DNA of 64,000 nucleotides from Lama guanicoe (lineage: Eukaryota). Below the pieces are notes generated by a model. That model was given only the letters and a program-made list of their open reading frames with translations, did not search any database and was not told the origin of the DNA. Shown here piece by piece: positions 1 through 64,000 of the stretch. Position numbers and translations under genes: made by a program. The stretch lies in assembly GCA_013239625.1 (NCBI GenBank), contig MU053513.1, positions 3,336,927 through 3,400,926 of the forward strand, read 5' to 3'. Position 1 is the stretch's first letter. Each line of letters opens with the position of its first letter.

Positions 1-660
1 TGTAGAAATGTTAAAACACTACATCTTATTACTAATAATATGCATAGCAGATAGTAATCCTCACTGCATCTCTAATCCCTGTCTTAGCCATTGCTCCATA
101 TCTGAACCTCACTCAAGCTCTCAATCCATTCTTTATTTCATCCATGCCTTATTACTGGTAATATAGTACATATTTTAAAGACCTGAAAGTTAAATGGTTT
201 GTTTTTGTCAAAAGGTACCCACTGGGGGCAGAGAAAATAAAGATTAGTGTGAGTCAGACTTCACCAAACTGGTATATTGTGGAGGAGTTAACATGTATAT
301 AGGAAAAAACATCACCCTGGTCCAAAGGTTTGGCAACACTGGATTTAAAAAATTAAGCAAATTTCTTTACATCAGGACTTTTAAAACTTTAATAGGCAGA
401 TGTGCATTGAGAACAACCTGAAACAGGAGAAAGCACGGTACTTTGTAAATTTTTTTGATCAAAAATTCCTTTTGGACTTTCTTTCTTCATTTTCCCTTCT
501 TACCCACATCAAACTCCCAGAACTGTGGGAAGCATTGTGTTTGGTATTTCTCTAAAAAATTCTTCTAAGTCATTCTTAGATTAGTAAAGCTGTTAGGTAG
601 AGGGGTAGGAGTAAGAGAAGCAATATACAGAACATTCAGAAATTTGGCATGTAAAACTCA

Positions 661-1190
<530 letters not shown>

Positions 1191-2509
1191 AAAATATATT
1201 TTATAAGACAAAATACTCCAAAAAGGAAACAGATGAATCATCAAATAAAATTCCTCAAAAAAAAAACTTCCTATCAACTGTAAACTCACTACAGAGTTCT
1301 AAATTTATACTTTTAACATGATGACCATTAATGCTCTGAACATTACTTGAGAAAACTAACATCCTTATTCCTCAAAAATGGTTCCTCCAATAATATTCCT
1401 GCTTTTCTCAGTGGTACAACCATTCTTAGGCTAGAAATTTCAATTAGCACTAATGGCTACATTTCCTTTTTACATATCTACTCAATTATTCATTTTTATC
1501 AATTCCTCCTTCAATCTTTGCATTTCCTTCTTCTCTTAGACATTACTATCATCCTAAATAATGCTTTATTAACTTTTAATAGTTTAAAATATCTCTGCTT
1601 TCCATTGTTCCACTGAAATTCATTCAACATATCTTCTTGATCAATTGCACTCCACAGAGCAAAAACATCTCCATGCCTCTTCATTTTCCGTGGGAAAAAT
1701 CTCCAAATTGGCCTTCAAAGGCTAAATTCTGACCCCCAGTCTACTTTTCTAAACTTATCTTACTAGTTCTGTGAGGGAATGCCCTATTTCATCCTAACAA
1801 ATTTCTTCTCTCAACCCTTCGGGTTTCCTCATGTGTTTGTGCTTCAGTTTGCACCACTGCCAGAGGGTGGAATTCCTTTCTAGGCTATTCTATGTACTAA
1901 AAACATTCCCTCCTCTATGTCTCCACACCTAGTCACTCTCTGATCCCTTTAACCTGACTATTTTCTTTATATCTCTTAAATCCATGTGCAATTTACGATA
2001 TATGATTGGTATATTTTATATATCAATATGGATATACATATATATGTGTATGTGTTTGTTTCTTTATCATCTGTCTCCACTACTATAATGCAAGCTCCAT
2101 GAGGACAGGAACTGTGTCCTGTTCACTATGCATTCCCAGTACTCAAAATAGTGTCCATATTTACTAGGAGACAAATCAAGTCATTAAATGAATTACTGGA
2201 CTAGTTCGAATTCTATCTCTTCTAGACAAAAATGACATATCTCTCCCTCCACTGAAATCCTTTAGCACTGATATCCTGCATTTTTCATGTAATTGATATA
2301 CAACATTGCACAAAGGTAAACTAATCTCCTGGCCTTCATGTAACCCTATATTTAAGTTTTAAGAAATGCTATGTTTAAGTTTGGAGAAAAGAAGGGACAT
2401 ATTGTAACATTTTGAGATCTTTATTTTTTCAAAGACTCCTTAAATGATAATATGTGTTAAACTTATCTGTTTTGGTAACAAAAATAAATTTAAAATAGAA
2501 ATATATGTG

Positions 2510-3033
2510 TGTTACAATAGCCAAAACATGGAAACAGCCTAAATGTCCATCAGCAGGTGACTGGATAAAGAAGATGTGGTATATTTATACAATGGAATAC
2601 TACTCAGCCATAAAAACCGACAACATAACGCCATTTGCAGCAACATGGATGCTCCTAGAGAATGTCATTCTAAGTGAAGTAAGCCAGAAAGAGAAAGAAA
2701 AATACCATATGAGATCGCTCATATGTGGAATCTAAAGACACATGGACAGAGAATACAGACTTGTGGTTACCAGGGGGGTAGAGGGTGGGAAGGGATAGAC
2801 TGGGATTTCAAAATTGTAGAACAGATAAACAAGATTACACTGTATAGCACAGGGAAATATACACAAAATGTTATGATAAATCACAGAGAAAAAACTGTGA
2901 CAATGAGTGTGTATATGTCCATGAATGACTGAAAAATTGTGCTGAACACTGGAATTTGACACAACACTGTAAAATGATTATGAATCAATAAAAAATGTAA
3001 AAAAATAAATAAATAAATAAAAAACACAAAAAA
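2510..3033 (+). mobile_element. Relatively young, 5'-truncated LINE-1 (ORF2 C-terminus, 3' UTR, poly-A tail)
   Basis: Uninterrupted TIAKTWKQPKCPS...KMWYIYTMEYYSAIK...YHMRSLICGI*; G-rich UTR tract; AATAAA and A-rich tail. Confidence 0.93.
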
Positions 3034-3041
3034 TTTGCTCA

Positions 3042-3260
<219 letters not shown>

Positions 3261-4330
3261 TTATTTTAATGTACAATTTGAATAATAGTTAATGATAGCA
3301 AATAACATGTTTTCTTAAAAATCATTGTTGAAAATTATTTTGAAAATAATTAAGCAAAATATATATTTAAAATTAATTAGGACTGTGGCTGTGGCAATTT
3401 TAAACTACTCTGTCAGTCTTAACTACTCTCCTAAAATAACATGGGACCACCAAGAACAATCTCACAACTGCTAATAAACAGATCTCTCAAATTATACATA
3501 GTGTCTGTGAGTATAAAATACATCCCTGAATCACTGTTTTAAAAATTCTAGCTTCATGTTCATTGACTCAACAAACATTTACTTATACCATGTAGCAATA
3601 ATTGTGTTAGGTGCAGTGATTCAAAGAAGGATTAACATACAGTCCTTGCCCTCAGTTGGGGCAAGGGAGAATAAACGTATTATGAGACAGTATACGAACC
3701 TTACAACTGTCAGTATGGATCATTTAAATCAGAAGTCTAGTAATACCTATTTTTCTAATTTTTATTTTATTCTATCCTGTATTTTATTTGTAATTAATTC
3801 TATTTTAATATTAACCTCATTTCCTGGCTTCACACAAGGTGTAGAATCTTGAATCAATAAAGTAACTGTTTTTAAGTATTACAAGTCTTTTTGGCCAAGA
3901 ACCAAGGTGCCACTGCTAAAAACAATATTAAAATTAAACTGCATTTAGATCTTCTGCAGTATTCATAAAGACGATTTTTTGGTTACATTAGGTCCTTCAT
4001 GATTAAATAAAAGAGAATAATACATTCTTATACTTGCAAGTCTTTCCACAGAGAAAAGCTAAAAAAAGAAACATTAAAATTGCATATGATTTCAATTTTA
4101 ATGCTATCCAAATTAATTATATCCATTAATACAAATACTCAATGTGCTATTATCCTATTTATTGGTATTTATAAGATGTAATGTACAATTAGATTTTTGA
4201 TGAACAGTTTAAAGTTTCTGTTAAAACTCAAGGAATTGTTGTATAGAAAACAATTAAAGTCCTTAAAATCAGTTATGATCAGGAAGAATGGAATAATCTG
4301 CTATTTTATTAACAGCTGAATGACAGAGAC

Positions 4331-4395
4331 CTCTTATCTTCCAAGGAACCACAGTAAGCTCTTAATAAAGGTGTGTTACAGTTCTTCAGAGCAAT
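4331..4395 (-). CDS. MSH4: MSH4 exon 10
   Basis: IALKNCNTPLLRAYCGSLEDKR; TAATAG| ... GAG|GTCTCT; 65 nt, phase 2 end fits exon 11. Confidence 0.92.
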
Positions 4396-6528
4396 CTATT
4401 AAAGAATAAAATAAAGATAGTTAAGGATAATAAATTATGGCATTATTCAAATGTAGCACTTTGCATTTGTTTAATACTTTATAGTTTATCAAGTGATTTC
4501 TTGCTTCATCTTCTCCTTTATATACTCACAAAAGAAATTTCAGATATGTGAAGACAGAATATATCTGGCCCATTTTCAAGATAAAGAGCACATGGTTAAT
4601 AAGTGGCATCCACTGCTCTACTGTGACTTATTTTTCTTGTCTTCCAACTAACCATTAACACTAAACTATGTATTAGTAGTAGGTACTTAAACAGCTATCA
4701 TTGTGCATTCAGATTACTCTACACATAATCCCAAAATCTGGGTTAAATATACATTAAGTTTAAAGAATATCTTATATATTTGTAAACAGAGCAACTTCAA
4801 CACTCTTACACGGTAAAAGTAGGGATTTTATTTTGCTTAATGGAAACTATGAATGGGTACTATTTGAATAAACAGAAAAGAGGAGACAACATAGATAACC
4901 TGACATTTTACCTCCTATTTTAGTTTGCTATGAGGTAATGCTAACATTTTAGAAAAATAATATTTATATACCAATAAAAGCTAGAATTCTTAGAAGCATA
5001 AAGAAAAACATTTAAATCATTCATAATTCTACCACTCTTCCAAAGATAAATACTCTAAGTATTATGGTACATTTCCTTTTACTTTTTCAAATCAAAAATT
5101 TTATATTACTGCATGCTCCTTTTCTTTCCTACTTAATTCTACACGACAAGCATCAGGAAGTTCTCATAGTTAAAAAAAAAAATTAGTAAGTCATACTATT
5201 CCACCTGTGGGAAGCAAAGAGTATCTCCCCATAATTATTGGAGTTCTACACTACTTACACTAATAGAATATAAACAATGCTGAAACAACCATCACTGGAC
5301 ATAAATCTTGGTCAACACCTCTTAGCAGTTCTTCTGAACAGATTTCTAGAAATAGTATTACAGCATCAAAACATATATGTTGCAAAACATTCCTGTAAGG
5401 TATGTACAATTTGTACTCCTCCCAGCCATCTATGAAATTGTCTACCTCTTTTGTTCTCTCATTAGCAGTAAGTTGCATCCATTAAGGAAAAAAACTTTGC
5501 TTTTTTAACAGATGAAAACTATGGTTTTTAATTTGCAGATCTTTGACTAAGGATGAAGTTGAATATTTTTAGTACTATTTAATAACCACTGATTTTCTTT
5601 TTTTTTTTTAACATGTTCCATATTTCTACTGGCATTCCAGTATTTTCTTATGAATTACATGAGTTCTATGATGATAGAAATTAACAGTTTGTCTGTTATG
5701 TGTTATAATTTTTTCCGAATTTTCTTTGGCTTTTACTTTGCCTTCTACATACCAGAGTTTGAAATATGTGTTTCATCAAATCTACCAGTTTGGGGGAATA
5801 ATTTATTATACTTTTCTCATTCCAAGAAAGATGACAACACTTTTGAAATCTTGCCAGATTGTGTTCATTATATATATTTATTAGAATGGACTCTATAACA
5901 AAATTCTTCCACATTTTTCATTATTTTTTCTTTTAAAAAATCAGTTCTTTTTATCTTTTAATTGAAAAAAACTTCAACATTTTGAATCATGTAGTATTTA
6001 AAAATAGATGAAAAAAATCACCATTTTTAATCACCAGAGTTACTTCCGGTAAGAGTCATTATTAAATGCCAAATTCAATTGGTGAAAGTTTGATGAGGAA
6101 TAGTTACACAGTCTTAAGGTATCTCCCCACAGATTACATACATATAACTTTACAGTGAAGTAAATGATTAAAGTTAAGATCACAAGAAGGGAATAATGAC
6201 ATGTGCCTCCTGATGTTCTATACTGAGAAGGATACAACATTGCTTATTTGGTACTACTGCCAAACACGTATAAGCTGAATTTAATCATGGGAAAACAATC
6301 ACACAAATGGAGGAATATCCTATTAAAAAACTGACCCTTACTCTTCAAGATGTCAACATTATGAAAGAGAAAGAAAGGCTGAGAACTTTTCAGTTTAAAG
6401 AAGTATAAAAAAATTACATTAAATATAATGCATGGTCCTGAATTGGACCCTGCATCAGGAAAAAGAATTCCATAAAGAACATTATTAGGACAATTGGAAA
6501 AGTGTGAATATGAGCTATACGTAATATA

Positions 6529-6780
6529 CAGCTGGCCCTTGAGCAACATGGGTTTGAACTGCATGGGTTCACTTACAGGTGGGTTTTTTTCAGTAGTAAA
6601 TACTACAGTACTACACTATCTGTGGTTGGACGAATCCACAGATGCAGAACTGCAGATACGGAACAACTGTGGACATGGAGGAACTGGGTATATAAAGAGC
6701 CAACAGTATGTTATATATGGAATTTCTACTGCACGAAGTTGGGTTGCACCCCAACCCCTATGTTGTTCAAGAATCAACTG
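6529..6780. mobile_element. Tigger2-type (TcMar) MITE inserted in an old L1 fragment
   Basis: TA|CAGCTGGCCCTTGAGCAACA ... TGTTGTTCAAGAATCAACTG|TA: terminal inverted repeats and TA target duplication. Confidence 0.85.
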
Positions 6781-7048
6781 TAATAGTATTGTACCAATGT
6801 TAAAAATCCTGAATTTTAAAATTGTATTGTGGTAATACAAGAGAACACCTTTGTTCTTAGGAGATATGCACCTTAGTATTTAGGTACTGAAACTTATTCT
6901 CAAATGGTTCAGTAAGAGTAATAATAAGGACCATAGTATGTGTGTACGTGTAAAAAGAGAGAATATGGGAATTAATTATTCTATTTTTGCAACTTTCCCT
7001 AAGTTTGAAATTTTTTCAAAACAAAAAGTTTTTAAAAAACTGATGTTA

Positions 7049-7159
<111 letters not shown>

Positions 7160-7616
7160 CTATCAAGATAAAAATTCAAATGTGTACACCATAAACATTT
7201 AATACATGAATGGGTTTTCCTCTTGAACATTTCACACTTATCACAGTCTATTCACTTTTATTTATCAGTCTAAACAGGATAACAGCCTAGACAATGGTTA
7301 TAAATTCCTGTCCCATCAAGATAAGTCTGATGCACTAGTCTCCTGTAAGTCTGACAGTAAGAGTTCACTTCATGTATCCAACTTTCATTTCTATTTCAAC
7401 CCTGTGGGTACAGCTTAACCCATAGTAGCAACAGGAGATACAGTTCAATACTGAGCAGCACTAAGAGACTAAGATTAATTGAAAAAGACACAAAAGGTAT
7501 TTGTGAATGGATGGTATTTGAAAAACTGAATCCAATGAACAGTACATATATGTAAATTTTCAAATGGTTTTATCTCTCTTCCTAGAATAAACTTTGTTTA
7601 TCGCCCCCCCAAAAAA

Positions 7617-7700
7617 TAGGAAAGAAAGAAAGGAAGGAAGGAAGGAAGGGAAAGGGAAAGGGAGGGAGAGGGAAAGGAAAAGGAAAAGGAAAAGGAAAAC
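7617..7700 (+). repeat. Compound polypurine microsatellite (GAAA/GGAA/GGGAAA/GGAAAA)n
   Basis: About 80 nt of almost pure G/A with changing unit; source of the FPFPFP pseudo-ORF. Confidence 0.95.
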
Positions 7701-7817
7701 TGAATCCAAATTTCTCAGTTACAGAAAAAGATGAATTTTCCTCACTGGTTCTTGTTTGTACAAATAAAATAATTGTCCTAATTCCAGTGGTCCAAACAAA
7801 TAGTTTTTCAAAATAAA

Positions 7818-8710
7818 GCAAGTGTCAATAAAGTTAAAAAGACCCGTATCATACAACATGCGTTCTTTGACTACTGTGGAACTAAATTATAAATCAATAA
7901 CAGAAAGATATCTGGAAGGCTCCCAAATATTAGAAACTAAATAATACACTTGTAATTAACCCACAAATCAAAGAAGAAATCAAAAAGGAAATTAGAAAGC
8001 ATTTTTAATTTTTGAACAAAAAAGAAAGCACAACATATAAAAATTGTGAAGTATGGCTAAAGTATTGCTCAGAGGGAAATTTATAGAACTAAATACCTGT
8101 ATTAGAAAAGAAAAAAGTCTCAAATCAATGACCTCCACTTCTACCTTCACAACATCAAAAAAGAAGAGCAAACTAAGCACAGAGTAAGCAGAAGAAAGAA
8201 AATAAAACTAATAAAAGCAGAAATCAATGAAACAGAGAGCCGGGAAGAAAAGAAAGAAAAATCAGTAAGGTCAAAATCTGGGTTCTTGAAAAGACCAATA
8301 AAATTGACAAGCTCTAGCCAGACTGACTAACAGGAGGGAAAAAAAGAGAAAATATTCAAGTTACTAACATCAAGAATGTGAGAGGTATAGCACTAATAAT
8401 CTTAACAAATATAAAAAGGATAATAAGGAAGTTACTATGAATAATATCATGCCAATTGGGTGAAATGACAAAGTCTTTGAAAAATACAACCTACTAGAGC
8501 TCATTCAAGAAGAAATAAGTAACCTACATAGCATCATATCTATTTAAGAATTTATAATCAAAAACCTTCTTACAAAGAAAATTCCAAGTTTCAATGGCTT
8601 CATTTGTGAATTCTACCAAGCATTTAAGGAAGAAGTAATACCAGTTCTATACAAACTCTATGAGAAAACTAGAGAGTAAAGAATGTCTCTAACTTCATTT
8701 TATGAAAACA
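7818..8710 (+). mobile_element. Old LINE-1 ORF2 fragment (region after the endonuclease domain)
   Basis: Degenerate A-rich L1 ORF2 sequence, e.g. TCAAAGAAGAAATC, AAAATTGACAAGCTCTAGCCAGACTGA, GAATTCTACCAAGCATTTAAGGAAGAA. Confidence 0.8.
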
Positions 8711-9003
8711 ATTTTGTTTCGGACATCAGTTGTTCTAGGTTATCTCTCATTTGTATGTATTGAATTTTAAGGTGTTTCAATTATTTAAGGAAATTTCCAG
8801 TTCTGTGCCTGCCCAACAGCCAAAACTTTTCCATCTAATGTTTTTATTATAAGTGAACCTTAAGAGTGTTATCTCTACGATACAGAAAGGCTTCTTAAAC
8901 ATAGATAAGCCTTCAATGCATTTGCAAAATAGTCAAATTTTAAATCAAATTTTACTGATGTACAAAACTTCTTTCCTTTTTTAAGCACATGAGCAAAAAT
9001 ATA

Positions 9004-9242
9004 CAGGTGACCCTTGAACAACATAGATTTCAACACTGAGGGTCCACTCATACATGGATTTTTAAAAAATTTTTATACATGGATTTTATTCAATAAATAC
9101 AGTACTCCACAATCCACAGTTGGTTCATTCTGCAGACACACAACCATCGGGTGCAGAAAGCTGACTGTAAAGTTATACACGAGTTTTCTACTGGAAGGGA
9201 CAGGTGGGTGCCCCAACTCCTGCATTATTCAAGAGTCATCTG
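9004..9242. mobile_element. Second Tigger2-type MITE
   Basis: TA|CAGGTGACCCTTGAACAACA ... TTATTCAAGAGTCATCTG|TA; same family as 6529-6780. Confidence 0.85.
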
Positions 9243-9718
9243 TACATGTATTTCATTAAAATAAACATCTTTCAATTCACCTTAAATGAAAGAATGAAAA
9301 CCATCTATTATTTTCTTTATAGAATGTGCCTATAAGCACTAAGTATTTAAATTTGAAAAATATCCAAAGACTTTGTTTCATTTTTAAAGGTTAAGCATAT
9401 TTGAAAACTAATCAAACTTCACATAAAGATCACCTTTTAAGAACATCTATAATCTTTGCATCTAACATAATCTTCACCCAATTATTTATTAAGCAAATAT
9501 TATTACAATCTAAGTTTTTAAATTATATATAAAATCTTTAACTAAATATTTGATTAATGAAAATATGTCAATTCCTTAACTAAGAAACTTTCAATTTTAA
9601 GTTTATCATTTATGATAACACACTGGGGGAAAAAGTTTCTTTTAAAAAGGCATAAAAATACTCCAGATATTAAAAATGAAGTACTTTTCTGAAAGATTTT
9701 CATATTTTCCAACTGTTA

Positions 9719-9892
<174 letters not shown>

Positions 9893-10333
9893 TTATGTTA
9901 CAGTTTACAATATAGACTATATAAAATATTATCTTCAAATAATAAAACAGAACAGTTTTACCTGCAAATATTACTTGTTTAATCGTCTTTATCTATCTTA
10001 CATTTACCAGGAAAAAAATACTAAACTCTAGTGGGCTTTTCTTAATTTTGATTACTCCACCCTGTTGGAATCATCCAACAAAACATGCACTTAAGATACA
10101 GTAAGGGAAGTGCCATAACAAGATCCTATAGGCAACATGTAATAAAGACACCTATCACAACTCACTGTAGTCTCACAGAGTCAGAGAGGCTTCCAGCAGA
10201 AGGAACATTTAAAGTGGAATGGTAAATGATGAATGGCAGTTAGCTAAAGAGGAGCTTCGGAGAAGAGGTTGCAAGGAAGGAAGAAGAAAGATTCTAAACA
10301 AATACTGCAGAATGCAAAAGTCAGAATGTGGGA

Positions 10334-12300
10334 GGCACAAAAAGAGACACACAGATCAATGGAACAAAATACAGAAGTCAGAAAAACTCACACACATGGT
10401 CAATTAATCTACAACAAAGGAGGTAAGAATACACAATGGGGAAAAGATAGTCTCTTGAATAAGTGGGTGCTGAGAAAACTGGACAGCTACATGTAAAAGA
10501 ATGAAATTAGAACATTCTCTTACATCATATACAAAAATAACCCCAAAATGGATTAAAGACCTAAATGTAAGACCTGAAACCATAAAACTCCTAGAAGGGA
10601 GAATACTCTTTGACATAAATCGTCAATATTTTTTTGACTTTTGTCTTCTGAGACAAAGGAAATAAAAATAAAAATAAACATATGGGACCTAGTGAAACTT
10701 AAAGCTTTTGCACAATAAAGGAAACCATCAAAAAAAGAAAGGACAACCTATTGAATGGGAGAAAATATTTGCAAATGATATGGCTGATAAGAGGTTAATA
10801 TCTAAAACATATAAACAGCTCATACAACTCACTGTATGAGCAAAACAATCTAAAAAATGAGCAGAAGACATAAATAGACATTTTTCCAAAAAGACATACA
10901 GATGGCCAAAAAGCACATGAAAATATGCTCAACATCACTAATCATCAGAGAGATGCATATTAAAACCACAAAGAGATACCTTCACACCTGTCAGGATGGT
11001 TATCATCAAAAAAGTCACAAAATAACAAATACAGGCAAGGATATGGAGAAAAGTAAACTCTTGTACACTGTTGATGGGAATGTAAATTGATGCAGCTACT
11101 ATGGAAAACAGCATGAATGTTCATCAAAAAACTAAAACTAGAACTAGCATATGATCCAGAAATTCTACTCCTGGGTATATATATCCAGTGAAAACAAAAA
11201 CACTAATTCGAAAAGATACATGTACCCCAATGTTCACAGCAGCACTGTTTTTTTTAATTTTTAAAATTTTTTAATTAAAGTGTAGTTGATTTATGATGTT
11301 TCAGGTGTACAGCAAAGCAATTCAACTATTTATATATATATACAAATAATTATATAAACACACACATACATATATATACTTTCCGATTCTTTTCCACTAC
11401 AAGAAACTGAATACAGTTCCCTGTGCTATACAGTAGGTCCTTGCTGCTTATCCCCTCTCTTTTATCCCTTTTCCCTTTGGTAACCACAGTTCGTTTTCTA
11501 TGTTTGCGAGTCTATCTCCAGTTTGTAAACAAGTTCATTTGTATCATTTTTTAGATTCCACATAAAAGTGATATCACATGATAATTTGCCTTTCTCTGAC
11601 TTACTTTACAGAATATGATAATCTCTAGGCCCATCCCTGTTGCTGCAAATGGCATTATTTCATTCTTTTTTTATGGCTGTGTAGTACTCCATTGTGTGTA
11701 TGTGTATATAACATATATATTATATGCATATATAATGTTACATATACACATATACCACATCTACATCTACATATATATATATATAAAATATATTATATAC
11801 ACACACACACACACACACATAATACCACATCTTTATCCAGTCATTTGTCGATAGACATTTAGGTTACTTCCATGTCTTGGCTATTGTAAATAGTGCTGCT
11901 ATGAACATTGGGGTGCACGTGTCTTGTCAAATTATAGTTTTTCTGGATATATGCCCAGAAGTAGGATTTTTGGATCACATGGTAAGTCTATTTTTAGTGT
12001 TTTTAAGGAACCTCCATACTGTCCTCCATAGATATAGAGAACAAACTAATGGTTACTAATGGGGAAAGGGAGGAGTGGAGGGGAAAAATGGGGGTAGGGG
12101 ATTAAGAGGTACAAACTATTACATACAAAATAAAAAAAGTTACAAGGATATATTGCACTGCACAGGGAATATAGCTATTATTTTATAATAACTTTAAATA
12201 AAGTATAATCTATAAAAATTTTCAATCATTATGTTGTACACCTGAAACTAATATTGTAAATCAACTATAATTCAATGAAAATAAACTAAACTAAAAAAAT
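10334..12300 (+). mobile_element. LINE-1 3' portion (10334-11247 and 12031-12300) interrupted by an antisense L1
   Basis: L1 ORF2-like peptides ([46 protein letters not shown]); 3' UTR and A-rich tail at 12031-12300. Confidence 0.88.
11248..12030 (-). mobile_element. Nested antisense LINE-1 3' end with internal (TA)n/(CA)n expansions
   Basis: T-run, TTAAAGTGTAGTTGATTTA ... TTGGCTATTGTAAATAGTGCTGCTATGAACATTGGGGTGCA ... AGGAACCTCCATACTG. Confidence 0.88.
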
Positions 12301-12491
12301 TTTTAAAGCCAGAACATGAGAGAAGACATGTTCAAGTAACTAAAAGTTCAATGATACTAGAAGGCAGAATGGAAAGTGAGGAGTAACAAGACATTATTGT
12401 GGGAGACGGCAAAGAAAGAGCCATACAGAAGAGTCTGGATTTTATCCTAAAAATAATCAGAAGAGATTAAAGGATTTTATGCAAGTGGGTA

Positions 12492-12967
12492 TGTGGCAGC
12501 CCCCCAAAGATGTCCACATCCTAATCCCTGGAACCTGCAAACACGTTACCTGGTAAAAGGGACTTTGAAGATGGGATTAAATTAAGCATCTTGAAATGGA
12601 GAGATGATTCTGGATTGTTTGTTAGTCCCAAAGTAATCACAAAGGTCCTTATAAGAGGGAAGCAGGAGGATCAGCCAGAGAGAGAAGAAATAAGGACAAA
12701 AGCAGAGGTCAGGAAGCAGAGAGGAAACTATTCTGCTGCTTTGAAGACGAAGGAAGGGCCATGAGCCAAGGGATGCAGATGGCCTCTAGAAACTGGAAAA
12801 GGCAAGAAAACAGGTTCACCCCTAGAGGCTCTCGAAGAAACGTAGACCTGCTAACACACTGCTTTTAGCCCAGTAAAACTGACTTCTGACTTCCAGAATT
12901 GTAAGATAATAAATTCATGCTGTTGTAAGACACTACATTTGTTACATCAACAACAGGAAATTAATAA
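12492..12967 (+). mobile_element. MaLR solo LTR (MLT1C/D-like) inserted in L2 remnants
   Basis: TGTGGCAG..CCCCCAAAGATGTCCACATCCTAATCCCTGGAACCTG ... GAATTGTAAGATAATAAATT ... ACAGGAAATTAATA. Confidence 0.8.
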
Positions 12968-13917
12968 TTAAAGAGTAATATGCTCAGGTTTATATTTTCA
13001 AAAGACCACTCAGGCCACAATATAGAGAACAGACTCTAAAGAACAAGACTGGAGGAGAAAGGCTAAATAGGAAGCTGCTGCAGCACATCAGATAATGGAT
13101 ATTTGGTACCCTGGGCTGGAGCAGCAGCACTGATAACAGAAGCTAATATATGCAAGAGCTACACAGAAGAGATTTTGCAGAATCTGATGATTAAAGCCAG
13201 GGAAGTGAAGTATCAAGAATGACTTCCAGGTATCTGGTTTGGTAAAAAGCTTGGACGTAGAGCCATTCACTGAAATCAGAAGGGACTGATTTAGAAGGGA
13301 AGACGACACACTTTGGACACATTAAATTTGAGATACTGAGGAACATCTCTTAAGTGCTCAGTAGGCAGTGAGACATACGCGGCTGAAGGGCTGTAGAGAT
13401 ATCTGGGCATGAAATAAAAATTTGGAAGTTATGGATATATGAATGATAACTACAAAACCAGGAAGGTGGGTAAATCATATACTAAGACTATATAGGGTAA
13501 AAAGACAACTTAGGACATAATTTTGAAGAGCCATAGCATTTAGGGAATGAGCAAAGGAAAACAAGCCTAAAAAGAAGTCTTTCTCTCTCCCATCTGATCA
13601 ATACAGAGTTTTTGGAGGACATTCCAAGACAGTACACAGTCCTGTAGTCTATTTGGAAATCATAAAGATAACATTTCAAGGGAGATATCCTGTTGGTTTT
13701 GATTGGATAGACATATAAACTTTTAAAAGAAATGAGTGATAGAGCTTAAAAAAAAACCCCAAAGAAGTAGGAAGACAATCAGGAGCAAAGAATGGCAGTA
13801 ATTCAACAAGGAGATTTTTTCAGCAGTACCACAGAAGCTGGATTTCACGTAGGAGAACTAATACGTGTCCATTAAATTTACCAATTGGTAAATTTGACCA
13901 ACTGAGACTATGGGTGA

Positions 13918-14370
13918 GTGTTTTAGGCTGGGTTCTCCAGAAGCAGAACTCTGAGATGAGGATTCTTGTGCAAGTGATTTATTAAGAATATACTTCTAAG
14001 AGAAATCAGTAAAGAAGAAAAAGACAGGAAAGGGGAAAAAGCCAAGCAGAAGTATAATTTCAGGCGAAGTCCCATGGAAGGTAATTCCAACCAATCCTGT
14101 AGAAGACTTCTGGACTTTTAAGTTGCATTCATGATTTTTGCCAAATCAGTGTGAGGCAGCTGGACTCTGACACTCCCACATCATTCAGTCATTTAAGGGC
14201 CGTGAAGCACTTCTGGCACTCTGTGCTTGAGAGCAAAGTGCTCTAGGAGCCTGAGGGCAGGAAAGAGTCCAGGTGCAAGCCATTAGAAGCAAACGCTCAC
14301 AGAGCAGGGAAAGGCACACACAAAAAGGTAAAAGAGACTGAGGAAGATCTGGACAGAGAACCAACAACAT
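13918..14370 (-). mobile_element. Old MaLR LTR (MLT1J/K-like)
   Basis: TAGGCTGGGTTCTCCAGAAGCAGAACTCTGAGATGAGGATTC...GCAAGTGATTTATTAAG resembles an MLT1 3' end in reverse. Confidence 0.6.
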
Positions 14371-14967
14371 CTGCTAAGGTGACCTTGACAAAATCAATCT
14401 CACTGCAGTGGTGAGCACAGAAATAAGACTGCAGCAGACTGAGGTGTAGTGATGAAGAGAAGATAATGTATGCCAAGAATCTGCTTTTCACCAAGTTTGG
14501 CAACGAATGGGAGAAGAGAGATGAGGTGTTGCTGTGAACAACAAGGGTTACCAGTTATTAGTGACCTTTTTGTACCTTTCCCAAAGTCTCACTAAATACA
14601 CAGGAATATATGGAGAAAATTAATATACTCAACAGCATTGGAAATGCAGAGTTGTAGTCAATATAAGACCAAATACTTGAATAAATTATACTAATTTAAA
14701 GGTATTTAGAATTGGACTGAGGAAAATATTTAGGCTGTAAACGCCTTCTAGGTTTTCATGTACCACTTCGGTTTAGACTACCAAAACAACAGGTAGGGAG
14801 GTTGAGGGACTGGGGGTATGGAAGACAGAACAAGCCACTAGAAACCAGGAATTAGACTAGGACCAGTGCATATAAACTGTCTTTCCACCTACAGATTTAA
14901 GAAGAAAATTGCACTGCCATGCCAGTGAACAAATAGCCAGGTGCCAAGGGCAATTCTTTTATCTCAT

Positions 14968-15290
14968 GCTATGAGTTGGATTGTGTCTTCCAGAAAGAAA
15001 TTTTGAAATACTAAACTCTGGTATCTGAATGCGACCTTATTTGGAAATTGGATCTTTGCAGAAGTAAACAAGTTAAGGTAAGGTCTTTAGGATGAGCCTT
15101 AATCCAACATGACTGGTATCTTTGTAAGAAGACAATGTCAGGGAACTATATTCAATGGCAAACTGTAATGAGAAAGAACATGGAAAATATAGATACATAT
15201 GTATAACTGAATCACTATGCTGTACACCAGAAACTAATAACAACATTGTAAATTAACTATACTTCAATTTTTAAAAGTTAAAAAATGTAT
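14968..15290 (+). mobile_element. MLT1 LTR 5' fragment (14968-15138) abutted by a LINE-1 3' end (15139-15290)
   Basis: TGCTATGAGTTGGATTGTGTC...GACCTTATTTGGAAATTGGATCTTTGCAGA; then ATAACTGAATCACTATGCTGTACACCAGAAACTAA...AACTATACTTCAAT. Confidence 0.75.
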
Positions 15291-15331
15291 TTTTTAATAG
15301 TTTTTTTTGTAAAAGTGATAAATGATATTCA

Positions 15332-15535
<204 letters not shown>

Positions 15536-15603
15536 TCATTACGTATACAAAGGAAAACCCAAGAAAACTGCAATTTAACTTTCGAAATAATCCTATAATT
15601 TAC

Positions 15604-15745
15604 AGTAGTGATTCTCCAACTTTAATATACATACAAATCACATGAGAATTCTGACTCAGTAGGTCAGGGATGAGGCCTGAGAATCTACATTTTGAATAAA
15701 CTCCCAAGTATGCTGTCAATTAGTGAAGCACACTTTGATTAACAA
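15604..15745. mobile_element. MER5A-like hAT MITE
   Basis: ATTCTGACTCAGTAGGTCAGGGATGAGGCCTGAGAATCTACATTTTGAATAAACTCCCA core. Confidence 0.7.
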
Positions 15746-16159
15746 GACTCAACAGTATCTTTCTGCAGTTAGTTAATGGCTTTTTTCCATAGACCAGCTA
15801 CAATACTCAGACTAATATAAAACATTCTAGTCCATGGCATTCTGTCAATAATAGCAAGATAGCAATAATATATCCTTAAAGGGGGAAACATCTTTTACAT
15901 TGATAAAATGAGTATTTAATATAATCACTCTGTTCTAACATAAGAAGTTGAGAATTGTAAGTAAGAGAAAGAAAAATAATTTCAGGTACAGAGTCCTGTT
16001 TACTAAAAACAAACAAACAGGACTCTACAGAGAATGAAAAGGAGGGCTACTTTAGTTAGGCTGGTTGAGAAAGACCTGTGTGTGTTTTGGGCAGTTTAGT
16101 TAAGAAAGCATCCATCTGACAATGATGAGATGGGGATAACGATACCAATGATGGTGAGA

Positions 16160-16420
16160 AGAGCTAACACATACTGAATACTGAGTATGTTCCAGGCATT
16201 ATTTTAAGCACTTTATATATATTAACTTATTTAATTCTAACAATAATGGTAATAGATGCTATTATTAACCACATTTTATAAGGGAAGAAACTGAAGCACA
16301 ACGAAATTAAGTAACTTGTCCAAGGTTTCCAAATAAGCAAACAGTAAGAAAAGAGTTACCAGTTTAAAAAGGCCAGAACAGCAATTTAAGCCCAGGTAGT
16401 CTTTCTGGCTCCAGAACCAG
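16160..16420 (-). mobile_element. MIR SINE (further MIRs near 21780-21980, 22200-22340, 25050-25370, 50640-50820, 55115-55290, 55930-56080, 56570-56700, 60205-60420)
   Basis: MIR core ATTTTATAAGGGAAGAAACTGAAGCACAACGAAATTAAGTAACTTGTCCAAGGT. Confidence 0.75.
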
Positions 16421-17116
16421 AACGAGTATCAAAGCTGATGGAGGACTGCAAATGAGGGTAAGAATGAAGGGAAATGAATGAGTAAGATGACAGAGATCAG
16501 GACACAGAAATCCTTGTAGGCCATGGTAAAGAGTCTGAATGCTTTTCTAAATGTAATGAGAGCACTGGAAGATTTTAAGCAAGGAACTTTCAAGATCTGA
16601 TTTTTGGTTTAAGAGGATTATACTCTGACCACTAGGTTGAGAATAGGAGAAGAAGAGAGACAATTTAGGGGCTATTATACTATATCGTCGTCCAGGCTAA
16701 CATGATGGAGATATGGGTTAGGATTGCAGCCTTGGAAATGGTAAGAAGTGATCCAGAACAGGCGCATACTCTAAAGGTTGAGTCATCAAGAGGATTTACT
16801 GATACACTGAATCTGGGTGAAGAGAGGAAGGGAAATAAGAATGTCTCTTAAATCATCAAACTACCAGATTTTTGATACATCAATTTAAACATTTTTTTAG
16901 GGAACTACTCAAATCAAGAATCAAGTCCTGGCTGGGAGTAAGGCGGTGGTTCATCATAGGTACTGAACAGGCACAATTCTTTTATTTTTTGAGAACCTGG
17001 CTTCTGCAGAAACAAAGGAAGTGAGGAGCACACCTAAACTTGCCATTTGCTATCTAGAAGTCAATGAGTGAAACATTACATGGAACAGGTGACAAATCCA
17101 TAGAAGCATTAGAGGT

Positions 17117-17181
17117 ATTCAGATAGCTCAGTAGGTAGAATATCCACCTTTTAACCTAATATTCTTAGGTTCAAGTCTGTG
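17117..17181 (+). pseudogene. Decayed, 3'-truncated tRNA-Lys(UUU) pseudogene
   Basis: Ungapped hand alignment to tRNA-Lys-TTT as recalled, about 45/65 nt; GATAGCTCAGTAGGTAGA, anticodon loop CTTTTAA, GGTTCAAGTC; acceptor stem absent. Confidence 0.75.
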
Positions 17182-18253
17182 AAAAGACCTCAACTTCTCC
17201 TTTCAACTATAATATGAACTCCTAGAGGGCAAATATCCTATCATTTAACATACAGCAGGAAATCAAGCAATGTTTGGCAATAGTAATGGTAAATAATGAT
17301 AAACTATGGAATGTGACGAAGTAAAACTGAATATGAAACACTGTAATAATTACCAGCCTTACTGATTTTCTATGTTACCCAATGTTATTTTAACACAGAA
17401 AGTCAATGGCAGAGTACTTTTTCCAATATTATTTTAACTCTTTTTTCTAGCAATAGAAAAAATATTAATTTACGAAGTTGAAAAGGAATAACTACAATTA
17501 ATTATAAACTCCTTAAAAAGATTATAATTTTAGACCATCATTATTTGACAGAACTGCAAAGGTGTTGAGGTTACTCTACTGATGGATAATGAAAAGCAGT
17601 GTATACAGCACTGCTCCTACCTTTACTAAAATTAGTACCAACAATTATCTAGATAGATCTAAACTGTTCCTGAAGATTAAGGTAAATAATAAAATTAGAT
17701 ATTTTGGGCTTCTAAGTTTGCAAGAGTAAGTACTGTCTGGAGATTTCACAAAATGGAAAATGAAGCCAAGATAAGAATGCATAAAACGACAAATATTTGA
17801 ACACTACGGCTTTCAAATCGGTACTGAGTACATTAAGGTTTCCACTGTCTAAAGTACTCTTTATTCTGTTCAATACTCTTAATACTAAAGTTTATAGTCA
17901 TTTTAAGTTTATCCCTTTCATTGATATCTGAAGTTACATGTAATTACTGAAATCTGAGATTTTCCTCTAAGATTACTTATCCCCACCTTGCACTGTACCA
18001 AACTAGCTTCTAGTTTCCCTGCATGTACCATATTGCTGTGTTGAAAATCATGCTTCAAGACTTTGTTTTTCACTGTCTTATCACCTTTTCTACTTCTTTA
18101 TCTGGATAACTTCTATTTATACTTCAAAACTTATGTCAGGTGTTATCTCCTCTAGAAAGCCTTTCCTAATTAATCCCCTTTTACCTCTGTACTAAGCCCA
18201 ACTAACTCTCTTAGGATCCCATCATTTTTTATACAAACTTTCATACCACTATA

Positions 18254-18432
18254 CAGTCATCCTTCTGTATCTGCAGGGGATTAATCCCAAGACCTCCAGC
18301 AGATACCATAATCTGCAGATACTTAAGTCCCTTATATAATATGGCCTAGCACAGTCGGCCCTCCATATCCACAGGTCCCACATCCGCAGATTCAACCAAC
18401 TGCAGGGTCCCTCAGATACTGAGGGCCTGATG
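18254..18432. mobile_element. MER2/Tigger-type MITE, internally deleted
   Basis: TA|CAGTCATCCTTCTGTATCTGCAGGGGATT ... GATACTGAGGGCCTGATG inverted termini. Confidence 0.75.
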
Positions 18433-18890
18433 TTCTTAGCACATGTTAATGTAACTGTGATACTATGTGTCTCCTCCAGGCTGTAATTCCTCAAGGAGAA
18501 AAACCATGACTCACTAATTCTCTGTACAAAATTGAACCCATATTAAACTATATGGTTTTATCCCTGCTGTAAACACTGCCACAGGTTGATTGCATTATCT
18601 TCTAATAACATTTTGATTCTAGATTAGGTATCCCACTATGAAATCTATAAATACTCTACATGTTCTTGCACACACATGTGTGCATTTCTCCCTCTCTTTT
18701 GTGCTTACCGTCAGTATTCCTGGTACTCTAACTAAAGCTAATAATAAACCAATAAAACAAGCAATCTAGTCATATACCCAAGACTTAAGTGATTCAACTA
18801 TTTTTACCTTCTCAAATGATTATAGATTTTCTGTATTTAATACTTTTAAAACTGGCTATTTTAATTTTGTAGTATTCTGGATGCAATAAC

Positions 18891-19745
18891 TTTTTTATTA
18901 TGATAAAACATACAAAACACAAATTTTACCACTTTAACCATTTTAAGGACACAATTCAGACTATTAGGTATACTTGCAACATTGTTCAACCATTACCACC
19001 ATTCATTTCCAGAGCTTTCTCATAATCCCAAAGAGAAATTCTGAATCCATTAAATAGTAACTCCCCCGTTTCCACCTCTCCCAGTCCCTCTACAAATTTG
19101 CCTATTCTAGGTACTTCATGTAAGTGGAATGAAAATAATTTTCCTTTTGTGTCTGGTATATTTCACTTAGCAGAATCTGTTCAAGGTTGATACATCTTGT
19201 GGCATGTATCAGAATTTCATTCCTTTTTAAGGCTGCATGATATTCCATTGTATGTATACACCTTATTTTACTTATTCAGTCAGTTACTCATTGATGGACA
19301 TTTGGTTTATTTCCATCTTTCAGCTACTGTGAATAATGCTGCTATGAATACTTGTATGCTAGTATCTGTTTGAGTCCCTGCTCTTAATTCTTTGGGGTAT
19401 ATACCTAGAATTAGGACTTCTGGATCATGTGGTGATTCTATGTTTAATTTTTTGAGGAACCACCATACTGTTTCTAAAACTGCATCATTTTACATTCCCA
19501 CCATAACTGGATCAGGATTCCAGTTTCTCCGCATCCTCACCAATGCTGATCTTCCATTTACCTGGTAATAATGATCCTAATGGGTAGAAAGTGGTACTTG
19601 TGGTTTTCATTTGCATTTCCCTAATGACTAGTGATGCTGCACCGCTTCTCATGCGCTTATTGGCCCTTTGTGTATCTTCTTTGGAGAAGTCTCTGTTGAA
19701 GTCCTCTGCCTAGTTTTGAAATGGGCTATTGGGTTTTTTCTTGCT
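18891..19745 (-). mobile_element. LINE-1 (L1MA/MB-type) 3' end
   Basis: Reverse L1 3' UTR/ORF2 end: ATTCCATTGTATGTATAC, GTGAATAATGCTGCTATGAA, TTTGCATTTCCCTAATGACTAGTGATG. Confidence 0.88.
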
Positions 19746-19923
19746 TAGTACAAATATATTTTTAAAACCAGTCTTTGGAGAAACATCTGAGCAGTTCAGC
19801 AATGATGGTACAATGATTAAAAATATGTTCCTTCAATATTTTGCCAATGAATAATTTAAAGAAATGTAAACTATTCATATAAAAATATATTGATTTTTTA
19901 AGAAAAAAAACTGGATGATCTTA

Positions 19924-20133
<210 letters not shown>

Positions 20134-21001
20134 TTAGAATAAAAAAAATTATTGCTATAAAAGGAAACATTTATTTTATCTTAATATTAGGAAAATTAAA
20201 AATATTTGCATAGCATCACTTAAATTGAAAGGGAAAAAGCATACCAAGTGTTCCTTATTTTTGATAACTAGTTAAATAATCTCTAAAAATTTAAGTTGGA
20301 TAAAAATAGATAATTTTCTGAAGTCTGAGACTTAAAGGGATATCAGACACCCATAAATCACGTTAGAAGACAACATTCAATGGTAATTTGTGAAAATTTT
20401 TGATGTACCATTCTAAGTATGTATTCAAATAATATTGAAAAGTCTCAGAGCTTTAAAGGTACAGTCAGGAAGTCCCAATGTATAGGAAAGTGTGTTTTGA
20501 TCTTGGTGACAGCAGTTGCCATGATTAACTGAGAAAACAAGTGGTCCAACCTGGCTCAAAGAAAGCATCTGTTTAGTATGTCCTAGAAATATCCATTCCA
20601 AAAATATCACACCCTGTCTCATTCTAAATCTTTAAGAAGTAATAGGATAAAGTAACAAGAACACAGCTCTAACTGTGTTTCACTTCTGTACCCTCACATT
20701 TCCAGTTTACTGTAGCTAGTTGAGCTTTTCTCCCCACAGTAAAGTGAACATCAACCATTAGGGCAATAGATTATGACAAATTTGGAGAAATTCTACACAA
20801 ATTAAATTAGTCAGATATGCCTTACATAAAAATTTTAGTTAGCTATCTTACTATTTTAATAATTACTAAGCATGTTTTATGAGCTAGGTACTTTTCTAGG
20901 TGGTAGGGACATAACAAAGAACAAAACATTTTAAAAGACCTCGCCCCCCCCACCCCGGAACACACACTAGAGATTTATTACTTCCCCTGAATCATACTTA
21001 C

Positions 21002-21117
21002 TTGGACTGAACCTCCATTAGGACAGTACTGAATTCTGCTATACATAACTGTTCAATGTACTCTAATCCTTTTGTTTCATTGAAGTATTTCCTTTGGATA
21101 GTAGTGAAATTAACATT
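21002..21117 (-). CDS. MSH4: MSH4 exon 5
   Basis: [46 protein letters not shown]| ... CAA|GTAAGT; 116 nt. Confidence 0.97.
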
Positions 21118-22859
21118 CTGAAAAGAATTTTTAATTTCAAAATAAATTTTAAGTTTCATGCACTTGCCCGAAACTACTTTCCTAAACATATGCTAGTACA
21201 CAAGTAGGTGGCTTAAATATTGTATAAAGTTTAGTTTTCATTATTTATTATTTCCTAGAGTCGAATAAGTTATCTTAGTTATTCATAAAAAAAAATGATG
21301 ATCTGTCTTGCTTAGTGAATTATAGTAGTCTGTAGCTCTTATTAGGTCATACTCACAGGAAATTTAACTGAATCTTAAGTATAATAATAAAAAATAAACA
21401 TACGAGTCTCTGCCTTCTACTAATTTTATTCTACAGCAACAGCAGCAACAAAGGTTTTACATCAGCCTCATAAACTCTATCATAACTGAGACAGGGTAAG
21501 TCTTTGTAATATACTAATTGAGAAAGACAAAAACACCAATTCCAGCTATCGAATCTATGAAATGCTATCTACATGAGATGAATTCGATTTATTTAGAATA
21601 AAGAAAAGGAGATAATGGAACTTTTTTAAAAAGAGCACAAAAAAAGCATGAAGTTGTGAAGTAAAACGTCTGCCCACTTTGAATAAAAGTAATAAGCAAG
21701 AAGGGTAATATAGTAACAATGGACTGTGAAACAGCTGTAAGACCAAAAAAAAAAAATCATAAGCAGGTAGAGAATTTGTTATATGCCAATATTGTTTGAA
21801 CAGCTATCTCATTTAATCTTCACAATAACCTATAATGTAAGTCTTGTATTAACTACAATTTTCCTGTAAGTCAAATTCTGAAAAGTCAAGTAAGTCTTCT
21901 AGTATCATCTGATTGATACATGCCAGAGCTGAGAACTGAATTTAAATTTCTTTGACTACAAAGTCCATGCTCCTTCCACTTCATTTTGCTTCTTATTTAC
22001 TTAAGGTCTTTTTATGGTAAATGTGATAATGATGATAATAATAATAATATTGATTCTTCCCTCTGCTTACAATTCATTTCCACCTAATACTTCTATGACT
22101 GTCTCCTTCATTCCCTTCAGGACTTTGCCCAAATGGAACCTCATAATGAGACCATTTCTGATTATCCTATATAAAATATCAATTCTCTAGGAGGCAGATC
22201 CTATTATTATCCTTATCTTACTGACAAAAAAAAAAAAAACTGAAGCTTAAAGAGGTTAACTTGCACAAAGTCATTTAGAATCAGGATTTGAAACCAGAGC
22301 AGTGTGACTCCTCTACTCTTAAGCACCAGCCTGTACTTACTGTCTTACATCTCAAGTGTAGTAAATATATGTTGCTTTCACCTTTGGAGGATTACCTGTC
22401 ACAGTCCCCAGAGGGAGGCTAGAGTAGTAAGCTAACTATGAGATCACGCTGCCAGGGGAAGCTGAAATAATTCTGTAACACAGATCAAACTCTCCTCAAA
22501 AAAAGTACTTGCTGATAACTGCTATCCTCTACAAGAATAAACTTTAATTTCAACTAGTCCGGCAGCACAATAACTCATTTCCAAGGAGCTATACCTAAGG
22601 AAGTCCATGCTTTCTCAAAGGGTCTGCTTCCGATATACTCTGGGAAACCCCCTTATTACCTAAAACATTTTTCCTTTTAAGTATTTCAAGGGTACAAGAT
22701 TAAATAAGTGGACTGTCTGTCATTTTTATTATATGTATTAATAATCCCTTAGCTGAAGACTTGTATTTAGTGAGTACTTCAGGGTAAATATAAAGTTACT
22801 CAAATTATTGTTTTTAGAATATTATGGATATTAAATAAATAAGATCTTGAACATTACTA

Positions 22860-22991
<132 letters not shown>

Positions 22992-24309
22992 CTAAAAATC
23001 ATTTGAATAAACAATTTCTTAAATGTAAGCTTAGGATTCTCTAAAACCAAAAAAGTTTCATATTTTTCTGAGAGATAAGTACTTATAATTAATTCAGAGA
23101 TATAAAAAAACACAACTGTCTTAATTATATATTTTAATTAAAATATATTTCTAATAGTGATATGTTAAACATATATCCTATAAAATCGTAAGTATGAAAT
23201 ATTATAAACATAGGCTATATTTTATTCACAATAGTTTGTATCAGCTCTAAGCCCCCAAATTAATTTGAACTTATCAGATATATATTTCTAAAAAAAGACT
23301 TTTTAAATTCTTCTACACAGTATTTTATCTACCCAGTATTTTATCTATCTATATCCAGTATGTTTATGAAAAACAAATACATTCAATAGTGTAACTATGG
23401 TGATTCAATCAGTGTGGCCACACTGGTACAGCTTAGAAGTTGAAAAGTACAAAAACACAGATGAGAAATATCTGCTTTACGACTGATGTTTTTCCCAAAA
23501 TAAGGTTTATTGCTTGGAACTATTCTGGACACAAATTCTTAATCAATATGCCAAACATTCCTGTATTTTACAAAAGCTTTTATCCTTTTCTTTTTAAATT
23601 GCATAAAAATGTGAAATACCCAGGGATAAAGTTAGTATGCAGTACTATTAATCATGCAGGTTGTTCGGTATATTAAAAATAAATTATTCGGTAGCAAAAG
23701 GAAGCCTACATAATGGGGAAACACAAAGGGGTCCTAAGGGAAAGGAATAAAGAACAATAAAACATTAAAAATAACATCATATTTAATATCTTTTAATAAT
23801 AGTAATTGAGTCAGGTAACTTTTTAGAATATAGCGATTAGGAGCAGACTATCTCTACCTGATTAAGTCACACAAATTCCCATGACAATAGGGCCAGTGAC
23901 CCAAATTAATGATGAGTGGTAAGAAGGGAAGGCAACAAGTTGATAGACTAAATTATTACTGATCAAAGACACAACTTTCCCTTACCTCTGGAAAATAAAA
24001 TTCAAATACAGTCCAGTGGAAACAGCCCTTTGGGGACAGCATTATTAAATACATTATCTTTGAAATCAGTCCAGGAACTATTAATATGAAGACATTAATT
24101 TTACAAACTAATATAAATTTGGAATGTTCAAGTAACAGCAAAGCATTTTATTTCAGAGCAAAATATATTAAAAATTTAAGTCAAATGTAAAACAATTTTA
24201 TTTTAATTCAGAGTAACCTACATTGATGCAATCATGAATAATCTTTATTTTACCAAAAAGTAAACTAATTAGAAAAGCACAGACTTGAAAATCTGCATAG
24301 TGCCCTCTA

Positions 24310-24519
<210 letters not shown>

Positions 24520-26339
24520 TTAACAAAATGTATAAACATTAATAATAATACTTTCTAGTTCCTTCTCATAAGATCTCAAAGCACCAAATCTAGGACACAA
24601 CTATTAATAATCCAAGGAAAAATCTTGTTTTCCTCATCAAAAAATAACTTCTCATAACCAGACCAAATAAAAATGTTAATTCTGTAAGTATTTTGTCAAA
24701 ACTTAACTTCAGATTTAAAAATAATAAACTTATATATTGTCTTATTTTGCACTTTAGTGGAATGAAATCATAAAGAAACACTAAATTTCGGATCAGAAAA
24801 TAGCTTATCTTACTCTGTCATTTAAAAGCTATATGAATTTAAGCAGATTATTTCTTAATAAATCATATATAAAAATATAATGCAATAACTACCCTACCTA
24901 ACTCGAGTTGGCTGGATCAAACATATATATGAATGTATTTTATAAAGTATAAAACATTACAAAAGTATAAACTCCAATTATAAAATACCTGTGTAATATT
25001 AGATATTTTATTAACATACCAAGAATGTTCTAAGTTCTTTGCTTGGATTAACTTATTTGTCACAATGATTCTATCAATGGACATCATTATTTTTTCCACT
25101 TACTTCTAAGGAGACTGAGGCATGAATGAAGCCAGTAGAATTTGTACATAGGCAGCCTGGCTCCTGAGCTAGTGTCCTTAACCACTACATATATTACTGA
25201 TTTCGAGATCTGTGCCTTACAGAACATAAATATGCAGGTCAGTAGTTTAACCTTCCTAAAGCTACCATTTCTTCATCTGTATGTTAACCGGAAATACCAA
25301 ATCTTTTTCAAAGTTTTGTAAGAATTAAACATAATATAGAAGTGTTTTGTAAAGTATATGAAATTATAAAGCATTATTCATAGATTTTAAACATCAGGCT
25401 AAACATATTTAAAATCTTATTTTCAAAGAAGCAAAATTGTCTCTTATTCTCTTGTCAACTTTTCATCATATCCCTTTTAGCCCCTCCTTTTGTGCTCAGA
25501 ACCTTTTTTGCCATGAAAGCCTTGTGATACATAGTGATTGAGTTTATATTAAATCTACAGAAGTCAGTTTAAGTTCTGCAATCGAATATGAACTTCCTAT
25601 TTTTAACTTGAAGATAAATACCAAATTCCAGTGCAAATTCAGTACACTCAGAAGACAGCTCCTTTAAACTTTAAAAAGAACATTTATACTGTTATCTCTC
25701 TGTTATAAGTAATACTATAATGAGCATCATAGCATACATAAAGCTTTTTTCTGGGTCTCTTATTATTTCCTCAGAGTGGATCCTTAGAAGTCAAATTACT
25801 GGAAGAAATGAAACTGTCTAAAGGATCTCATAAATATTGCCAAATTTCTTTTCAGAATTGTACCAATTTTTAATCTCATCAACAGTATATGAGAAAACCC
25901 AGTCTTGCTGAATCTTTACCACTACTAACCTCTATAATGTATTATTATTACTATAGTTGTTATTGTTATTACTATCGACCAATCTAATGACTATTGCTTA
26001 AATTTATATTTTAAAAAATTACTCTCAAAATTGAACATGATTTAATATTCATTTGTTTTCTATATTTTGAGATGCTTACACCTTTTACACAATTTTTTCT
26101 GCATTCTAATGTTTTTAATCTGTTTTTGAGAATTTTATAAATCAATGACAATAATTTAGTTGCTACCAATCTTTCTTTTTTTGATATCAAAAAGGTTTCT
26201 GTATAGACAATTTTTCCCTTTATAATTTCTTCCATTGCTTTTCTGCTAAGAAATTCCTCCTTCATTGAGATATTTGATATACATTACTATTTTCTTCTAA
26301 CTTTTTGAGTTGTTTTGTTCATTTTGAACTTTCATTTGG

Positions 26340-28107
26340 GCAGAAAGATGAGCAATACATTTGGTTCTCCATCATGTCTGGAATGAGAGATAACCCAGAA
26401 GTATAGATTCGGACTCATTCATGAGCAGTTGCTAATGGGTTAGCTGGGTGGTCAGGGACCTGGAAGAAACAGGGTTGGAAGATACTGACAAGGAAAGTTG
26501 GGGAAGAAGTATGTGGATGAATCTCTTCTAATGGGAGTAGTCTTTGAAAATATCTGACTCATGTGAATGCTCACCAAAGGGCATCCAATGTAAAGGAGAC
26601 AATAATAGTGGACAAAATAATACACTCTGTTGATGTCAATTAGCCTCTTTTCCCAGCCACTCCAGTGTTTCCTCAACAGAGCCATGAACAAATTGGCCAT
26701 AATAGCAAGAATGGAGGCTATATGCATGGGCTCAACGACATGAACTTTCTCTTCTGCCAACAGCAGAGATCAACATGCCCATATATCACCATTCCGCAGG
26801 GGCACAACACACCACCTCATGGTAGGTTGATTACACTGGATTTCTTCCATCAAGGAGGGAGCTGATATTTGCCCTCACTGGGAAAAAACACACATTCTAG
26901 ATATGAATTTGCCTTCCTTGCCCACAAAGCCAACATCCCCATCTATGAACTTACAGAGTACCTGATCCACCATTATGGTATTCCATACAATATTGTATCT
27001 GATCAAGGAACTCACTTCACAGCAAAAGAAATACATACATCAATGGACTCAGGCCATTGAACCAACTGGTCTTACCACATTCCCCATCACCCAGAAATGC
27101 CTGGCTTAGTCGAAGGGCAGAATGACTTACTGAAGACCCAGTTATGGTACCAACTAGGAGACAACACCCCCAAAAGATTGGGGTTCCATCTTACACGATG
27201 CAGTTTCCATTTTGAATCACAAGTGCTGTATTTCTCATAATCTTCCTAAAGAATGTTGCTTCCCATCCTGACAAACTTGAGCCCTGTTGGTTTGGAGATC
27301 TTAGTCTCCACAAGGTTACTGGTTCCCCAGGTAACACAACAATGGTTCCACTGAATTGGAAGATGAGACTGCCCCTTGGCCATTTGGGGCTCCTTATTTA
27401 TGCTACTGAACCAACAGGCAAAAAAGGAGGGGGTTATCTATCGATGGAGTAATCGATCCTTATTGCCAAGGGGATATCACGTTGCTAAACACAATGCAGG
27501 TAAAGTAGATTTTGTATGGAACCCAGGGGATTCTCTTAGGCACCCTTTAGTATTTCCAATAGAAAAGGTTAATGGAAAACTACAGACACCAAAAAGAGGC
27601 AGAGTGACAAAGGATCTAGACCCTTCAGGAATGAAGGTTAGGGTCATTCCACCATTATTGCTGCTAGTAAGGGAAATATGGAATGGGTAGTGGAAGAAGG
27701 AAGCCATAGATATCAACTAAAACCTCATGACCAATTACAGAAACAAAAACTGTGGTAGCTTTGGATATTTTCTCTATGCTTTGTCATATACATGTTTATT
27801 TATATAAACTAAACATTTTCTTCTCTCTCTTTTCAATTTAAAAAACTTTATGCACAAGTTATTGGAGGACTTCACAATGTAATCTTTAAGTAATAAAATA
27901 TTCAAAGGGACCATGACTGATTTTGAGATAATTAATATACAATGACTGTTGGGACTATGAATCTTGTCATTTTCGGAAAGAGTGAGAACTCCCTCACTTG
28001 TAAGTACAGATGTATATATTCTGTTACATAGAAACAGTCATTTAATTGTTGTAAGAGTCCAAATGTGTGTAGAATGGCATATATGGAAGTTGAATAGCCA
28101 AAGGAGT
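26340..28107 (+). mobile_element. ERV-L internal relic (RNase H, integrase, dUTPase), degenerate
   Basis: AVANGLAGWSGTWKKQGWKI (from 26425), HYGIPYNIVSDQGTHFTAKE (ORF 26869-27060), LNWKMRLPLGHLGL (from 27351); dUTPase after integrase is the ERV-L order. Confidence 0.88.
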
Positions 28108-28923
28108 TATGCCAGTTATCAATTTATTGTCACTCAGCTCCAAATTCACATTTCAATATAAGCTCTGCAATAATGGACAGAATTCCTATAAGCCTTTCTC
28201 CTTTAAAGTGTGCATAGTGTTTTCTCAGTAGAGGGCACTGGAGGGACTGTGCAGGATAGGGCTCTCCTGAGATTTCCACTGCAGCATGGTGGGCCAGCAG
28301 TGTAGGTATAGAGACATCTGGTGGTGATGTGCCCAGCTGTACACCCAGAATATGCTGTCCTTGGCAATCACACAGACTCAGCCGGGCGTGGTAACAACCT
28401 TCCCACAGCCCTGTTGATACAGATATCCTGCACTCCAGGCCTTCTGCCCATAAACTAATTCCCTCTGCTCTTTCACTCTCTTCTCAAGTCTGCCCAGTCC
28501 TCCTGATGCCACTGCCCTCCCAACAGGGAGACTGTGTGCTCCAGGCCTCCAAACCACTCCCACTGCACAGCTACATTCCCACCACCAGCTATAGTTCACC
28601 CACCCTGCCTGCTTCCTGTTTGCCCTGGACAGCAAGCCAGCTCTGGCCTACCCAATCTGCAGGCACTACTGAAACTGCCATTCAGTGGGTTCAACTTCAC
28701 CTCCTCCAAAGAGGTTTGTGTCCCAGCCTTGGGAGATGGATTGCAGAGGGTCCCCACTTCCAAGTTCGACCTCCTGGGAGTCACCTCAGCCCTAGAGGCC
28801 CTTACAGAGTTTTCTTACACCTTATAGTTACTTTTTTATCATAGCTTAAGAATTCTTTATATTAAATCTCCCCTGTTTAAATCATTGTATGATTCTACTT
28901 CAGATTGGATCCTAAGTGCTACA
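28108..28923 (+). mobile_element. 3' LTR of the ERV-L relic (subfamily unassigned)
   Basis: Follows the PPT-like TAGCCAAAGGAG; GC-richer body; ATTAAA at 28861-28866; ends ...GCTACA. Confidence 0.7.
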
Positions 28924-29637
28924 TTCTCTGCCTCCATGGAGTTTATAGTCCAGCAAAGACAGACAATTAAAAAAAGATAAATAACCTCATTAACAACAAG
29001 GAAAATGCAAATTCAGATTATAGTTAGGTAGCATTTCACAGCTGCTAGACTGGTAAATATTAAGGAGTCTGACTATACCAAATGTTGGATAGTATGTAGA
29101 TCAACAAGAACTCACTGCTAATAAGACTGTACCCTGGTAGAACCTTGGAAGAACAAACTGTCATCATTTTGTAACTGTCTATATTCATAAACCTTGTAAC
29201 CAAGAAATTCCACTGCATGTACTTTAAAGAATGCTTACACACGTAGACCTATCTCACTCATTTTCCCCTCAAGAAAATCAAAATTTAGATTAAAACTAAA
29301 ATTTAAATATTAAAAAAAAAACACTCAATAGTATTATCAGAATCAACTTCTACATTTAAACATCATATAAAAGGACAGGCATTCTCTTTCTTGTGGGTTT
29401 TTTGTCAGAATGGTAAAAATAATGTAAACCTGCATTTATTAACAAACAATATCACAAACTACATAGCCTTATTAAGCTAGCCTCAAATTATGGATATGGC
29501 TAAATTGATGTATTTATCGTTCAGTCTTCCATATGAGTTGCAAATAACTTCAAATTAACTAAGCTACACTAATTCATAATTTACAAAACTTCAAATGTTT
29601 CAAAAGATCATCTAGGCCAATATTCCACTCATTTTAC

Positions 29638-29820
29638 CTGAATATCCCACTTGCGGTGTCCAACTTTTATAACCTGATTTCTGAGGATTTCCAGCAGACA
29701 ATGGAGTTTTTAGTATTTGAGGATAATTACTATCTCGCACAGAGGATGAGCTTGTCCCAAGTGTAAAATTTGATGCAAATGTGTTTTCTGCATGAGATCT
29801 CTTGTTTTTAAAGTATGAAC
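29638..29820 (-). CDS. MSH4: MSH4 exon 2
   Basis: [66 protein letters not shown]| ... CAG|GTAAAA; 183 nt. Confidence 0.96.
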
Positions 29821-30597
29821 CTAAATTCAAAAAAATTAAATATCAGTTCTTAAAAATTCAGAATTATGCAATGTTGTATTAACCCCTATAATTGCTATTA
29901 AACGTCATCTGATAATGATTCTTTAATACTACAAATTATGACATTTAATAACATTACTAACAATCTTGTACTAAAATATAAGGTAAAGTGCTTGCTAATA
30001 TGGCTTCTGCTTATACAAGTTCACTGTGACTACTTTTGCTAAATCATGAACTACCTTCTAATTTTGAAATACACCAGGTATATTTACTTTATGTAGTAAT
30101 TATGAGACCTCTTTTTCTCTGTTAATTTCTTCAGTGAAGCTCTCTCCTCCCACACAATTGGTGTAAAAACTTGCAGGCTCATTTGGATTCAATTCCTTGT
30201 GTAGGTACTTACCTATGATATAAGGTATTACCTGTTTTACAGGGTTGTCATAAAATTTGAAAGAATGTAAATAAACAGCCTAGCACAGTGTTTTGGCACA
30301 TAGAAGTTTTTAAAAATGTATATATACTAGGTCTCTTTTCTCCTCTTCCCCTCCATTTCCAAGGTAACTCTCTATCTTGATTCTCCTTAAACTACTTCTT
30401 TTTAGTTTCCTTTGCCAGGTCCTTTTTCCTCTGTCTGCCCCTTAACTGTTGGCATTCCAAGGTTCAACAGTTTTTTTCACTTTCTCTCACAAATCAAAAC
30501 TGTACACTTTCTCTGGACATGGTTTCTGTTAATATCTATTTCCTGGCAACTCTCAAACCTTCATGTACAGCTTTAACTCCTCTCCTACACTGTAAGT

Positions 30598-31055
30598 CAC
30601 AAGTCAACAAACTTTTAAATAAAGGACTGGACGGTAGATATTTTAGACTCTGTGGGCCATGCCATCTGTCACCATTACTCAACTCTGACACTATCACAGG
30701 AAAACAGCCATAGACAATGAGTAAGTGAAGGAACAGGGCTGTGTTTCAATAAAACTCTACTTCTGGAAACTGAAATCTGAATTTCATATAATCTTCATGT
30801 CACAAAATATTATTCTTTTATTTTTTCAACCCTTTAAAAATGCAAAAACCTTTTTATGGTCTATATCTGCATTATTCAATATAGTAGCTACTTGCCACAT
30901 GTGGCTATTTATATTAAATAAAAGTTAAAATTCAGTTCTTTAGTCACACTAACCACATTTCAAATGTTCAAAAGCTACTTTAGCCTAGTGGCTACTATAT
31001 TCATTCGACAGCACAGATATGGAATATTTCTACTATCATCACAGAAAGCTCTATC
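30598..31055. mobile_element. Adjacent hAT MITEs: MER58-like (30598-30855) and MER3-like (30860-31055), within L2 remnants
   Basis: GCAGCCATAGACAAT-like and GGCTGTGTTTCAATAAAACT (MER58); GCCACATGTGGCTAT and CCACATTTCAAATG (MER3). Confidence 0.7.
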
Positions 31056-33099
31056 TAGGTCCCTATATCTAACTACTCTTTGGATGTAAACCTTTAGATA
31101 TTTTCCCAGAACTTTTAAATGTCCCAGCGTGAACTCATTACCTTTCCCTCAAAATTTATTTTTCTTCACTACCAGTAATGGTCAATTGTACTATCTTGCA
31201 CCCTGTCACATAAGACATAAACTTAGGAGTCATTCTTAATTCCTTTCATCAATCGAAACATCCAGTTGGTGACCAAATCTCGCAATTTTTTTTTTTTACT
31301 ATCACTAAAATTTCTCTCCATCTTCACTCCTCCTACACCATTTTAAGCCTGTATCTTGTTTGAGCCTTTCTCAAAAGCCTCCTCATTGTTCTTGCCTTCA
31401 GTATTATGCCTCTCTAATCCATTCTTCACATCATTACCAGTGATCTTTCTGAAAAAGAAATTCCACCATATGACTCCCTTTCATACAATTTCTCAGTGAC
31501 TCACCATATCTACCATAAAATAAAATCTAACTTCTTTGTACGGGTCCCAGGAGGATTCAATGACACATTCAAAGTAGAATAATTTGAGAAGAGTTTGATA
31601 AAGGCCAATATTTACAAAGATGTATACAGGGTATCATCATAAAGAAACATGCAGAACCAAGACAAAGTAGATTCCATTACCATCCTGAGACTTAAAGGAA
31701 CTAAGGGAGTGGTTGCTAGAAACTAGAGACAGAAAGGGCTGTTTCTTACTCTCATGTTACTTTTAGACTCTAAGCCCCTTCTTGAAATTTATTTGTCTTA
31801 GTTCTCCTCCAATTTCCTTGACCTCTGTTTTGCTGTATTTTCTTTTCCTTCTCTCCTCTGGCTTCAAATTCATGTAAAGCCCAAGTTTCTTAGCCCTAGA
31901 TCCATATATTCAACTGCCTTAATATGAATATATGGATACCCCAGAGGTTCTTCATACTCAACATGTCCATTACAAAACTCGTCATTTTTCCTCTAAGTTG
32001 CTTCTCCTACAAAATTCCCTTTACCAAGAAATGGTACTACCATCTACCCACTCACCAAAGCCAGAGACCCATTTTTGGAACGGCAGACAAAACCTATTTG
32101 ACTCCCAGACTGAATTCCTGCAAGTACTCCAAGTTAATCTACATCGAAAAGAAATAGTATATCAGATCACCCTTCTGCTCTAGCCTTATTTGCAGTCTGC
32201 AAACATGATATGCTGTATCATACTTTTCCTGTGTCTTTGCACATCTTCCTTTCTTAAAAATGCACTCTGGTTTTTTCTCCTCGTTTCCTTTAGCTGACAT
32301 TCTTTGTCTCATTTGTCCTTCAATACTAGTTCAAGTTGAACTTCCTTTGCAAAATTTCTTTTGCCACTTTTGCTCCCCTTATTACATACCTCAGGATCTG
32401 TAAATACCTCAAATATAATCCTTAAAAATTATATTTATTGACTTTTGAGTCTTCCATAATGAGCCATAAGTTCCTTGAGAATATTATTCTCTGAATAATT
32501 ATTATTAACATTTAATTTACAGAATGTTATTCTTTTGTCCCCATCTTACATAGTGAGACAAGCCCCAAAACAGATGAAATAGCTATCTTAGGAGCTGAGA
32601 ATAATATGCTATATCATACTTCTGTGCCTTTGCACTTGTCTTTCTTATAAAAAAAAAACTAATAATTTGGGAACTAACAAAACTGAGCATACTTCTCTGG
32701 AAGGTAGGAGAAAAACAGGAGAGTAGAATTAAGGAGGCCAATTTAAGAGTGTTCAAAAGAAGCCTGGTCAAGAATAAAAATACAGTGGAAAGGTCACTGA
32801 AAAGTGACCACTGGATTTGGCATGTTTACCACCGAGTTGCAACGCTACGTGGAAAAAATGGTGGTTTTGCCATGGAGAGTGAACGAATAAAAACATGCAT
32901 CTTGTCTTGAGGAACATTTTTCATACTAAACATATGATTCAACTGAACTAGATGAAATGTTAAATTTAGCCTATTTTCATGGCATCCTGGAAAGGGTGAG
33001 AGACTTAAGCTCAGGAGCCAAGACGTTCACCACTCCTGTAACCAAACTCATGCACAAATCCAGTCATCAGTCATATACAGACAGGGAGGAGGGATGTTA

Positions 33100-33780
33100 T
33101 TGAGCCGGCCTCAGAACTCAGCCATCTGCCATCGCAGCCTTGTAACAAAACCAATCCGAATTAGAGTGCAGCCCTTTAATCACGCAAACCCCGCATATTC
33201 CCAAAGCGGCTGTGCTCATCTCCGACCACCTCTACTGAAAGTTCTCTATGGTAAACACCAACCGCGGCTCCCTGAACCTCCGGGATTCACCCAGCCACTC
33301 CTTGCCTTGAGCGGGCCGGGCGCCTGGCGGGTGCTGAGGGAGACTGCTGCTGCTGCTCCGGTCGCCCGCGGCTCCCGACGTGCCTGGAGGCGTGGACCCA
33401 GACGGCTGGGCTGAAGGGCGGCTCTGGGGCGTCTCCTGGAGTCCTAAGTTGCAGCGGGGACCCTGTGACCGAGCCTCCGCCAATGCAGAGGCGGAAGGCG
33501 AGGGTGGTGACATCTCAGGCCGCAGCATCCTCACAGACTCTCAGAAACAAGTACGAGAGTTCTGAGCGCCACTTCGTGTAGCTGAAGAATCGAAGCAACG
33601 CGGGAAAGAGCGGGAACCCGAGGCGCATGCGCACTGACGCACAGCAGAGCGCAGGCGCAGTCCCAGCTTTCCTCACCTACTCAGCTCCCTGACCTCCCAA
33701 ACCCAACTCCCGGTCTACACAGGGGCTACACAGGTACGTGTACTCTCCGCAGGCCCAGTAACCTCCCGCAGAGTTTGGTT
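33100..33780 (-). promoter_or_regulatory. MSH4: MSH4 CpG-rich promoter / first exon region
   Basis: Local GC/CpG rise in an AT-rich background; E2F-type TTTCCCGC (33600-33607, minus) and TTCCCGC (33610-33616, minus); NRF1 palindrome GCGCATGCGC (33623-33632) and variant GCGCAGGCGCA (33649-33659). Confidence 0.8.
33306..33528 (-). CDS. MSH4: MSH4 (MutS homolog 4, meiotic MutS-gamma subunit) exon 1, coding part
   Basis: ATG at 33528 (AGGATGC); [39 protein letters not shown]...ARPAQ, in a CpG-rich region; ends phase 1 at AAG|GCAAGG (GC donor inferred from collinearity with exon 2). Confidence 0.9.
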
Positions 33781-34841
33781 ATAAGATTAATCTGCATCAG
33801 CCTCAAAGAATCTAGGGCCCATCAACAATCAGCCAACTTAGTATACCCATTACTCACAATGCACCCTATTTCCCTTATCACAAGGGGTTTGGTGCTAACA
33901 TTTCTGACGCACCTTCAAATACACTAGATTCTTTTCAATTACAAATTGTCCGTCACTGTGCATCCAGTGCCTGTGACAGTGGAAACAAATTTAATGCTCA
34001 CATTGGTACAAACCATCTTAACATTGGCCTCGTTGCTAAAGAGAGGTCGTTAGCCCCTTACAGTTTAAATATCCGGATACAAGGCTATTATCACTGCAAG
34101 ACTGCACTCACCCAGAAAGCACAGGGATAGTCCACAGTACAGTAGGAACCAGAATCTCTTGCGCAGTTTAGAAGTTTCCAACCTCTCAATTTTTAGTACT
34201 ATGGCTTCACACCATAAAAATCACCCACATGCAATGACGATGGTCCTCAAAACTCCAACTGCCAATGATGCCATTTAAATAAAATTATGTTCCATCCAAT
34301 GACTTTCAAATTTTCAGAAATACTGGCAATTCAACTCAAACTCTGATTCAAAGTAGTCAACTGTCAAAACAAGCTAGACATTTCAATCTCATCACCATTC
34401 ATGTGTAGAATTATTCTTAAAATGACTTACACGGGGTATTGCAAACATGCTTGTGAAAATTTCAACTTCCATCGAGAAAAATGTTCATGAAAATACTTTA
34501 TATTCACCAAGAATGTAAGCTGTGTTTATTTTAGTCTTTCTGAAAATAAAGGTAGAAAACATGGCAACTATCAACTATTCCCTTACTGGGTGGGAGAATA
34601 AGCCAACATCCTTTGGCATTGACGTAAAATGTTAAAAAGTGGGAATAGATGAGTTCAGACTGCAGTTCTAGTCTAAAATGGTGAACTGTCACCTAAATTA
34701 TGACCAATTCAGCAACCACAAACCTATGAAATATTCCCAAATTCCAACAGCCATTTATTTGCACCTTTTGATTCGTATGAGGTTCATCAAGTTTTATCAG
34801 TTAACATTCTCATTAACACAGACCGATTTACATTAACTGTA

Positions 34842-34847
34842 TTTATT
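34842..34847 (-). terminator. RABGGTB: Candidate RABGGTB polyadenylation signal AATAAA
   Basis: AATAAA about 350 nt after the stop, followed by GGTCTGTGTT; other AATAAA at 35060-35065 and 34754-34759, so the site used is uncertain. Confidence 0.5.
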
Positions 34848-35194
34848 TATATATAACATGAAGGGAGTACATGGAAAATTCAGACTGAACAAAGACTTCA
34901 GCTAAACAGAGTTCAACTAAGCTGTTAAGGAGAGATATAAATTTACAAATACAATGAAGCATAAACAAAATATTGTACTGAGAATAACAGCATTCCTGAA
35001 GAAAACAAAGCTTAAGATACAATAAAGGTTTTTTTTTACAATATGTATAATTACAATAATTTATTAAAATTAATTGACACAATTCATTTACAAAATATTA
35101 ACACAGTAGTCATCAAGTTTGCTAAGCACTTCAAATACCAAAACATTAAGATGGCAAACTATACTATGCAACTTTTGCATCGAGGGATTTAAAT

Positions 35195-35335
<141 letters not shown>

Positions 35336-35565
35336 CTATTAAAAAAAAATGATTTGTAGAGAATTACAGAATGAAAACTTCTAAAACTCTGCTTGGTATA
35401 ACAATGTTAATAATGGAGCCCACTGTATTTACTTCCTTTACTTCAAGGTATGCTTAATGTTTCCTGAAATAAAGATACGTTCAAATTGTGGGTTTTAAAC
35501 ACAGGACCTGGTCTACACTCTCATTTCTTGGCAATAAGTAACCAAAATTTCTGTAATTTGTTTTA

Positions 35566-35748
<183 letters not shown>

Positions 35749-36422
35749 CTAGGAGGAAAAAGCCAATAAATGTTGCCACAATTTTATTTACTAATCAAAA
35801 TACTAGGAGGGGGAGAGGGGAAATCGCAATATACCAACAATGAGCGTTTGAAACACTGAAATCCAGAAATACAACTACTTAGGATTAAAGATGATCACTG
35901 GAAAAGACCAAACACTTCATTCCACAGAAATCCAGGTTAAATGTTTCAGTTTCAGTACTCAGTGACAACCATCCATCTACCTAATTTCTATCTGCAATGA
36001 ATATGCCCATATCAGGCCCTTATCCAAGAGGCTGGCAGTAAGGCTCATGAAACCTATGGTGATATCTTGCTCCATTGCCCTCGGTAGAGCATTTTCAACA
36101 AGCACCCCTCAAAATATGTAACTTAAGAAATACAGAAGACCCCACCTTAGACTAAGTAAGACTCTTCATTTCCACAAGATCCCTGGGTGATTCAAAGCCA
36201 TGTTAAAAACTGTCCTAGATTCTGAAGTGCAGGTTCCTAGCAATCCCCACATCCATCCATTTTCTTCTAATTCTTGAAAGTTGCCCAGGTTTTTCATTAG
36301 ATCTTAATAAATCACTTGTGGTTATTTCCCTACCAATTAACTTACTCAGAAATATCAAGTAAGCAAAATTAAAAATACAATGACGCAGATAAAAGCATCA
36401 ACATGCCCTATTTTATTTCAGG

Positions 36423-36665
36423 TCAGGGGCTCAGCAGCCTACAGCCCTTCAGTCAAATCTAGACTTGATTTTTAAACAGTTTTGTGACAGAAAAACAGTA
36501 CGAAGTTTGTATGTGTGTACAGTAACTTTAATGGAGCATAACCATGCCCATTTGTTTAATGTCTATGTCAGCATTTGCTCTTCAGGACAGTTGTGTAGCT
36601 GCAACAAGACCATATGTCCTACAAAGCTAAAATATTTACCATCTGGTCTTTACAGACCCAACTGT
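36423..36665. mobile_element. MER58-like hAT MITE in RABGGTB intron 7 (another at about 51903-52120 in ACADM intron 8)
   Basis: CAGGGGCTCAGCAGCCTACAGCCC ... AAAGCTAAAATATTTACCATCTGGTCTTTACAGA. Confidence 0.65.
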
Positions 36666-37290
36666 GAGAGCAAGTGTGAGAGAAAAGTTGGGATTTTCCT
36701 TGAAGTAATAAAATTAAGATTTTAAGTGAAGATGTACGCAATTAAAAAAAAATCTCTTTGATTTGGCTAATTCTGTACTTTAGTGGACATGGATTTATCT
36801 GTACATGATGCAAGTGACCTTTGATTCACAGATATAAAGCTTTAATGCATAACCGATCCCTTAGTATAAGTCCAGAACTAAAAGGTTTGTAGAAATAGCT
36901 TCATTTCAAAATGCCTGAAAAATACAAGACCTTCAGAAGGATGGGGAGAAAGACCCTTTAAGAATTCATACTATAAATACAAATATTTTAAAGCCACGAG
37001 TATTTGCTGTTTTTATATTCTCCTCTAGATAACTCCAGAGTCTAAAATTTCAGGGTAAAAAAGACCAAGAGACATAGATCTGTCATTAAGGAGAATCAAA
37101 CGGTACCATGCAATCTTTCCATGAGTGTCCTTTAAAGGAACACCAGAGTTAATAAGCATTTCAACTCCAGTTGTTTTACTTTTGCCAAGAGAATCTTTTA
37201 GGAGGTAGGCTGAAAAATTGCAATGGAGGAAGGTAAAGAGCTCGATATCAATTAACAGTATCAAAAAAATCTAAGACAAAGTGGTGCTCA

Positions 37291-37452
<162 letters not shown>

Positions 37453-37950
37453 CTAAAATTACAGACATAAAGTACATGTGTATAATAGTTTTTCGATAGT
37501 AACACAGTGATAAAAACTACTTAGATTGTCAAAGTTCTATTTTATGTCTAAAAGCTTGCTGACAGTGAACACTAAGAATTGTAAATGTGTAAACACCACA
37601 TAATTATTTGAATAAATCCCAACATACTATTACTAGGATCCAACTCTGCAATGAAATACCATTGTCAAAATTTCTTCATGGCTAGAAGCAAACCTTGACA
37701 ATTATGTATGCAACCAAACAGGTGTCTGGGATAGGTAGGGACAATAGTTTTCACATTTGCTTAGTTAAAAACTAATGGAAAATCAAAATGCATTTTTGCT
37801 AATTACAAAACTGTTTGCCTGGGTCACAGGGTTTCACCAACAGGAGACTATACAAAGCAAACAACTGTAAAATTGCCTTCCTCAGTAAGCAACACTTAAG
37901 TAACATTCCTTCTAACATTAACTTCAATTAAAATTAACTTTATAAATTAC

Positions 37951-38061
37951 CTGCCCAGCATGAGATTCAGAACCTGGCCTGCAACCAAATCCACCATCAA
38001 AGTTCATACACGATAAAACAAATTCAATTGCCTTTTCCACATTAATAGCATCCAGCTTCCC
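37951..38061 (-). CDS. RABGGTB: RABGGTB exon 6
   Basis: [44 protein letters not shown]| ... CAG|GTAATT; 111 nt. Confidence 0.97.
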
Positions 38062-38144
38062 CTGTAAACAGAATAAAACATGCCTATTAAATTCCAGAAT
38101 GATCACGTATGCTCAATCATTCCAATACGATATTTCAAACTTAC

Positions 38145-38197
38145 CAACAAGGCCAAAGTTGCTACCGCACAAAAAGAGAATCTTGTATCAATTTCTC
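38145..38197 (-). CDS. RABGGTB: RABGGTB exon 5
   Basis: GEIDTRFSFCAVATLALL; TTTTAG| ... TTG|GTAAGT; 53 nt; followed by an 83-nt intron. Confidence 0.96.
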
Positions 38198-39038
38198 CTA
38201 AAAATAAAGGGATCACACCAAAACATTACTTGTTATCAGAGGCTTCTGATCATATTATACAGTACAATTAAAAGACAACCTGTACAACTACCACAGTTAA
38301 ATTTCTAAGACTTAACATGTACTTTTAGGTCACCAGGAGAAAAGCTAAATCAAATCTTAAGGGTCATCACTTTACTTCTAAGTAAACTAAGAGCTAGAAA
38401 AATGCTGTCAAAAATATAGCGAATAATCTTAGGCTGCTTACAGAGTGCCCAAAAAGGGAAAGTAACAAAAACCAAAGGACCAGCCAGTCAATTTCTAAGA
38501 ATGACAATACACTTACCCTATTACATATAGATTTTCACATCCCATGAAGCAGCTGGTCTCTCCGGCCTGCACTGTATTCAGCCCTAAAGCAGAGATATCT
38601 ACGTTTATCACTACATTAACACTCTTCCTTCCCTCCCTCCACTCAAATATTCAGTAAGTTTGTAAAGTTTTTTTAAAAAATATTTTCCCCCTTGCATGTA
38701 GTTTAAAAACTTTACAAAGCCACCAAATATTGGGGGAAAATTTTCACCTACCTTATCTTTTAGACTGGCCCTCTCTGTGCCAGTACTCCTGTATGCTGAC
38801 ATAACTAGCACAGTGCATGCTGGAACTTCCAGCAGACCGTTAACTCCAGTTAGACCAGCTGCTTAGTGGGACCTGAAAAGACGAAAAACTTAAAAATTCT
38901 CCTTACAAATTATTAGCAAAGCCCCCAAAATTCATTGTACTTTAAAATCTTCAAAAAAGCTTATTACTATAATAAACACCAAAACAGGACATTTAAATAT
39001 TGGTATTTTTTGGGTGTCATGAATTAAAGTGAAATTAC

Positions 39039-39144
39039 CCCAAATATCTCCAGCAAAAGAACCATCTTCTTTCTGTAGACTTTGAACATATTCCACAACT
39101 TTATTTACATCAATGACATTAATACTATCATACAGAGTAAGAAT
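39039..39144 (-). CDS. RABGGTB: RABGGTB exon 4
   Basis: [41 protein letters not shown]| ... GGG|GTAATT; 106 nt. Confidence 0.97.
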
Positions 39145-39477
39145 CTGTAACAAAAACAAACCATGGTAAGTACCTCTTCACACTGCTAAGTTGTTCTAAT
39201 GATATTCAACTACCTGCTGTCAAGCAAGCATGTCCATGTCTATGCATATTGTGAACTTTTCTCAAACATGCATACTATCCATCCTATACTACGCAACAGA
39301 ACTACAGGTATTACCAACAAACACAAACCTTTAATCACAAAGCACTGTTTTCTTACGTATAAACTGTGACTCAGCCTCCAAGATTCACATACTTAGACTT
39401 AAGCTCTTTTTTGTGGATCCTCACTTACATTAAAATTCCACTTAGTGATTTTCAAATATAAACATTTTACCATCCAA

Positions 39478-39547
39478 GGTCTCAGGGTAATTTCAGGATT
39501 TTCATCAGCTTTGGATTCAGCTAATACATGCCATCACATCATTGACC
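39478..39547 (-). ncRNA. SNORD45B: Box C/D snoRNA U45B (RABGGTB intron 3)
   Basis: GGTCAATGATG...GGCATGTATTAG-CTGA...TGATGA...AATTACC-CTGAGACC; C/D'/C'/D boxes, terminal stem CAAGGTC/GACCTTG, guide complementary to 18S rRNA CUAAUACAUGCC. Confidence 0.92.
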
Positions 39548-39669
39548 TTGTAGAAGAGACTTCACTTGAAAAGATGTAGGCGACCTTTTAACATAGATAC
39601 TGACCTTTATCAGCTTCAATTTCTCCCCTCAGGTAAGAGAATACACTACACCAAGATGGCCCAATTTTA

Positions 39670-39897
<228 letters not shown>

Positions 39898-40637
39898 TTA
39901 ATGTGCAGGTTTGAATTGATGCCAAGTTAAAGAGACTGAACACACGAAGTTAAACGGCCATATTCTTACTATTTCACTTGATCCTAACACCATTAGTATT
40001 ACGTTTAAATTTGTGGCTCTAAAATGGCAGGGCGGGGATGGGGGGTGCACTACCTAAGCATATATTAAACTCATCTGTGATATAACTAAGGCTTTAATCT
40101 CTCCAAAAGAGCCAACCAAAACATTTTAAAGCATAACTACTTAACCAAATTGGCTACAGTATGAAAAATAAAATAGCTTAACAAAGGTTAATAAAGGAGA
40201 CATAAAAAGTGGTATGAAGGCCATTAAATTTTGCATCACTAATCCATTATATCTTAAAAAGTTTTAAATTGGGTGGGAAGACATAATAATTTGCTGTGAA
40301 TCCAAATTCAGGGTTTCAAAAATTGGCAGTTGAGCACTAGATAAAAAGGCAGGGGGGAAAAAAAAATCAAGCCCTAACCATTTAGTCATCCAAGGAAAAA
40401 AATAAACACAGCCCTAACAACATCACAGCCACAAAGTTATGGGAATCTAACACTTAATTCAAGAACTCATCAACACTACGTGTTTTCCAACACGGTAAAC
40501 AATTCAGCTCTTTGGATACTACAGGTGAAAACATTTATTTCCACTTAAGTTCATTAATTTCTTCTACAATTGTCCCAGAGAGGAAAATTGGGGCAACTAT
40601 TCTTCAAAGTTTCAAACTTAAGGTAAAACTTTTTCAA

Positions 40638-40719
40638 GGCCTCAGCGTAATTCTAGAGCTTCAAGTGATACTACACATCACAGTAAATTCAGGTAATACA
40701 TGCCAACACATCATTGACC
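40638..40719 (-). ncRNA. SNORD45A: Box C/D snoRNA U45A (RABGGTB intron 2)
   Basis: GGTCAATGATGTGTTGGCATGTATTAC-CTGA...GTGATG...AGCTCTAGAATTACG-CTGAGGCC; two 18S guides; extended stem TTTCAAGG/CCTTGAAA. Confidence 0.93.
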
Positions 40720-40981
40720 TTGAAAGCACTACCCGAACAACAAACACAAAACACAGAAATATATTCCACACCTCAAAATCCTTACAAACCTGGACAATGT
40801 CCAGGAAACTACTTTGTCTGCCAAAGCCTCTAATTAAGTATTGGTAAGAGCCATAGTTAATTCTGAAGGCTCCTCAAACATATATATCCAAGGGTACATT
40901 CACTTTATTCACGTCAAGGACAACTTCAGTCCTTGTCGTGCAAGAGTGATATACCATTTTTAAGAAACATGGACCTGCTTA

Positions 40982-41149
<168 letters not shown>

Positions 41150-41343
41150 TCACAACAAAAAAGTTATTTCATAAATGTTTATCGTTTAATGTTTGGCCCC
41201 AGAGCATATATTCAAACACACGTCTGAACTTTACTTTGATTTCATCTTGCCATTAAAAAAACCTTCCATTTAAAAATTGCCTAGTCTCTGACCAAAAAGA
41301 AACTTAGGCACTAAGGCCCTCATAAAGATTCAGGTATTTTTCA

Positions 41344-41420
41344 GGTCTCAGAGTAATTCTAGAGCTAAAGTAGTAATAATCAACTTTAGATTCAGAATAC
41401 ATGCCAGCTCATCATCGACC
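41344..41420 (-). ncRNA. SNORD45C: Box C/D snoRNA U45C (RABGGTB intron 1)
   Basis: GGTCGATGATGAGCTGGCATGTATT-CTGAATCTAAAGTTGATTATTACTACTTTAGCTCTAGAATTACT-CTGAGACC; C/D boxes, GGTC/GACC stem, two 18S guides. Confidence 0.93.
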
Positions 41421-41929
41421 CAAAAATTTATTACCTGCATCTGTCGCTGCTTATCTTTCACTTAAAGAGCTAAGTAAAATAAACACTGAATATCAAAGTT
41501 TGCCAATTCAGGACAACTTACGATTTACATGTGGCAGAAAACAAGCTTAAGTATAATGAAAATTAGCAATCCCGTAATTTGCAGTTAAATTCTTTAATAA
41601 AGTTTTATTAATCTTAGAAACTCAAATTTCCAAGCATCTTCTACGCATCCCTCAAAAAAGTTAATCAAACAAGCAGTCCCTTTAGCGTCATCTTCAGCTT
41701 TTGTCTTAGCTCCTGGATTTGCAACAAGCCCCCACGTGATGAGGACGCTGCTCTAGTTCTCCACATTTCTTAACTAGATCTTTGTAATTGTGACTACATT
41801 TTATTCACTTTAAGTAGGTCAAGATGATTACCATAACATTAAGTAGTGAATTTCCTTCATAGCCCATTAAAATTTACTAGGTCTTCAATGAGACCATTTC
41901 AGTGACTTTGAGCCATCAAATATATATAT

Positions 41930-42520
41930 GTACGGAACGAAAACAAAGTAGAGAGAGAAGGGAAAAAGAACTACAAACCGGCCCAGCTTTTTTGAGGGTT
42001 TAAGAAATGGGGTCTTTGAATCCTAAAGCCCGCCCGATAGGAGGAAGTCTGGATAAAATTAGAAGCAGCCAACTGCGCCAAGAGGTCTGCAGAAAACGCT
42101 GAGTAATACCCTCTCGCGGAGCCCTCAAAAAAACCTTCCAAGGCGCGTGACTTAACCCAACTATTCTCCAATACCTGGTTAAACAACCCACTGGTAACTG
42201 AGCTGCTTAATATTACCCTACCCCGTCTCCTCCCGAGACATCTGGACAGCAACTCAAAACACGTCCACACTCACCATCTCCGAAAGCGAAAAGAGAACTT
42301 GGCTTCTTCCTGGGTAGAGTTAGGCGGCACGCGCCTGCGCAGAGGCATCCCTCAGGTCCCCTCCACCCCCACGACATAGCTGACCACTCTGCTGCCTGAA
42401 GGAAGGAGCAGTTCCATGGCTGCCCTAGGACCCCATGGATTCCTCATAGCTGTCCTCGCTGCCTGCGCCCAAAGTTTTCGGCGCCAGTTTTCTGCTGCCG
42501 TAATCTCGGTTTGTTCGAAA
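41930..42520 (-). promoter_or_regulatory. RABGGTB: RABGGTB CpG-island promoter with TCT/TOP-like start and NRF1-like site
   Basis: CpG-rich; TTCTCTTTTC at 42297-42288 just upstream of the ATG; TGCGCAGGCGCG at 42341-42330. Confidence 0.8.
42275..42277 (-). CDS. RABGGTB: RABGGTB (Rab geranylgeranyltransferase beta subunit) exon 1: start codon only
   Basis: GGAG ATG|GTGAGT consensus donor inside the CpG island; phase 0 join to exon 2 gives MGTPQKD. Confidence 0.9.
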
Positions 42521-43619
42521 CAGTTTTGAGTAATATTTAAATACCTGAATAACTTCTAAGAAATAATTTATTCTTGAGGCTCTTTGAACTCTTAAGATCT
42601 GAAATGACTGGTAATCAATAGAGTTGCACATGGATAAATGTTCAATAAATGTTTTTTGAGTGAATGTAAGTGACATGTTCATATTCCCCTCCTGTTTGCC
42701 TTGGCCATTACGGATCCGACTCCCTCACCCCCCACTTTAGGAGGTGCTAATATATTAAATATGTGGAAATTACTTTCGAAAAAGAAACACCATGTGTCTT
42801 TTATGAGCTTTCGACAGAATTCAGTTTTCCTAGGTGTGTTAATACACGTATTTCCAATTATTATTTCTTAGGACTTTCATACTTAAGCATTTTTGAGCAC
42901 TCATTAGAAACTGTTGGCACCCCAAACCCTTAAAATGTATTGCATTTGGTAACGATTTCAAGGGTTCCTGACACTATGTATTGGCTATTAGTAATTGAGA
43001 CAATGTTGACTCTACTGTGATGATAGATTATTTCTCCCAGTAGTTCTGTTGCTAACCCCATTTATAGTTTGAGGCTACTTTATTAAATGCATTTATGTTT
43101 AGAATTATCTATTTCTGGTGAGTTGAGTCTTTCAAGATTAAGTGATGACCATCTCTAGCCCTAATAATTTTAATCTTAAAAAATCCGCCGTGTAATTTCC
43201 CCACTTTCTTTTGGCTCTGAATCAGATAAAGGAGGGGTGCTGAAAGAGCAAATGTAGAAGCAGAATATTAAGTGTTCCACGCTCCATATTACACTTGTAA
43301 AATTATATTACCTTCTATATATTTTGTGATGTCCCTGATTTCTTTATCCCTCCGTTTTTGGATTCAGTTCAAGCAAACTAAATCTTGTCTTAAGTCTGAG
43401 AATTACAGGCCTTCCTTAAGTAGTTCCAATAATAAAAGGAACTCTGGATAGGTAGGATGCAGGTGTATAAGTACTAAAATTCTGGAGCCTTTTAAAAAAA
43501 ATCTTTAGACAAAGTTGGAGATTAAAAACACTTAAAAATGTAAAATCCTGTCCTTAATTATGAACTGCAAAAAAGACCTTGAAGGTTAGCTGTTTAAAAA
43601 AAAAGAACATTTAAGACTT

Positions 43620-44045
43620 TTTTTTATTTAATTATGATTGACTTAAAATATTGTATTGATTTCAGATATACAGTAAAGTAATTCAGATATGTATTTTTTC
43701 AGATTCTTTTCCATTATAGGTTATTACAAGATACTGAATATAGTTCCCTGTGCTATCCTTTTTGATCTATTTCATATAGTAGTGTGTATCTGTTAATCAC
43801 ATACTCCTAATTTATCCCTCCCCTCCTTCCCCTTTAGTAACCTTAAGTTTGTTTTCTATGTCTGTGAGTCTGTTTCTGTTTTGTAAATAAGCTCATTTGT
43901 GTCATTTTTTTTTAGATTCCACATGTAAGTGATATCATATATTTGTCTTTGACTTACTTCTCTTAGTATGATCATCTCTAGGTCCATTCAGGTTGCTGCA
44001 AATGGCATTATTTCATTCTTTTTTTATGGCTGAGTAGTGTTCCAT
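43620..44045 (-). mobile_element. LINE-1 3' end between ACADM and RABGGTB
   Basis: T-run, TTCAGATTCTTTTCCATTATAGGTTATTACAAGATACTGAATATAGTTCCCTGTGCTAT ... TTAGATTCCACATGTAAGTGATATCATA. Confidence 0.88.
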
Positions 44046-44405
44046 CTGTTCTGATTGGTTTTTTTAGAGATAAATAAATACTTAAATGTGTTAGTCCCCA
44101 AATTAACAGAAGAATTAAAAATTAACTTATAATGCTTCAAATGAGCAAGACTTTAAGGAAAATCATTCTTATAGAAACTACTGGCTCAGAAACATTTAAA
44201 AATTAAAGTACACATAACTAAGACGAATCTTTGGACATATTAGATAGGTCTAGTAATTTGGGTTAAGGGGAAAAAAACAGCTATGTGTTTTTTTCTCTGC
44301 TTATCAGTGTTAAGTATAAGTACAATGGGGGTTGAAATCCATTAATACTGAAATTACCACCTTTCACTGAGGCTAGAGTATTTATATATGTCTTTTAGAA
44401 TTGCT

Positions 44406-44547
44406 GTTTTTTTGTTTTGTTTTTTGTTTTTTTGGAGCGGGGAGGTAATTGGGTTTGTTTACTTATTCTTGGAGGAGGTACTGGAGAGTGAACCCAGGAC
44501 CTCATGCATGCTAACCATGCACTCCTCACTTGAGCTGTACCCTCCCC
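44406..44547 (-). mobile_element. Camelid vic-1-type tRNA-derived SINE
   Basis: Reverse complement GGGGAGGGTACAGCTCAAGTGAGGAGTGCATGGTTAGCATGCATGAGGTCCTGGGTTCA...CCTCCTCC...AATTACCTCCCC plus A-rich tail; homologous to 48352-48497. Confidence 0.85.
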
Positions 44548-45467
44548 TCTGCACTTCATTTTTCACATGCTTGTTTCTAAATCCTCTGCAGAAATTGCAA
44601 ATTTCTTGAAATCAGGGACTATATATTCTTCTCAGTAATGTCTTACATCTAGCTGATACTTGATAATGCTTTTATATTCACTGAAGGTGCCTGAGATTAG
44701 CTATAAGACAATTAGTTCTAATTCTAATTCTTCTAATATCTGAGAAGAATCCCAATGTTTGTACCCCCAAAAAAATTACATATTTTAAAAATATAATGCC
44801 AAAACTTTGAATAGAGTATAAAATATTTTTTAAATCATAGCTATTAGAGTTCCTTTCCAGATAGTGAGGAAATTGGGATATAATTTAGTAAGAATTTTAT
44901 ATGTTTTATGATGCAACTAAATCCAAGAATGGAAACAGCATAGAAATAACACATGATAAATGTATTCAGTTTTCAAGATAGACACATAGTGCTCACTTGT
45001 GAGAAAATATGAGCTAGGCCAGATTCACCAATAATATAATCATTACTTCCAAAAATGAAGAACCTAGACAAAAGAAAGCCATCCAGCTTTAATGGTCTTA
45101 GTCAGAATAGGATTGAACTGTGAATTCTCAATTGGAATTAGAACTGGAAAATTGCAAGTGGTGTCAGAAACACCATCTAGTGTAACATATTTTAGCAGCA
45201 TTTGATGTTTAGAACTACAAAGAAATAGTGTATTTACATATTCTGGTTCTTATATTATTTTATATTGATATTTTCTGAGGTATCTAATAATGCAATCTAA
45301 TGAAAAATGAGCAGGTAACTTTATGCAGTTCAAAATCAAAACAATTTTTTTCCATCATAGTAAATAAATCAAATATACAATAAATATTACATGAAGTAGT
45401 AAAATTTCTTGGAACGAATATAAATAGATACACAAATCGAACAGACAGACAACACTGAACAAACAAT

Positions 45468-45483
45468 TTTATTTAAGTTTATT
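45468..45483 (-). terminator. ACADM: ACADM polyadenylation signals (tandem AATAAA)
   Basis: Minus strand AATAAACTTAAATAAA followed by GU-rich TTGTTTGTTCAGTGTTGTCTGTCTG, about 730 nt after the stop. Confidence 0.7.
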
Positions 45484-46213
45484 TTTAGAATGTATGCACA
45501 CAAAATGAGATTGTATACTGCAGAACTAAGGCTAACTGGAGACCAAAAGAGTCATATACAAATAATTTAAGGGAAATTTTACTGATTTATTTTAAGTAAG
45601 TCAAGTGAAATGTGGGCTCAGAATTAAACAAGATCTTCAAATAATTTCTGGGCACTGTATAATGGGAGAATATGAACATCAAAGTTTTTACTATTACTGT
45701 ACAAATCAGAAAACAAATGCTTCCCAAATTGTAGTAAAATGAACTTCTATTATACAATTCCATTAAGTCTGCAAAGCTCCTGGCAAGTTATTGAATGGCT
45801 CCCACATCCTACAGTATTTTCTCAATGTAAATTTTGGAACATTTCTTAATATTTTCATAAATCCACTTTTCTGTCATTGGAAAAATATTAAAACTCCAAG
45901 GAATTCCTGTTACTTTAATTTTAAGAGGTCAAAATAACAAAACAAATGTATTTTTCTAGGCTAATGTAATTCAAGTACAGTGGAACTAAGGACAATACAT
46001 AGTTTAATAAAACAAAATATATTATGCAAAAGGCAAGACATAAAGTTAAACAAAAGTAGAAAACCACTATTATAATCAGTTGCATAGGTTTAGTGTAAGA
46101 GTGCTTATTTTTAAATTTTCACTGGGAAAAATCTTAAAGTCCTTTCTCTTTCCTGGAGTTTACATAGTAGATCATGTTCTAATTATTCCAGAATTATTAA
46201 CACAGTGATCTGG

Positions 46214-46285
46214 TTAATTTTTATACCTGCCAATGTGTTCACGGGCTATAATAAGCCTTTGAATTTGTGCTGTACCTTCATAAAT
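46214..46285 (-). CDS. ACADM: ACADM exon 12 (last coding, stop TAA)
   Basis: [23 protein letters not shown]; contains the catalytic Glu (IYEG); TTTTGGCAG acceptor; 72 nt. Confidence 0.97.
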
Positions 46286-47606
46286 CTGCCAAAAAAAAAA
46301 AGTAGGTTAAATATCTTCACTACATAAATACTTTGATTTACTCAGTATTTTGGACAGCACTCTAAGCTCCTATTGCAACACTAAACTGACTCAAACCATA
46401 TAGAGTCTGTAGTCTAAAGTGATTCTGAAACTTGATTTTCTGAAAATAGAAAATTATACTCTAAAGATTAGTTAAATTATTACAAAAACTCCTTTAGCAA
46501 AATTTTGAAGGACAGTCTTAAAGCATCAAATACAAGGACATTAACATTTCAAACAGTTTGGTAAATCTAAAGTTTTACCGTTTCTAAAATATTTATCCAA
46601 CTTTTTTGAACTGCTTTTAGCTAGTTGTCACCTTTAGTCATTTTCTATTCTTACTTTCAAACCTGATTTTTTTCTTTCTGCCTAAGGAACAGAGTTGCTA
46701 AAGAGAACAGAGTTGCAAATGCTGGAAGGATTTGGTTTTGTTCACTTAGGTATTCCTAATAGCCACCCCTCATTGCTAGTTGAAACTTGTAACCCAAGCA
46801 TTTGTTAGTTCCGATGGCAGAGAAAAGTTAAAAAGCAGTCATCACAGGCTCCAGGGGAGGGCGAGCATTACCAGATGAATCAGTAACTTTGGATAAGGAA
46901 CAAATTCTGACCCTTAGTTCTTTCAGGTCTAAACTCAAGGGTTGCACTATCTGAATGTCTTTCTCTAACAGTTTATGATTCTACCTCTAGATTTCAAATG
47001 ACTTTTTTCTATATTTGTCAAATAATTTGCTAGGGGTAGAGGGAAGCTATGGAAAAGATATTGAGAAGTTTGGGTTATAATTACTTAAGTTACATGTGGG
47101 CATGGGCACTTATATCTTATTTACTAAATTACTCCAATCTCTAGGTTTTTCTAACCACCAACTTAACTTAGAAGACAGAGTCATCTAGATCATTTTCTAG
47201 AACTTCATCCTCCTCTCTTCCTCTCCTTGGTTTTTTAACTCCCACATATGGTTTCAAGAGTTGTCAGGTAAGATTCAAAATAAAGTAACTAATTTTAAAT
47301 GATATGCATACTTTTAGGAGACCAAAGGATGGGTTACAATTAGCTAGGATGTTAAGAATCAAAGAAGCCTGACCAGACATACTGCACATTTCTGTGCCAT
47401 TTATTTTGCTAGCCTGTTCTAAGACATAAACTTCAAGGTCACATTTTTCTTTGCCTTAATTAGTTCTAAAATCTAGGCTCAGAGGCACCTATGATAAAGA
47501 TTTATTATTACTAGTGCCATAAAATCTCCAAATGATCAGAAATCTACCATAACATTTATGAATATTATGATCCCTAAAAATACACAAAAATCATTTTTAA
47601 CATTAC

Positions 47607-47855
47607 CTGATAGATCTTGGCATCTCTCATTAGTTTTTCTACAGGATATTCTGTATTAAATCCATTGCCTCCGAAAATCTGCACAGCATCAGTAGCTACC
47701 TGATTTGCAATATCTCCAGCAAATGCCTTTGCAATAGAGGCATAATAGGTATTTCGGCGACCACAATCAATCTCCCAAGCGGCTCTCTGGCAACTCAGTC
47801 TAGCTAGTTCAACTTTCATTGCCATTTCAGCCAGCAAAAATGATATTCCTTGGTG
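47607..47855 (-). CDS. ACADM: ACADM exon 11
   Basis: [83 protein letters not shown]; acyl-CoA dehydrogenase C-terminal signature; 249 nt. Confidence 0.98.
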
Positions 47856-48351
47856 CTAGAATTAAAAAGAAAAAAAGTTTAAAGACATCTTAATTTAAAG
47901 ATGACTAATTTAAAAGTTTTTTTCCTGGAACTTTTTTTTAGCTTCAAAAACTAATTTTAGACTTGTTACAGTCTACTTCCTCCAGTGGTAACATATTACA
48001 AATCCATAGTATAATGATCAAAGACAGGACATTAATGTTGGTAAAATATTATCAACTAATCTACACACTGTATTCAAATTTGGCCAAGTTTTCCACTAAT
48101 GTCTTTTTTCTGTTGAAAGATCCCATCCAAGATTCCGACTGAATTTAATTGTTATTTCTTCCTAGTCTATCTCAGGCTGCTGGGATTCCTCAGTCTTTCC
48201 TTCTCTTTCAAGACCACAGTACACTCTTGAAGAATATTGGTTATTTTTGGTTATTGGTTATTTTTTGTAGAATGTCCCTCAATTTGGGTTTGTCTGATGT
48301 TTTCACAGGACTGAAATGAAGTTATGCATTTTTGGCAAAAATACCATAAGA

Positions 48352-48497
48352 GGGGAGGGTGTAGCTCAAGTGGTTGAGTGCATGCTCAGCATACACAAGG
48401 TCCTGGGTTCAATCCCCAGTATCTCCTCTAAAAATAAGAAATAATAATAATAATAAACCTAATTACCTCCCCCCACCAAAAAAAAATTTAAAAAAAT
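48352..48497 (+). mobile_element. Camelid vic-1-type tRNA-derived SINE
   Basis: GGGGAGGGTGTAGCTCAAGTGG (A box) ... GGTTCAATCCCC (B box) ... AAACCTAATTACCTCCCCCC plus A tail; imperfect TSD AAAAATACCAT/AAAAATTACAT. Confidence 0.88.
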
Positions 48498-48821
48498 TAC
48501 ATGGATCCTTCTAAGTATCTCCTGGGACTTTTAAAAGAAAATTGCCATAGATAGTGAAAAATAATGTAGCACTCACTATATAAGGTGCTGATGGGAAAGT
48601 GAGTGTCCTGACAAGGACAAATAAAAGAAGTTTCTTATCCACTAGAGGTTCATAATCAAATAGGAGACTTAGGGCAAATACTTTCAAAAAGAGACAGTAA
48701 GTGTTCTATGAGTTATATGGCCAAGATATGCTATAGGATGGAAATATGTTCATCATACATTGATATGTGAAAACTTCAAATATGTCATATGGTTCCAGCT
48801 TTGGAAAAATATATTGATGAC

Positions 48822-50620
48822 CCCCAAAGAGCAAAATACACCAGAAATTAACATTGTAACTGACTATGCTTCAATTAAAAAAAAATAAAATAAATTAAAA
48901 AATAAAGAGCACATGGAATATTCTCCAGGATAGACCACATGTTAGCCACAAAACAAGTCTCAATACATGATAAAAGGTTTAAAATCATACCAAACATCTA
49001 CTCTAACCACAACAATATAAGACTATAAACCATCTACAAAAACAACCCTGCAAAAAACACAAACACATGGAATCTAAACAACATGCTACCAAAAAACCAA
49101 TGGATCACTGAATAAATCAAAGAGGAAATCAAAAACTACCTGGAGACAAATGAAAATGGAAATACAACATTCCAAAACCTACGAGCAAAAGTGGAAGTTT
49201 ATAGCAATACAGGCTTTCCGCAAGAAACTAGAAAAATCTCAAGTGAACAATTAACCTTACACCTAAAAGAGCTAGAAAAAGAAGAATAATCTCAAAGTTA
49301 ATCCCAAAGAACAAAAGAAATAATAAAGATCAGCGCAGAAATAAATGAAATCAAGACTAAAACAAATAAGAAATCAATGAAACTAAGAGCTGGTTCTTTG
49401 AAAATATAAATAAAATTGATAAACCTTTAGCCAAACTCTTCACGAAAAAAAGAGAGGTCCTAAATAAATAAAATTAGAAATGAAAGAGGACAAGTTGTAA
49501 TCAATATCACAGGAATACAAAATATCATGAGATTACTACAAAATTTATATGCTAATAAACTGGACAACCCAGAAGAAATGGATAAATTCCTAGAGACATA
49601 ACTTAAGAAGACTAAATAAGAAAGAAACAGAAATCTAAGCAGACCAATTAATAGTAATGAAATTGATTCAGTAACAAAAAAAAACTCTTAACAAACAAAA
49701 GTCTAGGACCAGATAGCTTCACAGGTAAATTCTACCAAACATAAAAAAAAAAAAAAAAAAAAACCAAAAGCCTTAACACCTATCCTTCTGAAACCATTCC
49801 AAAAAAGTTGAAAATGCTTCTAAACTCATTTTCCAAAGACAGCATTACCCTGATATCAAAACCAGACCACCACCACCACCCCCCAAAAAATAAAGTAAAA
49901 ATAAATAAAAATTACAGGCCAATATCCCTGATGAATATAGATACAAAAATCTTCAACAAAATATTAGCAAACCAAATTCAGTAGTACATTAAAAAGATGA
50001 TACATCATGATCAAGTGTGATTTATCCCAGGGATGCAAGAATGTTCATTATTCACAAGTCAAATCAATGTGATACACATTAATAAAATGAAGGATAAAAA
50101 CCATATAATCATTTCAACAGAGGCAGAAAAAGCTTTTGACAAAATCCAACATCCATTTATGATAAAAACTGTCAACAAAGTGGGTATAGAGAAAACATAC
50201 CTCAACATAGTAAAGGACCAACCCACAGTTAACATCACACTCAATGGTGAAAAGCTGAAAACATTTCCTCTAAAATCAGGGACAAGGAGATGTTGCCCAC
50301 TCCCGCCACTTTTATTCAACATAAAATTGGAAGTCCTAGCGATCAGACAAGTAAAAGAGATAAAAGGCATCCAAATTGTAAAGGAAGAAGCAAAACTGTC
50401 ACTGTCTGTAGATAACATGGTCTAGAAAACTCTATAGACTCCACAAAAAACACTATTAGCAATCTGTAGCATTTTTATACACTAATAATGATCTATTAGA
50501 AAGATACATTAAGAAAACACTCCCATTCACAATTGCATCGAAGAGAAAAAACTGCCTAGGAATAAATGTAACCAAGGAAGTGAAAGACCTGTACTCTGAA
50601 AACTGTAAGACACTGATGAC
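48822..50620 (+). mobile_element. LINE-1 ORF2 fragment (endonuclease end to reverse transcriptase) in ACADM intron 10
   Basis: ORF 50033-50425: [26 protein letters not shown]...[24 protein letters not shown] (RT motifs); several frameshifts. Confidence 0.92.
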
Positions 50621-50978
50621 ATAACAAATAATGCTAATAAAATGCTAACAAAAATTTGTCCTCAAACAAATTGTTAAATTTTGCTGAGCTGCAGTTTCCT
50701 GATCTTCAATGGAGATCGCAGTACTACCAAAACAAGGGTAGTACTAGAGGAATTAGATGATGTATTTAAAACGTGTAGCACAGTGTCAGTACAGCACAGG
50801 CACTCAGATAGTATCTGCTCTTTGTCCTCTTAATTAACATAATTCCCAAAGTGGACAACAGTTAATGGCAAAGTCTAAAATCTATTCTTAAAGCCCACCC
50901 TGATTGTTCACATTATCTTCTTGCTACCAAAGCAGAAAGATAGCAGTTTGTACTTAAAAGATAACTTTCAAATATTTA

Positions 50979-51128
<150 letters not shown>

Positions 51129-51650
51129 CTAGAAATTTAACATTTTACAAAGCAAAACTTGATGTTGTCTTTAAAACACACAGTATAATGGTACACAAAG
51201 AGAAGCCGACCTATACCTTAAGGCAACAAAGTGGGTGGGAGGGGGAGATCACAAGCGTTTATATTTATATTATTTATGAATTAAAGGTTAATGGAAGGCA
51301 TTTTTAAAGCTCAGAATCATAGCCTAGAGACAAGTCATTCCTTCTGTTTAACAAGGGAAAGCTTCTTATGGAAAATATTCCTAATATGTGAGGAAGGAGG
51401 AAATGAGTACATATTCCCCAGGAATGATTAAATGTGAGCTGCTTCTTTGTAAATCCAACAACTACAGTATTATTATATTTGCTAAAATAATTTCTGTAAT
51501 AGGTAACGAGAGAGTTGAAGAATTCTAAAACAAAAAACAATCTCTCCACCCTTAATAAAAGAAGCAGATATTAAAAAGGAAATACACACCAAGCACACAA
51601 TGTAAAAACCACTCAATGTAATAAACAAAAAAATCCTACAAAGATTATCA

Positions 51651-51806
<156 letters not shown>

Positions 51807-52394
51807 CTAATAAGGAAAAAGATATATATTAAGGAACATTTTTTTGAGCTAGGATACATTTTTGCTTTAACCACTGTTTTATGACTTTCTGCAATTGTCT
51901 TAAACAGGGGTAGACAAAACAGGCCTGCAATGCCTGTTTTGTAGAGATAGATTTATTGGAATGCAGTCACACCTATTCATTACATATCACCTAATGGTTA
52001 CTTTCTTGCTACAATGGCAGAATTGAGTAGCTGTAACAGAGACCATGTAGCCCTCAAAATCTAAAGTATTTACAAAATATTCCAGATCTTTACCAAAAAC
52101 TGTTCATCAACTCCTAGTCTAAAACAGTGTTTCACAAACTTTGAAGCCAACACTAGCCTAAAATCTACATGTACATATTACCTACAAAGACAAATTTCAT
52201 TATATGTTTGAAGATTATCCTTTTTACCATAGTAAATGTGGTAAAATGTAATGTCATTAAAAACATTTAGCAAACAGAATCTGCTTTGAAACATTTAATT
52301 TTAGCTTAACTAACAGAGCTAGCAAAGGAATGTACTGGGTAATAGTTGTATCTGTTTTCCCGGAACTCTTTCTTAGAATTAGGGTTAACAGGAT

Positions 52395-53090
52395 AGAATC
52401 TGCATATAGAAAAATTCGCCCACTTTACAAACACATTTCTGACAAATGTATGTGTGTCTAATCAACATCACAATCAAGATACTTCAGCACCCCAAAAAGT
52501 TCCTTTGTACCACTTTTAGTCAATTCCCTTACTCTACTCCCAACCCCAAGCAACTGATCTGATTTCTGTCCATGAGTTTTTCCTTTTCCAGAATGTCATA
52601 TAAGTGGAATAAGGTCAGCCTGCTATGCCTGACTTCTCACTCTGCATAGTGCTTCATTCATGTTGCTGCTGATCAGTAATTCATTTCTTTTACTGCTGAG
52701 TTGTGTTCCACTATATGGATGTACCATAAATCCTATCCACAAGTAGATGGCTCCCCCCACCCCCAAGTTTTCAGTAATTATAAATAAAGTTGCTATAAAC
52801 ATAGGTCCTTATATTCATTTCTCTTGAGTGCTGGGTATGTGGTAAGTGCACACACAAGAAATTGCCAAGGTAACTATATTCCCTCAAATTCTTGTTTTGA
52901 AAATTTTCAAACCAATAGAAGAGCTCCCAGATAAGTAAAACAAGTATCTCTATACCCTTTACCTAGATTCACCAATTGTCGACATTTTGGCACATTTGCT
53001 TTATTTCTGTGGGGTTTTGTGTGTGTGTGTGTATAACTATTAGTATTATTTGCTGAATTATTTGAGAAGTTGCAGATATCATGACCCTTC
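52395..53090 (-). mobile_element. Old LINE-1 (L1MB-ME type) 3' fragments
   Basis: CCTTTTCCAGAATGTCATATAAGTGGAAT, ATAAATAAAGTTGCTATAAACAT, CCTAGATTCACCAATTGTCGACATTTTG. Confidence 0.7.
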
Positions 53091-53859
53091 TTAGGGAAAA
53101 AAAAAGTAATCTCATTTTTAATATGCAGTGGGGTCAATGGGAACATAGAGCTATAAACAAATTCTTTAATATCAATAGTCTGCTTCAAGGCCTGAAGAAA
53201 TAGTGACAATAATACATAGTTTGAACAAGAGAGAAACTAACATCTCTTTGTCTTTTAAAGTTGATAAACTCTAATACCTTAGACCTTTACTCGGATGTTT
53301 ACAAAAACATTGTTTTACTCTATCCTGTTTCCCAGACTCATCCAAACACCAGAACATTTAAGACCAAAATGCTTCCTAGACTCATCTCAAGCCATATAGT
53401 TTCTAAAACACAAAAGTTTTGAAAAACATCAAATTTCACAAACTTGAAATTCAATATATTTCAAAAAAGACTTAAAGAGATTTAACATATACTTATCTGT
53501 TTCTCTCACTAGAAAGTAAATTCCCCAAGGGCAGAGATTTTTGTCTGTTTTGATTCATACAGTAATCTCAATATCTAGAATAGTGCCTAGCAATGAACTC
53601 AATAGATATTTATTGAATTAGAGATTTTTCTAAAGTGAAAAAATGGGAAAAAAGAAAGTAAGACTAAAATTAGCAAGCTAAAATCAGAAATGGGTTTACT
53701 ACTGAAAAAAGTATAATCTGTCAGGACCTTTACACTTTCTAGAGATGGCCATAAATTTGGCCCTGAGTTTTCTAGCAACCATCCCTAAAAGAGAAACATG
53801 AATGAAACATAAATAAAAACAAACCAATTGCTTAGAAGCACAACCACTTTTAGTACTTA

Positions 53860-55029
53860 TGAAACTAAGCAGAAATCTGTGTCACCCCCTCCTCCTGCCA
53901 AGTACTAAGGCCCTCTACGTCCCCCTGCCTCTTGTTTGTAGAAAAGCTAAAATCTCCCAGTCCTCCCTGAGTCACAAAAGAACAGGCTCCATTACTTATT
54001 AGGACAAGAGAGTCATAGACTCACTGTCTGTGCACAATCCTGAATTGTTTTACAGGTACTGTAACTGCCACCAGAGGGAAAAAGCTAATTGTATGATGAC
54101 TAGACTGCAGCCATGACATAAGCTGCTCCCTCTTGAGCAGCACTGAATCTATGGCCAGCACAATTCCAAGAACTGGCGTCAAGAGAATGGAATTAACACT
54201 ATCATAATAGCTATTCATAACACTGCTATACAGCTCATAATAATCTGTATCTCTGTGAACATCAAAATAACTGCAGCTTGTTCTGCCCATATATGTAAGT
54301 GGGCAACTAAAACTGTCAGCAGAAATGCTTCAAATCCATGTCGGTATCTTTCACCTTAAGACCTCGATGCCCTTTCTCAGCATGAAGCAGTTAAAGAAGA
54401 CAGAATTTTGTTCCTAATCCCACAGAAATATAATGGTATCTGATGGGGGTGGAGGGGAGATTTATAAACAACTCTTTGCAAGAAACCACCCTCAGCAGGA
54501 AACTCCTTTTGTCTTGCCACTTTAGCAAAGCATATTGTAAGTAACTTTTAACTCACATGCTCCCATGCTCTACTCATCTCCAGCCCTAGCACACCCTTCA
54601 AATCGTTTGACTACACAATACCTCGCCTAACTACTGGTTCTGTCCATAGGTCAAAGAAGTAGAAATGAAGAATAAGTAATTAATAGATGAAGAGATCTCT
54701 TCCCTAGCTCTCCCTTCAGCAATCTCACAAACTGTGTGAACGAAATAGCAACTGAAGAAAGATCACAAGGAGTCTACAAGCCTGCATGCAGTGGGAGATG
54801 ACGATGAACTTGATCCCCCATCTCAATGATTAACTGAGATCACTTCCCCTTTTCCCTTTCAAATTCTCATGGCTGAGCAGAATATTGGGAGTTGGTCTTT
54901 GGGGGACATAAGTCTACCTTCTCGCCACATTGCCAGCATTCTGGTTAAAAGCAACTTTCCTTTCTACCAACAACTGCCTCTCAGTATTGATTTTTGAGAA
55001 GCAAGCATCCAGACCTGAGTTCAGTAACA
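53860..55029 (+). mobile_element. ERV1-class LTR element (MER34/MER39-like 3' end) with 4-bp TSD
   Basis: CTTA|TGAAACTAAGCAG ... CCAGACCTGAGTTCAGTAACA|CTTA: TG...CA termini and exact CTTA duplication. Confidence 0.8.
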
Positions 55030-56365
55030 CTTATATTTTGTTATACACAACAATCTCATTATAGTTTTATTTGTAAAGTGCAGTCTACCTTTAATAGCTA
55101 CTCTTAAAAGAAAACATAGCATAATATAGTGTCAGAAACTGCACTGGGCAAGTTCCTAAGACACCTGAGCATTGATCTCAACTCTGCCTCTTAAGTATGT
55201 AACCATGAGTAAATCACTTCACTTGGATCTCAGTTTTAATGTTCAGTAAAGAGACTATAAATAATATGTAAAGTATCTCCCACTTTTAATAGTCTACAAC
55301 CTTAAACCTACGCCTCCTACATACTTTAGCAACATGCTTCCATTTTAAAGAGGCTTGGGTACATGGATTTTAATAAAACAGAATTACACAAATACATATG
55401 CCTAGTTTAGAAGTTTGCACAACTTGTTCAACTCAAACTACCCTTTCCTGTTCAGGTTATGCAACCCTTAGCCTAATATCTATTCAGACAATCTGAACAT
55501 TTACCCATCTAGGAGGAAGAAAGTATGCTCATGTAACTCTTAATTAAGTTCCATACTCCCTCCTTTGCCTGATAGACATCGACATCATTTGGTCATGAAC
55601 AGGTTTTCTTTTCTACAAATTCATTTTGAAAACAACAGTTTTACAGTTGAAACTTGTGACTCCTCTTTCTTTTCTCAGAGTTACAATCTTAAACCTTGTT
55701 TCCGCAGCTCTAACTTGGACTACTTTAATGACTTCATTTCTTTTTTGATTTGTTAAATTTTAATTTCTTTTCTCTTTAGTCTACTTTAAATGTTACTGCT
55801 AAATTATCTCCATGCATTCAGATTACTAACCCTTTCAAATATGTTAAATTACCTGTTCTTGTTTAAATAAAATTTTTCTTGCTTTCCCCCATTCACGGCT
55901 CTTTGCCATTTCCACACTTTCTCAGGAACAGATTTTTCTCTGAGTGTTGTATGACCTTGGGTAATCAATTTATGTTACATTGTTTTAATCCATAAAGTGT
56001 GCATAATGCCACTTATCCTACCTGAAAGGTTCCTGTGAGGAAGGAAAAAGAGTGGGAAAGTCTTTTGAAATGTCTAAAACTCTATTACTGGGCAGGCCAT
56101 ACAAATCATATTTTGATTTCCGCTTCATTATCCCTCACAGCTGTTACTGGCATTCTCCGTAGACCGGCACCACAAATAGCCACTCATTCAAGTAATTACT
56201 TGAAACGACTATTCTCAACTTAAAATCTTCAGCAAGAACTATTTCACCTGGTAACATCAACTATGGCTTAATTTTTAATGTAACTTAATACAAACAACAT
56301 ATTTTCAGTAAAGGAAACAGATCGTAATTTTGAAATTTTTAGTTAAAATAATATTGGAGGCCTTA

Positions 56366-56533
<168 letters not shown>

Positions 56534-58538
56534 CTATCAGCAGATAACGCATGGTGACTGCACCTCAGTTACCCTGCCAACAATCCCAATGATTATTACC
56601 CCCATTTTACAGATGAGGAAATGAAGAATTAGGGAGGTTTAAAAGCTTGCTCAAGTTACATACAATGTAGCAGAGCTAGTATTTCAGCCCAGGCTTGCTT
56701 CATAACTAACATGGTATTTAATTTTCTTTAGCAGTTTGAGCTGTAATTAAAAAATCCTTGTATCAAGATAACGTAAAATTAAAAGAAAGTATGTGTGTGT
56801 TGGAACTGACACTCTTCCTTTGCCAAGACTGGTTAAAGTATTTAAGGGACAAACAAGCTCTCTGGAAAAGGAAGGTAAATGGGGCGGCTGCCTGTGAAAA
56901 GAAATGAGATACTAACTCCTATTCTGACTACTGTCCTCTCTATGCAACAAAATCAGTGTTTCTGTTAGAGCTGAATTATTATGAATTTCAGCTGGGTTTT
57001 CTCTCCAGAAGAATTTTTCCCAGAAAGGTTTAAAAACAAAATATGAGGAAAAAGGCAAAACATCCAAATATTCATGTAGCCCATGTTCTAAAATAGCCTG
57101 ATACAGGAAATTTTTTTTAATTCCTTAATTTTCTATGCTCAAAACTAATAAATTATCATTTACTCTACAGTTTTACTTAATAATAGCTTAAAAATAGTAG
57201 AAATTGTTTTCTAGTATCATATGTTACCTAATTAGTCTTACTACATGAAGAGCTGAACTTAATGAGTTCTTAAAATTATGAAAGCTTCTAATTGCATTGT
57301 TGGATTTCTCTCAACCTGTGACATTTTAATTGTTTCTTCAGGTTTTGTTTATTATTTTCTGACATTATGATTACTTAATGACACAGTGCTTTACCAGACA
57401 CTCATAAAGTGTTCGATAGATACGTTTAAAATAAACAACTTGCTGGTACGCTCACTCCCAGGAATAATGCTCTACTTGCCAGAAAACAGCACTGAAGAGC
57501 ATACTTATATTTTAAATCAGAGGTTCTATTTTTATACTTACAGTGATGAGTGAATAAATACATTATTTCCCATGACAACTTAACACACATTGGACAGAAC
57601 TGTTGCTGAAATGCTCATCCTTATGTTGAGCTGTATTATTCTATATTTCTCTCACTTTCACCCATTATTTTTAAACTGGCTTTCTGAAGCAAACACTATG
57701 AGCCTACTCGCCTCTGTGTGTGACGTTATTTCAAAAATTTCAAACTTCTTCCAACATAACGAAACCGAATTCCTTTACTCTTCATAGGACCTGTTTTCTG
57801 GGCTCATCCTAATGCAGGACATGTATTTGCTTCTGAACTTATTCCATTTTGTCAATGCATGTCTTAAAATGTGTTGCCCAGAACCATTTTTCCCTGTTAG
57901 TTTGATACTATACTCCTATTACTGCAGCAAAAAATCACATTAGCTCCTTAAAGGCAAATACATCACACTGTTGATTCCTATTGAACCTCTCTTCATCTTT
58001 TTCCCACAAATAATGCTATCAAATGTTTTTCCTCAACATTTTATATTTAAGTGCGTTTATGACTCTTTGTTGAACTTCATGTCATTATTTTTGGACCTCT
58101 TAGATTTTACTCAACTAAAATTATGTCCTTTCTAAAAGGTAGTGTATATTGCTCAGAATGAGAGAAATGTGCTATACCACTGGCTTCCTTTTTCCTTGGA
58201 GTCTTAGGGAAATGGTTCCAAGGAGGTCCTGGTATGGAGAGTGGGAGTGGTAAGCCCAGCAGAGGGAGCTCTAGCTTTCCTAATCAGATTCAGCCAGAGT
58301 AGGTAGGTGTTTTTGTTTAATTTTATTTCACAAATTAAACTTTTGAGGCAATTTAAAGAAATAGTTCAGGACTTAAAAATAGTTGTTGAAAATCACTGAA
58401 CTACTTACAATCTTTTATGGACCTTCCAGTTCCATGGATAAAACTTAACTTAATTGTGGTGGTTTAATAATATAGGAAAGAAGAGAAGGGAAATTCTAAA
58501 TATAAAGTAATTAAGAAGCAGTATACAGAGATGTTTTA

Positions 58539-58709
<171 letters not shown>

Positions 58710-58924
58710 TTATTAAATTATGAACACTTAGAACAAGGAGGGTATTTTATTTTTAAGCCAGTATTTTAAATTTTTTAAAATACCTAAAAATAAAATATTC
58801 CTAAAGAATCTAGCTGTTCAAATGTAAAAACATTTAATATATAATTTAAAACTAGATATAGGGTACCAATAAATCATGTCAAAAATTAAAATGTTAGATA
58901 TCTTCAACCAAGTTAAATTCAATT

Positions 58925-60790
58925 TCACATATACTCATTCACTGAAACATCTATTGAGTAGCACCTACTATGTACTGGTTATGAAGGAGGAGACGGAAAA
59001 ACCGGAAACGAAAGACATCCTGTCTTCAAGATTTTACAATGCAACAGCGGAGATGAGTAATATATTGTAATTATATATATATATAAGTATTAAAGTTATA
59101 CACAATGGATTTAAGAAACTATTTTAGATTTAGCATGTCAGAAAGCTTCCCAGAGGTGATGCTTAAATTAAGTCTCACAAAGGAAAAGGAATTCTTAGAG
59201 GGTAGGGAACAGGGGGAATATGTACTCTCAGAAGAAGCAATAATACATGCAATGATATCAAGAGAAGAAGCAGGGTTACCCGGTGTTTGCAACACAAAAG
59301 TACCCGAGTTCTATAACATGTATATTCTGTGCAGGTAAGGGAATGGTAGGAAATGAGTCTAGAAAGAAAGGAAGGGAAGAGAGGACAAAGACCCCTTTAT
59401 ACTACACTAAGCAGCTAAAATTTAATCTAGTAAAGGGGGCCTCTTAAGGCTCTTCAACAGAGATGTGACAAAATATAGGCAGTAATGGATATACCTGAGT
59501 GACCAGGACTGTGAATACCAGGCCCAAAGACACCAGTTCCTTATCCTTAAGGTATTTATTGTCCAAAGAGAGAAATCTTAGCAGTTAATTTTAATTCAAA
59601 GTAGTAAGGGTTCACAGGGACATGAGAAACAACGACTTAGACCTGCAGCAGGGCAGGAGGTGATGAGCGGTAAGGGAGGTGGCAAGTAATCCTCATTGGA
59701 GGAACGATCTTGAAGGACAAGTAAGCAAGGCAAGCAGATCCAGGCCCGGAAGAAGGAAACAGCAGTTGTACCAGACCAAGGACTAGCGGCTCAGTACTCG
59801 AATGTAAAGTATGAAGCTCAAAGCCATGAAAGCAGGCTACCAAGGCAGACAGGGACCTGGTCACGGAGGCTGAGGCATACGCCACGCCTAGGAGAGTACA
59901 CTTCTATGCATTCAACAAAAGTTTAGAACACTTGCCACTGTGCCACAGAAGCTTAAGGAATCAAGTAAGTGGGCTTCAGGGGAACCTAGAACAGTCCGGT
60001 GTTCAAAAGTGAGGAATACATATGCATTTTTCTGAGGATGTCACATTCTAAAATGGGTTCACAAACAAACAAACAAACAAAAAATAGATATCACTGCCAT
60101 TGATGAAATGAAAACACAATGCTTTTGTAAAGGCAGAGAGTGATAGTTAGATTCACATTTTAGTTTATTATTACACAAGCATAAAGGACAGATTTAAGAG
60201 GGGATAATAATAATAATAATAATAACAGCAACAACTTTGTACTATCTTCCAGGTGCTGTTCTAAGCACTTGACTCATTTAAACCTCCTATGGTTTAGGTA
60301 CTAGGCATAGGTCCTATGGCATAGGTACTAGGAATTTACATTTTGTAAATGAGGAAACTGAAACACAGTGAGGTGAAGTAATTTTCCCAAGTTGACAGAT
60401 CTAGTAAGTGACAGAAGGTACCTACATAAGACAGGAGTTAGGGACACAAATTAGGAGGCTTTGCAATAGCGCAGGCCAGAAAGAAAGCTTTAACTAAGAA
60501 GCGAGATAAGATGAACTTGCGAACTGTGGTGTGAAATCCCAGGACATGATGACTAAATAGGATGCTAAGGAGCTAAAGAGGATGTTATGATGACTCTCAA
60601 GTTTTTAGTTTAGGAAGCTTTCAAATAGGGATAATCTAGAAGAGAAGCAGTTCTAAACAGTGGGGAGAAATTAATTTGGTTTGGGACACATTTAGTTTAA
60701 AGTGTTTCAGTCTAGCCAAGAAGAACTGTCTACTAGATTAGCACATATAGGAAGGTAAAGCTCAGGGGAGAAGGGCTGAAACTGGAGAGT
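58925..60790 (-). mobile_element. Fragmented L2 remnants with MIR insertions
   Basis: CATTCACTGAAACATCTATTGAGTAGCACCTACTATGT (L2 3' end), CAGAAAGCTTCCCAGAGGTGATG, TTTGGGACACATTTAGTTTAAAGTG. Confidence 0.6.
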
Positions 60791-60849
60791 TAATAGAGTA
60801 TTCAGTTAATACACCAAAACTTAATACCTGATGGGGAGACCAATTTGGT

Positions 60850-61450
60850 AATTTAAGTCAAGAGTAAGCTTTATGTAAATCAACAATGCTATATTTATAA
60901 AAGTATGTATATTATCTAAAATAAGGGTGATGGAACCATCCTACTCTGTACTCAGCAGACCATGCGGGAGTACTAGATTTAGCTCCATAATACTTTTGAG
61001 TCAGTGATTAATAAGAAGGTGATGGGACTTTACTGTGTTATATGAAGAAAAGATGAAAAAATTGGGGCTTATTAGCTTAGAAAAGACAAGATCTACATGA
61101 TAGCCATATTCACATACCTGAAGGCCTATACAGCCAAGAGAGAGAATTTGAAATTGATAGGAGAAACCTATTGTGAAATTATCCAAACTTACTAAACACC
61201 TACTATGGTATTGGGTGATAAAATTATAAAAGGAAATGAGACAATCCTTTCCTTCAGGAGCATGAAATCCAGAAGAGCTTTCTAATGGTCCAAGACCCTT
61301 CCAAACGGAGCTGCTATAGGAGGCTGTGATTCCCAGACATGAAAACAGGACCTAGATGGCTTTTTCACAGAGGTGCTATAGAGGGGTTTCAGGTGTCACG
61401 TGAGTCAACCAGGTTACTCTCCTACCTAAAGGTTCAAAGATGCTTCCACC
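60850..61450 (+). mobile_element. Ancient CR1/L3 LINE fragment
   Basis: CCTACTCTGTACTCAGCAGACCATGCGGGAGTACT and TTATTAGCTTAGAAAAGACAAG resemble the CR1 ORF2 3' region. Confidence 0.5.
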
Positions 61451-64000
61451 ATCATAACAAAAAAGGGTATTATATAAATGAACTCTCCAGAAAAGATAAC
61501 CCTATAAAGTACAAAAATTTTAAGTACCTTTGGGAATTTTTCTCCCCCTTGAAATACGCTATTAGCCATTCCTCTGCTTTACAATAAGGCACAGTTTCTA
61601 GAGTTTATCAAGCATATGAGTCTGTGTGTTTCCCTACAAAATGGCTTGTTCTTCAGAGTTGTTCTTGCTTTATCTGACTGTTTCTTAGTAATGGAAATTA
61701 ATTTTATAACGCTCTTTCAGCAGAAGCCATTTTTGTTTCCACCACAACTTGCTCTCGTCTTTATCACACTAGAAATCAAGCAAATTTGTAACATTTGTTT
61801 ATGCACAATTATTTATTTATGAAGAATTTATTATTTACTTATTTTGCATAATTCTATGAGTTCTATAATTCTATGAATAATACATTCTGGGTAAGGATCT
61901 AAGAGCCTACCAGATTGTTATCTTGTGAACAGAAGCCCAGTTTTATTCAGTATTTTAATTCCAAGCCACCTGATATACAGTATTCAAGTATTTAAAGGAA
62001 TTAAGTATAACATTATACCTTTCTTTATTAGTGATGACATCACCACCTTATCTGTGTATAGGTTACTAGGCAATTTTGCATTTATTCTGTATTAAATTTT
62101 TTAGTTTTTGCCTTAGACTCTAAGGGGGCTAGAGGTAGTTTATACAATACATGTCTTTTAAAAAAATTTGGATTAAGTGAAAATAAAGATAAAATCAGAA
62201 AGAAGAATAATATAATGCAACACATGCTTTGAGGTTCAAATAATTACTGGTGGTGGACTACATAACTGGCCCTACGCTTCTTACTCACCAAAACCAAAAA
62301 ATACCAGTTATAAGTGTAAACTGCCCATAAACTGAAGTCTGGCATACAGCAGGGAACTCAGATACTGAGTAAATGAATGGATGAATGAGTTAAAGTTAAG
62401 AGAAACAAAGTTTCCCCTGGTCACTAGGTATGAAACAAATTTCTCTACTATATTTTTACAAAAGGCACACTATGTAAAGATATTCATATAAAAACAATAG
62501 CATTTTGTTTTATCTTTACTGTATCCTTTTTAGATATTATACACCCTGTGGTCAGAAGTGACTTTGAGGTTAGGTAACTATTTAAGATCACATTGCTATT
62601 TTATGACTTGAAGCCAGGTCTTGTGACCCCCAAGTTCAGTGTTGTTTCAGTTACATTTCAGCGACTTCTTAGTTCCCCTGCGAATGCATGGTTTTATGAC
62701 AAGAGTTTTCCATACCATTGTTAGGCTTTTTACGAACACTTCCGAGTTCTTAGACCATGGCTGGACAAATAAATTTACTGAATGTCTTGCCCAAAACAAG
62801 CTTAATAGTCTAAAATTTGTTTCTAACTGTCTAAAAATTCTGCTTATTTTAGGTATATACTTTTTAAAAGATTTAACCCAGTATTTGAAAAACAAGTATG
62901 TTTCTAACTTATTATTTTAACATTTTATATATATATAATATATATGCAATAATATAACTAGTTTTAATTTTTCAAAAATTTTTTCCACCAAGTGATATTG
63001 AAAAATAATTACAGTGGGGCCCTTATTTATTTCTGCATTTGCTTCCTCAAAAGTAGTATAACTGATCACATGATGTGGTAAGAGATTAAATCCTATGAAT
63101 ATGCACTAACACTATAACTGTACTAAAAGTTAAATCCAAAAACTTATCATATTTTACTGTATCAATTTTTACCATGAAATTATTTTTAAAAGCAAAAATC
63201 TAAGGAATTTAAATATTCAACAATAGGAAATAGTAAAATAATTTATAGTAGTTCAATTAGATAGCATATTATGTAGTAATAAATGTCACAGTATTTAAAA
63301 AGTAGAGCATAAAAAATACTCGTGTTAAAAATACAAAACTGTGCATATATGACCCTTATTGTGGAAAAATATTTATATGCATTAAAAAATCTAACAGAGT
63401 ATACAATAGGTCAGTAATACCAGTTAACTTCACCATCTGAGGGATTAGAGACATTTTTGTTCTTCATACTTTCTAAATCTTCTCTATTTTTACAATCAGA
63501 AAAAACTTTAAATATTAATTTTAAAAAGTTTAAATAAAACATAGTATTATATTTAGTTAATTTTATAAATATTTATTGGGAGTTAAATAACTGAATCTCA
63601 GTATAAATTAATCAATAATTACAATTAATATACCTAACTATTTTCATTTTCACACTTGGCTTCATATTTTGAGTACATCAATTACAGTAGGTACATATTT
63701 GAGTATATATTATGCACTAGGGGGAAAATGTACAGGAAGTCTTTATTAATTCAGAAGTTAGAGTAATTTAGGGACAAGAATAAATGCATTTTTATACATA
63801 CTGAAGGTATTAATCACAAACTGCCAAAGAAATGTTTAAAATATTTGAACTACGTTTAAAGATTTTTTTAAATCTTAGAAATACAGATTTGTACTAATAA
63901 GACAATTACAAATATTCATATCAATGCAGTAAGTTAGGTTCTCCTAAGCATCTCTATGCTACAATTTTTTTAAAGCCTATTTCTAATATTATATGTTATA

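Follow-up and report, generated by a model that had tools for sequence, protein, structure and literature searches.

RABGGTB locus and its SNORD45 introns

The window, meaning the whole stretch of 64,000 nucleotides analyzed here, carries ACADM (47601-58688), RABGGTB (35195-42277), and MSH4 (736-22991) in tandem order on the minus strand, with the identity of the 3 genes taken from Pfam content and from the names of fused database models. Several database models (P0015, P0016, P0018, and P0036) fuse these genes with one another, probably as prediction artefacts or through read-through. All features described below lie on the minus strand. The normal form of RABGGTB has 9 exons, with the start codon at the end of exon 1 (42275-42277), and encodes 331 aa, the same length as PDB chain 1DCE_B; its intron 5 read-through peptide is identical to the peptide of a Camelus dromedarius model. 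An Rfam scan of the whole window identified 3 copies of SNORD45 (RF00279), located in intron 1 (41342-41420, 76.5 bits), intron 2 (40636-40719, 73.3 bits), and intron 3 (39476-39547, 86.2 bits), and no other family, which agrees with the initial annotation in placing 3 snoRNA introns upstream of the segment that it had singled out. Exon 3 (39682-39879, 198 nt) sits between the SNORD45-bearing introns 2 and 3, and SRSF7-dependent skipping of RABGGTB exon 3 appears in a CRISPore-seq preprint (10.1101/2025.11.25.690515); the match to the exon described here assumes the same numbering. From the reading of the sequence, exon 4 (39039-39144, 106 nt) ends in phase 1 and exon 5 occupies 38145-38197.

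Cassette exon 4a and candidate cassette 4b in intron 4

Intron 4 contains a stop-bearing cassette exon of 121 nt (4a, 38752-38872), located 166 nt past exon 4 and 554 nt ahead of exon 5, which was recognized by its splice sites, by protein records, and by a match to a mouse acceptor. The acceptor reads TTTTCAG/GTCCC and the donor GATAAG/GTAGGT, so that the AG and GT expected of a poison exon are both present, and the coordinates and strong sites given for this segment in the initial annotation were reproduced. A motif scan alone placed a branch-point-like CTAAT at 38912-38916, with its A at -41 from the 4a acceptor. Joining exon 4 to 4a gives a 145-aa frame that ends in DIWGPTKQLV, followed by a premature TAA (38850-38852) in the frame of exon 4. 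This stop, previously put at about 100 nt before the exon's own junction, lies 98 nt ahead of the 4a 3' junction and 538 nt ahead of the last junction, with 5 exons following, and thus well beyond the 50-55 nt before the last junction that a poison exon has to exceed. An alternative acceptor 11 nt inside the exon is known from the cat isoform P0010.

The segment had been described as free of any recognizable repeat, and 4a and the arm regions described below each gave a single match in their own genome in searches that skip common words; at this sensitivity the exon is single-copy, and an origin of 4a as a repeat or retrocopy was rejected. A small palindrome stressed in the initial annotation (38818-38834), which forms a stem of 7 bp with a 3-nt loop as RNA, is present in 4a. 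Its strength was equaled in only 0.56% of 5,000 shuffles of 4a, but also in 15 of 528 window tiles, and we rejected it as a signal, its value as evidence being weak when taken alone.

A second candidate cassette exon, 4b (38517-38583, 67 nt, frame-shifting), was identified from carnivore isoform models, among which the dingo model starts 14 nt earlier. The join of exon 4, 4a, 4b, and exon 5 is present in the dingo model XP_048967738.1 and the cat model GAB5575191.1. The donor reads AGG/GTAAGT, and the acceptor failed the pyrimidine filter of our splice-site scan. The translation of 4b is identical to that of dingo in 23 of 23 residues and to that of cat in 18 of 19, whereas a control peptide from a dingo intron read-through agreed in 16 of 31 (Fisher p = 4e-5, calculated with this one control and with local alignments). 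Together with the duplex arm that it contains (arm B, below), 4b was found in 2 carnivores only, the dingo and the cat (2 matches among 12 candidates), and in no third species. In all 8 combinations of 4a, 4b, and the alternative acceptors, a stop precedes the last junction by 404-619 nt, whereas the cat model GAB5575191.1 stays in frame with both cassettes.

Exon 4a in other mammals

We identified the junction from exon 4 into GPTKQLV in 15 of 99 fetched proteins, a non-random set in which many records are fragments that stop short of exon 4. Twelve of the 15 end at this peptide, as had been anticipated by the suggestion that the exon might be annotated in other species as isoforms ending in GPTKQLV, and one each goes on with LH, YLE, or LLKL. 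Six of the records are named and come from 5 species (a red deer subspecies, reindeer twice, pilot whale, sifaka, and dingo), and the other 9 are unnamed Logan, ENA, or JGI products on contigs of 0.9-3.6 kb; exons 3, 4, and 4a in one open frame on so short a contig point to a spliced RNA or a retrocopy. Gene-model prediction may account for the named records, and retrocopies for some of the unnamed ones. One unnamed product (P0037) is identical up to the junction to PDB chains 6J6X_B and 6O60_B, which are human, and 4 of the 15 proteins carry the VVAYVQ form found in rodent-named records. The pilot whale record (P0045, "beta-like," 142 aa) is diverged, has the cassette peptide at its end, and may be a retrocopy of an mRNA that included the exon. 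Truncated RABGGTB isoforms with the GPTKQLV end are annotated as KAF4009747.1, UniRef100_A0A2K6FPI9, and CAI9166391.1, and the human transcript ENST00000370826 probably encodes the 145-aa form. Exon 4a is therefore already recorded in databases, and its detection in the initial annotation is a modest finding on its own.

A mouse Rabggtb exon is listed among depolarization-regulated cassette exons by Lee et al. 2007 (PMC1790950), where exons were chosen for having multiple ESTs for both forms and were assayed by RT-PCR in differentiated P19 cells; this exon was selected because the intron upstream of it carries a CaRRE motif, to which protein binds. The upstream 50-mer in the table of that paper and the 4a acceptor share their last 11 nt, and this 11-mer occurs once in the 64-kb window. 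From this acceptor match, the regulated mouse exon is very likely the ortholog of 4a. Taking the protein records and the mouse exon together, 4a is almost certainly a real cassette exon in mammals. The records of inclusion in spliced RNA all come from other mammals (15 of 99 proteins; mouse ESTs and RT-PCR); among 24 sequencing runs, the 14 that are RNA or guessed to be RNA shared 0.39-0.48 of the words of 37900-39900, a share that is no evidence of inclusion in this species.

Peptides were used as a proxy for DNA in assessing conservation. The 4a peptide agreed in 33 of 42 residues, compared with 16 of 31 for a single dingo intron read-through control peptide (p = 0.023), and the body of 4a alone agreed in 26 of 35 residues, which is not clearly above that same single control (p = 0.075). 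Metagenomes were scanned twice: a scan for mammalian intron 4 DNA gave 589 pattern matches and no confirmed one, and a second scan kept 80 of 127 loci, among which only one (L016) had the vertebrate exon layout together with SNORD45. This non-mammalian vertebrate locus, with bird-like peptides, has an intron 4 of 272 nt (4264-4535) in which no match to 4a, 4b, or the duplex arms was found, and it hosts SNORD45 despite having no recognizable 4a or 4b. Judging from this one locus, the cassette seems to be a mammalian feature. In a pheasant model (P0061), about 14 additional residues follow exon 4 and exon 5 is then read out of frame. Birds may own a separate nonsense isoform at this position.

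A predicted long-range duplex over the 4a acceptor

An inverted-repeat search identified a 28-nt repeat that pairs the 4a acceptor with candidate exon 4b. Arm A (38852-38879) comprises the last 7 nt of the acceptor and the first 21 nt of 4a, and also spans the alternative acceptor 11 nt inside the exon; arm B (38532-38559) lies inside 4b. The arms are 292 nt apart and 25 of 28 positions pair (24 Watson-Crick and 1 G-U), with a duplex energy of -41.4 kcal/mol. Paired against the downstream 400 nt, the 4a acceptor window reached -43.3 kcal/mol, and none of 1,000 shuffled targets was as strong. Only 1 of 3,628 tiles on both strands paired as strongly as the 4a acceptor, and this tile is the same duplex seen from the other strand; 7 other RABGGTB acceptors (exons 5 and 7 left out) gave -12.7 to -26.3 kcal/mol. 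This strong long-range duplex over the acceptor was missed in the initial annotation, as was 4b, and the two together are the new part of the present analysis. We did not find the duplex in print in the literature searched, and it may be listed in genome-wide catalogues of complementary regions.

Folding from 4 start points gave a core helix with P = 0.99 in all 12 folds that end at 38520-38420, that is, 12-112 nt past arm B, and P = 0.00-0.59 in all 12 folds with the 3' end at 38360 or beyond. In the longer folds, a competing fold of short helices is better by 1 kcal/mol (-242.3 vs -241.3), and capping the pair span at 400 nt gave core helix values of 0.00-0.49 in 4 longer folds. The 4a acceptor is about 0.7 paired even in folds that stop before arm B, so the model has no clean open state. 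A stable complementary pair around the exon, as expected of a structure-controlled exon, is present at -41.4 kcal/mol and depends on context in long folds. The 421 nt that enclose the duplex had a folding z of -5.45 (0 of 100 shuffles), for a region picked after the repeat was seen, and most of intron 4, unselected, had a z of -2.5 (0 of 30).

Arm conservation that ends where the pairing ends is suggested by peptide proxies, which agree with it at both 3' ends, with arm B represented by dingo and cat only. Agreement falls just past the 3' end of arm A, where GPTKQLV is followed by a stop, L, or Y, and just past the 3' end of arm B, where CEN(L) is followed by 3 different tails. The GPTKQLV residues are encoded by arm A bases, P0062 keeps these bases in a second reading frame, and the position of the stop after GPTKQLV varies (stop, LH-stop, YLE-stop, and read-through in dingo). 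Bases kept in 2 frames together with a variable stop fit a constraint on the RNA and not on the peptide.

Other structures were also identified in intron 4. An AT-rich hairpin (38646-38731) lies between the cassettes, within the loop of the duplex, and begins 20 nt past the 4a donor; its 14-bp perfect arm is found in 1 of 380 tiles, and its z ranges from -1.8 to -2.3. At E <= 5, Rfam gave 8 matches over 38300-39030, all far below the gathering score and rejected, of which 4 were miRNA-family matches on the AT-rich hairpin and 1 was on its other strand. A weaker inverted repeat (24 nt, 75%) joins 38552-38575 in 4b with 38810-38833 in the palindrome region of 4a; it overlaps arm B by 8 nt and might either lengthen the main duplex or act as its competitor.

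Fate of the 4a isoform and the SNORD45 question

NMD is very probably the fate of the 4a isoform, as expected from the 50-nt rule and in keeping with published gene and transcript tables that are not mapped to 4a. Table S4 of PMC4233243 lists the human RABGGTB transcript ENST00000461653 as a stringent NMD substrate and ENST00000461653, ENST00000370826, and ENST00000462042 as relaxed NMD substrates; these tables name transcripts and not exon 4a. At the gene level, Table S2 of PMC5238794 gives significant values for RABGGTB for SMG6 (4e-5) and meta_SMGs (1e-23), and values that are not significant for UPF1 (FDR 0.70) and meta_meta (0.24). A catalogue of unproductive splicing (PMC10123112) had no RABGGTB entry in its one supplementary file.

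The exon had been proposed to act as a switch between the supply of rRNA guides and Rab prenylation capacity, with inclusion releasing the snoRNAs while destroying the mRNA. This proposal is not supported, because introns 1-3 are removed with or without 4a; inclusion can lower the mRNA and does not itself raise the snoRNAs. The position of 4a downstream of the snoRNA introns is no special evidence. The snoRNAs are fully intronic in both the productive and the nonsense isoforms, as in snoRNA hosts uncoupled by NMD, and PMC4233243 includes RABGGTB as a multi-snoRNA host (3 snoRNAs) with NMD-substrate transcripts. Masking of the exon by a snoRNA guide was rejected, since the pairing of the 3 SNORD45 copies with intron 4 was matched by 21-25 of 40 shuffles. 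In PMC10324135, the sole RABGGTB row concerns SNORD45A and its own intron.

Comparison with known systems

In its sequence features, 4a is a poison exon. The mouse Rabggtb exon in PMC1790950 belongs to the same gene and has the identical last 11 acceptor nt; the sections of that paper considered here neither treat it as a poison exon nor discuss structure. The annotated GPTKQLV isoforms use the same junction, and the models from dingo and cat include 4b as well; these are annotation only. In the literature searched, which holds few subscription papers, 4a was nowhere described as a poison exon and 4b was not described at all. Ultraconserved poison exons of the SRSF type are almost perfectly identical among mammals over some 200 nt. 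RABGGTB differs from these in that 4a has undergone substitutions and changes of frame in the dingo and the cat and has no match in the intron 4 of L016.

The closest likeness is to BRD2 exon 3b and BRD3 exon 5b (PMC10789245), which are likewise poison exons with long-range complementary regions, of -29.1 and -34.3 kcal/mol, compared with -41.4 kcal/mol in RABGGTB, although the methods may differ. In BRD2 and BRD3, the introns on either side of the exon carry one arm each and the exon is looped out, a feature that RABGGTB lacks: its acceptor itself serves as the 5' arm, and candidate cassette 4b holds the 3' arm. Opening of the duplex raises poison-exon inclusion in BRD2 and BRD3 (PMC10789245). 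From the geometry of its arms, we infer that RABGGTB would respond to slow transcription in the opposite way to BRD2 and BRD3, with more inclusion. RABGGTB is likely a poison exon gene of the BRD2/BRD3 kind, in which RNA structure would gate the acceptor through a different geometry. It is also listed among NMD-sensitive snoRNA hosts (PMC4233243 and PMC8176728), and the parts of these papers that we cite show no demand-driven switch for RABGGTB.

Proposed mechanism and alternatives

Our preferred reading, held with a fair degree of confidence, is that 4a is a stop-bearing RABGGTB cassette, likely to trigger NMD, with an acceptor predicted to be masked by the 25-pair duplex with 4b. At about the same strength, we favor a role of the duplex in tuning 4a inclusion. 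Where duplex formation comes first, it would hide both 4a acceptors together with the 4b body, and the cassettes would be skipped and the full-length mRNA for Rab-GGTase beta produced. If recognition of the 4a acceptor precedes the transcription of arm B, which follows after about 340 nt, 4a, 4b, or both would be included and the mRNA degraded; opening of the duplex would likewise lead to inclusion of one or both cassettes, with a premature stop followed by decay. Transcription reaches arm B earlier than the rival partner in the competing fold, which makes a kinetic trap plausible. The element would act as a valve on RABGGTB mRNA that leaves the release of SNORD45 from introns 1-3 unchanged; as this release is equal in both outcomes, the reading is of a valve on the mRNA and not of a switch between 2 products. 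More tentatively, and perhaps a little short of an even chance, the tandem poison cassettes may silence each other by base pairing, with the body of 4b clamping both 4a acceptors as a timer of about 340 nt.

These results have to be weighed against control by proteins, in which 4a would be an ordinary conserved poison exon governed by RNA-binding proteins. The inverted repeat would then be incidental, or left over from a local duplication long ago, and 4b would be kept for its splicing signals. The loss of the duplex to other folds in most longer RNAs and the choice of the mouse exon for its upstream protein-binding CaRRE motif (PMC1790950) both point that way. Against it, the duplex sits exactly over both 4a acceptors and no other tile of 3,628 equals it in strength, with arm B inside the best-conserved non-coding stretch seen and neither arm region having other genomic copies at search sensitivity, and we consider this reading rather unlikely. 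We regard as improbable, and more so than protein control, that 4a serves SNORD45 output, with inclusion set by the need for rRNA guides. The NMD lists of PMC4233243 do include RABGGTB as a host of several snoRNAs, and human SNORD45C and SNORD45A correlate negatively with their host across tissues (r = -0.47 and -0.36; 2 of 3 rows, PMC8176728), but the adjusted p values of these correlations are 0.077 and 0.20. RABGGTB is also a dual-initiation gene, which is a rival cause for a snoRNA-host correlation, and the correlation in protein-coding hosts is apparently not set by NMD alone (PMC8176728). Demand for the guides is also at odds with the one non-mammalian locus that hosts SNORD45 without a recognizable 4a or 4b, with SNORD45 pairing to intron 4 that is no better than in shuffles, and with neuronal depolarization being the sole regulation found in print in the sources consulted.

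The remaining reading, that 4a yields a stable truncated protein of 145 aa or serves as an alternative last exon outside NMD, or that it is splicing noise in this species, is very unlikely. The 145-aa form is annotated as a protein in several databases, with the same 7 residues recurring, while the variable stop and the second frame kept in P0062 point to a constraint on RNA; the product would lack residues 140-331, which presumably hold the zinc ligands.

Significance for Rab prenylation

The RABGGTB subunit prenylates Rab GTPases and is also part of GGTase-III. The duplex would provide a concrete mechanism for setting the level of this Rab-prenylating enzyme subunit, and it could explain the activity-dependent splicing of mouse Rabggtb. 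If the proposed arrangement is true, its exon-to-exon, acceptor-masking geometry would join the few validated structure-controlled poison exons, and the clamp would be a timer, sensitive to transcription speed or to helicases, on the shared catalytic beta subunit of Rab geranylgeranyl transferase. Oligos against arm A or 4a should then raise RABGGTB and those against arm B should lower it, which would make the element a dial for Rab prenylation that antisense reagents can turn without affecting SNORD45.
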